Below, in pieces: positions 1-64,000 of a DNA stretch of 64,000 bases. The position numbers and the translations under genes are program-made. A model generated the notes under the pieces. It was not told the origin of the DNA, did not search any database, and was given only the letters and a program-made list of their open reading frames with translations. Numbering within the stretch: position 1 is the first letter of the stretch; every line of letters starts with the position of its first letter. Source of the DNA: Candidatus Marinacidobacterales bacterium (GTDB taxonomy: Bacteria; Acidobacteriota; Vicinamibacteria; Marinacidobacterales; DATDRI01); assembly GCA_965219415.1 (NCBI GenBank), contig CBDCNP010000002.1, forward strand, positions 2,208,001 through 2,272,000, in the 5' to 3' direction.

Positions 1-174
1 AGTCAATCTTCGACGCAATCGATGAGATCGCTGACCACTGAGATTCCTGCTCAGCCTGCTGGTCGATAACCATCCCCACTGCGCGCTCTTTTACCTCCGG
101 TGAATACCTCCTTCGTCTTGTCATGACTCCATCCTCTCAAGAGGTGGAGTCTCCGGGAAACCCGGGGCGGTTCA
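1..174 (-). mobile_element. IS3-family insertion sequence (IS51/IS629/IS6110-like), left end; continues beyond the window start
   Basis: Minus strand from 174 reads TGAACCGCCCCGGGTTTCCCGGAGACTCC, matching the IS629/IS6110-type terminal inverted repeat, and is followed by an OrfA-like frame. Confidence 0.9.
2..124 (-). CDS. IS3-family transposase OrfA, N-terminal part (truncated by window edge; not in ORF track)
   Basis: Manual translation MTRRRRYSPEVKERAVGMVIDQQAEQESQWSAISSIASKID resembles the IS629-type OrfA HTH start (FSPEVR.RA..MV......SQWAAI.SIA.KIG). Confidence 0.88.
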   Translation of the reverse strand, partial: MTRRRRYSPEVKERAVGMVIDQQAEQESQWSAISSIASKID

Positions 175-363
175 ATTCCTGCCTGCGGACCTGGCTTGGG
201 CCCAGACAGGTCAAGGGGGAGCCTCGTCCCCTCCTGATACGGCTGGCTCCCCAAAGCCCGCGATCCTAGCACGAACGCACGGCCGCGTCGCAGGCTATTA
301 CTGGCCAAAGTTCATGCTATACTTTTTTCGCTTCCATCCAGGTAAAAACGAGGTGAAACCGAT

Positions 364-558
364 ATGAGCGACGACCTCGAAGTCGAAAGCGATGTGTTCA
401 TGGAGGGCGGCGTTCTCTATTGCATTTGTGGTCAGCCGATAGAGCAAGAAGAAGCCGTTCCACTCATCGAGACCGAAGGGGGAAAACAGTTCATCGCCTG
501 CCCCACCTGTGACATGAAACACTGGGCAGAAGGTGGGATGTTCACGCTAGAGGACTAG
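364..558 (+). CDS. Small acidic Zn-ribbon-like hypothetical protein (64 aa)
   Basis: GAGGTG RBS before ATG; CxC and CxxC pairs (YCICG, ACPTC). Confidence 0.65.
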   Translation: MSDDLEVESDVFMEGGVLYCICGQPIEQEEAVPLIETEGGKQFIACPTCDMKHWAEGGMFTLED

Positions 559-804
559 CGCTACCGTTTCGACCCCGCGGGTGGCGCGCCCTTTGGATCC
601 CGTCAGGCGCCCGTAGATCGTGCCGGGCCCCAAAACACGGAGTGCCATGGGGCGCCAAAATGCGCGGTTGCTAGTGGCGGACCCAGCCAGGCGTCGGCCG
701 GTGACGGCTTCCAGCCCGAAAACAACCCCCCTGCGGGGGGAACGCCCGATCCTGCCAGCGCTCCCCCCTTCAAGGGGTCGATACGAATTCAGGGACCGGA
801 ATCC

Positions 805-1326
805 CTAGAAATCGTTAGAGCCACCGCCACCGGCATCGTCGCCCGAGTCTCCCTCACCCGAGCTACCGCTACCCCCTGATTCTGAACCCCAGCCACTAGT
901 ACTCGGGGCCGGTGTCGACCAGGGGCTCGGAGGTGGTACCACCGGTGCCGGTGCAGGCGCCGGTTTGGGTCTGGGCTTAGGCTTCGAAGCCGATTTCCGC
1001 TTGGGCGCCGATCGCTTTGTCGCCTTTCTCTTGGCCTTCTTCTTGGTCTTCCTCCGGGTGGGCCGCTTCTTGGTCTTGCGGCCCTTGCGCTTCGCTGGCT
1101 TGCGCTTGGTCTTCCGGCGAGCCTTCTTCCCCTTCTTTTTAGCTTTCTTCTTCCTAGCTGGTTTCCGGCGGGCCGTCTTCCGGGCCTTCTTCCTAGCCTT
1201 CTTTTTCCCTCGCCGGCCCCGCTTGGCTACCTTTCTTGCTTTCTTCTTCCGGGTGACCTTGCGTTTCGCGGTCTTCTTTTTCTTACGTGCCTTGGTCTTC
1301 TTCTTTTTTCTCTTCTTTTTCTTCAT
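805..1326 (-). CDS. Histone H1-like Lys/Arg-rich basic protein with Pro-rich linker and Gly/Ser/Asp tail
   Basis: GGAGGT RBS upstream; ~120 aa of K/R/A/T repeats, then PAPAPAP, then an acidic G/S tail. Confidence 0.75.
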   Translation of the reverse strand: MKKKKRKKKKTKARKKKKTAKRKVTRKKKARKVAKRGRRGKKKARKKARKTARRKPARKKKAKKKGKKARRKTKRKPAKRKGRKTKKRPTRRKTKKKAKRKATKRSAPKRKSASKPKPRPKPAPAPAPVVPPPSPWSTPAPSTSGWGSESGGSGSSGEGDSGDDAGGGGSNDF

Positions 1327-1548
1327 TTGAGCTGACTACCTCCATCAACAACCGAGCTTAGTCCACCTGGCTCTCATGGTCGGCCTTCTATTGAACTGCG
1401 TCGGAAAACAACCGCATAATTGATCAGAAGATTGCTATTCACCGACCGGGACCTTTTTCTCAAACGCAAAATCATTGTAAGGGTCATTCCATTGAAGTGT
1501 CAAAGGCGTTCTTATTACAATCACGCTTCCAAGTAAAGACAGGAAACG

Positions 1549-2400
1549 ATGCTGAGACGCCTTTCCAACTATCGCCACTTCGTCAAGATCGAGCATACGC
1601 TCTTCTCCTTTCCACTGCTTTTGAGTGGAGCACTGCTGGCCGGTAACCAATCCTTGAGTCTCAGAACGTTCGTCCTCATCCTAATCGCCGGAACGGGCGC
1701 TAGAACCGCGGCCTTGGGCTTGAATCGCATATTCGATCGCCATCTCGATCGGGCCAACCCTCGAACCGCGGGGCGGGAACTGCCACGAGGGGCCATGACG
1801 CCTGCAGAAGCCTGGCTCATTACCTCAATAGGGACAGTCGTTTACCTCTTGGCCGCCTATCTCATCTCGCCTCGGTGCCTGCTGCTTGCCCCAATACCCT
1901 TGGCGGTTTTCGTCATCTATCCACTCATGAAGCGGGTGACGATGTGGGCTCACCTAGGCGTCGGCCTCGCATTAAGCATGGCTCCGATCGGGGCTTGGTA
2001 CGCCGTCTCGCTCAGTTTGCGAGACATGGGGCCCGTTCTGGTCCTCGGGCTTTTCACCGTTTTTTGGGTGTCCGGTTTCGACATCATTTACTCAACCCTC
2101 GATGAAGCGCACGATCGCCAAGCCGGGTTGCATTCCTTGCCGGCTCGATTGGGACGCCAGAAAGCACTTGCGGTCTCCGCGTTGTTCCATGTGTTGGCGT
2201 TTTGCTGCCTGGCTGTACTTTATTGGTTAGAGCTCCGGGGTGTAGCGTCCGGGCTTTTGCTACTGGTTACCGGAGCGCTACTTTACCTGGAGCATCGAAA
2301 TTCGGCCGATGTCGATTTGGCCTTCTTCAAGATCAATACCGTCCTTGGCTTCGTGGTGCTTGCTTTCGTCTATGCAGGCGTCTCGGTGTCGCTCCCTTAG
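1549..2400 (+). CDS. mqnP: UbiA-family prenyltransferase of the futalosine pathway (MqnP-like)
   Basis: KIEHTLF, NRIFDRHLDRANPRT, GFDIIYSTLDEAHD motifs; multi-TM; next to mqnE/A/C. Confidence 0.9.
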   Translation: MLRRLSNYRHFVKIEHTLFSFPLLLSGALLAGNQSLSLRTFVLILIAGTGARTAALGLNRIFDRHLDRANPRTAGRELPRGAMTPAEAWLITSIGTVVYLLAAYLISPRCLLLAPIPLAVFVIYPLMKRVTMWAHLGVGLALSMAPIGAWYAVSLSLRDMGPVLVLGLFTVFWVSGFDIIYSTLDEAHDRQAGLHSLPARLGRQKALAVSALFHVLAFCCLAVLYWLELRGVASGLLLLVTGALLYLEHRNSADVDLAFFKINTVLGFVVLAFVYAGVSVSLP

Positions 2401-2641
2401 CGCACTCGGGCGCTGCCAGCCTGCAAGGGATGTCCGGCCGAACCGCTCCATTCGGAGCCATCGAAGCTCTGCTGGTTTTGTGGCAGCCCTCGCCACTCGC
2501 GTTGCTATCCGGTTCCAATCAGCGCTTACGGCGCCATCTTCAGAAGTCGGCTTGCCATCCAGGCTTCGCCCGGTACTAGAATGGGCTCGGGGGATGTGAG
2601 AAAATCTCGAGTCTTGAAGTAAAGGGGGCCTAATTTCGACC

Positions 2642-3799
2642 ATGCGCAACGCTCGTAACAGCGGTAAAGTGGACCCGCGAGACTCCCCAGACGTGCCAGA
2701 TCTGGACATAGAACTGCGACCCATCGAGTTCCAGGACCAAGCCCTTGCTCCGATATGGGAGAAAGTGGCTCAAAATAAAAGACTTGATCGTGAGGACGGG
2801 CTGACCATCCTCAATACATGGGACCTCGGCGCCCTGGGCCGTATGGCGGACCACGTCAAGCGAACCAAGAGCGGGGACTACGTCTATTTCGTCATCAACC
2901 GTCAGCTCAATCCGACGAACGTTTGCGTCCTCGACTGCAAGTTTTGTGACTTCGCCGCCAAGCCCAAAGACCCGCACGCCTACGAGATGTCCATGGACGA
3001 GGTTTTGAGCCGCTGCAGCGACGAGCTCTCGGAGGTGCACATTGTAGGAGGTCTCCATCCAACGTGGCCATTCGAGAAGTACCTGGACATTCAGCGAGCG
3101 ATTCACGAGGCACACCCCAAGATCCAAATCAAAGCGTGGACCGCAGTCGAAATCGATTGGTTCGCTCAAATCGCCAACTTGTCTATCGAAGAGGTGCTGG
3201 GCCAACTTCGAGAAGCAGGCCTGGCATCGCTACCGGGCGGAGGGGCCGAGGTGTTTTCGGCACGTGTACGGGACGAGCTTTTCAAAAGAAAGATCGGGGA
3301 GGAACGTTGGTTCGAGGTGCATCGCATAGCCCACCGCATGGGTATACCGTCGAATGCGACGCTGCTCTACGGACACATCGAAACCTACCAGGAGCGGGTC
3401 GACCACATGCTCAAGCTGCGGGAGCAGCAGGATGAAGCGCCGGGGTTTCTCTCCTTCATACCCCTCGCGTTCCAGCCAGGGCACACCGGCATCGTCGACC
3501 GCCAGGTGTCCCCAATCGAAGACCTGCGAACCGTCGCCTGCGCCCGGCTGCTCCTTGACAACTTTCCTCACATCAAGTCCTACTGGATCATGTTGGGCGA
3601 GGAGACCGCGTCGGTCGCTCTCAACTTCGGTGCGAACGACCTCGACGGAACGATTGGTGAAGAGCGTATCGCTCACGCCGCACTTGCCAAGAGCCCGATA
3701 GGGTTAGCGAGAGACAGGCTGGTGGATATGATCACCGAAGCGGGCAAAGTGCCCGTCGAGCGAGACGCACTCTACGAAGTGATCCGAGTGTACAACTAG
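2642..3799 (+). CDS. mqnE: Aminofutalosine synthase (radical SAM)
   Basis: TNVCVLDCKFCDF, EVHIVGGLHP, LPGGGAEVF, HIKSYW, GANDLDGT. Confidence 0.9.
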   Translation: MRNARNSGKVDPRDSPDVPDLDIELRPIEFQDQALAPIWEKVAQNKRLDREDGLTILNTWDLGALGRMADHVKRTKSGDYVYFVINRQLNPTNVCVLDCKFCDFAAKPKDPHAYEMSMDEVLSRCSDELSEVHIVGGLHPTWPFEKYLDIQRAIHEAHPKIQIKAWTAVEIDWFAQIANLSIEEVLGQLREAGLASLPGGGAEVFSARVRDELFKRKIGEERWFEVHRIAHRMGIPSNATLLYGHIETYQERVDHMLKLREQQDEAPGFLSFIPLAFQPGHTGIVDRQVSPIEDLRTVACARLLLDNFPHIKSYWIMLGEETASVALNFGANDLDGTIGEERIAHAALAKSPIGLARDRLVDMITEAGKVPVERDALYEVIRVYN

Positions 3800-3812
3800 G
3801 CCCCGTCTCCCG

Positions 3813-4595
3813 ATGTCGCTCGTCATAGGACAAATCTCCTACCTCAACTCGCAGCCCTTCTATCCACTTCTTGGAGAGCACCGCTTGTTGGCTATGCCGC
3901 CCCGGGAGCTTGGCCGGCTAGCGGAGCGGGGCGAGATCGACACCGGCATCATGGCTACTGCGGACTTTCTCGCGCTCGAGTCCCTCTACGAGCCGGCGGC
4001 AGACCTCGGGATCGCGAACCACGAGGAAGTGCGGAGCATCCTGCTTTACAGCCATCGCCCCCTCTCGACGCTCGAGGGAGCGACGATTGGGGTCACCGAA
4101 GAGACCTCCACCTCCATTTGCCTGCTTCGATTGCTCCTCGAGGTGCGAGAAGGTATTCGCCCTCAAGGATACGTGCGCGGGCTTCGCGAGGAGGGTGACG
4201 CTTTTCTACTCATTGGGAACGAGGCTCTCCGCAGCCACAACCGTCCACCCGCCGATTTCGAGCACCGCTACGACCTGGCCAAGGAATGGTGGAACTGGAA
4301 GCAACTACCGTTCGTTTTCGCCCTCTGGACGATCAAACGATCGGTACCCGCCGCAGAGAAGCAGGCGTTTCGCGAGCTCTTGGACCGCTCGCTGGCCAAG
4401 GGCATGGCGCAGATCGACGAGATAGCGGCTCGATACGCGGGAGAGCTCGGCTCGGCCGAGGCACTGGCGTCTTATCTCAGAAACTTCCACTACCGGTTGG
4501 GGCCCGAGGAGAAGCGAGGACTCGAGGAGTTTCGGAGACTGGTCCAGGAGAATCGGATCCTCGAACCCGTGGCGACAGACAGGGGAGCGGTGTGA
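3813..4595 (+). CDS. mqnA: Chorismate dehydratase (futalosine pathway)
   Basis: ISYLNSQP, LLIGNEAL, DLAKEW..W..LPFVFALW. Confidence 0.88.
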   Translation: MSLVIGQISYLNSQPFYPLLGEHRLLAMPPRELGRLAERGEIDTGIMATADFLALESLYEPAADLGIANHEEVRSILLYSHRPLSTLEGATIGVTEETSTSICLLRLLLEVREGIRPQGYVRGLREEGDAFLLIGNEALRSHNRPPADFEHRYDLAKEWWNWKQLPFVFALWTIKRSVPAAEKQAFRELLDRSLAKGMAQIDEIAARYAGELGSAEALASYLRNFHYRLGPEEKRGLEEFRRLVQENRILEPVATDRGAV

Positions 4596-5680
4596 AGACG
4601 ACCTTGGGCATGGAGTCGATTCAAGAAAAAGTCCGTGCCGGCGAGCGCGTCTCGCCCGAGGAAGGGTTGTACTTGTTGCGGGATGCGCCGGTCCTCGAGC
4701 TAGGTCAGTTGGCAATGGAAATCCGCAGACGGCGGAATCCCGATCCGGTGATCACGTACGTGGTGGATACCAACCCCAACTACACAAACGTTTGCGATGT
4801 CGATTGCACGTTCTGTGCTTTCTACCGACCGCCGGGACACGCCGAGGCCTACACCTACTCGATCGAGGAGATGGTCGACAGGATCGGAAGGTCGGTGGCC
4901 ATGGGCGTCACCACCGTCCTCATGCAAGGTGGTGTGAGCCCAGAAATCCCATTCGACTACTACCCCGACATGGTGCGGGCAGTTCGAGAGCGCTTCCCGG
5001 AGGTGACTCCGCATTTTTGGTCGGCCCCCGAAATCCAAGGGATGGCCAAGGTCTCGGGGTTGACCACAAAGGAAGTGTTGGCACGGCTCAAGGAAGCCGG
5101 GCAGTTCACGTTACCGGGAGGCGGAGCAGAAATCCTCTCCGATCGCGTGCGGCGCAAGATCTCGCACAAGAAGGGCGGCGCGAACACATGGCTAGACGTG
5201 CATCGTGAAGCGCACGAGCTTGGATTCCGTACCACCGCCACCATGATGTACGGTCACGTGGAAACCGATGAGGACATCGTCCAACATCTTTCGAGCATCC
5301 GTGAGCTTCAGGACCTCCATCGAGGCTTCACCGCTTTCGTCCCTTGGAGCTTCAAGCCGGGGAATACGCCACTTCTCATCAAGATTCCGCGACACGCGGG
5401 GCCGAACCGCTACCTGCGCGTCCTGGCCGCATCGCGCATCTACTTGGATAACTTCGAGCACATCCAGGCCTCTTGGTTCTCGGAGGGCAAGAAGGCGGGG
5501 CAAATCGCGCTCCACTGGGGGGCCGACGACTTTGGTGGCACGCTCTTCGAAGAAAACGTCCACGCTTGTACCGGCTTCGTTAACAAGACGTCAACCGAGG
5601 AAATTCAGACCCTCATCACGGAGGCTGGATTCCAACCCGCTCAGCGAACCACGCTCTACGAGATGGTCGCCCGCAACTGA
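4592..5680 (+). CDS. mqnC: Cyclic dehypoxanthinyl futalosine synthase (radical SAM)
   Basis: NYTNVCDVDCTFCAF, LMQGG, PGGGAEIL, HIQASW, GADDFGGTLFEENV. GTG start at 4592 overlaps the mqnA stop. Confidence 0.9.
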   Translation: MKTTLGMESIQEKVRAGERVSPEEGLYLLRDAPVLELGQLAMEIRRRRNPDPVITYVVDTNPNYTNVCDVDCTFCAFYRPPGHAEAYTYSIEEMVDRIGRSVAMGVTTVLMQGGVSPEIPFDYYPDMVRAVRERFPEVTPHFWSAPEIQGMAKVSGLTTKEVLARLKEAGQFTLPGGGAEILSDRVRRKISHKKGGANTWLDVHREAHELGFRTTATMMYGHVETDEDIVQHLSSIRELQDLHRGFTAFVPWSFKPGNTPLLIKIPRHAGPNRYLRVLAASRIYLDNFEHIQASWFSEGKKAGQIALHWGADDFGGTLFEENVHACTGFVNKTSTEEIQTLITEAGFQPAQRTTLYEMVARN

Positions 5681-5684
5681 CGGC

Positions 5685-6680
5685 CTACTCGACCTTGAGG
5701 GGACGACTCATTAGCTCGCGAATCGCTTCCGCGGGCGTTGTCTCTCCATTGAGTAGCCGATCCATCTGAAACGTGATGGGCATCTCGACACCGTGCGCTT
5801 TCGCGAGCGACAAAGTGGCGTGAGTGGTCGGGACCCCCTCCGCCACCATTCGCATCGAGGTCAGGATATCTTCGAGGGACTTGCCCTTCCCGAGCTCGTA
5901 GCCGACGGTGCGGTTACGAGAAAGGTTGCCAGTGCAGGTCAATACCAAATCCCCCATTCCAGCGAGCCCGGCCAGCGTTTCCCTTCGCCCACCTAGCGCC
6001 ACGCTCAAACGAGAAATCTCCGCCAAGCCTCGGGTGATGAGCGCGGCGACTGGATTGTGCCCCAGGCCCAGCCCCGCCGAGACCCCGGCCGCGATGGCGA
6101 TGACGTTCTTTACCGCTCCTCCCAATTCCACACCAACCACGTCGTCGTTGGTGTAGACGCGAAGGGTCAACGAAGACAACTCCTCCTGAACTTTCTGTGC
6201 GAGATTCGGCCGGCTACTCGCGGCAACGAGGGCGGTGGGCTGTTCCTCCGCGACTTCCCGTGCGAAGGTCGGTCCAGAGAGCGCGACCACGCCGGGACCC
6301 AAGCGATCACTCATGACCTGCTCGATGACCTCGCTCATGCGCAACAAGCTCTTCTCCTCGATCCCCTTGGTGGCACTTACCAGGAGAGCATCGGCAGGAA
6401 CGTTCGGAGCTGCCCGCTCCAGAACCCTCCTCAAGTATTGAGAAGGCACGGCGGTCAGTACGACCTCGGCATCGCGCGTTGCTTCCGCGAGGTCATTAGT
6501 GGGTTCCAGGGTTGCGGGAAGCTCCACACCAGGAAGGAAGATTTCGTTGGCCCGCCGGTTCCGTATGGAGTCGACGACCTCGGCCTCGTTCGCCCAGAGG
6601 CGCACTTGGTGATCTAGTCGGGCCGCGAGGCGGGCGAGAGCGGTACCCCACCCACCCGCTCCAATGACAGCGATACGCAT
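5685..6680 (-). CDS. gpsA: NAD(P)H-dependent glycerol-3-phosphate dehydrogenase
   Basis: GAGGWGTALA, SGPTFA, GGAVKNVIAIAAG, GMGDLVLTC, SRN. Confidence 0.96.
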   Translation of the reverse strand: MRIAVIGAGGWGTALARLAARLDHQVRLWANEAEVVDSIRNRRANEIFLPGVELPATLEPTNDLAEATRDAEVVLTAVPSQYLRRVLERAAPNVPADALLVSATKGIEEKSLLRMSEVIEQVMSDRLGPGVVALSGPTFAREVAEEQPTALVAASSRPNLAQKVQEELSSLTLRVYTNDDVVGVELGGAVKNVIAIAAGVSAGLGLGHNPVAALITRGLAEISRLSVALGGRRETLAGLAGMGDLVLTCTGNLSRNRTVGYELGKGKSLEDILTSMRMVAEGVPTTHATLSLAKAHGVEMPITFQMDRLLNGETTPAEAIRELMSRPLKVE

Positions 6681-6697
6681 CGAAGCGGCCTTCCGCC

Positions 6698-6796
6698 TCA
6701 GCGGTCTTGCTTGCTCGCCTGAAGCAGAAAGTAGATGAACCCGCCCCAGACACCGGTGAGAACCACCGTCATCATGATGTATCCGGAAAGTTCCAC
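6698..6796 (-). CDS. MetS-like NSS transporter small subunit (32 aa; not in ORF track)
   Basis: GTG start 1 nt after the NSS stop, GGAG RBS; VELSGYIMMTVVLTGVWGGFIYFLLQASKQDR is a single TM with the IMM...WGG pattern. Confidence 0.75.
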   Translation of the reverse strand: MELSGYIMMTVVLTGVWGGFIYFLLQASKQDR

Positions 6797-6797
6797 G

Positions 6798-8270
6798 TCA
6801 GTCTCCGTCACCGGTCCCGACTCTCGTCGCCCACCAGCGGTTCAGAAGAAGTAGCACCGCGATCACGAGGCCCCATTGAAAGACAGCGGTGCCAACACTG
6901 TAAGTATGGAAAGGATTCCACCAACCCTCGGGGTCTAGGGTGGTCGCCGCCTGATAGAACCACCAGACCACGAGGGCGGCGAACTCTAGCGGAATGAGAA
7001 TCGTCATCACCAGCACGAACCATCGCCCGACCGGGTGCCTCTCTTCCGGTGTATTGATGAGCTCTTTTCTAAAACGGTCGGCGCCGTATCGTATGGCGGC
7101 GATCGCGATAAACAGTCCAGAAACGAGCAGCCCTAATCCCCACACCCAATCTTGATTTTCCAAGAAGCCCATCTTCCAAGCCGAAGGCAGCCCGAGCACG
7201 AACCCCAACACACCGACCAGCGATACGGCCGTCGTCCGCTGCACTCCCAAGTCCACGAACATACGGGTGGCCATTTCAATCATCGCAATCAGCGACGACA
7301 TGGCCGCAAAACTAAGCGTTAGAAAGAACAGGGCGAGGAACACCCTTCCCGCCCAAATCTGCGCGAAGAGTTGCGGTAACCAAATGAAGGTGAGGCCATA
7401 GTTTCCGGCCCCCAAGGCTTCGCGCGCTTGTGCTTCGGGAAGAACCGAAAAGACCGTGCACATGATCGCGATCCCCGCCAACAAAGACGCCGCGTAGTCA
7501 CCGAACGCGGTGGTGTAGCTGGTCAGCACGAAATCGTCCTTCTTGTGCAGGTAGACACCGTACGTCATGACCAAGCCCCAACCCGCTCCGGTGCTCCATG
7601 CCGACTGGGTCAGGGCCTCCAGCCAAATCCGGTAGTTCAGAAGGTCAGTCCAGACGGGAGTGAAGAGAAAACCCAGTCCCTTGATGGCGTCATCCAACAT
7701 GACCGCCCGAACTGCGGCGACGATGAGCAAAAGGAACAGGAGGGGTATCAGAATCCGATTCGTTCGTTCGATTCCGCGCACCACGCCGCGATAAATGATG
7801 AGGCAACCGATCACCATCGCCGCCAAGTGAAAGGTGGCTGGCTGGAAGCCGCCGCTGGTGAAGCTTTGCCAATACGCTTCCGAATCACTCGCCATCGTGC
7901 CCGAGCTAAGGGTGGCGAAGAAATATTTGAGACACCAGCCCGTGACCACCGAGTAGTAGAACAGGATGAAACACGTGCAAACGCCCACGAAAGCGCCCAT
8001 CCAGTTGTAGTTCTTGCCGATCAAATGACCGATGGCGCCGGCCGGCCCCCTCCGCGTGTGCTTGCCGAGAGCGAACTCGGACAGCACCAATGGAACCGAC
8101 CACGCGAACATGAAAACCAGCCAAGCGATGAGGAAGGCACCCCCGCCATTGGCTGCGGCCACCCGTGGGAATCGCCAGATATTGCCTGTCCCCACGGCCA
8201 TCCCGATCGCGGCAAGCAGAATGCCCCAACGCGAGCTAAAGAGATCTTGGTGCTCTTTCATTTCAGGCAT
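6798..8270 (-). CDS. Sodium-dependent neurotransmitter:sodium symporter (NSS/SNF) family transporter
   Basis: FSSRWG, GMAVGTGNIWRFP, GGGAFL, YYSVVTGW, GLTFIWLP. Start moved to ATG 8270. Confidence 0.93.
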   Translation of the reverse strand: MPEMKEHQDLFSSRWGILLAAIGMAVGTGNIWRFPRVAAANGGGAFLIAWLVFMFAWSVPLVLSEFALGKHTRRGPAGAIGHLIGKNYNWMGAFVGVCTCFILFYYSVVTGWCLKYFFATLSSGTMASDSEAYWQSFTSGGFQPATFHLAAMVIGCLIIYRGVVRGIERTNRILIPLLFLLLIVAAVRAVMLDDAIKGLGFLFTPVWTDLLNYRIWLEALTQSAWSTGAGWGLVMTYGVYLHKKDDFVLTSYTTAFGDYAASLLAGIAIMCTVFSVLPEAQAREALGAGNYGLTFIWLPQLFAQIWAGRVFLALFFLTLSFAAMSSLIAMIEMATRMFVDLGVQRTTAVSLVGVLGFVLGLPSAWKMGFLENQDWVWGLGLLVSGLFIAIAAIRYGADRFRKELINTPEERHPVGRWFVLVMTILIPLEFAALVVWWFYQAATTLDPEGWWNPFHTYSVGTAVFQWGLVIAVLLLLNRWWATRVGTGDGD

Positions 8271-8345
8271 TCGAGGACCCCAATGGGAGCCTATTCTAAC
8301 AGGCCGGTTACATATAATGGCTCTCACACTAGATAGGAGGAAGAC

Positions 8346-9573
8346 ATGAAGCGTGCGCTGCCTACCATCGCGATCTTGACGGTTTTCGGCTCGACGAGCC
8401 CAGCCGTCTCCGAGGAACACCCTCTGCGTATACGAGCCGACCGCATCATTGCGGTCGGAGCCAACGTTCGACCGCCCGCCAACGCCGAGGTCCTGGACCT
8501 CACCGGCCATACCGTGCTTCCCGGCCTGATCGATAGTCACACCCATATCTGCCTCGCCCCCGACTACGGCTCTAACAATCCGGTCCTCAACAAATCGGTT
8601 GCGTTTCGAACCTTGGAAGGAGCGGCCGCCGCGCGGGCTTCACTCGAAGCGGGTTTCACTACTCTCCGAGATGTGGACAACGAAGGAGCCGGCTTCGCAG
8701 ATGTCGCGATACGAGACGCCATCAACCAGCACCTCGTTCCGGGCCCCCGTCTACTCGTCTCGACGCTTGCCCTCAGCATTACCGGGGGTCACATGAACCA
8801 CACCGGTCTCGCCCCCGAGATCGACGAGCGTGTACCGCAACTTCGCGGTGATGACGGACACGACCGACGAAATGATCAAGGAAGTCCGCCGGCAGATTAA
8901 GTACGGAGCCGATTGGATCAAGATATATGCGACGGGCACCCTTCGGCACATCGATCGCAAAACGATGGACCCGCTTCCTCAACTGAGCGAGGAGCAGGTC
9001 CGCGCGATCGTAGAAGAGGCCGGTCGCTTTCGGAAGGATGTCGCCGCCCACGCTTACGGCGGAGACGGAGCACGAGCCGCGGTGCTGGGCGGCGTTCGGT
9101 CCATCGAGCACGGAATGTTGCTCGACGAGTCCATCCTTTCTCTCATGGCGGATCGGGGGACTTATTGGTGCCCGACCTTATCCGTCTTCGCCCCTCGAAC
9201 GCCGGAGGAAGAGGCAGACTCCTTCTTCCATCGCATTCAAGTGCGGCAACGAAGAGCATTTCAAAAGGGTATGGAGTTGGGGGTCAAGATCGTCTTCGGT
9301 ACCGACGCCGGAGCCATCCCGCATGGAGACAACGCGGTGGAGTTTCTCCGCATGGTCCGCATGGGTATGGAACCTATGGTGGCCATTCAGTCCGCCACCT
9401 CGCTCGCCGCCGAGTTTCTACGCCTCGAAGATACGATCGGCACCATCAAACCGGGATTGCAAGCGGATTTGATCGCCGTTCGCAGCGACCCGCTCGCCGA
9501 TATTCGGGCCTTGCAGGACGTGGCCTTCGTGATGAAGGGTGGGAAGATCGTAAAGCGCCCTCCGCTCGAATAG
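8346..9573 (+). CDS. Metal-dependent amidohydrolase (Xaa-Pro dipeptidase-like), signal peptide; frameshift near 8841
   Basis: PGLIDSHTH and GFTTLRD in one frame; GADWIK, AAHA, SIEHG, FGTDAG, ADLIAV in the next frame. Confidence 0.85.
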
Positions 9574-9615
9574 CCCATTAGGCATGATAGGCTTGTTTCA
9601 GAAGCGCCACATCAC

Positions 9616-10875
9616 ATGCTCTTTGCCGCGATACTCGGCCTAGTTCTCATTCTTGTTTGCTCTGCCTTCTTCTCCGGCTCCGAGACCGCCCTCATGTCCC
9701 TCAACTGGTATCGGTTGCGACACCTGGAGGAGCGGCACGGGCGTATAGCAACAACCATCCGAGAGGTTCTGAGCTACCCGGAGAAAGTCTTGGGCACCAT
9801 TCTTACCGGAAACGTTTTCGTGAATACCGCTGCCGCGGCACTCGTCACCTATGTGGTCACGACTCAAGCAACGAACCCCGAGGAAAAGGCGGCGGCACTC
9901 ACCATCGCGACGTTCCTCCTGACCGCTCTCCTCCTCGTCTTCGGCGAGATGATCCCAAAGAGCGTGGCGGCGCGCCACGCGGAAGGCTGGTCGTTTGTCG
10001 TTATTCGACCCATCGTCTTCTTCATCAAGCTCTTGGGACCCATCGTCAAACTGCTGACCCTGATTTCGATGGGCTTTCTGCGTTTGATCGGAGAACCACC
10101 GCGTCCTCTCCGGCACGAGATGACTCTCGAGGAGCTCAAGGCCCTCATACAGACGGGAGGGGAGACCGGCGAGGAACCGGGAGGCAAGCGTCAAATGCTT
10201 CGAAGGGTTTTCGAGCTGGGCGAGACACGAGTCTCTGAGGTCATGGTGCCGCGGACCGAGATCGTGGCCGTCGAGGTCAACTCAACGCTCGAGGAAATCG
10301 TTGCCCTCATTCAGAAACACCACCTCTCACGCATACCGGTTTACCGCAACACGCTCGACACCATCGAGGGTCTCGTCTACTCAAAAGACCTGATCGCCCA
10401 TTGGGGCAAGAAGGTCCCCTTCAAACTAGCGGACGTGCTCCGAAAGCCCTACTTCTTGCCTGACCGGGCGAAGGCGGAGCAGGCACTCGAACAGATGCAG
10501 AAGCACCGGGTTCACTTGGCGTTGGTCGTCGACGAGCACGGCGGTGTGGAAGGCATGGTGACCCTCGAAGATCTGCTGGAAGAAATCGTGGGGGAGCTGA
10601 GCGACGAGCAAGAAGAAGAGGCGCCGCCGATCCGCGCCCTCCCCGACGGCAGCTACTCCTTGGAGGGCTCTATCTCCGTCAAGGATCTGAACGATGCCCT
10701 AGGATTGACTTTGCCGGAGCGACCCGACTACAACACTCTCGCCGGACTCATCTTAACCCGACTGGGCCGCATTCCCGTCGAGGGAGAAGAGCTAGCGGTG
10801 GAGGGTATGTTTTTCTCGATCGAGAAGGTCGGGGATCGCCGGGTGGTTCGAGTGAGAGCTAGGCGGGGGCGCTAA
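9616..10875 (+). CDS. CNNM/CorB-HlyC family membrane protein (DUF21 + CBS pair + CorC domain)
   Basis: SAFFSGSETAL, FGEMIPK, MVPRT, SRIPVY, VVDEHGGVEGMVTLEDLLEEIVGE. Confidence 0.93.
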   Translation: MLFAAILGLVLILVCSAFFSGSETALMSLNWYRLRHLEERHGRIATTIREVLSYPEKVLGTILTGNVFVNTAAAALVTYVVTTQATNPEEKAAALTIATFLLTALLLVFGEMIPKSVAARHAEGWSFVVIRPIVFFIKLLGPIVKLLTLISMGFLRLIGEPPRPLRHEMTLEELKALIQTGGETGEEPGGKRQMLRRVFELGETRVSEVMVPRTEIVAVEVNSTLEEIVALIQKHHLSRIPVYRNTLDTIEGLVYSKDLIAHWGKKVPFKLADVLRKPYFLPDRAKAEQALEQMQKHRVHLALVVDEHGGVEGMVTLEDLLEEIVGELSDEQEEEAPPIRALPDGSYSLEGSISVKDLNDALGLTLPERPDYNTLAGLILTRLGRIPVEGEELAVEGMFFSIEKVGDRRVVRVRARRGR

Positions 10876-10895
10876 GCGCCGATCAGAACCGTCCT

Positions 10896-11064
10896 CAATC
10901 ATCTTCGTCTTCGTCCCCGTAAAAAAATAGTCCGCACAGTTGGTCGTGCAAAACCAGCGCCCGCTGCGATCAACTCCGCAATCGTCGCAGAAGTACTTGA
11001 AGCAGATCGCACACTTCCGAAGAGATTTCTCCTCATCGGAGATCTCGCAGACGGAACAGTTCAA
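10896..11064 (-). CDS. Small Cys-rich zinc-finger protein; probable homopolymer frameshift at 10921-10927
   Basis: AAGGAGGAG RBS, TTG start, four Cys pairs. One extra T in the T7 run gives the C-terminus YFFYGDEDEDD-stop and removes the overlap with the CNNM gene. Confidence 0.65.
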
Positions 11065-11089
11065 CCCCAGCTCCTCCTTGGCGGATTTC

Positions 11090-11119
11090 TTGACAATTTC
11101 TAGTGAACACCATTAAAAT
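11090..11119 (+). promoter_or_regulatory. Putative sigma70 promoter for the tilS operon
   Basis: TTGACA-18 nt-TAAAAT in an AT-rich gap upstream of tilS. Confidence 0.5.
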
Positions 11120-11206
11120 ACAATGTTTAGAGGAATTTACCAAGGCTCCCAAGCAAGCGGCTCGAAAAGTACCTCGGTCACACCCTGGCCGCGGCGGGGT
11201 TATCGA

Positions 11207-12679
11207 ATGCTCGTCAAGAAGGTACATCGCTCACTCCGGCGGTTCGGAATGATCCGCTCCGGAGAACGCGTGCTCATCGCAGTCTCCGGTGGACCGGATT
11301 CCGTCGCCCTTACTCACGCGCTGGTCGAGTTGGCCGCTACCGAGGGGTTCGAGCTGCGTTTGGCACACCTCAATCATCAATTACGCGAAGACGGGAACAA
11401 CGATGAAACGTTTTGCGCGGAATTGGCGACGCGATTAGGGTTGCCGTTCGCGTCACATTCGATCGATGTCGCTGGTGAAGCCAAACGCAACGGGTTTTCT
11501 CTCGAGGAACAAGCCCGAATCAGTCGCTATCGCTTCTTGGGCGAGACGGCCCAAAGCTGGGATTGCGCCGGGATCGCCGTGGGCCATACCCGAAACGACC
11601 AGGCCGAAACATTCCTGCTGCGGTTGCTGCGGGGATCGGGAACAACCGGGTTGGCCGCGATCCGCCCGGTCACCTCTTTGCCGACTTCATTCGCACCCTC
11701 GTCCCAGGCCCGCCTTGCCCGCCTTGTTCGTCCGATGCTCGGGGTGACACGCTCCGAAGTGATCGCGTTTCTTGATGCGAAGGAAATCGCTTACCGGCTG
11801 GACCGTACCAACTTAGACTCATCGATCCCCCGCAACCGTGTCCGGAACGAAACCCTGCCTTTTTTGGCGCGCCACCACAACCCGAATGTAACCGAAACCC
11901 TAGCCCGGACGGCAGAACTTCTACAAGACGACGAGGATTGGATGGAGCGCGAGGCGGCGCGAACGCTCTCCTCTCTAACCGAGGGCTCCGGGCCTCATGG
12001 GACCCGTATCTCGCTGTCGGTCGAGACGCTCGAACGACTGCACCCCGCCCTGCGCCGTCGAGTCGTCCGGGGAGCCATTCGGAGCACTCGCGGAGAGTTG
12101 CGTGCCATCACCTCCCGCCACATCGAGGACGTGCTCGAGCTCACCTCCCCCGGCAAGAGCGGCCGCCGATTGAGCCTGCCTGGACTCGATTGTGGGCGTT
12201 CCTTCGACACTATCTGGTTCGAGCCTGCCGCTCTTAGTCATTCGGAAGCAAAGGGCTATAATGGCTATGAGTATGCCCTGACCGTGCCCGGGGAGCTCCG
12301 AATCCCAGAAGCGGGCGGAGCCATTCGCGCGATAGAGGCGGATGCCACGTCTCTTCCGCCGGCAGCGGGGGAAACGGTCAAGGTGGCGCTCGAGGAGGTA
12401 AACGGACCGCTGGACCTGCTGGAAACGCTAAGCGTGCGGAGTCCGTTGCCGGGGGACCGGTTTCGTCCTCTCGGGGCACCAGGCTCCAAATCGGTAGCAC
12501 GCTATCTCATGGAGCGCCGGGTGGACCGAGAAAGGCGCCGGTTCATCCCGCTTGTCGTTCGCGGGGAACGGCGTTCCGGCCAGGAGATTTTGTGGGTAGT
12601 CGGGCATGGAGTCTCCGAGGCATCTCGAGTGGATCGGGGGGCTGGCCGGGTGCTTCAGTTGAGTTGGTCGACGGCATGA
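11207..12679 (+). CDS. tilS: tRNA(Ile)-lysidine synthase
   Basis: AVSGGPDS, HLNHQLR, GHTRNDQAET, RNRVR, C-terminal GDRFRP domain. Confidence 0.95.
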   Translation: MLVKKVHRSLRRFGMIRSGERVLIAVSGGPDSVALTHALVELAATEGFELRLAHLNHQLREDGNNDETFCAELATRLGLPFASHSIDVAGEAKRNGFSLEEQARISRYRFLGETAQSWDCAGIAVGHTRNDQAETFLLRLLRGSGTTGLAAIRPVTSLPTSFAPSSQARLARLVRPMLGVTRSEVIAFLDAKEIAYRLDRTNLDSSIPRNRVRNETLPFLARHHNPNVTETLARTAELLQDDEDWMEREAARTLSSLTEGSGPHGTRISLSVETLERLHPALRRRVVRGAIRSTRGELRAITSRHIEDVLELTSPGKSGRRLSLPGLDCGRSFDTIWFEPAALSHSEAKGYNGYEYALTVPGELRIPEAGGAIRAIEADATSLPPAAGETVKVALEEVNGPLDLLETLSVRSPLPGDRFRPLGAPGSKSVARYLMERRVDRERRRFIPLVVRGERRSGQEILWVVGHGVSEASRVDRGAGRVLQLSWSTA

Positions 12680-13206
12680 GTGAATTCGTCAAACCTAAAG
12701 TCCTTTTTAGTCAGGAGGAGATCCAACGGCGCATTCTAGACGTCGGACGGCGCATCACGGCCGACTATGACGGCTCGGACCTCGCGATGGTGGGAATACT
12801 GAAGGGCACCATCGTCTTCATGGCAGACCTCATTCGGGCCATCGATCGACCGCTTACTTGCGACTTTCTCAAGGTGGGGCGAGCCAAGGATCAACGGATC
12901 GACATCGCGTTTAGCCCGGAGACAGATTTTCGCGCCCGAGAGATCCTATTGCTCCAAGACGTAGTCGATACCGGCGTCACGATGAATTTCATCGTGGGAC
13001 ACATCCAAGAAGACTGGCAACCGCGTTCGCTGAAAGTCGCCGCACTCATCGATAGGGAAGATCAGCGCAAGGTTGACTGCGCCGTCGACTATGCATGTTT
13101 CAAAGTTGTAGAGGACCGCTTCGTAGTCGGTTACGGCCTGGACAGCGAGGAGCAGTATCGGGGACTTCCGTACCTCGGAACGCTCGACCGAAAGAAGACC
13201 GAATAG
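12676..13206 (+). CDS. hpt: Hypoxanthine phosphoribosyltransferase-like protein (divergent)
   Basis: [36 protein letters not shown]; tilS-hpt-ftsH synteny. Confidence 0.82.
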
Positions 13207-13240
13207 AAGCTCCATAGAAGACCTAGAATCTCGGAGGCAA

Positions 13241-15169
13241 ATGTTGAACTCGACCATGAAGAACTTGATGTTCTGGATGGTGGCCGCTTTGCTCATTATG
13301 CTCTTCTGGAGCGTATCGTCTCGCATCCAACAGAAAGAGGAGCAGTATACCTTCAGCGATTTCATGGAGTATGTGGATCGAGGGAATGTCGCCGAGGTAA
13401 CGATCACCGGAAGCTCGGCGGGCAGCCAAATCGTAGGAACGTTGAACAACGGCAACGCCTTCCGAACCTTCGCACCCCCGCAGTACGAGTCCCTAGTAGA
13501 CAAGCTACTGGCACAAGGCGTCGAAGTAAGCGCTCGAGATGCGAATGGCTCTTCCGTCTGGGCACATCTCATCAACTGGACGCCCATCATCATCATGATC
13601 GCTTTCTTGGTCTTCTTCATGCGGCAAATGCAAGGCTCGGGTAATCGAGCTCTGTCGTTCGGAAAGAGCAAGGCGAAGCTCAGCGGCAGTCAACAGAAAA
13701 AAGTCACGTTCAAAGACGTGGCGGGAGTCGACGAAGCGAAGGAAGAGCTTCAGGAAATCATCGACTTTCTGAGAGAACCACAGAAGTTCCAGAAGCTCGG
13801 TGGACGAATCCCCAAGGGTGTGCTGCTTATGGGGCCGCCGGGGACCGGTAAGACGCTGCTGGCGCGCGCCATCTCGGGCGAGGCCAACGTACCGTTTTTC
13901 TCGATCAGCGGGTCCGACTTCGTCGAAATGTTTGTTGGAGTTGGTGCCAGTCGTGTGCGCGACCTCTTCGAGCAAGGGAAGAAGAACGCTCCCTGCATCG
14001 TCTTCATTGATGAGATCGACGCGGTGGGACGCCACCGTGGCGCTGGGTTGGGCGGCGGACACGATGAGCGCGAACAGACTCTGAACCAGCTGCTGGTGGA
14101 GATGGACGGCTTCGAGTCCAACGAAGGCGTCATCTTGATCGCGGCCACTAACCGGCCGGACGTATTAGATCCGGCGCTACTGAGGCCCGGCCGTTTCGAC
14201 CGCCGGGTGGTGGTCTCGCTTCCCGACGTCAAGGGACGGGAAGGCATTTTGAAAGTGCACACCAACCGGATTCCACTGGCCTCCGATGTCGACCTAAGCA
14301 TACTCGCCAGGGGAACGCCTGGTTTCTCGGGCGCCGATCTGGCGAACCTCGTGAACGAAGCTGCCCTGAACGCGGCCCGGTACGGGATGAAGGCGGTCGG
14401 CATGCAGGACTTCGAAAACTCCAAGGACAAAGTGCTCATGGGTGCCGAACGGCGGTCCATGATCATGAGCGAGGAGGAAAAGAAGACCACCGCCTACCAC
14501 GAAGCAGGCCACGCGTTGGTGGCGGCGCTTCTCCCCGACGCCGACCCCATTCACAAGGTGACCATCATCCCGCGCGGCATGGCCCTCGGAGTCACGCAGC
14601 TCCTCCCCGAGTCCGAGCGGTACAGTCACAGCAAGGTGTACGTGGAAGCGATGATCGCGGTCAAAATGGGAGGCCGCATTGCCGAGCAGCTCTTTCTGAA
14701 CCAAGTCACCAGCGGGGCTCGCGACGATCTCGAGAAAGCCACCGAATTGGCTCGCAAGATGGTCTGTGAGTGGGGCATGAGCGATAACCTCGGGCCGATG
14801 ACCTTCGGACGGCAAGAAGAGCAGGTTTTCCTCGGGCGAGACATCGTCCACCAGAGAGACTACGGCGAAGACACCGCCATCAGGATCGACGGAGAAGTGA
14901 AATCCATTACCGAGCGAAACTACGAACGCGCCAAGGGGCTTCTGACCACCAACCGCGACCTATTGCAGCGCGTGGCGGAGACGCTGCTGGTGCGTGAGGT
15001 TCTGGATGCAGAGGAAGTGAAGATGGTGCTCGAGGGGATCCCCCTCAAGGAGCGACCGCCCGCGCCCACGCTAGCCGCTACCGAGAAGAAGCCCGAGACC
15101 AAAGACGAGGAGAAAGCCCCGCTCACACCGCCCATCCTGCCGGCGCCAAAGAGCATTCCGCAGAGCTAA
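13241..15169 (+). CDS. ftsH: ATP-dependent zinc metalloprotease FtsH
   Basis: [34 protein letters not shown]. Confidence 0.98.
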
Positions 15170-15211
15170 GTCCCCGGTGGCCTTGGCTCTTTTTGTTCGA
15201 ACGAGTCGACG

Positions 15212-16093
15212 TTGACGGTCCCTCTCGCCGCGCGGTCCATCCACACATTCCGGGCACGAGGAAGGACGCTCTCGCTGGGCCCTCGAACCCGCGTGATGGG
15301 TGTCATCAACGTGACGCCGGACTCCTTTTCCGACGGCGGCCTTTTCTTGGACGCCGAAAAGGCCATTGCCTGCGGGTTGGAAATGGCCCGGTGTGGGGCG
15401 GACATCATCGACATCGGCGGGGAATCCACGCGGCCCGGAGCTTCCCCGGTCTCGACGGAAGAGGAGCTAGAACGAGTGGCTCCGGTGATCACCGCGTTGC
15501 GACGGCAAACTGACGTCCTACTTTCCGCCGACACCGCCAAGGCCGAGGTGGCGAAGTGGGCGCTCGAGCAAGGAGTCGAAATCATCAACGACACCTCTGC
15601 TCTGACCGGCGACCCGAGGGTCGCGGAAATGACGGCGAGGGCCGAAGCCGGTTTGATCTTGATGCACATGAAGGGTACGCCCCGGACGATGCAGAAAAAC
15701 CCAACCTATGAAGATGTTGTTTCCGAGGTGCGTGATTTCCTCGCCGAGGCGTCGAGCCGAGCTGAAGCCGCGGGGGTAGCACCGGATTCGATACTAGTCG
15801 ACCCCGGGATCGGCTTCGGCAAGTCGTTGGAGCACAATCTACAACTGATCAATCGTCTGGAATCGTTGTCGACCCTCGGAAAGCCGATCTTGATTGGTAC
15901 GTCGCGCAAGAGCTTCATCGGCCGGCTTCTCGACATTCCGGCCGAGGAAAGGCTTTACGGAACGTCAGCTTCCGTTGCCGCTTCTATACTCCGGGGCGCG
16001 CACGTGGTACGCGTCCACGACGTTCCAGAAATGATTCACGTTGCCACGCTAACCGACGCTATCTTGAACGAGGCGGGAGCGGCATCGGCGTGA
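15212..16093 (+). CDS. folP: Dihydropteroate synthase
   Basis: MGVINVTPDSFSDGG, GGESTRPG, DPGIGFGK, SRKSF, RVHDV. Confidence 0.97.
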   Translation: MTVPLAARSIHTFRARGRTLSLGPRTRVMGVINVTPDSFSDGGLFLDAEKAIACGLEMARCGADIIDIGGESTRPGASPVSTEEELERVAPVITALRRQTDVLLSADTAKAEVAKWALEQGVEIINDTSALTGDPRVAEMTARAEAGLILMHMKGTPRTMQKNPTYEDVVSEVRDFLAEASSRAEAAGVAPDSILVDPGIGFGKSLEHNLQLINRLESLSTLGKPILIGTSRKSFIGRLLDIPAEERLYGTSASVAASILRGAHVVRVHDVPEMIHVATLTDAILNEAGAASA

Positions 16094-16926
16094 ACGAGCT
16101 GGAAAGTTACCTCGAGTCGTTCGTCCGGGTGACCGAGTTCTCCTGGGTGGATGCCATCGACATCGCTCTTGTCAGCTTCCTCATCTATAAGCTGTTGCAA
16201 CTCATTCGCGGTAGCCGCGCCTTCCAGATGGTGGTGGGGACGCTCATCGTTGTGACGTTGTTCTTCGTCTCCCGCTGGGCGAGGCTCGAGACCGTCAATT
16301 GGTTGCTGCGCAATAGTCTCGCCTACGTCGGATTCGCCATCATCGTGCTCTACCAGGCCGAGCTCCGTAAGGCGCTTGCGCAGCTGGGCAAAGCCCCGTT
16401 GTTTCGCCTTCTTAGCCAACCGCACACGAGCGAGACGGTCGACGAAGTGGTGCTCGCCATGACCACTTTGGCGAGGCGCAAGACGGGTGCGATCATCGTC
16501 ATCGAGCGAGATATTGGCCTCCGGAGTTACATCGAGGGCGGCATCATTCTCGACGCGATACTCACCTACGATCTGCTACTCTCCATTTTCAATCCCAAGA
16601 CGCCGCTACACGACGGCGCCGTGATCGTGCAAGGCAACCGGGTCGCCGCCGCCGCGTGCTTCCTGCCGCTTTCCATCAACCCGCAATTATCGAAGGAGCT
16701 CGGAACCCGCCACCGTGCGGCGATCGGCATTACCGAGGATACCGACGCGGTTGCCATCGTCGTCTCGGAAGAAACGGGTGCGGTGAGCTACCTGGAAGAT
16801 GGAAATATCCTGCGCGGTGTGGACGGCGAGACTCTGCGCGCGAAGCTCAGCCGGGCGCTCGGGACCAGTCGAGCCAAGCGATCGCAAGACGTGAAGGCGG
16901 GCGTCCGGGAAGGTTCGGCGGTATGA
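16090..16926 (+). CDS. cdaA: Diadenylate cyclase CdaA/DacA
   Basis: Three N-terminal TMs; PLHDGA and GTRHRAA catalytic motifs; VSEETG. Confidence 0.95.
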   Translation: MNELESYLESFVRVTEFSWVDAIDIALVSFLIYKLLQLIRGSRAFQMVVGTLIVVTLFFVSRWARLETVNWLLRNSLAYVGFAIIVLYQAELRKALAQLGKAPLFRLLSQPHTSETVDEVVLAMTTLARRKTGAIIVIERDIGLRSYIEGGIILDAILTYDLLLSIFNPKTPLHDGAVIVQGNRVAAAACFLPLSINPQLSKELGTRHRAAIGITEDTDAVAIVVSEETGAVSYLEDGNILRGVDGETLRAKLSRALGTSRAKRSQDVKAGVREGSAV

Positions 16927-17855
16927 GGTCGTGGATTTTCGAAAACTCGGGGCTCAAGGTGATCTCGCTCATTTTGGGAGTCTCCCTGTGGTACATCGTG
17001 GCCGGCGAGAGAGGCACCGAGATCGTGCTTTCGATTCCTCTCGAGTTTCAGAACGTTCCGGAAGGACTCGAAGTGATCGCGGAGTCCGCTCAGCAAGTCG
17101 ACGTGCGATTGCGTGGCTCGTCCGAGTTCCTGAGAGGACTCTCGCCTCAGGAAATTCAGGCGGCGATGGACCTGACGGACGCTATCCCAGGAGACAACAC
17201 CTTTTACCTCACGCCGGGTCAGGTGGACACGCCCTACGGCGTTCGAGTAATGAGAGTCACTCCAGCTTCCGTCAACCTGACGGTCGAGCCGGTATCTCAG
17301 CGTAGTGTTCGGGCGGTGCCAAGAGTCGTCGGGAAGCCCGCCACTGGCTTCGTGCTGGCCGCCATCGATCTCGAGCCACTCGAGGTTGTGGTCAGCGGAC
17401 CCACCTCACGGCTCGCGAACCTAGAACAAGTCGCCACCGAGCCCATCTCTGCGGAAGGACTCCGCGAAACCTACTCGCAGTCGCTCCGAGTCCTCTTTGA
17501 TGACCCGTTCGTGAGACTTCCCGAAGGGAATACCGTGGAGGTGACGCTCGAAGTTCAGGAAGAGAGAATCGAACGAGAGCTGGGCCCGGTGCCGGTTAGT
17601 GCAAGCCCGTCCTCCCCCAAGGTCACGCTGACCCCCGCATCGCTTACCGTCGTGGTAGGCGGCCCTCGAAGTGTGGTTGAGAAGCTTCGCGTCGAACATC
17701 TCGACGCGCGGGTGAACGTGGAGGGTTTGGATCCCGGAAGTCATCCACTTGCCCCCCAGATCGAAGTGCGTCTCCAGGGCGCCGCCGACATCGAGATCGT
17801 GAACGTCGTTCCTGAAGAAGTGGAAGCCTGCTTGTCCGAGTCGGGAAGCGAATGA
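16923..17855 (+). CDS. cdaR: CdaR/YbbR-like regulator
   Basis: N-terminal TM (KVISLILGVSLW) and YbbR-like beta repeats; lies between cdaA and glmM. Confidence 0.88.
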   Translation: MRSWIFENSGLKVISLILGVSLWYIVAGERGTEIVLSIPLEFQNVPEGLEVIAESAQQVDVRLRGSSEFLRGLSPQEIQAAMDLTDAIPGDNTFYLTPGQVDTPYGVRVMRVTPASVNLTVEPVSQRSVRAVPRVVGKPATGFVLAAIDLEPLEVVVSGPTSRLANLEQVATEPISAEGLRETYSQSLRVLFDDPFVRLPEGNTVEVTLEVQEERIERELGPVPVSASPSSPKVTLTPASLTVVVGGPRSVVEKLRVEHLDARVNVEGLDPGSHPLAPQIEVRLQGAADIEIVNVVPEEVEACLSESGSE

Positions 17856-19189
17856 AGAATCTCTTCGGCACCGACGGTATTCGAGGCGAAACGGGGGTTC
17901 CCCCGCTCGATGCCACGACGGTTTACCGCGTTGGCCGCGCCCTAGCTCGAAACCTGAGCTCGCACGACGTTCCCCGCGTGCTCATCGGGCGTGACACACG
18001 GAGCTCGGGGAGCACCATCGAGTCCTGGCTCGCAGCAGGTATCTCGGCAGGTGGCAGCGAGGCCATCTCGGCCGGTGTCATCCCGACCCCAGGGGTAGCG
18101 CACCTCACGCGCCGCTTGGGTTTTGCGGCAGGAGTCGTGATTTCCGCTTCGCACAACCCCTTCCCCGACAACGGTGTGAAGATTTTCTCAACCGACGGAA
18201 AGAAGGTGAGCGAAGATCTGGAGAGCACCATCTCGAAAGAGGTCGCCGCGGACGCCGACGACCACGCGTTCGAGGAAAGGGCCCTTCCCGCACCGGACCC
18301 AACGCTTCAAGACGAGTACCTACGGCACCTAAAGTCCAGTGTTCCTTCGGAAATGGGCTTTTCGTCGCTCAAGATCGGGCTCGACTGCGCCAACGGAGCA
18401 ACTTATCAGGTGGGACCTCGTCTCCTCGGGGAGCTCGGAATCGGTTTCGTGCCCGTCGGAGTAAGCCCCGATGGACGGAACATCAACGACGCCTGCGGCT
18501 CGACGCACCCGGACGAGCTCGCACGCCGGGTTGTGGAGTCCCGCTGCGACTTCGGCGCCGCCCTGGACGGTGACGGGGATCGGCTGCTGCTGGTGGACGG
18601 CGAAGGCCAGTTGATCAACGGAGATGCGATTCTTCTTATGTGTGCGCGGCGCATGAAAGCCGAGCAAAGACTCCCCGGTCCTGGTATCGTAGCAACGGTC
18701 ATGAGCAACCTAGCCTTGGAGCAAGCCTTAGGGTCGGAAGAGATCGACCTCTTTCGGACGAAGGTGGGCGACAAATACGTCGCGGAGGAGATGGAGAGAC
18801 GCGGGCTGGGACTCGGTGGAGAGCAGTCCGGCCACGTCATCTTTTCGGACTACTCGCCCACCGGTGACGGCCTGCTGACACTCCTCCAGGTCTTGCGGGT
18901 CGTAGCCAGTTCGGCGGAGCCGTTGAAGGAGCTTGCGTACCTCAAGCCGTTCCCACAAGTTCTCGTCAACGTCCCAGTCAGAAAAAAGTGTGACATCCAG
19001 CAAGTGCCAGAAATCGCCCATGCGATGGAAGAGGCGGAACGTCAGATGGCGGGGCGTGGCCGGCTCCTGGTACGTTTTTCGGGAACCGAACCCCTACTTC
19101 GCATCATGATGGAGGGGCCCGACGAAGGAGAGATTCGGGCCCTTTCCGCATCTATTGCAGAAGCCACCCGACGCAGCTTGGCAGAATGA
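17852..19189 (+). CDS. glmM: Phosphoglucosamine mutase
   Basis: FGTDGIRG, ISASHNP, DGDGDR, GGEQSGH, RFSGTEP. Confidence 0.97.
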   Translation: MKNLFGTDGIRGETGVPPLDATTVYRVGRALARNLSSHDVPRVLIGRDTRSSGSTIESWLAAGISAGGSEAISAGVIPTPGVAHLTRRLGFAAGVVISASHNPFPDNGVKIFSTDGKKVSEDLESTISKEVAADADDHAFEERALPAPDPTLQDEYLRHLKSSVPSEMGFSSLKIGLDCANGATYQVGPRLLGELGIGFVPVGVSPDGRNINDACGSTHPDELARRVVESRCDFGAALDGDGDRLLLVDGEGQLINGDAILLMCARRMKAEQRLPGPGIVATVMSNLALEQALGSEEIDLFRTKVGDKYVAEEMERRGLGLGGEQSGHVIFSDYSPTGDGLLTLLQVLRVVASSAEPLKELAYLKPFPQVLVNVPVRKKCDIQQVPEIAHAMEEAERQMAGRGRLLVRFSGTEPLLRIMMEGPDEGEIRALSASIAEATRRSLAE

Positions 19190-19924
19190 TGAAAGAGCTT
19201 GGTGTAACCTTAAACGCCGTCGCTTTTCTGCGTGAGTCGCGCAAGGCCAAAAATCCCGATCCGGTCATGGCCGCGTTTCTCGCCGAGCAAGCCGGCGCGG
19301 ATGCGATCAACGTGCATTTGCGCGGCGACCGCCGGCACATTCAGGAGCGCGATGTGACGCTGCTCCGCGAGACTGTCAAAACGGAGCTCAATCTGGTGGC
19401 CGCTCCCAGCCAGGAGTTGACCCGTGTCGCCCTCACTGTCAAGCCCGACCGAGTGACTTTCGTCCCCGAGCGGATCGAGGAAGTCGGTGGCCCCATGGGA
19501 GTCGACGTCATTCTCAACAGCTCCCAGCTGCGTCAGCTCACAAGGATGCTTCGCGAGGGCTCAATCCGATGTAGTGTCTTCATCGAGCCGGACCCAGACC
19601 AGATTCGAGAAGCCCATCGGATCGATGCCGATGGCGTGGAGCTTTCAACCGAGACCCTCGTTGGCGCGCAAGGCGACGATACGGTTGCCCAGCAACTGCA
19701 GCGGATTTCCGACGGGGCTCGACTGGCGGACAAGTTCGGTCTGGAGGTCTCAGTTGGTAACGGCCTCTCCCCTGCGCAGCATACCCCCGCTCGTGGGCCT
19801 TCAAGGGCTGAAACGCATCACCGTGGGCTATCACCTTGTGGCGCGCTCTCTGGTAATCGGCTTCGAGGATGCGGTGCGAGAAATGGCAAGACTCGTCAAG
19901 CAGACGACCCTGCCGCTTCGTTGA
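19186..19924 (+). CDS. pdxJ: PdxJ-like (pyridoxine 5'-phosphate synthase) protein with degenerate active site; frameshift near 19770
   Basis: PDPV.AA, HLRGDRRHIQERD, TFVPE, SVFIEP. The C-terminus (LVARSLVIGFEDAVREM) is in another frame after a C-run. Confidence 0.8.
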
Positions 19925-19930
19925 CCCCCG

Positions 19931-19960
19931 TTGACGAAGCCCGACTTGGTCTGGTATTTT
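19931..19960 (+). promoter_or_regulatory. Putative sigma70 promoter for the lepA-remnant/lepB unit
   Basis: TTGACG-18 nt-TATTTT with TG upstream of the -10. Confidence 0.35.
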
Positions 19961-19989
19961 CAATAGTTTAGAGAGATTCAACCCGACTC

Positions 19990-20110
19990 ATGAATCCAAG
20001 CTCGCTGCGGGAGAGGCAAAAGGAAGGCAAGCGAAGAGTGAAGGACGTTGGACCGGATCGACATTCCAAAAGAGGCGTTTCTCGCCGTTCTCAACGCGGA
20101 GGCTTCCTAA
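19990..20110 (+). pseudogene. lepA: lepA (EF4) vestige: start codons joined to the C-terminal tail
   Basis: MNPSSLRERQKEGKRRVKDVG / RIDIPKEAFLAVLNAEAS-stop (one frameshift at ~20053) matches the EF4 tail KLLEKQKEGKKRMK.VG.V.IPQEAFLAVL. Lies directly before lepB. Confidence 0.8.
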
Positions 20111-20111
20111 C

Positions 20112-20879
20112 ATGGCGACCAAGCACGTAATGACCGGCCGTGGCCCTTACAGGAACGATGGGCCTGACAGAAAGGCCGAGAACGGTTCCGGTCCCGCCAA
20201 GTCGACCCTGCGCGAATACTTCGAGTCAATATGTGTCGCCGTCATCCTGGCGCTCTTCATTCGCACCTTTGTGGTCCAGGCCTTCAAAATCCCTACCGGC
20301 TCGATGGAACAAAACCTCTTGATCGGCGACCATCTTCTCGTCAACAAGATGCTCTACGCGCCGGTGGCGGCTCCATTGGAGGACGAGATCTTGCCGATCC
20401 GAGACGTTCGCCGAGGAGACGTGGTGGTCTTCAAATTTCCCATGGAACCGGAACGAGACTTCATCAAGCGGGTTATCGGACTTCCCGGCGATGCCATCCG
20501 CATCGAGAACAAGAGGGTCCATATCAACGGGGAACCACTGGAGGAGGACTACGCCTTTTTCGCCGAGCCTCCCGGGGACGGCAATAAGGAGGTATTCTAC
20601 GACTTCCGCCGCGACAACATGCCGGAGTTGGTGGTACCCGACGGTCAATACTTCGTGATGGGCGATAACCGGGACAACAGCCACGACAGCCGCTTCTGGG
20701 GAACGCTTCCCCGCGAGCTGGTGAAAGGCCGGGCACTTATCGTATATTGGTCTTATAGAGCACCCAAGGAGGCTTACTTGGCGACGGGGCTGATGGAACG
20801 ACTCAAGGAGTTGGGCTCTGTCGCGATCCACTTCTTCGGCAACACCCGATGGAACCGGTTCTTCCATCTGGTCCGGTAG
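20112..20879 (+). CDS. lepB: Signal peptidase I
   Basis: IPTGSM, DFIKRVIG, MGDNRDNSHDSRFWG. Confidence 0.96.
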   Translation: MATKHVMTGRGPYRNDGPDRKAENGSGPAKSTLREYFESICVAVILALFIRTFVVQAFKIPTGSMEQNLLIGDHLLVNKMLYAPVAAPLEDEILPIRDVRRGDVVVFKFPMEPERDFIKRVIGLPGDAIRIENKRVHINGEPLEEDYAFFAEPPGDGNKEVFYDFRRDNMPELVVPDGQYFVMGDNRDNSHDSRFWGTLPRELVKGRALIVYWSYRAPKEAYLATGLMERLKELGSVAIHFFGNTRWNRFFHLVR

Positions 20880-20900
20880 AAAGAGTTGGTAGGAGGTGTC

Positions 20901-21266
20901 ATGAATAGGTTCGCGAGCGTAAGGGGAGAGACCCGGATCGGGTCGATCCTAACACTGGCGGTGATCGCCTTCGCAGTCTACGTTGGCGTCCAGTTCGCAC
21001 CGGTGCTCTTCGCACAGTACGAGTTCAAGGACGCGATTATTGAAGAGGCGAAGTTCTCGGCAAGAAAGAAACCCGAAACCATCCGGAACGGCCTGACGGA
21101 GAAGGCCGCTTCGTTGGGGCTGCCCGTTACTCATCAACAGATCCATGTCGAGCGCAAGCCCACCTTCACGCGGATACAGATCAACTACGAACTGAGCGTG
21201 GAGTGGCTGCCAGGCAAAATGTACACTTGGGATGTGACCGAGGTGGCGGAGAGCGTCTTGTTCTAG
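20901..21266 (+). CDS. DUF4845-like single-TM protein
   Basis: AGGAGGT RBS; pilin-like N-terminal hydrophobic helix; DUF4845 typically follows lepB. Confidence 0.6.
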   Translation: MNRFASVRGETRIGSILTLAVIAFAVYVGVQFAPVLFAQYEFKDAIIEEAKFSARKKPETIRNGLTEKAASLGLPVTHQQIHVERKPTFTRIQINYELSVEWLPGKMYTWDVTEVAESVLF

Positions 21267-21366
21267 CGCGTCGCACGGCTCCGCCAGACAAGCCCACCAG
21301 CCCCGCGAAGTTTGTCCGGCGTCTCGCGAAGCATCCGGCTCCCCTCCGCGGCGAGCCTGCCCGATT

Positions 21367-21684
21367 TCACGACCTTACCGGCCTCGCCTTCCTCATCAGG
21401 CTCATGAGCCGGTCCTGCGCCTGGGCGGCGCTCAACCTTCGCACCCGAACCGTTTTCCGCCGAGAGCTCGAACCGGAGACGATCTCCACGTCCCTTTTTC
21501 CGACGCCGAGGGAACGGGCGAGGAACTTGACGAGCTCTTGATTGGCCTGTCCCCTTAACGGAGGTGACTTGAGGCGTACACGGATCTCCTCTTGCTCGTC
21601 ATAGGTCAATTCTTGGCGGCCACTGCGAGGGGTAACCCGGACGCGAATGAGCGCACCTTCACGCGCGTCTGAGAACGCGGCCAC
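21367..21684 (-). CDS. DUF167/YggU family protein
   Basis: VRVTPRS, PP..GQAN.EL..FLA, IVSG.SSR.K; GTG start with GGAG RBS. Confidence 0.85.
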   Translation of the reverse strand: MAAFSDAREGALIRVRVTPRSGRQELTYDEQEEIRVRLKSPPLRGQANQELVKFLARSLGVGKRDVEIVSGSSSRRKTVRVRRLSAAQAQDRLMSLMRKARPVRS

Positions 21685-21712
21685 TACAGTCTCCGGTTCT
21701 AATTTGGAGGCG

Positions 21713-22232
21713 TTAGGAAGACTCGGCTTTTCCTTGGTCGGTGCCGCGTCGCCTAAGAAAAGACAGCTTGTCCTGCTCGATCTCACTTTCCTCCATCAGT
21801 TTGATCAGGTTGCGTAGGTTGGCGATGGTCGCCAAGATCGAGTTCTGCACTTGTCGCTTCTGGATCCGGAGCTCCAGGATATCTTTTTCGATGTCGTGGG
21901 CCTTCACCTGAGCGGCTTCGATCAGACGATCGGCTGCCAACTCCGCTTCCCGCGGTAGCATTTGTGATTGTTTCTTCGCATTCTCTTTCAGCTCCTCCGA
22001 GGTCCGCTGGGCCGCGACGAGCGTGTTCTTCAATATTTGCTCGCGCTCGTGATGCTCGCTCAGCAGCGCGGACAATCTCCTCGTTTCTTCCGCCGTCTTT
22101 TCATTCTCAGCGCGGAGCTGTTCCATTTCTTCGGCAACCCATGTTCAGGAACGTCTTGACTTCATCGGCGTCGACTCCACGAAAACGCGTCTGAAAGCTA
22201 TGCCTCTGGATATCCAAGGGCGTGAGCTTCAT
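21713..22232 (-). CDS. divIVA: DivIVA domain protein; frameshift near 22139
   Basis: MKLTPLDIQRHSFQTRFRGVDADEVKTFL (22232 onward) joins the coiled-coil ORF 21713-22126 if one G is removed. Confidence 0.88.
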
Positions 22233-23008
22233 CTCCCATCCTCCCGGGCTCTTGTGGACCCTTCCGCGAACGTTGGCCCTACTGCGGGGCCTTTCACCGG
22301 TCTTTCACCAAACAAGGCTGTCCCCACTCGCACGAGCGTGGCACCTTCCTCCACCGCGACCTGGTAGTCGTGGCTCATCCCCATCGACAGCTCCTTGAAG
22401 GCCCCGCCCACCAAACCCCTGGCGCAAGCCTCATCACGAAGCTCTCGTAGTTGCCTAAAATAAGGCCGCACTTCTCCGGAATCGTCCAGGTAAGGGGGTA
22501 GCACCATCATCCCTTCTAATCGAAGGTTTTCGAGCTCGACCATCCGTGGGAGATCCTCGAACAGCTGAGGAACGGGCAGGCCGACTTTGCTTTCCTCCTC
22601 GGCCAATTGAACTTGGATCAGCACCCGCTGTATCCGGTTCTGTTCCCCGCACAAACGGTCCACGCGTCGAGCCAGCTCCACCGAGTCAATCGAATGAATG
22701 AGATCAAAGACCTGAATCGCTTTTTTTACCTTGTTGCTCTGCAGACGTCCCACGAGGTGCCATTGCAAGTCAGATCCGACAACGAGCCCTTGCTTGCCCT
22801 CTGCTTCCTGGACGCGATTCTCGCCAATGTCGACCACCCCGGCCGCGACCGCTTCTAGAACCTCTTCGGCGGATCGGAACTTCGATACCGCGACGAGCCG
22901 AACGGAGTCTGGCTCACGCCCCGACCGCGACACCGCCTCTTCGATTCTCTGACGGACGGTGACAATGCGGCTGGCCAGTTCCGTCGGCATCAGCTCAGGG
23001 AAGCTCAA
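22229..23008 (-). CDS. yggS: PLP homeostasis protein YggS/PROSC
   Basis: LVAVSK, GENRVQE, WHLVGRLQSNKV, LSMGMSHD, VRVGTALFG. Confidence 0.95.
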   Translation of the reverse strand: MSFPELMPTELASRIVTVRQRIEEAVSRSGREPDSVRLVAVSKFRSAEEVLEAVAAGVVDIGENRVQEAEGKQGLVVGSDLQWHLVGRLQSNKVKKAIQVFDLIHSIDSVELARRVDRLCGEQNRIQRVLIQVQLAEEESKVGLPVPQLFEDLPRMVELENLRLEGMMVLPPYLDDSGEVRPYFRQLRELRDEACARGLVGGAFKELSMGMSHDYQVAVEEGATLVRVGTALFGERPVKGPAVGPTFAEGSTRAREDGR

Positions 23009-23958
23009 TTCTTTTTGAGATAGTCGAGGAGTCCCGTTGCGGTGGCCGCTTGCGGACCATCAGGTTGCAACTCGAGATACTTTTCCAGATGAGCGACCGC
23101 TTCCCCGCTCTTGCCCTGGTTGACGTATACCATTCCCAGTTGATAATGGCCGAGCGCGTGGGCGTCGTCGAGCTCGATCACCCTCAGAAACGCCGCCTCC
23201 GCCGCGGGGATGTCTCCAGCGTTCATCGCTACCGCACCAAGGTCGAAAACCGTGTCAACATCGCCCGGCTGAAGCGCCTCCGCTTCCTGGAGCATCGCCA
23301 TGGCTTCGGGCCACTGCTGATTCGCGGTGTAGATGGTAGCGAGCGCCAGATAGGGTTCGACCGCTGATGTTTGGAGCTCGACCGCCTTCCCGTAAAAAGT
23401 CACGGCCTGATCCATCTGCCCGAGGTTTTCGTGCGCGACCCCCAGATTGTAGATTGCCTCCGCCTTCTCCGGATCGATCTCGAGGACTTTTTCGAATGCC
23501 GCAATGGCCGCAGCATAGTCCTTCGCGGTCATTGCGGCGACACCTTCCTTAAAGAGTGGCGCCATCGTCGCGTTCAGCGTCTGCTCCTCGAGGTTGGAAC
23601 GTGCGCCTTCGGACAAGGCCGGCAGAACCACTTTCCCCAACTGCGTCGGGGGTCCCGTGAGAACCTTGAGCTCATATTGATACGACTGGTGTCCACTCTT
23701 GGTGAAGGTGAGCTGGTAGCGCCCGGTGGGTAAGCCGGCCCGAATGAAGTCGCCATCATCGCCGGAGGTCGCGGTGTGCTGACGGTTCACTCCTCCCAAA
23801 AACTGGAAGACGATCTCGACTCCACCCACTGGCTGTTCATTCTCGTCGACGATCTGCCCGCGAACCGATCCGGTCTGGGCATCGGCTCCCGCCGCCAGTA
23901 GGGTGGCAATCGATAGAAGAGCGAGAAGGCGCAGCAATGATTTCCCAGACGCCATCAT
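23005..23958 (-). CDS. Secreted carboxypeptidase-regulatory-like domain + TPR protein
   Basis: Signal peptide, GSVRGQIVDENEQPV...G.Y.LT beta-sandwich, several TPR helices. Confidence 0.85.
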   Translation of the reverse strand: MMASGKSLLRLLALLSIATLLAAGADAQTGSVRGQIVDENEQPVGGVEIVFQFLGGVNRQHTATSGDDGDFIRAGLPTGRYQLTFTKSGHQSYQYELKVLTGPPTQLGKVVLPALSEGARSNLEEQTLNATMAPLFKEGVAAMTAKDYAAAIAAFEKVLEIDPEKAEAIYNLGVAHENLGQMDQAVTFYGKAVELQTSAVEPYLALATIYTANQQWPEAMAMLQEAEALQPGDVDTVFDLGAVAMNAGDIPAAEAAFLRVIELDDAHALGHYQLGMVYVNQGKSGEAVAHLEKYLELQPDGPQAATATGLLDYLKKN

Positions 23959-24013
23959 GGTTCCTCCCTTGTAACCCGAAACTCGATTATACGTCTCAGT
24001 CGCGAGGAACGCA

Positions 24014-24060
24014 TCCGCCTTCGCCAGCGTGCCTCGCTAAGGCTTCGGCGGGACAAGTCC
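24014..24060. repeat. REP-like intergenic palindrome
   Basis: CCGCCTTCGCC...GGCTTCGGCGGGACAAGTCC imperfect hairpin; partial sibling GGCTCCGCCAGACAAGCCC at 21277-21295. Confidence 0.35.
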
Positions 24061-24079
24061 AGCTCAACCTAACGGCGGT

Positions 24080-24463
24080 TCAATCGCGCTCGTAGGAGGC
24101 GCTGTACGTCGGCGCTTCCCAGACTCTGATGCGCCTGACGACGAGGCCCCGCGGGGCCAACCTTTCCTCTAGTTTCTCGTAGAACCATCGCGCCATGTTC
24201 TCGGTCGTGGGATTCATGTCATCGAAGGGAGCCAATTCGTTCAAGTGTCGATGGTCGTACGGGGCGAGGACCTCCTTCAATTCCTGCTCCAGCTCCAGGA
24301 AATCCATCCCGAGCCCCAGTTTGTCTAACTCTCGCGCTGCGACACAAGCTTCGACCCTGAAGTTGTGCCCATGCAGCGGCTCGATGGGTCCCTTGTAGCC
24401 TCGGAGTTGGTGAGACGCGGAAAACATGGTCTCCACAGTAACCTGGTAGCGAGCTGTACCCAA
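24080..24463 (-). CDS. queD: 6-carboxy-5,6,7,8-tetrahydropterin synthase
   Basis: FSASHQL, LHGHNF, DHRHLN, NPTTENMA, WEAP. Confidence 0.9.
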   Translation of the reverse strand: MGTARYQVTVETMFSASHQLRGYKGPIEPLHGHNFRVEACVAARELDKLGLGMDFLELEQELKEVLAPYDHRHLNELAPFDDMNPTTENMARWFYEKLEERLAPRGLVVRRIRVWEAPTYSASYERD

Positions 24464-24482
24464 TGTCTACTCCCCTAGTACA

Positions 24483-26483
24483 CTAGCCAAAAAAGCCGAT
24501 GACTTCCTCTCGGCGGTGGATCAGCGGAAAAGGAGGAAGACTTGCCAAGAAACGTTGGCCGTAGCCCATTCTCAGCAAACGACTGTCGAGGACTGCCAAC
24601 ACGCCACGATCACTGCGAGAACGAATCAGCCGACCCAGTCCTTGTTTGAGCCCCAAGATAGCCATCGGCACTTGATAATCGTGGAAGCCGTTGCCCCCTC
24701 GATCCTCCACCCAATCGATACGCGCCGACACCAATGGGTCGGCCGGCACCGCGAAAGGAAGCTTGTCGATGATCACGCAAGATAACTGCTCGCCGACCAC
24801 ATCGACTCCTTCCCAAAAGCTGGAAGTGGCGAGGAGGACCGCGCCTGGCGTGGCTCGAAATCGATCCAAGAGCTCCCCGCGCGGCGCTTCTCCTTGCACC
24901 AAGAGCGGATACTCGATGCGATCCCGTACCAACCCCTCCACCCCATGGAGGTTCGCGAAACTCGTAAAGAGCACGAACGCCCTACCGCGGCTCGCCTTGG
25001 TCAACGCGAGCACCTCCTCCGCCACTCGCACCAGGAATTCGGGGTGACGCGGGGCCGGCATCCCGTTCGGGATATAAAGAACGGTTTGCCGAGAGAAATC
25101 GAATGGAGAGCGTAGTACTTTTTGCTCCCGCGGTTGGCTTCCCAATCGCTCCCGCGTATAGTCGAGAGAGCCCTCGATCGATAGAGTCGCCGAAGTCATG
25201 ACGATGCTCCGCTTCCGCTCGAGGAGCGTCTTGCTCACCAGCTGACTCACGTTGATGGGAGAGGCTCGGAGAACTACCGACCGATCACGCACCTCACACC
25301 ACGACACCGACTCCGCCTCCGAGCTGACCAAAATTCGTTCCAAGTCGAACAAGAGCTCCCCGGATCGTCTCGCCAGACCCACCGTAGCCTCATCGGGCTC
25401 GGGAATACCCTTGAGGTCGGCCGCCAAGCGTTCGATATGACCTCGAAGTGCGTCGTAAGCCTGGGTTTGTCGAGGAGATTCGGAATCGCCTCCGATCCGA
25501 TAGCGGTCCTTCGAAATCCGGTAGCCCTCGAAGAATTCTTGTGCAACCCGGCGCAGGACACGAATGTGCTCCAGGGGACGACGTTGACGAGGCGAGCGGG
25601 CTTCCCAGGCCGCAGTTGCATCGCGGGCGAGCTCTTCGACGCGAAAGCTACTCACCACGGCACCGAAGTATTGTGTGGCTACGTCTTCAACTTGATGCGC
25701 CTCGTCTAGCACCAGGAAGTCGTAGTCTGGCAACACTTCGCCGTAAGAACCCTCCCGAACGACGAGATCGGCAAAAAGAAGGTGATGGTTAACGATGATG
25801 ATTTCGCTCTCCGATGCCCGTTGCCGGAGGCGCGTGACGTAGCACTTGTCGAAGTCGCGACATTCTTTGCCGATGCAGTTCTCGCTTTTTGCGGAGAGCC
25901 GACCCCAGAACTCGACCCTTTCCGGGAATCCGGGGATCTCGGCGCGGTCTCCAGTCTTCGTCATCGGAACCCAGCGAGCCATCGTATCGAAGTGCTCGGC
26001 TTCTTCGAACATTCGAAAGCTGGGCTGCACCGCGAACTGATCGTAGCGACTGAGACAAAGGTAGTTGGCTCGCCCCTTCATGAGGCACGCCTTGAACGGA
26101 ACGCCCAAAGCCTTCCTGAGAAGTGGCAAGTCTTTGTAGTACAGCTGCTCCTGAAGGTTCTTGGTGCCGGTGGAGATGACCACCCTTTGACCGGAGAGTA
26201 CCGCCGGGATCAAATAGGCGAGGGTTTTTCCGGTTCCGGTCCCGGCTTCCACCAAAACCTCGCCTCCCTCCCGGAAAGCATCGGCCACGGCAATAGCCAT
26301 TTCTACTTGCGGCAGGCGGTGCTCGAACCCCGGCAGCTCGGCGGCCAAGGGCCCGTCAGGCCCCAGGAGTCGCTCGATCTCTTCCGGCTGGAGCCTGCTG
26401 AGACCACGAGGAGCCGGCGGCGTCTCGGCACCGATTTCGATGTCGCTGATGTCAGGGATGTCGGGCTCTCCTCCGTTGGCCAT
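24483..26483 (-). CDS. DinG/YoaA-family Fe-S ATP-dependent DNA helicase
   Basis: EAGTGTGKT, KGRANYLC, Cys cluster, DEAH, FWEGVD, QGLGRLIR. Confidence 0.93.
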   Translation of the reverse strand: MANGGEPDIPDISDIEIGAETPPAPRGLSRLQPEEIERLLGPDGPLAAELPGFEHRLPQVEMAIAVADAFREGGEVLVEAGTGTGKTLAYLIPAVLSGQRVVISTGTKNLQEQLYYKDLPLLRKALGVPFKACLMKGRANYLCLSRYDQFAVQPSFRMFEEAEHFDTMARWVPMTKTGDRAEIPGFPERVEFWGRLSAKSENCIGKECRDFDKCYVTRLRQRASESEIIIVNHHLLFADLVVREGSYGEVLPDYDFLVLDEAHQVEDVATQYFGAVVSSFRVEELARDATAAWEARSPRQRRPLEHIRVLRRVAQEFFEGYRISKDRYRIGGDSESPRQTQAYDALRGHIERLAADLKGIPEPDEATVGLARRSGELLFDLERILVSSEAESVSWCEVRDRSVVLRASPINVSQLVSKTLLERKRSIVMTSATLSIEGSLDYTRERLGSQPREQKVLRSPFDFSRQTVLYIPNGMPAPRHPEFLVRVAEEVLALTKASRGRAFVLFTSFANLHGVEGLVRDRIEYPLLVQGEAPRGELLDRFRATPGAVLLATSSFWEGVDVVGEQLSCVIIDKLPFAVPADPLVSARIDWVEDRGGNGFHDYQVPMAILGLKQGLGRLIRSRSDRGVLAVLDSRLLRMGYGQRFLASLPPFPLIHRREEVIGFFG

Positions 26484-26492
26484 GCTAGGACA

Positions 26493-27788
26493 CTAGGTCG
26501 CGGCCTGACTGGCCCGCACTGAGCTCTCTCTAAGACGGCGGGAGTACAGTGGAAATCTCGCCGTCAAGTCCTTGACTTTTTTCGCGATACTCTCGAGAGC
26601 CGTCTCATTCTCCCGCTCTCGGATAGCTTCGGCGATCCATTTTCCAACGACTTTCATTTCCTCGTTCTTCATCCCCCGAGTCGTAATGGCGGGAGTTCCG
26701 ATCCGAACGCCACTCGCCACCATCGGAGGTCGAGTGTCGAAGGGAATCGCGTTTTTGTTGACGGTAATCCCTGCCTTGCCGAGGGCTGCCTCCGCTTCTT
26801 TTCCAGTGACGCCCGCGGCGCCGACGTCTATCAAGATTAGGTGATTATCCGTACCACCGGACACTAGACGGAAGTCCTCCGCGATTAGAGTCGCCGCTAG
26901 GACACGCGCGTTGTCGACGACCTGCTGAGCGTAGGACTTGAACTCCGAACTCATGGCTTCTTTGAAACAAATAGCCTTGCCGGCTACCACGTGCACCAAC
27001 GGACCGCCTTGAATCCCCGGGAATGTGATCCGGTTCAGATCCTTCGCAAACTTTTCCTTCGAGAGGACGAATCCCCCCCGTGGACCGCGGAGCGTCTTAT
27101 GGGTTGTTGATGTGACGAAGTCGGAGTGCGCGACGGGGCTCGGATGGGCCCCACCGGCAACCAAACCGCTAGTGTGAGCCATATCGGTCACCACCACCGC
27201 CCCAACCTCGTCGGCTATGGTTCGAATGCGCGCAAAATCGATGACGCGGGGATAGGCGCTGGCACCAACCATGATCATCTTCGGATTGTTGGCCTTTGCC
27301 AAGCGCTCCATTTCCTCGTAATCGAGTCTTTCATCTTCTTGGCGCACCCCGTAGGGCACCACCTTGTAAAACCGACCGGAGAAATTGAGCGGATGGCCGT
27401 GCGACAAGTGGCCGCCATGGGCAAGGTTCATCCCCATGAACGTATCCCCCGAGTCGAGGACCGCGAGATATGCCGCCATATTAGCCTGAGTCCCGCTGTG
27501 CGGTTGCACGTTGGCGTGCTCGGCGCCGAAGAGCTCTTTCGCACGCTCGATGGCTGACCGCTCCACGACGTCCACGTGCTCGCAGCCCCCGTAATAACGA
27601 CGGCCGGGATACCCCTCGGCATACTTGTTGGTGAATACCGAACCGGTGGCTTCCAGAATCGCTTCGCTGGTGAAGTTCTCGGATGCGATGAGCTCCAGCC
27701 CTTCCGCCTGCCGGCGAACCTCTTGATCGATAGCCTGGGCGACCTCAGGATCGACTTCGAAGAGCGGGCGCTCCATCTCATGACTCAT
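26493..27788 (-). CDS. glyA: Serine hydroxymethyltransferase
   Basis: [33 protein letters not shown]. Confidence 0.98.
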
Positions 27789-27887
27789 GATTGCTCCTCT
27801 GGAAGAACGTGACGACTTTGGATTTCTGCTCGCCTCATCCTACAATACGCCGCCTGTTCCAGCAAAAAACCTTCCTGGAAACAAACC

Positions 27888-29048
27888 GTGATGCGGGTCC
27901 AAGTCAGTAAGCGGGGGCGAGCGCGGGTGCTCGCTGGCCATCTGTGGATCTTCCAATCCGATGTGCAGAATCGCGAGGGAGTCGCTTCCGGGGACGTGGT
28001 CGAAGTGAGGGGACCGCGAGAGGACTTTCTGGGTCAAGCCTTCTTCAGCGAGTCATCGCAGATCGCCCTTCGAATCATCACCACCGAGCAGGAGCCGGTC
28101 GACGACAACTTTTGGAAGCGAAGACTCACCGCTGCCTTGGACTTGAGAAGCGGAATCGCACCGGCCACCACTGCGTATCGATGGGTGCATGGTGAAGCCG
28201 ATGGGATTCCCTCGCTCGTGGTTGACCGATACGGCGAGACTCTGGCCGTCCAAACTCTCTCGGCCGGTACGGATCGGCTGAAACAAACCTTCGTCCGGCT
28301 TTGGGTCGAGCTGGTACAGCCGTCCGGCATCATCGAGCGGAACGACCAAAAGACCCGAGCGCTCGAGGGGCTCCCGCTCGCAAAGGGGACGCTTTACGGA
28401 GAAGTTCCTTCAGAAGTCGTGGTCCAGGAAGAGGGGATTCGCCTGCGGGCCGACCTCTGGGGAGGCCAGAAGACCGGACTCTTTCTCGATCAGCGAGAGA
28501 ACCGCCAGGCAGCGGCTCGGTGGGGCAAAGGCCGGGCCCTCGACCTCTTCGCATACGACGGGGGATTCTCGCTTCAACTTGCCCGCGTCTGTGAGACGGT
28601 GACGGCGGTCGATGCTTCTGCTGAGGCGTTGGCGCGCCTCCGGGCGAACGCGGCCATGAATCAGATTGACAATATCCACTCCCGGGAGGGCAACGTCTTC
28701 GACCTCCTCCGCGAATTGCATGCCGACGGGCAAGTCTTCGACACTATCGTGCTCGACCCCCCGGCGTTCGCCAAGAACCGCGCCGCCGTGGTCAAAGCGA
28801 GGCGCGGGTACAAAGACATTAACTTACGTGCTATGAAGCTTTTACGGCCTGGTGGGCACCTTATCACCTCGACGTGCTCGTATCATGTCTCGGAGAACGA
28901 TTTCCTGAATATTCTCACCGAGGCTGCCGCGGACGTGCGCGCGCGCATGGTCTTGGTCGAGAAAAGAACACAATCCCGCGACCATCCCATGCTTCTCTCG
29001 ATGCCGGAGACCTACTACCTGAAGTGCGTGATCTTGCGTAAATTGTAG
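27888..29048 (+). CDS. RlmI-like class I SAM-dependent rRNA methyltransferase
   Basis: PUA-like GHLWIF, GQKTGLFLDQRENR, LDPPAF, ETYYLK. Confidence 0.92.
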   Translation: MMRVQVSKRGRARVLAGHLWIFQSDVQNREGVASGDVVEVRGPREDFLGQAFFSESSQIALRIITTEQEPVDDNFWKRRLTAALDLRSGIAPATTAYRWVHGEADGIPSLVVDRYGETLAVQTLSAGTDRLKQTFVRLWVELVQPSGIIERNDQKTRALEGLPLAKGTLYGEVPSEVVVQEEGIRLRADLWGGQKTGLFLDQRENRQAAARWGKGRALDLFAYDGGFSLQLARVCETVTAVDASAEALARLRANAAMNQIDNIHSREGNVFDLLRELHADGQVFDTIVLDPPAFAKNRAAVVKARRGYKDINLRAMKLLRPGGHLITSTCSYHVSENDFLNILTEAAADVRARMVLVEKRTQSRDHPMLLSMPETYYLKCVILRKL

Positions 29049-29095
29049 GTTACAATATCCTTGTTTCTCCTAGTCATTTCCAGGAGCTGTTTCTC

Positions 29096-29920
29096 TTGAC
29101 CGAGGACCGCGAGAACGACCGCGCGCAGGGACCTCCCGACGCGCCCGACCCAGTACCGTCTGAGCCTGCTCAATCTGACGAGCCGATCGAGCTCATCGAG
29201 CAGCTTGGCGATGTGGAAGAGCTCGAGGAGCTCGTCCCGCTAGAGCCTGCTAGGTCTGACGAGACCCTTCCAGTCCAATCCGAACCGCCAGCGCCAACCG
29301 CACCGCCGCCCGCTCCCGCGGGAGACCTCCAAAAGAAGGTGGAAGAGAAGGACGCTCAGATCGCCCAGGTCATGAACGCGTACCGGGGCCTCAAGAAAGA
29401 CACCGCGAAGCTTCGCGAACGGGCCGTCAAAGCCGAGAAGCGTCGTTTCGAGATGTCGACAAACGATTTCATCGGCCGCTTCGTTGAGGTTCTCGATAAC
29501 CTGGATCGAGCCATCGACTCCATTGAAAACAACTTCGACTCGGACGCGGTCCTCGAAGGCATTATTTTGGTTCGGTCGCGCCTGGTGCAGCTTCTCCGCG
29601 AAGAAGGCCTGGAGAAAATCTTCGTGGGTGGCCAAACCTTCGACCCGACGCACAGTGAGGCCGCTGCTATTGAGCTGGTCGAGGACGATTCTCAGGGCAA
29701 CATCGTACTCAAGGAGCTACAACGGGGATATATGCTGAAGGGAGCCTTGCTGCGTCCCGCCCGTGTCGTGGTGGGTCGCTTCTCGCACACCGATGCCAAC
29801 TCGTCATCATCGGAGGAATCGGCTCGACGTCCATCACAGGCATCAGAGGCACCAGAGGCTCCGTCATCCAAGCCCGCGCCACCCGACCCAAAAGAAGGAA
29901 ATGACAGCTCCGACCAGTAG
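29096..29920 (+). CDS. grpE: Nucleotide exchange factor GrpE with acidic/Pro-rich extensions
   Basis: VLDNLDRA, FDPTHSEA, QRGY.L...LLRPARVVV. Confidence 0.85.
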   Translation: MTEDRENDRAQGPPDAPDPVPSEPAQSDEPIELIEQLGDVEELEELVPLEPARSDETLPVQSEPPAPTAPPPAPAGDLQKKVEEKDAQIAQVMNAYRGLKKDTAKLRERAVKAEKRRFEMSTNDFIGRFVEVLDNLDRAIDSIENNFDSDAVLEGIILVRSRLVQLLREEGLEKIFVGGQTFDPTHSEAAAIELVEDDSQGNIVLKELQRGYMLKGALLRPARVVVGRFSHTDANSSSSEESARRPSQASEAPEAPSSKPAPPDPKEGNDSSDQ

Positions 29921-29935
29921 CCCCGCGTTTAGTTA

Positions 29936-30907
29936 CTAACTAAGATTCTTCCGCCAGTAGCTCAGTAAGTCTGCGAGCGTCTGTTTCAACTCGGTTTCCG
30001 GTTTCCATCCCACGTCCGAACGTAGCTTGGTGTTGTCGCCGAGCACAAGCGGAGCATCGGCCGCGTGGAAACGAGCGGCGTCCACCTCCACGGTTACTTT
30101 GGTGTCGGCTAGGTCGCGAAGCGTTGCGAGAATCTCCTCCATCGAGAACGCCTCACCGCGGCAGATGTTGTAGGGGGCAGCTGGTTGTCCTCGTTCCAAT
30201 ACTTCTCGGTAACCCCGAACCACATCACGAACATCGCTGAAGTCTCGGCGGGCGGACAAGTTTCCGACTCGAATCGTAGGGCCCCGACGCCCGGCTTCGA
30301 TCTCCGCCACCTGGCGTGCGAAGCTCGAGCAAACATAGGAGGATTCCTGGCCTGGGCCGGTATGGTTGAACGAGCGCACCAGGAAAACGGGAAGCTCCTC
30401 CGCGAGAAAGAAACGCAGGCCCAGGACCTCCTGAGCCGTTTTGCTCACGCCGTACGGCGTGAGCGGACGTTGGGGTCGATCCTCCCCGATAGGCTGCTCT
30501 CCCTCAGGAACCAGCCCGTATTGTTGCGCTGACCCCACCAGCAACACCCGGGGGCGCATGCCGGTTTCCAGTGCCGCCTGGAGCACGTTGTGGCTGCCGA
30601 TGATGTTCGTCTCGAGCGCTCGGCGCGCGTTGGCCCAAGAGCCTTCGGGATTGGAAAAAGCCGCTAGATGATAGATCGCCTCGGGCTTGAAGTCGGAGAC
30701 GATCCGGGCCAAGGATGTCGCGTCCAGGATATCCGCCTCGTGAACTTCAACGTCAGGGACGCCAGGCACGTCCGGTGGTGGAGAATCCTCTCCCGGCTTC
30801 CGGTCGCCCGGTTGACGTATCCCAGCGACCTTGTCGTCCCGATCGAGTAAGTGGCGAGCGAGGTGGCCGCCAGCGAATCCAGCCACCCCGGTAACGAAGG
30901 CTTTCAT
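29936..30907 (-). CDS. Extended SDR, GDP-4-keto-6-deoxymannose reductase (Rmd)-like
   Basis: TGVAGFAG, HLAA, PYGVSK, FNHTGPGQ, GNLSARRDFSDVRD. Confidence 0.75.
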   Translation of the reverse strand: MKAFVTGVAGFAGGHLARHLLDRDDKVAGIRQPGDRKPGEDSPPPDVPGVPDVEVHEADILDATSLARIVSDFKPEAIYHLAAFSNPEGSWANARRALETNIIGSHNVLQAALETGMRPRVLLVGSAQQYGLVPEGEQPIGEDRPQRPLTPYGVSKTAQEVLGLRFFLAEELPVFLVRSFNHTGPGQESSYVCSSFARQVAEIEAGRRGPTIRVGNLSARRDFSDVRDVVRGYREVLERGQPAAPYNICRGEAFSMEEILATLRDLADTKVTVEVDAARFHAADAPLVLGDNTKLRSDVGWKPETELKQTLADLLSYWRKNLS

Positions 30908-30909
30908 TT

Positions 30910-31869
30910 CTATCGGATAGTTTCTCGCCAATACTCCAGCATATCGGCCAGCGTCTTCTCGTAGGGTATCTTGGGCTCCCATCCGGTGGCTGTCTTGAAC
31001 TTGGTGTAGTCCCCCAACAAGACGGGCACGTCGGAGGGGCGAAGTCGCGCCGGGTCGGTTTCCACTTTGACCTTCACGCCTGACAACTCGATGAGTCGGT
31101 CCAGTACCTCTTGGATGGAATAGGCCTTTCCGCTACAGATGTTATAGACCTCTCCCGCTTCGCAGCACTCGGTCGCAAGCCAATAGCCACGGACGATGTC
31201 CCGCACGTCGGTAAAGTCTCGACGGGCCTCCAGGTTCCCGACATGAAGCACCGCCGGCTTTTTCTCTTTTTCCACCTCGATCAGCTGTTTCGCGAAATTG
31301 GAGGAAACGAACACCTCTCCTCTTCGCGGGCCGTCATGATTGAAGCCTCGAGTCCGCACCACTTTCAGGCCGAAGCTCTTGTGGTATTGGTATCCCAAGT
31401 AGTCCTGCCCGATCTTGCTCACCGCGTAGGGCGAAAGAGGGCGCAGCGGATTGGTCTCCTTAATAGGGAGCTCATCCTCATGAACCAACCCGTACTCCTC
31501 ACTCGAGCAGGCGAGCTGAATCCAAGGTTCGATCTCGAGTTCGCGTATCGCCTCGAAGATGTTCAGCTGGCCCAAGACGTTCGTGGTGAGCGACTCTGCG
31601 GGGGCGTTCCAAGAGGCCGGCACGTAGCTCTGCGCCGCTAAATGGAAGACCTTGTCGGGACGCACCCGACCGAGCAGCGTCTTCACCGAAGTAGCATCAC
31701 GAAGGTCGCACTCGATCAGCTCGATGCGCTCCTCGATGGCCTGGATGTTCTCGGTACGACTCCTCCATCTCATGATCCCGTAGACTTCGGTGTCCGGATG
31801 GTCGGCAAGGATGTACTCGGCTAGATGACTTCCGGCGAATCCGGTGATACCGGTTATGAGAGCTCGCAA
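30910..31869 (-). CDS. gmd: GDP-mannose 4,6-dehydratase-like SDR
   Basis: TGITGFAGSHL, HLAAQSYV, SSEEYG, SPYAVSK, FNHDGPRRGEVFV, RLRPSDV. Confidence 0.78.
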   Translation of the reverse strand: MRALITGITGFAGSHLAEYILADHPDTEVYGIMRWRSRTENIQAIEERIELIECDLRDATSVKTLLGRVRPDKVFHLAAQSYVPASWNAPAESLTTNVLGQLNIFEAIRELEIEPWIQLACSSEEYGLVHEDELPIKETNPLRPLSPYAVSKIGQDYLGYQYHKSFGLKVVRTRGFNHDGPRRGEVFVSSNFAKQLIEVEKEKKPAVLHVGNLEARRDFTDVRDIVRGYWLATECCEAGEVYNICSGKAYSIQEVLDRLIELSGVKVKVETDPARLRPSDVPVLLGDYTKFKTATGWEPKIPYEKTLADMLEYWRETIR

Positions 31870-31928
31870 AGTTCCTCCTAGGGTCCGACGTTACTGATCT
31901 GGGAGAACAAGTGTCTCGAGGCGAGGCG

Positions 31929-32945
31929 TTACTTGCGGCCCTCACCGTATTGCTTTTGGTAGAACTGCTTGTATTCCTGACTACCGGACTTGATGTCCTT
32001 CCACCACCCCTGGTGCGACCGGTACCACTCTACCGTGGAGGCCAGCCCCTCGTCGAAGTCGACACTGGACCTAAAGCCCAGTCCGCGAAGCCGGGTCGTA
32101 TCTAGGCTATAGCGACGGTCGTGCCCGGGCCGGTCGACCACCTGCTTTATCAGACTCTTGGGCTTTCCCACGAGTTCCAAGATTCGCTCGGTAAGCTCGA
32201 GGTTGCTGAGCTCGGTGCCGCCCCCGATATTATAAGTCGTGCCGGGTTGCCCCTTCTCGATCACGAGATCCAGAGCACGGCAATGATCCTCCACGTGTAG
32301 CCAGTCGCGAACCTGAAGCCCATCACCGTAGAGCGGCAGCGGCTCGCCCTCCATCGAGTTCGTGATGAACAACGGGATGACTTTCTCCGGATACTGGCGA
32401 GGACCGTAGTTGTTCGACGCCCTAGTGACGATCACCGGCAGCCCGTATGTCGTGAAGTAGGAGTAGGCTAAGCGATCCGCTCCCGCCTTGCTCGCGGAAT
32501 AAGGATTACGCGGAGCCAGCGGATCCTCCTCGCGGGCAGATCCAGAGCCTATACTCCCGTAGACCTCGTCGGTCGAAATCTGGACGAAAAGCTGCGACCT
32601 GGACTCTAGGCGAACTGCTTCCAAAAGAACGAAAGTGCCATAGACATCCGTGAGAATGAACTGACCAGCATCGTGGATGGAGCGATCGACATGAGTCTCC
32701 GCAGCAAAGTTAACGATGATGTCCGCCTCGGCAACCAGTGGCTCCACCGCCGAGCGATCGCATATGTCTCCCTTGACGAAACGGTAACCCGAATGCGCCT
32801 CCAAACCTTCCAGGTTCGCCAGGTTCCCAGCGTAAGTAAGCTTATCAAGGTTTGTAACGCGCCAATCCGGATGGGCTCGGGTCAGAGAATGAATGAAGTT
32901 ACTACCAATGAAGCCCGCGCCACCAGTCACGAGGATGTGGGTCAT
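31929..32945 (-). CDS. rfbB: dTDP-glucose 4,6-dehydratase
   Basis: TGGAGFIGSNF, DKLTYAGN, AAETHVDRSI, STDEVYG, DRPGHDRRY. Confidence 0.96.
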   Translation of the reverse strand: MTHILVTGGAGFIGSNFIHSLTRAHPDWRVTNLDKLTYAGNLANLEGLEAHSGYRFVKGDICDRSAVEPLVAEADIIVNFAAETHVDRSIHDAGQFILTDVYGTFVLLEAVRLESRSQLFVQISTDEVYGSIGSGSAREEDPLAPRNPYSASKAGADRLAYSYFTTYGLPVIVTRASNNYGPRQYPEKVIPLFITNSMEGEPLPLYGDGLQVRDWLHVEDHCRALDLVIEKGQPGTTYNIGGGTELSNLELTERILELVGKPKSLIKQVVDRPGHDRRYSLDTTRLRGLGFRSSVDFDEGLASTVEWYRSHQGWWKDIKSGSQEYKQFYQKQYGEGRK

Positions 32946-34006
32946 GTAACGTCGACCTGGCTACTGTCTCCCAACATGAAACGATGGGCCTTGGGTGTTG
33001 ACTGGGAGCGCTCGATGCGAACGCTGTAGCCCACCAGGCTGTCGACCATACGGCCGCCCAGCTCTAGGATGACACTGCCCGATAAGATAATGCTGTGCTC
33101 GACTTCACTCGCTCTAATGTGAACGTTGTTTTGTATCGAGGTAAAGGGACCGACGTAGGAGCGCTCGATTCGTGAGCCTGCTCCGATGATCGCTGGCCCG
33201 CGCACGACACTCCCGATGATCTCCGCGCCTGCGTCGATCACGACCTTGCCTTCGACACGCGACTCACTATCCACCCGACCGGCCACGCTTGGTTCCAGGC
33301 TATCTAGTACCAACCGATTCGCTTCCAAGATGTCATCGCGCTTGCCGGTGTCCTTCCACCAGCCGTCGACCACATGGGGGCTCACCTCATGGCCATGATC
33401 GATCAGGTACTGGATAGCATCGGTGATCTCCAGCTCGTTTCGAAGAGACGGGCTGATTGCGCGCGCCGCTTCGAAGATGGGAGCGCTGAACATGTACACA
33501 CCTACCAGGGCGAGATCGCTTCGGGGTTTTTGGGGTTTCTCCTGTAGGCGTGTTACTCGGCCATCTGTGAGCTCCGCGACTCCGAACTGCTCGGGATGCG
33601 GGACACGCGCCAACAAGATCTGAGCGGTTGGTCGTTTCTCGCGGAACTCTCCGACCAAGCTCTCGATACCATTCGCGAGAATATTGTCCCCCAGATACAT
33701 CACGAACGGATCCTTCGCCACAAACTCCTCCGCGGTCAGCACCGCGTGGGCGAGCCCTAGCGGAGCCTCCTGAGGAATAAGACCGATCTTCGCTCCCCAT
33801 CGCGACCCGTCGCCGACCGCCTCCTTAATTTCATTCGCCGTTTCTCCAACGATGATGCCGATGTCAGAGATCCCCGCGGCGCGGATAGCCTCGATGCCGT
33901 AAAAAAGGATGGGCTTGTTCGCCACCGGCATGAGCTGCTTGGCTCTAGTGTGGGTGAGCGGTCGGAGCCGGCTCCCGGTCCCGCCACTCAGGATAAGGCC
34001 CTTCAT
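32942..34006 (-). CDS. rfbA: Glucose-1-phosphate thymidylyltransferase (long form)
   Basis: GGTGSRLRPLT, KQLMPVANKP, YLGDN, ELEITDAIQ, WWKDTG, C-terminal hexapeptide region. Confidence 0.93.
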   Translation of the reverse strand: MKGLILSGGTGSRLRPLTHTRAKQLMPVANKPILFYGIEAIRAAGISDIGIIVGETANEIKEAVGDGSRWGAKIGLIPQEAPLGLAHAVLTAEEFVAKDPFVMYLGDNILANGIESLVGEFREKRPTAQILLARVPHPEQFGVAELTDGRVTRLQEKPQKPRSDLALVGVYMFSAPIFEAARAISPSLRNELEITDAIQYLIDHGHEVSPHVVDGWWKDTGKRDDILEANRLVLDSLEPSVAGRVDSESRVEGKVVIDAGAEIIGSVVRGPAIIGAGSRIERSYVGPFTSIQNNVHIRASEVEHSIILSGSVILELGGRMVDSLVGYSVRIERSQSTPKAHRFMLGDSSQVDVT

Positions 34007-36211
34007 CTATTGGATCCGCGATTGCCCGCCGAGTTGGGTGCCGAACGACCCGATGTTGGCCAGCGTGATGCCAACCCGGAAGAGATTCTCGTCCCGAACC
34101 GTACCGAAACGGTATCGGGCCCACTCCGCCATGAAGCCGCAACACTGAATGTTGTAGTCGACACTCGCCCGGACCAGGTTCAGCTCGGCCCGCTCGACGT
34201 CGTAGGCGGACTCGAAGCGCAATCGAACGGTGCGTGTCACGTTCAAACTGGTAACGCCGCGAAGGTTCCGGCGCTCTCGGCCGGAAGTAAGTTGTACGCT
34301 TTGGGCCAGCGAGCCGCTGACGTTGCCCCACCCACCACCGTAACTCCCGACCAAGCTCATCGAGCGCATCCTCTTGAAATTGACGTCATACTCGAAATTC
34401 CAGGAAGCGGCCAGTCGGCCGGTAGGACGGAAGCGTAGCTTCGAAGTAATCGGGGAATAGCTGCTGGGAACGCCGTCCTCGGTGAAAAAGGGCGTACTGA
34501 ATTGGCGATCGTAGAGGCTGGCATCGACCTGGAGAAAGTATCTCTGTGCAAGCGTCCAGGTGAGAAACTCGTAGGGAACTGCTTTGTTGCTCTTGCCAAT
34601 TTTGCGCTTGGCCAGAAATCGATTCACGAGAGAAAAGGAAAACTGGTTGGTACCCGGAACGTAGTCGTTGGAGTCGAACTTGGGGATGTCTCCGAAGTTG
34701 TCGACCAGCGAGCGATAGCTCCAAATGAGCTGCGGCTCGATAACGTGCTTGTACTTTTCCGCATATCCGTTCCCGGGGGTATTGAAAATGCGAGAAAAAG
34801 TCGGTCCCCTTACGTCGACACGAACCTCGCTGTAAGTTCGGTCCAAAGCATCTCCGGTCACTTCTCCAGCCGAGTTAGTTTGCTGCGAGTAGCGCGTGAA
34901 GCGCGTGATGAACGAGGTTCGCGCGGTCAGGAAAGGCCACACATTGAAAGGGTAGGAAATAGTTGGCAGGACGTCGTAGCGTTGATAATCAACCAGATCG
35001 TCTCGCACACTTCGGGAAAACGAAGAAGCGGAAGTGCTAAAACCGAACAAGATCGGTGTCGGGCCGATCTTCGTCTGCCTACCCTGGAAAGCGACGCGGG
35101 GAAGTATCTCCCGGAAACTAATTCTATCTGTGAAAGACGTCTCATTGCGATCGTAGAGGAAACGTAGGGTGTAAGCCGACCAGGATCGAGCCACGTTCAC
35201 GGTGGCTCGCTTCGAGCGGCGGGTCAAATCTTTATAGCTCTCCTGGAACGTTTGCTGGAAGGCGAAGGAGCTGAAGTAATCGACGCGCGCAATCGTCGAG
35301 AAGTCGCCCGGAAGCCGCTGGTTAACGTTCGCCCTGATCTGCCATTCCTTCTGTTCTAAAACCTTGTCGTCGATGTAGTAGGACTCGAAGCGACCCCGCG
35401 ACGCTCCAGAAAGCAGGTAGCGGTACTCGGTTCCTAGCCCCACCCCACTCTGGGAAAACCAATCGAAGTTGATGGTCGCATCGTGGGAGCGGCTGATGGC
35501 CCAGAAGAAACCCTGGCTGACCATGAACCCCTTGAAGCTAGAGTTTCCTATTTGGGGAAGCAGCAAGCCCGTCGATCGGTTTTTTTCATCGATCGGGTAG
35601 TACAGATACGGCAGATAGAAGACCGGCAACGACTTCACCTTAAGGAACGCGCCGTGGAGGGAAACATGGTGGTCGCGACGGATGATGGCCTTTCCCGAGG
35701 TGAATCGCCAGCGAGGCGTCGGCTGAGCGCAAGACGTGAACGCTCCTCGTTCCACGACGTAGATATCGTCCGACTTCTTCTCCACCACATCACCTTGGAA
35801 GTAAAGATCGTTGCCCGAGCTTCCGGAGGCGTTGTAGAACCTGCCCGTCCCGGTCTCGAGATCGACTTCCATCCGATCACCAACGATCTTTTGGTTGCCC
35901 TGCTGAAAGACGACGTTGCCTTCCGCGACGACTCGCATCTCCTCGTTCCAGAAATCGACTTTGTCTGCCGAGATGCGGATGTCCCCCGACACGATGTCCA
36001 CGTAGCCGGTCGCCTTGACATGCCCCTTCTCGATCTGTTCTTGCTCATCGGCGTTGAGAGTGACCGAGCCGGGCGGGAGAGGAGCCGGTGATTGGGCCTG
36101 TTGAGCCTGCTGGGATTGTCCTTTTTGCCGAGAAGAGTCGTCTTCTTGGCCGTTTTGCCCGCGGGCGACGGTCGCTGCGGTTAGAAGAAAGATAATTATC
36201 AGTCTCAACAT
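34007..36211 (-). CDS. lptD: LPS-assembly outer-membrane protein LptD
   Basis: Signal peptide, OstA-like N-domain, FTSC..P.P.W, RSTGLLLP, beta-barrel, QCC near the C-terminus. Confidence 0.88.
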   Translation of the reverse strand: MLRLIIIFLLTAATVARGQNGQEDDSSRQKGQSQQAQQAQSPAPLPPGSVTLNADEQEQIEKGHVKATGYVDIVSGDIRISADKVDFWNEEMRVVAEGNVVFQQGNQKIVGDRMEVDLETGTGRFYNASGSSGNDLYFQGDVVEKKSDDIYVVERGAFTSCAQPTPRWRFTSGKAIIRRDHHVSLHGAFLKVKSLPVFYLPYLYYPIDEKNRSTGLLLPQIGNSSFKGFMVSQGFFWAISRSHDATINFDWFSQSGVGLGTEYRYLLSGASRGRFESYYIDDKVLEQKEWQIRANVNQRLPGDFSTIARVDYFSSFAFQQTFQESYKDLTRRSKRATVNVARSWSAYTLRFLYDRNETSFTDRISFREILPRVAFQGRQTKIGPTPILFGFSTSASSFSRSVRDDLVDYQRYDVLPTISYPFNVWPFLTARTSFITRFTRYSQQTNSAGEVTGDALDRTYSEVRVDVRGPTFSRIFNTPGNGYAEKYKHVIEPQLIWSYRSLVDNFGDIPKFDSNDYVPGTNQFSFSLVNRFLAKRKIGKSNKAVPYEFLTWTLAQRYFLQVDASLYDRQFSTPFFTEDGVPSSYSPITSKLRFRPTGRLAASWNFEYDVNFKRMRSMSLVGSYGGGWGNVSGSLAQSVQLTSGRERRNLRGVTSLNVTRTVRLRFESAYDVERAELNLVRASVDYNIQCCGFMAEWARYRFGTVRDENLFRVGITLANIGSFGTQLGGQSRIQ

Positions 36212-36386
36212 CGAGCGAGACCCGATCTCGACCCCCTTAGTCCTTTTGGACGAACGCATTATGCACCGTGGGCACACGTTTTTCCAAGCCCACTTTCCTT
36301 ATCATCCCGTAACTGGTTCCCTAGAGGGACTTACGCTCCTACTGGCGCTTTGCCTGCGGACAGGTCATGCTTACGGTCTTAGGCGA

Positions 36387-37823
36387 ATGACCGTCACGGC
36401 CGTGAAACCAGAGGTCTTGCTCGTATCGTGTTACGAGCTTGGCCACCAGCCCATGGGGCTTGCCAGCCCCATGGCGTTCCTTGCCCGAGCCGGGTTCCCG
36501 GTCACCGCGGTCGATGTCTCGGTCGACTCTTTGGAGAAGCACGCGGACCTCGTCCGTGGGGCCCGCCTTGTCGCCATCTCCGTTCCCATGCACACCGCCC
36601 TGCGTTTGGGCTCACGTGTCGCACGGCGAATCCGGGAATTGAATCCGAGCTGCCATCTTTGTTTTTACGGACTGTACGCAACCCTAAATCGTGGTTACCT
36701 CCTACAGAACGGCGCGGACTCGGTCTTGGGAGGAGAGTCGGAGCAGTCTTTGGTACGCCTCGCGGAAGGACTTGCCCAAGGCGGCGACACCCTCCCAACC
36801 GTCTCCGAGCCGGTGCTGGAGCGACTTCGGTTCCCGGTGCCACTACGTCGCGGCCTGCCGCCACTCGAGAAGTACGCCCACTTGGAACGCGATGGAAACC
36901 ACGGCCCGGTCGGCTATGTCGAAGCGAGTCGTGGATGCCTGCGCCACTGCTTGCATTGCCCGATCCCGCCGGTATACCAAGGTCGCTTCTTCGTAGTACC
37001 CCAGGACGTCGTGCTCGACGACATTCGCCAGCTCGTCGACTCGGGAGCCACCCACATCACATTTGGGGATCCCGATTTCTTGAACGGACCGGGGCATTCA
37101 CTGGCGGTGGCCCGTACGCTCCACCAGGAGTTTCCCGAGCTCACGTTCGACGTCACCGCGAAAGTGGAGCACATTCTGAAACACCGAGCCTTGTTACCGG
37201 AGCTCCGCCGCCAAGGCTGTATCTTCGTCGTGTCCGCCATCGAATCCCTCAGCGATCACGTTCTGAATCAGCTCGACAAAGGACACACGCGCCAAGACGC
37301 CATCGAAGCGGTGAGCGCTCTCCGACTCGCCGGAATCGCGCCACGCCCGACATGGGTCTCGTTCACACCCTGGACGACGCTTCGGGACTATCTCGACGTC
37401 CTCGAGTGGGTGGATGAGGAGGGGATTATCGGTCATGTCGACCCCGTACAATTCGCGGTCCGCCTGCTCGTTCCCCCCGGCTCCTTACTGCTAGAGAGGG
37501 CGGCGATTCAGCCCTTCTTGGAACCACTCGTGCCAGAGAGGTTCACTCATCCGTGGAAACACCCCGACCCGAGAATGGATCTCCTCCACGATCGCGTCAG
37601 CGAGCTCGTCGAGGCATCCGTTTCGAATGACGAGGATCCTTTTGAGACTTTTTCACGCATCCGCGAATTGGCTTGGTCCAAGCTCGAAACGGGAAAACCC
37701 CCGCCAGAGCGAAGAGGAAGGTCCGAGCGTGGAACGCACCCCCCTCGGCTCACCGAAGCGTGGTTCTGTTGATCAGAGCCCACCGAGGGCCAGTTCGGCC
37801 CGCTGGAGAATCCGGGCATTTGA
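36387..37823 (+). CDS. CUAEP/CCAEP-tail-type radical SAM protein, probable selenoprotein (TGA 37770-37772 read as Sec)
   Basis: B12-binding-like N-domain (SCYELGHQP, ISVPMHTA); SRGCLRHCLHC cluster motif; C-terminus PRLTEAWFC-TGA-SEPTEGQFGPLENPGI-stop; hairpin after the TGA. Confidence 0.85.
37780..37806 (+). promoter_or_regulatory. Candidate bacterial SECIS hairpin
   Basis: GGGCC-AGTTC-GGCCC stem-loop with lower CCA/TGG pairing; loop begins 19 nt after the in-frame TGA and has G at position 2. Confidence 0.6.
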
Positions 37824-37872
37824 GGGCGAAACGCAGACCGCCTATGATGAAGCGGAATAGGGAGAGTATGAG

Positions 37873-38469
37873 ATGAGCGAAGAGATCAAGATCACCGCCG
37901 AGCCGAAGGATACAGAGACCTGCAGCTTCATCATCGATCGACCGGTCCATGAAGAAGGCTCCGCCTACTTTGACGATCCAGACCGGGCCAGTGGCTCTCC
38001 GTTACCTGAAAAACTCTTTGCCCTGGGTGGCGTCAAGACCGTTCTGGTGCAGGACAACAAAGTGACCATCACCGTGGGAGACACCGGCGCCGATTGGCTT
38101 CCGTTGGCCAAGCAAGTCGGTGCGACCATCCGCACCGTAATCGAATCGGGCGAGAAACCCATCTCCGCCTCCCTGCTCGACTCCATGCCTCCCTCCGAGC
38201 AGATCAAGAAGGTGATAGAAGAGCTCTTCATTCGGGAGATCAACCCCGCGATTGCCGCGCATGGCGGTTTCGTGGAGCTGCTAGATGTGAAGGGGAACGA
38301 AGTCTATCTCCGTCTTGGAGGTGGGTGCCAAGGTTGCGGGATGGCGGATGTTACCCTGAAACAGGGAATAGAAACCTCCATCCGCAAGGCGGTGCCCGAG
38401 ATCGGAGCCATCATGGACACGACCGACCACGCGGCGGGAAGAAACCCCTATTACGCGCCCTCCAAGTAG
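37873..38469 (+). CDS. NfuA/NifU-like Fe-S cluster carrier (Nfu N-domain + NifU C-domain)
   Basis: SPLPEKLF, INPAIAAHGG, GGGCQGCG, TLKQGIE, DTTDHAAGRNPYY. Confidence 0.9.
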   Translation: MSEEIKITAEPKDTETCSFIIDRPVHEEGSAYFDDPDRASGSPLPEKLFALGGVKTVLVQDNKVTITVGDTGADWLPLAKQVGATIRTVIESGEKPISASLLDSMPPSEQIKKVIEELFIREINPAIAAHGGFVELLDVKGNEVYLRLGGGCQGCGMADVTLKQGIETSIRKAVPEIGAIMDTTDHAAGRNPYYAPSK

Positions 38470-38514
38470 GCAGGCGGCAAGAAAAGCCAGCCCGCGCTCA
38501 CGGCCCCACCTGGT

Positions 38515-38536
38515 AGTGTCCTAATTTTAGGACACT
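38515..38536. repeat. Perfect 10-bp inverted repeat (operator- or REP-like)
   Basis: AGTGTCCTAA-TT-TTAGGACACT. Confidence 0.6.
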
Positions 38537-38716
38537 CCCCCCCGCCTTCCCCTGTTGACTAGCCCCCAGGGTCAGTGTTATATGTCCCTACCCAACCAAA
38601 AGTGGGCTGCAACCAAACCTTACAGCCTAAAACAGTAGCCTTTTTCGCGGCTTTTCTTGGCGTACGAGAGTACTGATGTGTGCTTAACCGCCACGTCGAG
38701 TTGACGGAGTCTACCT

Positions 38717-39394
38717 TGATGCAACAGATGGGTGTTAAGGTCGTTTGGTTCTGCACGAGCTTGAGCAACCCCAACGAGACGAGCCTCTGCCAATCTCGAT
38801 GCCTTGAATTTCCTGCGCGCCCTCAAGGGGGAGCGCATCGAGGGGGAAGCAACGATCCCCATCGCCGGTCAAAATCGGCGTCTCAGCAATTCCAACCTGG
38901 ATGAAGCGATCGACTGGTTCGGAGAAATGGTCGCCGGCTATTTCCAGCGTCAGGGGATAGATTCGCCGTTTTACCTGGTTCCCATTCCGGACACCAACAC
39001 GACGTTGGAATCGACTACTGGCCCCTGGACGTCGGTGACAGCGATAGCTATTGCCTCCAAGTTCGAAGGTGATGTGGAAGCTCTAGACGTTCTTCGCTGG
39101 AAAAAGAATCTCTCCCACCTCAGTGCGGAGGCGCAGGACTCCACTCGGCTATACGAGAACCTAGCCCTGCTCGGAAAGAACAAATGGGACAAACCGGTAG
39201 TGCTGGTGGACTACCTGGCGGCTAACGCGGCGCGAGCCCAGGCCTGTGAGGCGTTCTTGAGAGAGAACGGCGCTCGCGTCCTTCTGTGTGTGTTTGCGGG
39301 AAGAATCGTCCCGCAGAAGCCCGAGAAGAACTTTGCGGTTTTCAAAGCCGAGGTCGCGGGAATCAACCCTGGTCCCCCTCGCTCGGCGGACTGA
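38717..39394 (+). CDS. Degenerate type I phosphoribosyltransferase-fold (ComF-like) protein; probable frameshift near 38800
   Basis: YLVPIP, DVLRW, KPVVLVDY..., L.E.GA pattern. The N-terminus probably comes from the 38717 ATG frame. Confidence 0.5.
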
Positions 39395-40616
39395 TGACGA
39401 ATTCGAGGCAAGCGGCAGCCTCTCTGAGAGCGCTTTCGACGGCGGCGAGAGTTTCGGCGCGGGCAAATATGAAACCGAGATAACTGGAGCCTTCCGGGAG
39501 GGGCGCCAAGATCTTGCCGAGGTGTGAGGTGATCGTCACCTCTTGAACTCCGGAAACCGCCTCCGCCTCTCTCTCCCCCCGGACGCCTTTGAGAACGCCC
39601 GCCTGAGGAATCGGCATCATCATGACACCGGATGCAACGGACTCGCGGGTTAGTGTACTGACATCCATCCCCAATGCGTGCCGAAGAAGCAACTCCTCGA
39701 GCGAAAACCCCACACCGAACCTGAGCGACCGAGAACAAAGCCCCCCGATGGATCGCCCGGCGATCTCGATGACCCACACCCCCTCGGAGTTCAACCGAAG
39801 CTCGGCGTGGATGGGTCCCTCTCGAAGCCCTAGTGCCTCGGCCGCTTTTGCGGTGGTAGCCGCGATCGCAGATTGACGTCCCTCGGACAATCTGGACGGG
39901 GTCACGTAAATCGTTTCTTCGAAGAAAGGCCCCTCTAACGGATCGGGCTTGTCGAAGAGAGCGAGCACTTTGAGCTCTCCCCCAGTCATGACTCCCTCGA
40001 GGGCGACCTCGACACCCGATACGTAGTCTTCGACCAATATCTGGCGAGCCAACGGCCCGCCACGACGCACTAGATCGGGGTCGCGAAGAATCGCTTTTAA
40101 TCGTTCGAAAGCCGAAACGAATTCATGTTCGTCATTGGCGCGCATCACACCGCGGCTCGCCGCAAGGAAGACGGGTTTCAAAACACACGGGTATCCGACA
40201 CGGCTCGCTATGTCCTCTGTGTCATCGGCTACCGCAAAGAGCCGGTGGGCGGGAACGAGCACAGCTCCCGAGAGCATTTCTCTCATCACATGCTTCAAAC
40301 GGGTCGCGGTGGCGGCCTGGGGAGAATTGTGGGCGAGTCCGACCGCCTGCGAAATGGCAGCCGCTATGACTGCGGTGTCCTCGTCGACCGAGACCACCGC
40401 CTGGAAGGGGTAGTCTCGAGAGAAAGAAAGGGCTTTTTCCGCCGCCGAGTCCGGGTCCAGGAAATCGACGGTAAGTAGCGAGCCCGGCTCTCGGCCCTCC
40501 ATCGTGCTGGGTTGCTCGGAGACGACCACCACCTCCACACCGAGCCTCCCGGCCGCCGCCATGAAATCATGGGTACGGTAGGTATTGGTGGGCAACAAAA
40601 GGAGTACGCGAGGCAT
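39363..40616 (-). CDS. ATP-grasp ligase (L-amino-acid ligase-like)
   Basis: GYPCVLKP, ASRGV, LVEDYVSG.EVALEG, FDKPDPL.GPFFEET, HAELR, IEIAGRSIGG. Confidence 0.88.
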   Translation of the reverse strand: MPRVLLLLPTNTYRTHDFMAAAGRLGVEVVVVSEQPSTMEGREPGSLLTVDFLDPDSAAEKALSFSRDYPFQAVVSVDEDTAVIAAAISQAVGLAHNSPQAATATRLKHVMREMLSGAVLVPAHRLFAVADDTEDIASRVGYPCVLKPVFLAASRGVMRANDEHEFVSAFERLKAILRDPDLVRRGGPLARQILVEDYVSGVEVALEGVMTGGELKVLALFDKPDPLEGPFFEETIYVTPSRLSEGRQSAIAATTAKAAEALGLREGPIHAELRLNSEGVWVIEIAGRSIGGLCSRSLRFGVGFSLEELLLRHALGMDVSTLTRESVASGVMMMPIPQAGVLKGVRGEREAEAVSGVQEVTITSHLGKILAPLPEGSSYLGFIFARAETLAAVESALREAAACLEFVISPPSEGDQG

Positions 40617-40648
40617 AAAGCCGCATCACGGCAAGGGGGCTCGAGAAG

Positions 40649-41005
40649 CTATTTACGGTGAAAGTACGTGTCGGTGCCGTCGAGCCAATCGTGCCGAATG
40701 GGACTGAAGATGTCCACGTCCACCGTATCCTCGAGCGCCTCGGCGCGGTGCGGGACGTTGGGAGGAATGACCACGAACTCGCCGGGTCTTACCGTCACTT
40801 CCTCCTCTGCTTCACCGATCCAGAGACGGAGTGCTCCTTCCATGATGTAGGTGATCTGCTCCGCCTCGTGCGAGTGGGTCGGAACCACGGCGTCTTTCTT
40901 GAGCAGGACGCGAGCCATCATCTCGTTCTTGCCCATCACGATCTGACGACTAATGACCTCCGTCACCTTCTCGACGGGGACCCGATCCCAATTCAGCGGC
41001 TCCAC
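40649..41005 (-). CDS. Cupin domain protein
   Basis: PTHSHEAEQITYI and IPPNVPH metal-binding motifs; DIFSPIR. Confidence 0.9.
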   Translation of the reverse strand: MEPLNWDRVPVEKVTEVISRQIVMGKNEMMARVLLKKDAVVPTHSHEAEQITYIMEGALRLWIGEAEEEVTVRPGEFVVIPPNVPHRAEALEDTVDVDIFSPIRHDWLDGTDTYFHRK

Positions 41006-41593
41006 TCATTCCCCCGTTTGTAAACGGATCGTCTTGATGACGACGGCCTCGACGGGAACGTCCTTATAGGGCCCCTTGCTCCCTGTTTTGACCGTTCTTA
41101 TCTTGTCCACCACGTCCATCCCCTCGGTGACTTCCCCGAAGACCGTATAGCCATAATCCCGTGCGCTCGGTCCTTTGTAGTTCAAGAAAGTATTGTCCTT
41201 GACGTTGATGAAAAACTGCGACGTCGCGCTATGGATTTCGTTGGTGCGCGCCATCACGATGGTGCCGCGGCGGTTCTTCAAGCCATTCCCGGCTTCGTTC
41301 TTGATTGGCTCACCAACAGGTTTCTTCTGCATGTCGGCGGTAAACCCGCCACCCTGAATCATGAAGTTCGGGATGACACGGTGAAAAATGGTGCCGTCGT
41401 AGAACCCATCGTTGACGTAGGCCAGGAAGTTCTCGACCGACACCGGCGCTTTGCTCGGATTGAGACGAACCGTGATGTCTCCCTGGGAGGTCTCAATGAC
41501 CACGATCGGATCATCGGCTCCCTCCACAATGGTTCCGGAAGCCAATACCAGTACTAAGCCAAGCGACCCGAGAAAAAACCGACCGACGCCCAT
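41006..41593 (-). CDS. ppiA: Cyclophilin-type peptidyl-prolyl isomerase (exported)
   Basis: [40 protein letters not shown]. Confidence 0.93.
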
Positions 41594-41660
41594 AAGCGCT
41601 TACCTCCTTTAGGGACGGGAAATCGCTGGTGTTACGCAGAACGAAGCCGAGTATGCCCGA

Positions 41661-42257
41661 TTACTCGACCGCTTGTCCAACCGGAGCACTGCCTCGGGCG
41701 AAGAGGCTCATTTGGACGGGCTGAGGAGCACCGTCGCGGAGTACTCCTTCGTGAACCAATAGCCAACGCTTGGCAGGCAGACCCCCTCCGTAGCCAGTGA
41801 GGGAGCCATCGGCGCCCACCACCCGATGGCAGGGTATGACCAAGGGAATCGGGTTAGCACCGTTGGCCGCCCCGACCGCACGGGAGGCAGCGGGGCTTCC
41901 CGCCAAGTGTGCGATCTCGGAGTAGGACGCAATCCGTCCAAACGGAATTCGAGCCACGCTAGACCAAACCACTTTCTGGAACGGGCTTCCGCGCAGGTCG
42001 AGGGGCAGATCGAAGACCCTCCGGTGGCCTTCGAAATACTGGTCCAGCTGTTGGACGACTTCCGCGTGAGCCGAGCCGCCCGGTAATGTCGATTGTAGTT
42101 GGGCCCCGGGGAAAACCCTCTGCATCCATCGGTCATACCGTCCTGGCCTCGAAGGCTCCTCTGGCAAAGCGATAGCCGCCAGACCAACGGAAGTGAATAC
42201 CAAGCGGAGAGTGCCCAACGGACTATCTAGCGTGGTTCGATAGATGGTCTCGCTCAT
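41661..42257 (-). CDS. ogt: Methylated-DNA-protein-cysteine methyltransferase
   Basis: GSPFQ, ASRAVGAANGANPIPLVIPCHRVV. Start moved to ATG 42257. Confidence 0.93.
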   Translation of the reverse strand: MSETIYRTTLDSPLGTLRLVFTSVGLAAIALPEEPSRPGRYDRWMQRVFPGAQLQSTLPGGSAHAEVVQQLDQYFEGHRRVFDLPLDLRGSPFQKVVWSSVARIPFGRIASYSEIAHLAGSPAASRAVGAANGANPIPLVIPCHRVVGADGSLTGYGGGLPAKRWLLVHEGVLRDGAPQPVQMSLFARGSAPVGQAVE

Positions 42258-42316
42258 TACGGTAGGCCAGCCTCCTAATAGCACGGCGGCCCCTAAAGTC
42301 AAAGTGGGAATGTTGA

Positions 42317-42730
42317 CTAGTACTCGAGCGCCTTGAGCATCGCTTCCCACTCCGCCTCGAGCTCGAAGAAGCCCTTCCCGAAAGCGGAGCGGGCGGCCGC
42401 ATCGATGCCGACTTTCTCGGCGCGCTGAAAGAAGCGACGCACGCGCTGCATTCCCTGCCTCTCGAAGAGGTATTGGACGAAAGACCCGATCAATTGGAAC
42501 CGGATTCCATCCGTGGCACGCTTCCCGGCCTGCTGGAGATTGTTTCGCGCACCGGCGGCACGCTGATGGAGGGAAGCTAGTGACCGGCTGGAGGACCAGA
42601 CGAAGGTTGCGAGATCTCGGCGAAGCCAATCCATATTCACCGGGAAACCCTGGGGGCCGCCGAGAACCGGCCCCAACACTCCTATCGAGATGGAGCCGGC
42701 GCCTCCCACTTTGTCTTCTCCTTGATCCAT
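42317..42730 (-). CDS. Hypothetical protein; resembles the C-terminal helical part of peptidase-MA-like proteins, possibly a fragment
   Basis: GSFVQYLFERQG...FG..F.ELEAEW pattern; no HExxH seen. Confidence 0.4.
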   Translation of the reverse strand: MDQGEDKVGGAGSISIGVLGPVLGGPQGFPVNMDWLRRDLATFVWSSSRSLASLHQRAAGARNNLQQAGKRATDGIRFQLIGSFVQYLFERQGMQRVRRFFQRAEKVGIDAAARSAFGKGFFELEAEWEAMLKALEY

Positions 42731-42977
42731 CAGGCAGATCCCTCCAGACCCAGACTTCGATTAATGCAATCCGCGTAGCAGAGCTAGCCGGGCACGCATG
42801 GCTGTAACCCGCACATTAGACAGTGGGCTTCCCCGGCTGGTGCTCGCCGCGTCTACGACGAGTGTAAAATTTTTGTCCCCCCTCGCTCGATCGGTGCAAA
42901 GAGGTGGACACTTGCCTCGAGTTGGCCCTGGGTGTGAACCTCTGGAACGTCGCCCGACGAAGCACTAGACTGACCTT

Positions 42978-43616
42978 GTGGAACCGATCCTTGCCATCCT
43001 CTTCGACTGGGACGGTACGTTGCTGGATTCTTTCGCGGCTGGTTTCCGCGCGTCGATGGCGGTTTTTCGTCATTTTGAAATACCCGTCGACCGAGAGCGA
43101 TTCCTAAACACCTACAGCCCGAATTGGTACGACTCCTATCGCCAATTGGGATTGCCAGAGGCCAGATGGAACGAGGCCGACCAGATTTGGCTCGACAACT
43201 ACGGCAGGGAACGGCCCAAGCTCTACCCTTTCGCCGAGCGAACGGTCGAGACGCTCGGCCGGAACGGCTATACGCTGGGAGTCGTGACGAGCGGAACCCG
43301 GGAGCGAGTCACTAAAGAGCTCGAGCGCCACGGTCTAGCGGAGAGCTTTTCCACGGTCGTTTGCTTCGAGGACACGCAACCAAAAAAGCCGGATCCCGAA
43401 CCACTCCGAGTGGCACTAGAGCAACTGAATCGCCGGCCAGAGGAGGCGGCCTACGTGGGGGACAGACCCGAGGACATCCTCATGGGCAAGAAAACGGGCT
43501 CCTATAGCATCGGCGTTGTAAGCCTGTTCGGCAATCGGCGAGTGCTCGAAGAAGCTTCTCCCGATCTCATTCTTCCAGATGCTGGACACCTCCCTAGCCG
43601 CTTCGGTCCAAGATGA
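42978..43616 (+). CDS. HAD-family hydrolase (Gph/PpaX-like)
   Basis: FDWDGTL, VVTS, KPDPEP, YVGDRPED. Confidence 0.92.
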   Translation: MEPILAILFDWDGTLLDSFAAGFRASMAVFRHFEIPVDRERFLNTYSPNWYDSYRQLGLPEARWNEADQIWLDNYGRERPKLYPFAERTVETLGRNGYTLGVVTSGTRERVTKELERHGLAESFSTVVCFEDTQPKKPDPEPLRVALEQLNRRPEEAAYVGDRPEDILMGKKTGSYSIGVVSLFGNRRVLEEASPDLILPDAGHLPSRFGPR

Positions 43617-44086
43617 TTAGGCGCGAGACACCGCGGTTCATAGCCGACGCCATGGTCGGAAAGCTGGCCCGGTGGCTGCGTGCGCTGGGCGCGGACGTTC
43701 TCTACGATTCCTCACTGGACGACCACCACCTCGTGGCCCTCGCCCGCCGTGAGGGACGGGTGTTGCTCACTCGCGACGTACCTCTGGCCTCGGCAACCAA
43801 CGGGCCGGAGCGGCTCCTCATCGAGAGCGGCGACTTCCGTGAACAGCTGGTACAAGTAGTCAAGGCTTATCGACTCGATCCGAGGCGCCGGCGATTCAGT
43901 CGTTGCATCGACTGCAACACTCCTCTGGAGCCGGCGCTCCGGGAGGAGGCACGGCATCGAGTTCCACCCTATGTTTTTTCCACGCAGGCCCGCTTCTTGA
44001 GATGCGAACGCTGCGGCAAGATTCTGTGGGAAGGCGCCCATCGCCAACATATGCGACAGGTGCTCGAAGGGCTGTTCGCGGAGTGA
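43613..44086 (+). CDS. Mut7-C RNase domain (PIN-like + Zn ribbon) protein
   Basis: FIADAMVGKLARWLRALG, LLTRD, RCIDCN, C..C.KI.W.G.H. Confidence 0.9.
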   Translation: MIRRETPRFIADAMVGKLARWLRALGADVLYDSSLDDHHLVALARREGRVLLTRDVPLASATNGPERLLIESGDFREQLVQVVKAYRLDPRRRRFSRCIDCNTPLEPALREEARHRVPPYVFSTQARFLRCERCGKILWEGAHRQHMRQVLEGLFAE

Positions 44087-44095
44087 AAGGCTCTT

Positions 44096-45628
44096 TTACT
44101 GGAGCTCGTAGACTAGAACCCGAGCGGAATCCGCCGACTGAAACTCGGACGCAAACCGGAGACCGCTAGGGGCGAACTCCGGCGCCAGCAAGAACTGAAG
44201 CTCCGGTCTCGTTTCGGGAACATATCGATCGTCGATCACCAAGTGGGTCACAGATTCGCGTTTCCCGAAACGAAGCACCTCTTCCCAACTCCCAACCGGC
44301 GTCCGGATGTACTCCCCATCCGCGTAGAAGGCAACTTGCGGTTTTCGATCCATGATCCTTGGACGCGAACCCGCACGATCTCGAAGCCAAAGACCGGCCT
44401 CTCGATAACTCACGTTGGGATCCGATCTGTATAGCGGCCGCAACGTGAATGGGAGGAGGGTCATTATCGCTATGATGACTACCGACGCGCCGACCACACC
44501 CGGTCCCACGAACCAGAGCCGCTTCGAGAGCGCGGCTTGGACAAGCTCCACCCCGCGGCCGGCCAGAATCAACGCCACCGGAAGCAACGGGACGAAGAAC
44601 CGGGCATCGACATAGAAGAACAGGAGAATTGTGTAAGGCACCCACGAAAACAGGAGAAAGAACTCCTCCCATTTTCCCCCGAAACGAGTGAGCCCGAGCA
44701 CCACCAGGGCAATCATGACCGGGGGAAAGAGCTGGGGTAAGACGTACTTTTGAACCAGGTGCAGGTTCATTATCCACCGCTTGAGAAACACCAAGGGGTC
44801 CGCCAGCAGAGCCCCGGGCAGAGACGAAGGAGCTACCCCCTCATCCGCCGCTTCGACCCGATCGATGGCGCGAGTGAAATGAGTCTGACCGACCGCTTGA
44901 GAGATGAGTAGTGTGACCTTCGTCTTCCCCGTCAATCCCCCGACCTGCATGGCGTAGGGCAGGATGAACACTGCGACGCCGCCGAGGAAACAACCGATGT
45001 TCATAGCGGTAGTCGTTTTGCCCCCCGACTTAGTCCCCCAGACAACCGAACCGAGACAGACCACGACAAAGTAGGGCAAGTAGGTGATGATCTCCGGGCG
45101 GATTAGGTACCCCACGCCCAGCAAAGAGCCGGCGGTGAGAGACCAGAACCATTTCCTCCCCGTAAGGGCAAGCAGAGCCGCCAAAAAGAACAGGTTCAAC
45201 ACAAGGGTGAAGGTGGACGCCGTCAACACTTGCGTCGAGGCTTCGACCAAGGGCGGATAAAAGGCTGCCAATGAGACGGTGGCCAGTGCCACGGCGACAC
45301 CGTAGACACGCCAAGCCAGCAAGAAGAGTGGAAATATCAGCAACGAGCCCGTGACAACCGAGACGAGTCGCGCCGCGACCTCATAGTCGGCTACCACGTT
45401 CGATGTAATCCCGATGAGCGCCGGGTAAAGGGGCGGGAACATGGGGTTCGTCATCGAGCCCTCTTCCACCCATTCCCTCGCCATGTGAGCGTAGGCCACG
45501 CCGTCGGTCTCGATGCACTGCTGGTACGCCATGAGCCACACACGAAGCCCGATGGCAACAAGGAAGATCAGTACGAGAAGGCCCCAAGGATAGAAGGCGG
45601 GTGCGTGGTTCTGCGCTCTTTCGGTCAT
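44096..45628 (-). CDS. GT-C fold membrane glycosyltransferase (ArnT/PMT-like)
   Basis: DGVAY...A, PPLYP, LIRPE, RFFVPLLP; many TMs. Confidence 0.8.
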   Translation of the reverse strand: MTERAQNHAPAFYPWGLLVLIFLVAIGLRVWLMAYQQCIETDGVAYAHMAREWVEEGSMTNPMFPPLYPALIGITSNVVADYEVAARLVSVVTGSLLIFPLFLLAWRVYGVAVALATVSLAAFYPPLVEASTQVLTASTFTLVLNLFFLAALLALTGRKWFWSLTAGSLLGVGYLIRPEIITYLPYFVVVCLGSVVWGTKSGGKTTTAMNIGCFLGGVAVFILPYAMQVGGLTGKTKVTLLISQAVGQTHFTRAIDRVEAADEGVAPSSLPGALLADPLVFLKRWIMNLHLVQKYVLPQLFPPVMIALVVLGLTRFGGKWEEFFLLFSWVPYTILLFFYVDARFFVPLLPVALILAGRGVELVQAALSKRLWFVGPGVVGASVVIIAIMTLLPFTLRPLYRSDPNVSYREAGLWLRDRAGSRPRIMDRKPQVAFYADGEYIRTPVGSWEEVLRFGKRESVTHLVIDDRYVPETRPELQFLLAPEFAPSGLRFASEFQSADSARVLVYELQ

Positions 45629-45827
45629 GGAGCGTAAACTAACGACCAGCGTCTCTTGTTAGCCATCGACGAAGTGTCGGCTCGGGTCCGGCGAGATCGG
45701 ATCGGCCCGCAGGATTCGCTCTCTAGAAACGATTCTCTTTTAGGGAGTTCTAAGGCAGCTTTAACGGCTCGCGATCCCGGATGTCAACCTCTCGAACATC
45801 CGCGAATCATCCGGTACACTGTTTAAT

Positions 45828-46675
45828 GTGAAAACGGAAATCGACCCGTGCCCCCTGTGCGGTGAGCGATCCTCGCGACGCTCGCTTCGCGTCGGGAAAC
45901 TCGACCTATCGAAATGTCCAAGCTGTCACACGATGCGACGGCTCCCTTGGATGAGCCCCGAAGACATCGAACGGTTTTACCGAAACGAGTACGGTCTGCG
46001 CTTTCTACCGCGAGCGGACGCGGCCCGACGAGCCATGCTTGGACGCCTACTGGCCGGCCTTGGCGGTCCCCGGGGACGGAGATTGCTCGACCTCGGCGCG
46101 GGCAGCGGGCTCTTCGTTCGCATGGCGCTGGATGGCGGGTGGCGGGCGGAGGGCACGGAGCTTTCGATCCAGAGCCGAGCATGGGCGAGAGAGCACCACG
46201 ATGTCACGCTGCGTGATCCCGTGTCTTCGTCTTCGGACGCTGCCAGCTATGACGTGGTGAGCATCATCAACGTCCTCGATCAGACCCCCGATCCACTTCT
46301 GCTCCTGCGTCAGGCCCGTAAGGCGCTTCGCCCCGACGGCCTCTTGCTGGTGCGAGTCCCCAATGGCTCGTTCCACCTTCGCTGGGCCCGCCTTGCCTCT
46401 GTCCCGGGCTCAGAGGGTTCGCCCGCCTCGGGGTCGTGCATTCGTATGTCTTTACTCCACGGAGTCTTCGAAGCGTACTCCGGGCGGAGGGCTACCGAGT
46501 CCTAGGCATGCGAAACTCGAGGCTTGCGGAGGGGCCGTCCCCAGGCGCGTCGCCTAGTCCTCTGCTTCCGCTCTTGCTCAAGGCGGCGGCCTGGTTCGCC
46601 CGAGGGCCGCTGCTCTGGGGCCCTTCTCTGGAGGTCTACGCGAGCTCCGGAGGACGCCACCTCGACGCAAGTTGA
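45828..46675 (+). CDS. Class I SAM methyltransferase with N-terminal Zn ribbon; frameshift near 46405
   Basis: CPLCG, CPSC, LLDLGAGSG, VLDQ..DP, VPN; H...FTP.SL C-terminus in the next frame. Confidence 0.8.
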
Positions 46676-46700
46676 TATCACAACCTCGAAGGTGTAGCCT
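46672..46700 (+). promoter_or_regulatory. Putative sigma70 promoter (copy 1 of a shared motif)
   Basis: TTGATA-17 nt-TAGCCT; shares GGTGTAGCCTCGA with 49952-49964. Confidence 0.5.
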
Positions 46701-46749
46701 CGATGAAAAGCCAGGATTCATAACTCTCTGCTCGGATTGCGCGGAAAAA

Positions 46750-48695
46750 ATGACGAGAAAGCTTAGCCGTGACTTCGTCTGCCCTCAGTGTCACGGTGAA
46801 CTCAGACGATCGCGGGACCTTTTGCAATGCGGCAACTGCGACTCCGAGCACCCCTTCACGGAAAACATTCCCTGTTTCGCGATCGGCTCGAGCGCGTGGC
46901 AGCTCTCTTCCGACACGTCGCCCGAAGCCGTGTTGGCGCAAGCCAAAGAAAAAGGCTGGCGACAAAGTATTGCCGGGATGGGCAAGGATCGGGCCGAGTG
47001 GATAGCGGGCGACAATCGATCCACTTTGTCGGTTCTTTCATCTCCGAAGGGAAGAGTGCTCGACTGTGGGTGCGGTTGGGGGAGGCTTGACTTTTTGGCT
47101 CGTGGAGGAGTTCGATGAGGTACATGCCTTCGATTGCTCCTTGGATGGTCTTCAATTCATCCGGCTCCGGTCTGAGCAGGAGGGAATCTCCAACGTGAAG
47201 ACCGCCCAGGGCAATATCTTTTCGCTTCCCTACCCAAACGACTTCTTTGATGTGGTGGTTTTGAACGGCGTCCTGGAATGGGTGGGCACGTTCTCAGACG
47301 AACATCCTCCCGAGCAACTGCAAGAGACCGCGCTGAGAGAAATAGTGAGGGTTCTTCGACCACAGGGTACGCTTCTTCCTGGCTATCGAGAACCGATACG
47401 GGCTGCAATATTTCTTAGGGTACAAGGAAGAGCACACCGGGCTCCGATTCATTTCGCTATTGCCCCGGTGGCTCGCCAACGCCTACCACCGGATCCGACG
47501 GGGCAAGGACTTCCGGACTCTAACTCATTCCCGAGCCGCACTTGAAAGAATGTTGAGAAAGTGTGGCTTCGCGGAGATGACATGGCTGTTTGTACATCCC
47601 AGCTACCGGCGCACCCGTCTCGCCGCGACGCTAAATAGTCCGAGTGGATTGAAATTCTTGATCGGCCATTTCTTATTCGAAGAACCGCTTCTTCGAAGAT
47701 GGGTACCACGGTTTCTGATGGACGGCCTCCTTAAACTGGAAACGGTTCTCAAGTTGAGTGTCTTCTTCTCCCCGTCCTGGACCGTCTTCGCGTGTCCGAC
47801 TTCCCCATTGCGACTCGCTTTGCGGACTGGGAACGATCTCATTGAGCTCAACACCCCGGCGACCGATTTAGCGGTGGTTATAAATGAACGGAGAGCCAAC
47901 TTTTTTTCCGTCGAAGGGACGGGTGATCGCCTAACCGGGAAATACTCGCTCCCCGTCACGAGGAGCGCATCGCAGAAAACGCAAATCTCCTTCGCGTTCT
48001 GGGAGACGATCACCGAGCAACGGCCGAAGCTCAAAGAAAACTTCCCTCAGGCGTCGCTCTGGAAGGGGCGGCGGGGCTATTTCGATCACACCGTCGCCGC
48101 TACCGGCTCGGCGCTGAAACTGGACGATCCGGAACAGTTGAAGTGTTTCCACGCCCTCGCTCTCGAGTTGAGCCGCCTGTCCGTTCCTCAGCCGAGGGTC
48201 GAGGCCTTCTTCGCCGACTTCGACATACGAAACGCCTTGATGGAAAGAGCTGACGAGTTGGGCTTTGATCGGGCATTCCGGGAATCCCTGGACCGGCCGC
48301 AATTCATTCACGGGGACCTGAACGCCGGCAACATTCTCATATCTCTGAGCGGTTCCTTGCATGCGACGCTGATCGATCTAGAACATGCCAAGATTGGACC
48401 AGCGATCTTGAATTGGTACGACTTCCTCCTACGCAATTTTGTTATTGCCGGAGACAGGATTCCCTTGAGCTCGCAGACCGTAATCGATCGGTTCCGGAGG
48501 CTCCCAGGGATCTCAGAAAGCCAACCTCTCTTGAGCCACCTGACCGCGCAGTTCCTGAACGAATGTGAGGTTCCTATCGATCGGCACCACCAGTACGTCA
48601 CTCTGTACATGCACTACCTCTGCCAGGACCCGGTCGTCGACGATCCGGACAAGGCTCTCGAAGCCTTATCGGAGATGGAATTCTCCTTACAATAA
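46750..48695 (+). CDS. Trm112-like Zn finger + methyltransferase + APH-like kinase fusion; frameshifts near 47083 and 47373
   Basis: CPQC/CGNC; VLDCGCGWG, FDVVVLNGVLEW, LAIENRYG; HGDLNAGNIL and IDLE kinase motifs. Confidence 0.72.
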
Positions 48696-48702
48696 GAATC
48701 AA

Positions 48703-49911
48703 ATGAAGTCGACGATGAACGTGCTGATGGTCGCCGACGTCTCTCCGCTCCAACCGTCGGGCGGCTCGGCCCGCGTTGTGAAAGAGCAGACGTTAGGATT
48801 GTCTGCTCGGGGTCATTCTGTGACAGTACTCTGCCGACATCCAAGCGGTGAGCTCCCTCGTGGCAACTCCTTGAACGGGTCTTCCATCCTTCACTATCCG
48901 GTCAGTCGAACGGGCCCGCTGGCTTATGCCTCGAGCTCCATTCTCGGGGCGAGAGCGACCCTTCGGGAAAATCTCCTAGGCCGAGAATGGGACGTTGCCG
49001 TCTTTCACCAACCCTTCTCGGCTTGCGGCGTCGAACCGGTACTACCTTCGAGCCTCCCCCGTCTTTACTGCTTCCATTCTCCGGCCGGGGCTGAGTACCG
49101 GTTGAGGGCGGCGAATCCGAAAAATGGAAGAGCCTCGCTCGGGACAGGCGTGATCGCCGCCGCCCTTCGACGGCTGGAACGCCGTGCGCTCACGAGAAGC
49201 GATCGCATCGTCGTTCTCAGCGACTTCTCTCGGCGGCTCTTGCGTGAAACCCATCCGACAGTCACCGTTCCCGTGGTAGCCATCCCCGGCGGTGTCGATC
49301 TCCGCCATTTTTGTCCGCCTCACAATCGTATGGCACTGAGGGAAAAACTCGATCTTCCGACGAGCTCATTCCTGCTCCTGACCGTCCGCGATCTGGAGCA
49401 ACGGATGGGGATCGACACCCTGCTCCACGCCCTCACCCGACTCCCAGAAAATCGGCCGTTTTTTTGTCTCGTCGGTGGGACCGGTCCTCTCCGCGGATTC
49501 TTGGAAGAGTCGTCTAGGCGCCTGGGGCTGGAAGACCGCGTGCGCTTCCTGGGCTACGTTCCGGAGGACGAGCTCCCTCTCTACTATCAAGTGGCGGATG
49601 TATTCGTACTTCCCACCCGCTCCCACGAAGGCTTCGGTTTGGTTTCCGTCAAGGCGCTGGCAAGCGGCACGCCCGTTGTAGGCACACCGGCGGGAGCCAC
49701 GCCAGAAATCCTCGCCCCGCTGGATACTCGCCTGGTCGCATCGTCTTGCGAAGCGTCATCGCTAGCGTCCACGCTGGAAGCGGCCTTCCCGCTTGTCACC
49801 GACGAAGACTTCCGGCGGCGCTGTCGGACCTATGCGGAGACCCGTTATTCGTGGGAGCACCACTTGGAGACACTGGAAAAAGAGCTCTGGGCCGCACGAG
49901 AAAAAAACTAA
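48703..49911 (+). CDS. GT4 glycosyltransferase
   Basis: GT-B fold; ADVFVLPTRSHEGFGLV..ALASGTPVV. Confidence 0.9.
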   Translation: MKSTMNVLMVADVSPLQPSGGSARVVKEQTLGLSARGHSVTVLCRHPSGELPRGNSLNGSSILHYPVSRTGPLAYASSSILGARATLRENLLGREWDVAVFHQPFSACGVEPVLPSSLPRLYCFHSPAGAEYRLRAANPKNGRASLGTGVIAAALRRLERRALTRSDRIVVLSDFSRRLLRETHPTVTVPVVAIPGGVDLRHFCPPHNRMALREKLDLPTSSFLLLTVRDLEQRMGIDTLLHALTRLPENRPFFCLVGGTGPLRGFLEESSRRLGLEDRVRFLGYVPEDELPLYYQVADVFVLPTRSHEGFGLVSVKALASGTPVVGTPAGATPEILAPLDTRLVASSCEASSLASTLEAAFPLVTDEDFRRRCRTYAETRYSWEHHLETLEKELWAAREKN

Positions 49912-49932
49912 ACCCCCGCATCGTAGACCAGT

Positions 49933-49961
49933 TTGACGCCCCGAGTCGGAGGGTGTAGCCT
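49933..49961 (+). promoter_or_regulatory. Putative sigma70 promoter (copy 2 of a shared motif)
   Basis: TTGACG-17 nt-TAGCCT. Confidence 0.5.
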
Positions 49962-50055
49962 CGAACGGAAAGCCCTCAAAGACATTTTCGGAGCAATCAT
50001 CCGCCGTTTCCCGACGGAAAACGGGAGAGGCGCATGGGTCTGTCCTGATGAGAAC

Positions 50056-51302
50056 ATGACGCTCCTACATTTGATTACGCGCCTGAGTCTAGGCGGTTCG
50101 GCCCGCAACACCATCGATTCCGCAGCGGCAGCGGTGCGCGCCGGATATGACACGATTCTGGCTACCGGTCCCAGCGGCAACGAAGTGGACATTTCCCATT
50201 TGGCCGATGAGATGGGATGTCGTCTCCACGTCATCGATTCGCTCCGGCGCGAGATCTCGCCGAGGCGCGATCTTCGAGCGCTCCTGGAGACCTTCCGCCT
50301 GATTCGAACGACAAACGTTGCGATCGTCCACACCCACACCTCCAAGGCGGGCTTCATCGGACGTCTAGCCGCGCGGCTGGCAGGCGTCCCGGTCATCATC
50401 CACACACCGCACGGACACATCTTCTACGGCTACTACGGCCGCGCGCGGACAGCGTTCTTCTCGCCCTCGAACGATGGGTCGCGAAGTTCTCCGATCGCCT
50501 CGTCACGCTCACCGAGCAAGGCGTCCACGAACATCTCGCTCGAGGTATTGGGAGAAGAGAACAGTACCGAGCGATCCCCAGTGGAGTCGACACCGAGGCG
50601 ATACGAAGACGGGCACCCGATCGCGACACCGCTCGAGAGCGACTCGGGTGCCTGCCCGAAGAACGAGTCGTCGTCGGTGTGGGACGCCTCGTGCCGATCA
50701 AAGGTTTCGACACCGCGGTTCGGGCGCTGCCTGGGCTGCTTGCGGGGATTCCAGACGCCCGCCTGGTGCTGGTGGGCAACGGCCCCGAGCGCGCTCGTCT
50801 CGAAGACCTTGCCGTTGCGCTCCGCGTTCGTCAACGGCTCACGATTACCGGAGCCGTCGACGACGTCCCTGGCTTCTTGGCGGCGGCGGACATTCTGGGC
50901 GCACCCTCGCGAAATGAAGGAATGGGACGGGTGCTGGTCGAAGCCATGGCCCTCGGCGTACCGGTGGTCGCCGCCAACGTCGGTGGTGTGTCCAGTGTGA
51001 TCCAGCCCGGGATCTCGGGAAGCCTGGTGTCGCCCAACGACCACGCCGCACTGGCGAGCGCGATGATCCTGTTGCTGAAAGATCGATCCCGACTCGAGGC
51101 ATATCGCGGAGCGGGTCTCGACCGGGCCGAGGAATTCTCCCTAGCGGTAATGGAGCGAGAGCTTCTCGCACTCTATCGGCAAGTCATTTTGGAAAAGGGC
51201 TTGTCCCTCGAAACCAATGCCGATGCTCCATCACCAGTTTTGGCGACCGACCGCTGGAGAACGACCGAGCACTCCGCCTGCTCGTCACCCGATGACCGGT
51301 AA
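50056..51302 (+). CDS. GT4 glycosyltransferase; frameshift near 50460
   Basis: HLITRL..GG, HTHTSKAG, HTPHG; then VGRLVPIKG and SRNEGMGRVLVEAMA. Confidence 0.88.
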
Positions 51303-52889
51303 ACCACCCCGGGTCATAAGCAACGTCCTTTGGAACTGGACCAACTATGGTCTGCAGATCCCGATCGCTTTCTACATCACCCCTCTCCTGATCGCGCGGC
51401 TCGGCGATACGTCCTACGGTCTTTGGATTCTGCTGAGCTCGATCCTCGGCTACTACGGACCCTTGAACTTCGGGATCGACTCCGCACTCGTTCACTACAT
51501 CGCGAAGTATCTTGCGGAAGGGAAACGTGGAGAGATCCGGGAAGGTCATTCGCACTAGCCAGATCGTATTCGCAGTCATCGCTGCCAGTGTCCTGCTGCT
51601 GGGCATTGGTTTCGGCGTCGCCTTCGCATACTCCGATCTCGTCTTCCGGCACGTCTTCAATTTGCCTGAGGAGCTCCGCCGGCCGTTCGCCTTCATCCTT
51701 GTAATTCTGAGCGTCGGAGGCAGCGGCCACCTTCGTCTCTCGTGTCTTCGTGAGCATCCTACGAGCGAAAGAACGGTACGACCTTCTGAACGGCATCCAG
51801 ATCACATTGTTGATCGGAAGAACGTTGGCCATCGTCTTCTTGATGGGCGATTCGCTCGTCGCACTAGGAACGATCTTTGCCCTGTCCGCTGTCATCACCG
51901 GCATCGCCGCGTGGCTAACGGTTCGAAGCGTTTCTCCCGCCGGGATCGAGGATTCCGCCTCCGGATTTGATCCCAACACGTTTCGTACCATAAGAAAGTT
52001 CGGCCTCTACTCTTTCCTCAACTCTCTTGCCGATCAGTTTCGCTTCTACACCGACTCCTTGGTGATCGGGCAGTTCATGAAAGTTCAATTCATCACCTAC
52101 TACAACTTGGCCGCGATCTTCGTAACTTACTTCCGCCATTTTATCGGTCACGCCGCGTCCCCGTTCTTTCCAGTCTTTAGTCGGTATCACGGCACCGGCG
52201 ATACGCAGGCACTGCGACGCACGTTCTTGCGCGCCTCGAAGACCTTGTCCTTTCTGGCCGTCCTGGCGGCCGGAAATCTCATGGGAAGCGCCTATCCGTT
52301 TCTAAAGCTCTGGGTGGGTCAGATTCTGGCCCCGGAGCATGTTCTCTTGGGCTATCAGGTACTGTTGGTGTTGCTACTGCCTTTCACCGTTGAGTTAACG
52401 CAGTCCATCGCGGTTAATCTGATTTACGGAATGGGACAGCACCACCGTCTGACCACCCTGAACGGCCTGGAAGGTCTGGAAGGTCTGGCAAACTTGATCT
52501 TGAGCATCGTTCTCGTGCAGCGTTTCGGACTGGTCGGGGTCGCTCTGGGAACCGGAATTCCTCTGGTCGTCACTCAGATGGGATTCGTCTCCCGCATCGT
52601 GTGTCGTCTGATCGGGCTCGACGTGCTGCGCTACATCTTGCGGTCCATTGTGATCCCGGTGCTGGGCGGACTGGCCTTGGGAGTGGCGCAAATCGTGGTC
52701 TATCGTTCGACCGGCGCCGAGACCTACTGGCTGCTAGGGACGGTCGCCGTTTCGACGTCCCTAGCGTCCCTAGCCTTCGCGATACCCATGCTCTTCCTCT
52801 ATTTCTCGAGGGATGAGCGACAGAATGCTCCTAGAAATGTGGGACTCGTGGAGAGGACCGCACCGTCGGTGACGCTCGTTTCGGGCTAG
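51292..52889 (+). CDS. Wzx/MOP-family polysaccharide flippase; frameshifts near 51535 and 51720
   Basis: TPLLIARLG..YGLW, D.LVIG, LKLWVG, NLILSIVLVQRFGLVGVALGT; about 12-14 TMs across three frames. Confidence 0.82.
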
Positions 52890-55561
52890 TGCTTCCAGGA
52901 GGTCCCCAGGGTGATGTCTACCTTGAGGGGTACCGACAACTGGTAGCAGCCCTCCATCACTTGGCGCACGAGCGCGGAGATGTCTTCCGCCTCTTTTTCC
53001 GGGACCTCGAGAACCAGCTCGTCGTGTACCTGTAGCAACAGGCGGCTCTCGACACCTTTGTGTTGCAGGGCATGCCATAACTCGATCATCGCCTTCTTAA
53101 TGAGATCCGCTGCGGTGCCTTGAATGGGAGCATTGACCGCGACCCGTTTAGCCGCCTCGCGAGTAGCTCGATTTCGACTCCCAATCTCAGGGATGTAGCG
53201 GTGGCGTCCGAAGATAGTCTTCACTTTTCCGGTCAGCTGCGCATCGCGAATGATCTTGTCCAGAAGCTCCCTCACTCTTGGGTAGCGGTCGAAATAGTTA
53301 TCGATGAAAGTCTGCGCATCTCGGGTCGGAACGCCGAACTCTTTACCGAGGGTGAACGCAGTCTTGCCATAGATGATGCTGAAGTTGATAATTTTCGCTC
53401 GTCGCCGCTGCTCGTGCTCGGAAAGCTCGGAGTCTTCTCCAAACACTTGAAGTGCCGTGCGGGCATGAATGTCTTCCTCCTTCTGGAAGGCCTCGATCAA
53501 ATTCGGGTCGCCACTCATGTGTGCGAGAACACGAAGCTCGATCTGCGAGTAATCGGCAGAGAGGAGGAGCCAACCTGGCTCCGCCACGAACGCAGTACGG
53601 ATTCGACGCCCCAGCTCAGTCCGTATGGGTATGTTTTGAAGATTCGGCTCCGAGCTGGACAGTCGGCCGGTCGCGGCAACCGTTTGGTTGAACGAGGTGT
53701 GGATGCGTCCGGTCTCTGGTTCGACGAGGACCGGTAGCGCATCCACGTAGGTCCCCTTTAACTTGGACAGGCTTCGGTACTCGAGAATTTTACGCGGGAG
53801 CTCGAAGTGCTCGGCCAGCTCCTCGAGAACTTCCATCCTGGTGGAGGCTGACCGTTGCTTTTGCGTCTTGCGAAAGGAAGGGAGGTTCATCTTCTCGAAG
53901 AGAATCTCCCCCAGCTGTTTCGGAGAATTGATGTTGAACTCGACCCCGGCGAGCTTGTAGATCTCCGCGGTGAGCCCGGCAAGCTCGATTCCGATCTCTT
54001 CAGACATGGCATCGAGTGCGTCCACATCGAGACGGATCCCAGTCCGATCCATATTCGCCAGGACTTCGATGAGTGGGATCTCGAGGTCGTTGTACACGGT
54101 TCCCAGTCCTTCTTCTTCGATCCGAGGCTCCAGTCGTTCCTTTAGACGCAGGACGGTCTCCGCCCGTTCCGCACTTCGCCTCATTTCGCCTTCCGCGGGT
54201 TCGGCTCCGACGCTGGCCATACCGGGTAGCACGCCTTGTTCGGCGCCGGTATCTTCCGATTCGGCGAGCGGTCGCTGGAGGATCTCGACGGCTAGGGTTT
54301 CCAACTGATGATTTCGTTTGCTGGGATTCAAGACGTATGAAGCGACCATCGAATCGAAGCCGATGCCGTTGAGGGTCACTCCCTTTCTCCCCAGCCAAAC
54401 GTTCGCGGACTTCAAGTCGTGTCCCACCTTGAGGACTCCGGGATCCGACAGGATCGGTCCGATCTCGCTCAGAAGAGAGGACTCCGTGAATTTGCTTTGT
54501 CCACCGCCCACCGCAATGAAAAAAGCCTCGCCCGGCTCGACCGCCAGACCAAGCCCGACCAGGCGATCTTCCGCGTCACCGTCTCCGGTCGCGAGCGAAA
54601 GAGCCAGACACCTTAGCTTTTTCGCCGATTCCAAGAGCCGTTTGAGCTCGGTGGGAGTTGCGATCGGAAGGTACGAACCGGAGGGTGCCGATGCGGTCTC
54701 CGGAAGATATGCATTCAGGAGCGACGTAAAACCGAGCCTTTCGAAGAGCTCGAAGGCTGCTTTGCGATCCGCACCGCGGTACCGAAGCTCCTCGGGCTTC
54801 ACTTCCAAAGTGACGTTAGTGTCCAACTCCACGAGCTTTTTGGAGAGGCGGGCCTGCTCTCGGTGCTCGAGCAACGCCTCCCGTCGCCTCTTGTTGGAGA
54901 TCCTCTCGGCATTCTCTACCGAGCCTTCCAACGAGCCCCATTCCTTGATCAAAGAAACCGCACCCTTCATTCCGATGCCCGGGACCCCTGGCACGTTGTC
55001 GACGCTATCACCCACCAGTCCGAGGACGTCAGTTACCTTCTCCGGCGGCACGCCGAATTTCTCTACCACCCCGGCCGGATCGTAACGATCCTCTTTGCCG
55101 GGATTAATCACGGTGATTCGGTCGGAGACCAATTGCAAGAAATCTTTGTCCGAGGAAACGATAAACACTTCGAACCCCTCGGACTCGGCTCGGGTGGCGA
55201 GGGTGCCGATAACATCGTCGGCTTCTACATCTCGGACCTCCAGTATCGGAAGACCCAACACTTCGCACACTTCCCTGGTCAACGGCTTTTGCACCGCCAG
55301 GTCGTCAGGCGTGGGCGGCCGATTCGCCTTGTATTGCGGGTAGAGTCGATGTCGGAAGTTGGTGCCTCCGGCATCGAAGACCACCGCGACGTGCGCTGGA
55401 GACTCCTCCGCCAGGATCTTTCGCAAAACGGTGGCGAAACCATAGGCGGCGTTAGTTGGAATTCCCTCACGGTTGGTAAGCCGAGGGATCGCGAAGAACG
55501 ACCGGTAGACCAGCGAGTTGCCGTCGACCAGCAGAATCTTGGGTTTGCTGCCTTCGTTCAT
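52886..55561 (-). CDS. polA: DNA polymerase I
   Basis: LVDGNSL 5'-3' exonuclease domain, TGRLSSSEPNLQNIP, ADYSQIELR, QVHDEL. Confidence 0.98.
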   Translation of the reverse strand: MNEGSKPKILLVDGNSLVYRSFFAIPRLTNREGIPTNAAYGFATVLRKILAEESPAHVAVVFDAGGTNFRHRLYPQYKANRPPTPDDLAVQKPLTREVCEVLGLPILEVRDVEADDVIGTLATRAESEGFEVFIVSSDKDFLQLVSDRITVINPGKEDRYDPAGVVEKFGVPPEKVTDVLGLVGDSVDNVPGVPGIGMKGAVSLIKEWGSLEGSVENAERISNKRRREALLEHREQARLSKKLVELDTNVTLEVKPEELRYRGADRKAAFELFERLGFTSLLNAYLPETASAPSGSYLPIATPTELKRLLESAKKLRCLALSLATGDGDAEDRLVGLGLAVEPGEAFFIAVGGGQSKFTESSLLSEIGPILSDPGVLKVGHDLKSANVWLGRKGVTLNGIGFDSMVASYVLNPSKRNHQLETLAVEILQRPLAESEDTGAEQGVLPGMASVGAEPAEGEMRRSAERAETVLRLKERLEPRIEEEGLGTVYNDLEIPLIEVLANMDRTGIRLDVDALDAMSEEIGIELAGLTAEIYKLAGVEFNINSPKQLGEILFEKMNLPSFRKTQKQRSASTRMEVLEELAEHFELPRKILEYRSLSKLKGTYVDALPVLVEPETGRIHTSFNQTVAATGRLSSSEPNLQNIPIRTELGRRIRTAFVAEPGWLLLSADYSQIELRVLAHMSGDPNLIEAFQKEEDIHARTALQVFGEDSELSEHEQRRRAKIINFSIIYGKTAFTLGKEFGVPTRDAQTFIDNYFDRYPRVRELLDKIIRDAQLTGKVKTIFGRHRYIPEIGSRNRATREAAKRVAVNAPIQGTAADLIKKAMIELWHALQHKGVESRLLLQVHDELVLEVPEKEAEDISALVRQVMEGCYQLSVPLKVDITLGTSWKH

Positions 55562-55630
55562 CGCGGGCGGCCATTGTATGGGTTATTCTCTTCGCATGGA
55601 AGGCGCCTTCAAGATAAAATTGGCGATCAA

Positions 55631-56344
55631 ATGCGAACCCCCTCCGCCGCCGTGCTTGTCGCGGCGACGCTGCTGATGAGCCTTTCGACCGGTTGCTCCA
55701 AATTCGAATACGAAGAGGAAGTCGACCTGAAAATCGACGGCTCCGGTGAGTTCTACATCCACGCTACCCAGGCTCTCTTCACGTCTCTGCACGGCGTGAA
55801 CAGGGCGGACTCCGACACCGCCTTTCTCGAGGAGCTGCGCGCGTTCTATGATTCCCCGGCATTCGAAGTGGTCTCCGTGAAGCGTTCCAGACGCGACGCA
55901 CGCACGTTTTTCCACGTCCGAGGTCGGTTCGTAGACCTAGGGAGGCTATCGGAGCAAGCGGGCCTCGCCGTTCGCGGCTTGAGCGTCGGGCGCGGCGAAG
56001 AGCTGACCCTAGAAGCCCACGTCGAAGGGAAGGACTTCGCGGGACTCCCGGACGACGCGCTGGTGGCCTTCCGCTTTCATTTTCCGGGCCCGGTGCGGTA
56101 TCACAATTCGACGATGGGCCTCGAGCGTGGCAATATCGTTCGATGGGAAGCTTCTGTCTCCGAGCTGCGGCGCGGAGCGCCCCTCCGCCTCGAGGCTCGT
56201 TTCGACCGGCGGACGGTCTTCTCCATGACGCTCGTTCTGCTGGGTACCGCTGCGGCTTCGGTGATACTCGTGATTTCGGCGGCGCTCTTTTTTTTGGCTC
56301 GACTGGGCCGTCGGCAATTGGCCGAACAAGTGAGAGCCCAATAA
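55631..56344 (+). CDS. Hypothetical lipoprotein with C-terminal TM (LppM-like architecture)
   Basis: Lipobox LSTG-C, DGSG, C-terminal hydrophobic helix followed by RR. Confidence 0.65.
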   Translation: MRTPSAAVLVAATLLMSLSTGCSKFEYEEEVDLKIDGSGEFYIHATQALFTSLHGVNRADSDTAFLEELRAFYDSPAFEVVSVKRSRRDARTFFHVRGRFVDLGRLSEQAGLAVRGLSVGRGEELTLEAHVEGKDFAGLPDDALVAFRFHFPGPVRYHNSTMGLERGNIVRWEASVSELRRGAPLRLEARFDRRTVFSMTLVLLGTAAASVILVISAALFFLARLGRRQLAEQVRAQ

Positions 56345-56361
56345 AGCCAGGCAAAAAACCC

Positions 56362-57555
56362 GTGAGTCAAATACCAACCGACCAGATCCAAACCATGCTC
56401 TCAGAACGTCAGCTCGACGGCTGGCTACTTTACGATTTCCATGGGCAGAACCCCATCTCGAAGAGAGTTGCTCGCTTCCCCGAGGATCGATTCGCAACCA
56501 GACGTTGGTTCTACTTCGTTCCTGCGAAAGGCGAGCCGGTTGGCATCGTTCATGCCATCGAGAGACACCACTTGGACCATTTACCCGGTCGGAAGCTGGT
56601 CTACGCCGGTTGGCGAGAAATGAGAAAGCGTTTGTCGGAGGCGACGGCCGGCGCCACTCGCATCGCGATGGAGTACTCACCAGAATGCAACATTCCCTAC
56701 GTCTCACGCATCGACGCGGGGACGCTGGAGCTTCTCAAGGGTCTGGGCAAGGACATCGAGAGCTCCGCCGACCTGGTGTCGGTCTTCGAGTCTCGCTTCA
56801 CCCCCGCTCAGGTCGAGCTCCATCGCGAAGCGGCGCGAACCACGACCGAGGCCAAGGATCGCGCCTTCGCCGAGATCAAACAGCGCATCCTCGCCGGTGA
56901 AAAGGCGAGCGAGTACCAAACTCAACAGTTCATTCTCGAGCAGTTTGCGGCACACGGTCTCGTCACTTCCTCGCCGCCTATCGTGGCGGTCGACGAGCAC
57001 GCCGGCGACCCGCACTATGCCCCCAACCCGTCCTCCGATCGGGAGATCGGACTGGCAAGCTTCGTGCTCATCGACCTCTGGGCCAAGCTGGATCAACCGG
57101 ACGGGATCTATGCCGACTTTACTTGGGTCGGCTACGTCGGGCCCACCGTGCCGGCGCGGATCCAGGAGGTTTGGGAGGTGGTGGCGGGTGCCCGCGACGC
57201 GGCCATCGACTTCGTCATCGGCAACGTGCAGCGGAACGAGACCTTCCGCGGATACCAAGTCGATGATGTGGCGCGGAACTTCATCAACGAACGCGGCTAC
57301 GGCGAGTACTTCTTCCATCGCACCGGTCACAACATAGGGCTGGAGGTCCACGGGAATGGGGCCCATATGGACAACTTCGAGACCCGTGACGAACGTGAAG
57401 TGCTCCCGTTCACCGCCTTTTCGATCGAGCCCGGAGTCTACCTCGACGACTTCGGTATCCGCAGCGAGATCAACATGCTCCTCACCGAGGGCAAGGCGGA
57501 GGTCACCGGTGAGCCCATCCAGCGCGAGGTGCTTTGTCTGATCGAGGACGAGTAG
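56362..57555 (+). CDS. M24-family (Xaa-Pro) metallopeptidase
   Basis: LIDLW, YADFTW, HRTGHNIG, SIEPGVY, GIRSE. Confidence 0.92.
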   Translation: MSQIPTDQIQTMLSERQLDGWLLYDFHGQNPISKRVARFPEDRFATRRWFYFVPAKGEPVGIVHAIERHHLDHLPGRKLVYAGWREMRKRLSEATAGATRIAMEYSPECNIPYVSRIDAGTLELLKGLGKDIESSADLVSVFESRFTPAQVELHREAARTTTEAKDRAFAEIKQRILAGEKASEYQTQQFILEQFAAHGLVTSSPPIVAVDEHAGDPHYAPNPSSDREIGLASFVLIDLWAKLDQPDGIYADFTWVGYVGPTVPARIQEVWEVVAGARDAAIDFVIGNVQRNETFRGYQVDDVARNFINERGYGEYFFHRTGHNIGLEVHGNGAHMDNFETRDEREVLPFTAFSIEPGVYLDDFGIRSEINMLLTEGKAEVTGEPIQREVLCLIEDE

Positions 57556-58584
57556 CGAACCGCGTCTCGGTCGTCATCCCCGTTCTGAACGCCGCGCGGA
57601 CTCTCCCGCTCCTCTTCGACGCTCTAGATCAACTCGCACCCGCCCCACTCGAGATCTTCCTCGTCGACAACGGCTCCACCGACGACGGCCCGACCCTCAT
57701 GCGCTCCTTTGCCGAGCGAACCGAGCGCACCGTGAAGATCCTGGAGGAATCAAAGAAAAGCGCCGCGGCGGCCCGCAACACAGGGATTCGCGCCGCGAAC
57801 GGAGAGCTCGTTGCCTTTACCGATTCGGACTGCAGTCCCGATCCGACGTGGCTTACGAACTTGGCGTCGTCGTTCGACGATCCTGACGTCGGAGCGGTCG
57901 CCGGGCGAGTCGTAGGTGCTCAGGAAACGACGTTGCTCGAGCTCTTCGGCTCTTTGTTCACACTGAGACTCCCCACCGAACCCTCCCGACACCGAGAATG
58001 GACGCCGCGCTCGGGGGGATTCCCGACCGCTAATTTCTCGGTGCGGCGCGCGCTCGCCAATGAGCTCGGTGGTTTCGATGAAAACGTGGTCATCTATGGT
58101 GAAGACTACGATTTCTGTGCGCGGATCTATGACCTCGGGGCCAGTATCGCCTACCGACCGGAAGCGCTGGTCGCCCACCATCATCGAGCGAACCTCGGTG
58201 GAATGACGAAGCAGGCTTTCGGTTTCGGGCGAGGGCACGCCTACCTCTTTCGACGCCACGGATCGGGCCTTTGGATCGATCTCCCAGGCCGCGGGCTCAG
58301 CTGGTGGAGGTCCCCGGTACGCGCGTGGTTGGATTTCGCCGCCGCCGACAAAAAACTCTTGGCCATCTTGATCGCGGCGGTCGTTTACGCACCGCTATGG
58401 GTGCTTCTTCCGGTTTACGCTTCCTACCTGAGCATCTCCACCCACCGCCGGGCTCGCGAAGCCGAAGGAGCCACCCCCATCTGAAAGTCCTGCCCAACTG
58501 GCTGGCTTGCTGGTGGTCAAATCCGCCGCCGTGACCTCGGGACGCTGGTGGGGCTCCGTGGTGTACCGAACGCCTTGCTTGTAG
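57534..58584 (+). CDS. GT2 glycosyltransferase; C-terminus probably disrupted near 58480
   Basis: VSVVIP, VDNGSTD, AARNTG, FTDSDC, GGFDE, GEDYD. A plausible tail ending GRWWGSVVYRTPCL-stop at 58584 is in another frame. Confidence 0.85.
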
Positions 58585-58610
58585 CCATCGGCTAATCCCC
58601 ATCCAAGCAA

Positions 58611-58626
58611 GGGCATGCCGCTTGCA
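58611..58626 (+). promoter_or_regulatory. Putative sigma54 (-24/-12) promoter
   Basis: GGGCATGCCGCTTGCA fits GG-N10-GC with TTGCA; lies upstream of the HD-GYP/wza block. Confidence 0.45.
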
Positions 58627-58785
58627 TAGAAGCCCCCATCGGGGTGTTTTTTCCCACGTATCAACAGTTAGAGGTGTGGATTTTTGGCACCACCGAGGGG
58701 AATGCCCCCAAAGGCAAGTTGACAAGGATCCGAGGTACCCGTATGGACCGAGGTATCTCAGGCTAACAATCAGATTACAAAAGGG

Positions 58786-60121
58786 ATGTCAGTTAGAAAA
58801 CTGGCCGTTTTCGCCAGTTTGAGTGACGACACGCTGCTGGAGCTCCAGCCTCTGGTGTCCGAGCTCGGATTGACGACGGTCTTTGCGACCAAATCAGGAA
58901 GAGGCTTTGCGTCTCGTGGACACAGACGATCCGGGGCTCCTGGTAGCAGAAGCCGGCAGGAGCGATGTCGACGTGCCCAGGCTTTGCGCCCGCCTGAGAA
59001 CGGAATCGCCCAACCCGAATATTCCGATCATCCTCATCGGCGCCGCAGGAGGCGGTCGGGAAACTCGGCTGGCCGCTTTGCGAGCAGGAGCCGACGAGTT
59101 CTTTGCTAAACCTCTGGATCTAGAAGATGCGAAACTGCGCCTCGGTGCTTTAATGAGACGAGCACGGCTGCAAGCAACCGGGAACGGCATCGAGGCGGCG
59201 ACCGCCGTTACGACCTCACCCGTTGCGGCCCAGGACCCTCGTAAGCTGTACAAGGATGTGCAGGTTTTGGTGACCGGCGCGCTCGAGCAAGTCAAGAGAG
59301 AGCAACCCATCGCCCTAGACAAGCTCAAGGAGAAGGCCGCGCCCCTCGCCAAGTCCGTTGAGAGCTCCGAGCACATGGTTTCTCTGGCTCTCGGTGAACG
59401 CGAAGCAACGGATCTAGCTACGCATCATGTGAACGTGGCCATCTTGGGGCTTTCGATTGCACGGGAGCTCCGGCTGCCGGAAAGGGAGCTCGAAACGGTC
59501 GCTCTTCTCGGCTTGGTACACGACTTGGGGATGGTGAAGGTCCCCGAGTCCATCCGCTACGCACCCCGGCGACTGACCAGTGAGGAGCTCCGCATCGTCG
59601 CCGAGCATCCAGGTCTCACTCACCAGCTGTTGAAGGGCGCCGGCCCGGAGTATCACGAGCTCGCCGAGATCGCCCACCACGAGCACGAACGTGAGCACGG
59701 ACAGGGGTACCCCCCCGGGGGCTCAAGGGAGAGCAGATTCACAAGCTGGCGAACATTATCGGCGTCGCCGACGTATATGAGGCCTGTACTCATTCCCGCA
59801 CCTACCGCAAGACTTTCATTCCCTACGAGGCCCTGCAGGAAGCTCATCGAAATGCGGGGCAACCAGTTCCATCCTCGTTACATCAAAGCACTCATGAACG
59901 CCCTGACCGTCTACCCCGTTGGCAGTTACGTGCAGCTGAACATCGGCGAGATCGGTCGTGTGCAATCAACTAATCGCAAGAATTTGATGCGACCAATGGT
60001 GGGGCTCATTTGGAATGACCGGGGGCAACGATTCGCATCGGCCAAGATTGTCGACTTGTCGGAGAGTACGTTTCTTTTCGTTAGCAAGCCGCTCTACGAA
60101 GAGCAACTACCCCAGTCGTAA
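58786..60121 (+). CDS. REC-like + HD-GYP cyclic-dinucleotide phosphodiesterase; frameshifts near 58891, 59715, 59841
   Basis: IPIILI, GADEFFAKP; HHVNVA, LVHDLG, HEREHGQGYP; re-framed IIGVADVYEACTHSRTYR. Confidence 0.85.
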
Positions 60122-60147
60122 TGGTTGCTAGAGGACGCGAGAAGGCA

Positions 60148-61135
60148 ATGCCGCTTTCGAGGGGAATGTTCATCCTCTTGTTGGTAGTTGGCCAGATTTG
60201 TGTTCCGCAGTTCGCTCTCGCTTCTCAGCAGGAAGACAACCAGGCGTTCACCACCACTCGGGGCTTCGCCGAGTATCGGATCGGACCCGGCGATGAGCTT
60301 CGGATCCGTATCTGGACCGGCATCGATGCCAAAGAGTACGAAGTCTTCGTCCAGGCAGACGGAAACATCTTCCTCCCTTTTCTGGGACCTGGCTAGCCTC
60401 AAGGCGGGAAATAAGAGTGCACTGGAGCTTCGCGACGAGATCGTCGGACGATTGCGGGAGTCGTACCGGGACCCGGCAGCGGAGGTCAGGGTCACGAAAC
60501 GCGTAGCTAGGCTGGTTAGCGTAATGGGAGAAATCCGTAACATGAACAGGGCGGAGACCGGACCCGGCCGCTACGCACTGCCGGGTCGGATTCGGCTGGT
60601 GGAGTTCGTCACTCAGCACGGTGGCTTCATCGAAGAAGCGGATTTCAATCACACCCGCCTCGTGCGCAAAGGGGAAACCTTCATCTACAACCTGTCGAAA
60701 GCAATCTTCGAGAACGACGGCTCTCAAAATCCTATCCTGGACTCGGGCGATCTCGTTTACATCCCTTCCCTCGACGTCAACAGTCGCAAGATCCTCATCT
60801 TCGAGGAAGTGGGCAATCCGGGACTCCTGCAGGTGAGCGAAGATCTTCCCATTGCAGAGGCCATAGCCCGCATGGGAGGCATGACCAGGAGCGCACACCA
60901 GAGTGCGGTATCGGTGGTGCGTGGTGGTTTGGAAGAACCGACGGTCATGGTCTCCAACTGGGAAGAAATGAAGAAAGGTGATCTCTCACAGAATTTCACC
61001 GTCCAGAACGGAGACCTGATCTTCGTGGGACGCCGAAAACTGGCGACGTTCACGGACATCATGCAGGCCTTCGCGCTGCCCTTGTCCGCCATCTACACGA
61101 CCATCTTGATCAGCAATGCTTCGGGCTCCAACTAA
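60148..61135 (+). CDS. Polysaccharide export protein (Wza/SLBB); frameshift near 60388
   Basis: YRIGPGDEL, DGNIFLPFLG, VSVMGE, L..GDL.Y, SLBB repeats. Confidence 0.85.
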
Positions 61136-61150
61136 CTCTAGTAGAAAGCA

Positions 61151-62192
61151 ATGACCCAATGCGCTTCGATCCATAGCCGATGTTTTCGTCGGTAAGCTGG
61201 ACATGGACACATTGGTTCAAACCCCCGGGTTGGAGAATCTATCCTTCATCACCAGTGGTGCGTTGCCCCCCAACCCTGCAGAGCTTCTTGGATCGTCTCC
61301 AATGCGCACATTCATCGATGAGGTCTCGCAAGAGTTCGATGTCGTGATCTTCGATAGCCCGCCCGCGCTTCCAGTCACCGACGCGGCCATCTTAGCCTCC
61401 CAAGTGGACGGCGTGGTTTTGATCTACCAAATGGTGTCTGCCCCGTTCGAGGGCGGAATCGGCGAGCCGAACACTTTCGGCGGCTACCTCGTCTTCATGC
61501 TGGCTCTGGCATCCGGTTTCTATTTGATGGCCACTTCCCTTCGCGAACGCGCCTTGTGGATCGGCATGGGACTGCTCATGATCCTTCCATTGCTCTATAC
61601 GCTCTCGAGAAGCTCTTGGCTGGAGGCGGGCGCGATGGTGCTGACCTTACTCTGGCTGTCTCCCAAGAAGGGCCAGTTGCTGGCGGCCGCGGCGATAGCA
61701 TTAGCGCTGTCTCCGGTGGTCCTACCCCACCAGGTCGTCGAACGAATGGCGTATACTCTCGAGCAACCACCGGCGCCAGGGCAGATTAGGGTTGGAAAGG
61801 CACGGCTCGACACCTCGCTGTCGGCGAGGATACGAAGTTGGCAGTACGGGCTCGAGGGCTGGGCGGCGCGTCCCCTGACAGGGTACGGCGTGGCCAGCTA
61901 CGGGTTCATGGATGCGCAATACGTGCGAACCCTCGTGGAGACTGGTCTCTTCGGCCTAGCGGCGTTCGGCTGGCTGATGATCAATATCTTCCCTATGGCA
62001 CGCCTGCGACTGCACGAAGCCCAGGATCGGTTCGCCGTCGCCCTCAGCCTTGGATACCTCGCTGGGTTCGTCGCTCTGCTCGTTCACGGAATCGGCGCCA
62101 ACACCTTTATCATCGTTCGCATCATGGAACCGTTCTGGCTGGTCACCGCTTTGGTGGTGGCGTTGCCAGAGACCGAGCCGGTCGGTGACTGA
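61151..62192 (+). pseudogene. Chimera of a Wzc/CpsD tyrosine-kinase C-terminal fragment and a Wzy/O-antigen-ligase C-terminal fragment
   Basis: SGALPPNPAELL and VVIFDSPP (kinase, no Walker A) run in frame at ~61432 into EPNTFGGY, YTLSRSSW, PLTGYG, Y.RTLVETGLFG. Confidence 0.75.
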
Positions 62193-63183
62193 ATCGGACC
62201 CCCCATTCGTCTCGGTGCTGATCAGCACCAAGGACCGCCGCGACCTCTTGCGACAGGCCCTGGAGTCGCTCCGGCAGCTCGATTATCCGCGAGACAAAAT
62301 GGAGCTCGTCGTGGTTGAGGAAACGAGTCAACCCGAAGACCCAGGAGTCGATCGGTATGTGGTCCTTCCCAGAGAGGACCGGGGCTTCGCTTGGAGCCGC
62401 AACGCCGCACTGCGAGCCGCCTCTCATCCCTTGGTGGCGTTCACCGACGACGATTGCATCGTGGACCGTCAGTGGCTCCGTGAGTTGGCGGCACCCTTCG
62501 AAGACCCAGAGATCGGAGCGGTGGCAGGTGCCGTCTTAGCGCAACCTTTTGGGCTCCTCGGGAAAACGGAGATTGTTCTGGGATTTCCTGGCGGCGGCCT
62601 TCGCCGGATCGCGTGCGCCCAGGAACAGATCCGACCGGTGCGTGGCCTATCCACCGTGAACGCCGCCGCACGCCGCGAAATCCTCCAGACCTTAGGGGGG
62701 TTTTCCGAGGCGACGGGGATCTACGGTGGCGAGGATTCCGATCTCTTCGGTCGATTGACGGAGCGCCATCGCGCCGTCTTCAACCCGCGAGCATTGGTTC
62801 ACCATAAGGCCCGTGATTCGGTTGGGGGTATCGCACGCTGGCTCTACCGTCGCGGCATCTCGGCGATCGCCCTCGTTCGTCTGTCTCGCACCCATCGGTT
62901 TCGCTCTGTTCTTGGCGAGCTCCGGAGCTCCGTTTTTCTACGTCTGGGATTCGTGACCGCCTTGCTCTACATCCTCGGTGCGCCGATGCCAGCGTCTCTC
63001 TTCGTCCTTGCCGTCGTCTACTACGCGCTCATGATCGTTCGCTACCGATTCGCTTGGCGACCCATGGGATTGCCCGTTCTTCTTCTTACTCCGCTGTCCA
63101 AGGTGTTAATGGATGCTGCTTTCGACATCGGCCGTCTAAAGGGATTGCTGCTCTGGATCAGCGGGAGTTTTCAAAACCCATGA
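62185..63183 (+). CDS. GT2 glycosyltransferase
   Basis: VSVLI, SRNAAL, AFTDDDC, GGEDSD; C-terminal TMs. Confidence 0.88.
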   Translation: MTESDPPFVSVLISTKDRRDLLRQALESLRQLDYPRDKMELVVVEETSQPEDPGVDRYVVLPREDRGFAWSRNAALRAASHPLVAFTDDDCIVDRQWLRELAAPFEDPEIGAVAGAVLAQPFGLLGKTEIVLGFPGGGLRRIACAQEQIRPVRGLSTVNAAARREILQTLGGFSEATGIYGGEDSDLFGRLTERHRAVFNPRALVHHKARDSVGGIARWLYRRGISAIALVRLSRTHRFRSVLGELRSSVFLRLGFVTALLYILGAPMPASLFVLAVVYYALMIVRYRFAWRPMGLPVLLLTPLSKVLMDAAFDIGRLKGLLLWISGSFQNP

Positions 63184-64000
63184 CGAAACCGCGAGTCCTG
63201 CTCGCCGAAAACGCCGGGAGCTTCGTGGGCGGTGGACAGGTCAGCTTTCTGAACCTGGTGGCACGCATGGATCGTTCCCGCTTCGAGCCCTACGTGGTTT
63301 GCCCGGAAGAAGGAGATTTTCTCGAGGAGGCCTTAGAGCGGGGAATCCCGGCACTGATTCGCCGAATGCCGTCCTTGCGCGGTCTAGGCGCTCTTCGCCT
63401 GCCATCGGCACTCCGGCCGTGGCTCACGCTTATCAAGAAATTCCGGATCGATCTGCTTCACGCCAACGGGACGCGCGCCATGATCTATGCCGGCCTCGCC
63501 GGTCGGCTGACCTCGATACCCGTGGTCTGGCATGTCCGGGTACTGGCATCGGATGGCCCCCTGGATAAGTTTCTAGCCAGTCTCTCGACTAAGGTATTGG
63601 TAAACTCGCGAGCCGCGGCCGGACGATTCGAGTTCTTGGGCGGCTCCCGGGGACCCACCGTCGTCCCCAATGGAGTCGACGTGGCACAGTTCGAGCAGGC
63701 GTCACCGGATCCCGAACTCCGCAAGAAGTGGGGTTTGGATGCGAAGTTCGTTCTGCTGGTGCTGTCCCAACTGATCCCGTCGAAGCGGCAAGAGCTGGCG
63801 ATCGAAGCGCTCGCATCGCTGCGCCGCCGGGGGATGAAGGCCAGTTTGATACTGGTCGGAGATGAAGTGCTCGCTTCGCGAGGAGAGCGGGCTCGTCTGG
63901 AAGGCGTGGCGAGACGCTTAGGCGTCACCAACGACTGCGTCTTCGCCGGTTTTCGCCGTGATGTTCCCGAGCTCCTCAAGCAGGCCGATCTCCTGATTCA
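63180..64000 (+). CDS. GT4 glycosyltransferase (truncated by window end; not in ORF track)
   Basis: ATG overlaps the upstream stop; MTKPRVLLAE..GGGQ, DLLHAN, VWHVR, VPNGVD, FAGFRRDVPELL. Confidence 0.85.
   Translation, partial: MTKPRVLLAENAGSFVGGGQVSFLNLVARMDRSRFEPYVVCPEEGDFLEEALERGIPALIRRMPSLRGLGALRLPSALRPWLTLIKKFRIDLLHANGTRAMIYAGLAGRLTSIPVVWHVRVLASDGPLDKFLASLSTKVLVNSRAAAGRFEFLGGSRGPTVVPNGVDVAQFEQASPDPELRKKWGLDAKFVLLVLSQLIPSKRQELAIEALASLRRRGMKASLILVGDEVLASRGERARLEGVARRLGVTNDCVFAGFRRDVPELLKQADLLI

Follow-up and report, generated by a model that had tools for sequence, protein, structure and literature searches.

A probable selenocysteine in the tail of an NF040546-family radical SAM enzyme that co-occurs with an ATP-grasp ligase

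In the window analysed here, a stretch of 64,000 nucleotides from a Candidatus Marinacidobacterales genome, the coding sequence of a radical SAM enzyme is called as ending at a TGA placed directly after a Cys codon. The original prediction held that the frame stays open beyond this TGA and encodes a hidden selenoprotein. The locus therefore raises two questions: whether the UGA is read as selenocysteine (Sec), and what an enzyme with a Cys-Sec tail might do.

A Cys codon, an in-frame TGA and a hairpin

The frame indeed remains open past the TGA at 37770-37772, running for 16 more codons to a stop TGA, and the full product would comprise 478 residues with Sec at position 462. The features of the locus are as follows.

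36387..37769, plus strand: radical SAM enzyme, residues 1-461, from the ATG at 36387 to ...PRLTEAWFC461
37770..37772, plus strand: UGA, putatively Sec (residue 462), from the frame reading, orthologs and Sec machinery
37773..37823, plus strand: post-Sec tail SEPTEGQFGPLENPGI and true stop TGA (37821-37823)
37785..37803, plus strand: putative SECIS-type hairpin, from covariation and from its retention in Sec forms but decay in Cys forms
37820..37848, plus strand: promoter-like site (TTGAGG, 17 nt, TATGAT), a consensus match only
37873..38469, plus strand: Nfu-type Fe-S cluster carrier (Nfu_N and NifU domains)
39363..40616, minus strand: ATP-grasp enzyme of the L-amino-acid-ligase type (ATP-grasp_4, LAL_C2), convergent to the radical SAM gene

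A search for the Sec machinery had been proposed, and profile searches of the genome recovered selA (569.7 bits), selB (375.8 bits), selD (328.3 bits, with one in-frame TGA of its own) and tRNA-Sec (69.7 bits), all over their cut-offs; ARAGORN reported a tRNA-SeC with the anticodon tca. Across the 41 related genomes, every one of the 22 over-cut-off full-length orthologs contains exactly one in-frame TGA. The tail lies on the contig in 74 of 80 loci from other phyla, and 59 of these 74 keep the TGA (58 with TGA, one with TGA-TGA), the Sec position being occupied in the other 15 by a Cys codon (TGC or TGT). The database homologs form 120 clusters, 97 of which stop at ...WFC and 23 of which read CCAEP. 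The [A/S]EPTxxQ[F/L] stretch is retained in the Cys-form homologs too, for which a SECIS is unnecessary. Alignment across the TGA thus gives the anticipated picture of Cys or TGA followed by the same xEP tail. The possibility of a TGC or TGT at 37770-37772 was also addressed: contigs from other public runs carry no alternative letter there, and those from three other studies all read TGA. Separately, a metatranscriptome library yielded one contig, of 219 nt, over 37746-37964, which may reflect either transcription or DNA carry-over.

The usual bacterial SECIS is a stem-loop shortly past the UGA, inside the reading frame, with known rules of spacing and loop sequence. The hairpin proposed for this position has the coordinates and spacing claimed for it, with a core stem of GGGCC (37787-37791) and GGCCC (37797-37801), a loop AGTTC (AGUUC in the transcript; 37792-37796) that follows the TGA at a spacing of exactly 19 nt, and a further outer G-C pair (37785/37803). 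Taken as a single sequence, 37755-37835 shows no significant folding signal (z = -1.49, equalled by 17 of 200 shuffles), and Rfam, scanned with 37600-38000 at E <= 10, gave chance-level matches and no SECIS family. An alignment of 20 orthologous sites, with 19 distinct rows, showed 91.7% pairing across the 7-pair helix and two-sided changes in four of its seven pairs; none of 500 shuffles matched the observed covariation score or paired fraction, and the loop G and U are invariant in these 20 relatives. At 73 distant loci, the 58 TGA forms have on average 4.52 of the 5 core pairs, as against 1.93 for the 15 Cys forms. In Sec forms, Q-F/L is commonly followed by Gly-Pro, which corresponds to the 3' arm of the stem, whereas Cys forms vary at these positions. 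Judged by comparison between genomes, on which the case rests, the hairpin is more than a chance structure.

It is scarcely credible, then, that the TGA simply terminates translation or is a misread TGC or TGT, with the protein ending at Cys461 and the downstream conservation incidental: gene callers do end the protein there, as in the 97 database clusters, and neither the single-sequence fold nor Rfam singles out the hairpin, but this account has to contend with the TGA in all order-level orthologs and most distant loci with Cys in the others, the peptide conserved in Cys forms, the compensatory changes in the hairpin, the complete Sec machinery and the TGA read by three other studies. With the UGA taken as Sec, the called gene lacks its last 17 codons here and, as the clusters that stop at Cys indicate, in most databases, so that a catalytic-looking Sec is invisible to users of the called protein.

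Family membership and gene neighbourhood

The whole-protein HMM search placed the enzyme in NCBIfam NF040546, 'CUAEP/CCAEP-tail radical SAM (seleno)protein', with 663.6 bits against a curated cut-off of 500. Residues 10-471 align with profile positions 1-467 of 468, spanning the UGA, and the genome-level search gave 657.1 bits with one TGA inside the match. This is the CUAEP/CCAEP-tail family with a B12-binding-like N-domain that the original prediction had named, and both PF04055 (Radical_SAM, 49.8 bits) and PF02310 (B12-binding, 32.6 bits against a cut-off of 32.1) were found in the enzyme. The protein is a further member of a catalogued family, which was itself already known to contain Sec. 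The statement that the family has no assigned reaction agrees with the sole paper that we found naming it, which terms it uncharacterised (Haft 2022, bioRxiv 10.1101/2022.07.06.499078).

The enzyme consists of an N-terminal B12-binding-like Rossmann domain, a core with the CX3CX2C motif (C184, C188 and C191) and a C-terminal domain. The three core cysteines and C461 are kept in 121 of 121 sequences. An auxiliary Fe-S cluster on C15, C92 and C278 is unlikely, because each of these residues is substituted in some members (C92 by Ser in two and C278 by Ser or Ala in four of the 121 sequences, and C15 by Thr in one member, L125) and ArsL, the enzyme of arsinothricin biosynthesis discussed below, is also without additional strictly conserved Cys. 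Structure prediction yielded a model with a pLDDT of 84.6, in which the tail is of low confidence (block-mean pLDDT of 44-71 over residues 441-479). The predicted fold resembles those of AprD4, TsrM, OxsB and MgmA, AprD4 being the best match; AprD4 is not known to require cobalamin. The likeness to cobalamin-dependent (class B) radical SAM enzymes is thus one of domain and fold. A sequence search of the PDB returned MgmA (9ccb) as the sole match (3.5e-7), and an ArsL structure was absent from the fold matches of the model.

Members of NF040546 share with the enzyme the domain order, the PRLTExWFC-[U/C]-xEPT tail and the alternation of Sec and Cys; the family tail has Ala after Sec, whereas the enzyme has Ser (WFC-U-SEP). 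This CUSEP variant, pointed out in the original prediction, is real, being present in all three genomes of the source genus and in two Methylomirabilota loci. It arose separately in the latter, whose Ser codon is AGC and not the TCA found here. In 73 distant tails, picked by a pattern that itself demands C-[U/C]-x-E-P, the residue after Sec or Cys is Ala in 68, Ser in four and Val in one, and CUSEP is a minor, recurrent and trivial variant.

The family is very large, counting at least 8000 clusters formed at 90% identity that score E <= 1e-30, and highly conserved, with 52-62% identity between phyla, and it is tied to one specific ligase. The ATP-grasp enzyme encoded at 39363-40616 has BL00235 (PDB 3vot; E = 1.3e-32) as its closest solved structure, followed by BacD (3wo1; 1.6e-15). 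Both have the ATP-grasp fold and LAL_C2 domain seen in the ligase, which falls below every NCBIfam equivalog cut-off. Ligase and radical SAM enzyme occur together in 23 of 41 relatives (including one, G007, whose enzyme is fragmented) and are both missing from the other 18, with no discordant genome. In a sample of 301 genomes of the phylum, the ligase is present in 48 of the 49 that bear the enzyme, including genomes in which the two genes lie far apart or on different contigs, and 40 of the 80 distant loci have it next to the enzyme. The ligase is thus a strict co-occurrence partner of the enzyme. The pair was found in Acidobacteriota, Methylomirabilota, Nitrospirota, Planctomycetota, Gemmatimonadota, Poribacteria and Chloroflexota, from soil, freshwater and marine habitats. 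Some ligase homologs had also appeared to have a TGA inside; in G261, the one examined, this is merely the stop codon.

Nfu is the only NifU-domain protein encoded in the genome. All 20 order-level loci have its gene next to that of the enzyme, as do 37 of 80 distant ones, on the same strand every time. Its standing as a dedicated partner is nonetheless weakened, because the gene is single-copy and occurs in 40 of 41 relatives, including G005 and all 16 genomes of family f3, which are without the enzyme. Counted against such a role as well is the promoter-like site of its own, which overlaps the enzyme stop codon upstream of nfu; TATAAT-like strings occur at the same spot in several relatives.

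The annotated neighbours in the window are an LptD-like gene, RmlA, Nfu, the ATP-grasp ligase, a cupin, a PPIase and Ogt. Of these, the LptD-like gene, cupin and PPIase were rejected as members of the module, being found beside it only in close relatives and in two of 80 distant loci each. Genes for ATG22/MFS transporters recur by the module in seven loci, mostly of Blastocatellia or other Acidobacteriota. No arsenic genes occur among the annotated window neighbours or the 12 annotated recurrent neighbour clusters, and no conserved substrate-peptide gene was seen. An NCBIfam scan of five proteins (the DUF169 and CDGSH representatives, two other recurrent neighbour ORFs and the window ORF at 38804-39394) gave no match.

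Taken together, 36387-37823 very probably encodes a 478-residue selenoprotein of NF040546, in which SelB would decode the UGA as Sec462 through the hairpin at 37785-37803 to give a Cys461-Sec462-Ser-Glu-Pro tail, and which forms a conserved set with a strictly co-occurring ATP-grasp ligase, often beside Nfu.

Candidate reactions of the Cys-Sec enzyme

The enzyme had been likened to ArsL. By profile, ArsL, which forms an arsenic-carbon bond, is the next-best family (NF040542; 301.5 bits, spanning 1-408 of the 423 profile positions), but the score lies below its cut-off of 450, and no over-cut-off ArsL occurs in 301 genomes of the phylum. The chemistry ascribed to ArsL, with a Cys-rich tail and aminocarboxypropyl (ACP) transfer, is borne out by the literature: its C-terminal Cys tail binds As(III), and it cleaves SAM to methylthioadenosine (MTA) and an ACP species. 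The ArsL sequence looks canonical, yet the other S-C bond is cleaved, and the reaction of this sole characterised relative of the family is one of two known to depart from canonical radical SAM chemistry. By analogy with the As(III)-binding tail of ArsL, from which the idea draws its backing, the Cys-Sec dyad may bind a soft metal(loid) or serve as a redox handle.

We tentatively favour an ArsL-like reaction in which the [4Fe-4S]/SAM site would transfer the 3-amino-3-carboxypropyl group of SAM, with release of MTA, to a soft heteroatom that the flexible Cys-Sec tail carries. This would yield a methionine-like amino acid for the ligase to couple to a second one, and the role of Nfu would be to supply or repair the cluster. 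Several observations count against this proposal: the ArsL score below the cut-off, the different tail, the lack of arsenic genes among the annotated neighbours, the low confidence of the modelled tail, and the 52-62% identity between phyla, which is high for an enzyme of secondary metabolism.

A somewhat unlikely alternative is canonical chemistry, whereby a 5'-deoxyadenosyl radical abstracts hydrogen from a small molecule and the Cys-Sec pair would serve as a mobile arm for redox steps or hydrogen-atom donation, forming a selenenylsulfide like that of mammalian thioredoxin reductase, and not as a metal(loid) site. The enzyme has the CX3CX2C core and class-B-like fold expected of ordinary members of the superfamily, and AprD4, its closest match by fold, is a dehydratase. 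The lack of ars, mer or other metal(loid) genes among the annotated neighbours agrees with this account, and a redox handle was also among the options of the original prediction. On the other hand, the closest characterised relative is by far ArsL (E = 1e-89 vs 5e-12 for the next family), which is canonical in appearance too and still cuts the other bond, and a ligand site on the tail has a demonstrated precedent there.

That the ACP group goes instead to a macromolecule, either a protein or an RNA residue, with the ATP-grasp enzyme amidating or extending the carboxylate, appears improbable. The model for such a route is diphthamide, in which Dph2 puts the ACP group on EF2 and later steps amidate or extend it. 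Macromolecule modification would fit the very high identity between phyla, the single over-cut-off match per carrier genome among the relatives (with the exception of one extra fragment in G006) and the housekeeping character of the neighbours here (the LptD-like gene, RmlA, Nfu and PPIase). It sits poorly with a partner of the dipeptide-forming type, as judged from LAL_C2 and the BL00235 and BacD structures, with the transporter genes beside the module and with the lack of a conserved substrate-peptide gene.

The ArsL-like proposal can be extended, though we consider this doubtful, to a widespread two-step pathway in which a second ArsL-type non-canonical reaction would build a C-heteroatom bond (for example to S, Se, As or Sb) on the Cys-Sec arm before a dipeptide is formed. 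If true, ArsL chemistry would be a general, housekeeping-level reaction and not a rare antibiotic step.

Comparison with known systems

ArsL is homologous to the enzyme over almost its whole length, and in both ArsL, according to the literature, and NF040546 the strictly kept cysteines are those of the CX3CX2C core and the tail. The tails themselves differ: that of ArsL, RCCLKC, has three As(III)-binding Cys, whereas the enzyme has Cys-Sec-x-Glu-Pro (WFCUSEP) with two chalcogens. The genetic settings are also distinct, as ArsL lies in an arsQML-type cluster and is partnered by a methyltransferase, whereas the enzyme has no adjacent arsM or arsQ and is paired with an ATP-grasp ligase. A C-terminal Cys-Sec tail is likewise found in mammalian thioredoxin reductase, where it forms a selenenylsulfide. 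Other Cys-Sec (CU) selenoproteins, as listed in Haft 2022 (bioRxiv 10.1101/2022.07.06.499078), are MerB-like SAO proteins, HgcA variants, some MerT and KCU-star. They resemble the enzyme in having adjacent Cys and Sec near the C-terminus, proposed to be a heavy-atom binder or a redox pair, as may be the case here; their folds are unrelated, whereas in the protein described here the dyad would sit on a radical SAM core.

A selenocysteine codon in a known radical SAM family

The observation is real and its earlier reading right: the enzyme frame does not end at the TGA directly behind the Cys codon, running instead from ATG 36387 through TGA 37770-37772 and on as SEPTEGQFGPLENPGI to a second TGA at 37821-37823. 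The features discussed below are as follows.

Features of the enzyme locus (window coordinates)
Upstream of the enzyme and divergent, with the LptD-like gene: RmlA
34007-36277, minus strand: LptD-like gene for an outer-membrane protein of 756 aa, upstream of the enzyme and divergent
36387-37823, plus strand: radical SAM enzyme, from ATG 36387 to ...PRLTEAWFC, then TGA 37770-37772 read in frame
37787-37791 and 37797-37801, plus strand: hairpin of GGGCC and GGCCC around the loop AGTTC, 19 nt from TGA to loop
37873-38469: Nfu-type Fe-S carrier, downstream of the enzyme
38804-39394, plus strand: unassigned ORF of 196 aa between nfu and the ligase gene
39363-40616, minus strand: ATP-grasp L-amino-acid ligase, convergent, followed by cupin, PPIase and Ogt genes

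The family to which the original prediction had referred exists as NCBIfam NF040546, 'CUAEP/CCAEP-tail radical SAM (seleno)protein', which the enzyme matches with 663.6 bits (cut-off 500) over profile positions 1-467 of 468, and the match therefore extends across the TGA. The enzyme is thus an added member of a known, uncharacterised selenoprotein family, already catalogued as such in NCBIfam, and its CUSEP tail is a trivial variant; the instance is ordinary, and the family question still cheaply testable. Haft 2022 (bioRxiv 10.1101/2022.07.06.499078) counts the family among the few CU selenoproteins and calls its structure and function not well known. This was the only source with 'CUAEP' or 'CCAEP' that full-text searching turned up, with subscription journals outside coverage, and neither family name nor accession occurs in the searched text of a 2026 review of prokaryotic selenoproteomes (PMC13188914).

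The mechanical ORF list opens the frame at 36246, and the database copy of the protein has 503 aa. We kept ATG 36387 as the probable start, because the profile match begins at residue 10 counted from it, most homologs start no more than some ten residues from the conserved LLxSCYELGHQP block, and a start at 36246 would run into the divergent LptD-like gene, whose own start is at 36277.

The genome (8.05 Mb) encodes the anticipated Sec machinery, namely selA (569.7 bits), selB (375.8), selD (328.3) and tRNA-Sec (69.7 bits), the last also reported by ARAGORN as tRNA-SeC with anticodon tca. The selD gene, outside the window at G000:C3:3889655-3890587 (L011), has one in-frame TGA, so that SelD is probably itself a selenoprotein.

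Enzyme matches above the cut-off occur in 22 of 41 genomes of the order, all with exactly one TGA, which is also present in the additional fragments from G006 and the unpublished genome G007; a family of 16 small genomes within the order (f3) has no ortholog. At all 20 order-level loci whose tail was read it is PRLTExWFC-U-[A/S]EP, the CUSEP variant included, under a search pattern that itself demanded C-[U/C]-x-E-P. The expected Cys or TGA followed by xEP was also found at distant loci (n = 80; Acidobacteriota, Methylomirabilota/Rokubacteria, Nitrospirota, Planctomycetota, Gemmatimonadota, Poribacteria, Chloroflexota and others), where the Sec-position codon is TGA in 58, TGC in 11 and TGT in 4, with 13 of the 15 Cys forms in Nitrospirota. 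Seven yielded no tail: six run into a contig end, as judged by coordinates, and the seventh, L074, reads TGA TGA. These consecutive codons on a Planctomycetota MAG contig (L074:5969-5974) give WF-U-U-AEPT in place of Cys-Sec, upstream of an intact hairpin; L074 could carry a Sec-Sec dyad, or an assembly error, since this is a single contig. Among 120 database homolog clusters, 97 stop exactly at ...WFC and 23 are CCAEP.

Neither TGC, TGT nor any other letter appears at 37770-37772 in public-run contigs belonging to three further studies. Contig X3, with 1 difference along the whole stretch, may represent the source sample; X7 has 11 differences over 36300-38073 and X10 has 6 over 37705-37992. 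One metatranscriptome-library contig of 219 nt spans 37746-37964, with DNA carry-over possible. That TGA 37770-37772 is a plain stop codon is hardly credible.

The hairpin behind the Sec codon

The hairpin was recovered exactly where it had been predicted. Across 20 order-level sites its 7-pair helix is 91.7% paired, against 25-59% in slid controls; four pairs show two-sided change (G-C to A-U or U-A), and the score was matched by 0 of 500 shuffles. The distant Sec forms (n = 58) make on average 4.52 of the five core pairs vs 1.93 in the 15 Cys forms, many of the '4 of 5' scores among the Sec forms being perfect stems with a 4-nt loop and shifted register. The single-sequence fold of the region is not significant (z = -1.49), and Rfam has no family matching the hairpin. 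One compensating pair of changes is seen at window 37797-37802 and the matching codons of L024-L123: where Gly becomes Asp in the 5' arm, the 3' arm changes synonymously from GGC to GGT.

The peptide [A/S]EPTxxQ[F/L] is common to Sec and Cys forms, whereas the Gly-Pro after Q-F/L, encoded by the 3' arm, is common in Sec forms only and variable in Cys forms. Such a pattern marks an RNA constraint overlying the coding sequence; the RNA stem dictates protein sequence.

The enzyme is tied obligately to a dipeptide-type ligase

The order LptD-like gene-enzyme-Nfu is kept at 20 of 20 order-level loci, as far as contigs extend. The divergent LptD-like arrangement is not kept in other phyla; gene order around the enzyme is shuffled from phylum to phylum, and of the 80 distant loci only the 2 closest have the LptD-like gene, cupin and PPIase. 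By tblastn, Nfu was found at 37 of these, in every case on the enzyme strand, and the ligase at 40 (same strand in 36), with one or the other at 46 and both at 31; near the enzyme, either occurs in 0 of 7 Gemmatimonadota and 1 of 6 Chloroflexota. DUF169 recurs near the enzyme at 10 loci, for the most part Cys-form Nitrospirota; an ATG22/MFS transporter is shared by 7 loci and a CDGSH protein by 6, and a CBS-receiver protein and enoyl-CoA hydratase are likewise recurrent. DUF169, not Nfu, lies between enzyme and ligase in seven Cys-form Nitrospirota (L059, L068, L078, L080, L083, L087, L088); L097 (Vicinamibacterales) has both, and L115 (Planctomycetia) has DUF169 downstream of the enzyme with Nfu and ligase upstream. 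ORF 38804-39394 matches nothing in Pfam or NCBIfam and has the appearance of a lineage-specific insertion within the module, because it is present (91% identity) in one genus-level relative, L045, and missing from another, L044.

Ligase orthologs (E <= 1e-30) occur in 23 of the 41 order-level genomes, which are the 22 enzyme genomes plus G007, unpublished and with enzyme fragments; the remaining 18 have neither gene. Among 301 genomes sampled evenly from the phylum, an ArsL-profile match at E <= 1e-60 identified the enzyme in 49, none above the ArsL cut-off, the five tails read being all CU- or CC-AEP, and the ligase (E <= 1e-50) is present in 60. Both genes occur in 48 genomes, the enzyme alone in 1 (G074), the ligase alone in 12 and neither in 240, counts given without a P value because genomes that share ancestry are not independent observations. 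The 12 ligase-only genomes include five with completeness below 90% and the unpublished G064. With 48 of 49 enzyme genomes in the phylum sample also carrying the ligase, in several of them far from the enzyme or on a separate contig, the enzyme is tied obligately to this dipeptide-type ligase, whose nearest solved relatives are BL00235 (1.3e-32) and BacD. We found no literature on the enzyme-ligase module, subscription journals being outside coverage.

Nfu is probably not a dedicated partner: it is the sole NifU-domain gene of the genome, 40 of 41 relatives have it, among them G005 and the whole of f3 (16 genomes), all without the enzyme, and a promoter-like site precedes it at 37820-37848. 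A TATAAT-like box right behind the enzyme stop codon recurs in relatives (L029-L038), so a separate nfu promoter is possible. We read Nfu as a general cluster carrier, often found beside a demanding client.

Fold, possible chemistry and comparison with ArsL

Pfam detects Radical_SAM and, barely above threshold, the B12-binding domain that had been proposed for the N-terminus. The AlphaFold2 model (20 sequences; pLDDT 84.6, pTM 0.86; last 40 residues of low confidence) is closest in fold to AprD4, TsrM, OxsB, MgmA and MiaB, all combining a Rossmann-like domain with a radical SAM barrel; by sequence, MgmA alone is matched in the PDB (3.5e-7). Besides CX3CX2C, the sole strictly conserved Cys is the one adjoining Sec (121 of 121 sequences), with C15, C92 and C278 each substituted in a few members. 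A distant paralog without TGA lies outside the window (G000:C3:3451282-3452316; 89.7 bits on NF040546, profile positions 9-338), and many relatives have a similar weak match over about the same positions.

The proposed likeness to ArsL was borne out, NF040542 being the second-best NCBIfam family (301.5 bits), though under its cut-off of 450, with all other families at E >= 5e-12. Published accounts of ArsL agree with the chemistry ascribed to it: it splits SAM into methylthioadenosine and a 3-amino-3-carboxypropyl (ACP) species, forming a C-As bond, and binds As(III) via the three Cys of a C-terminal CCxxC, half of its six strictly conserved Cys serving the cluster and half lying in the tail.

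By analogy, the enzyme would perform a non-canonical ACP transfer onto a soft atom held by its Cys-Sec arm, yielding a methionine-like amino acid, which would be joined by the ligase to a second one. BL00235 favours Met as the N-terminal residue, a preference that would suit such a substrate. We advance this two-step scheme tentatively, as one that may well prove wrong. Canonical 5'-dA chemistry, with the Cys-Sec dyad as a redox or H-atom arm, is an alternative only slightly less likely, and modification of a macromolecule an improbable one. Weighing against ACP transfer are the absence of arsenic genes nearby, the very high conservation of the enzyme between phyla, the uncertain placement of the tail in the model, and the difference from ArsL itself, whose tail provides three ligands instead of the two in the enzyme.
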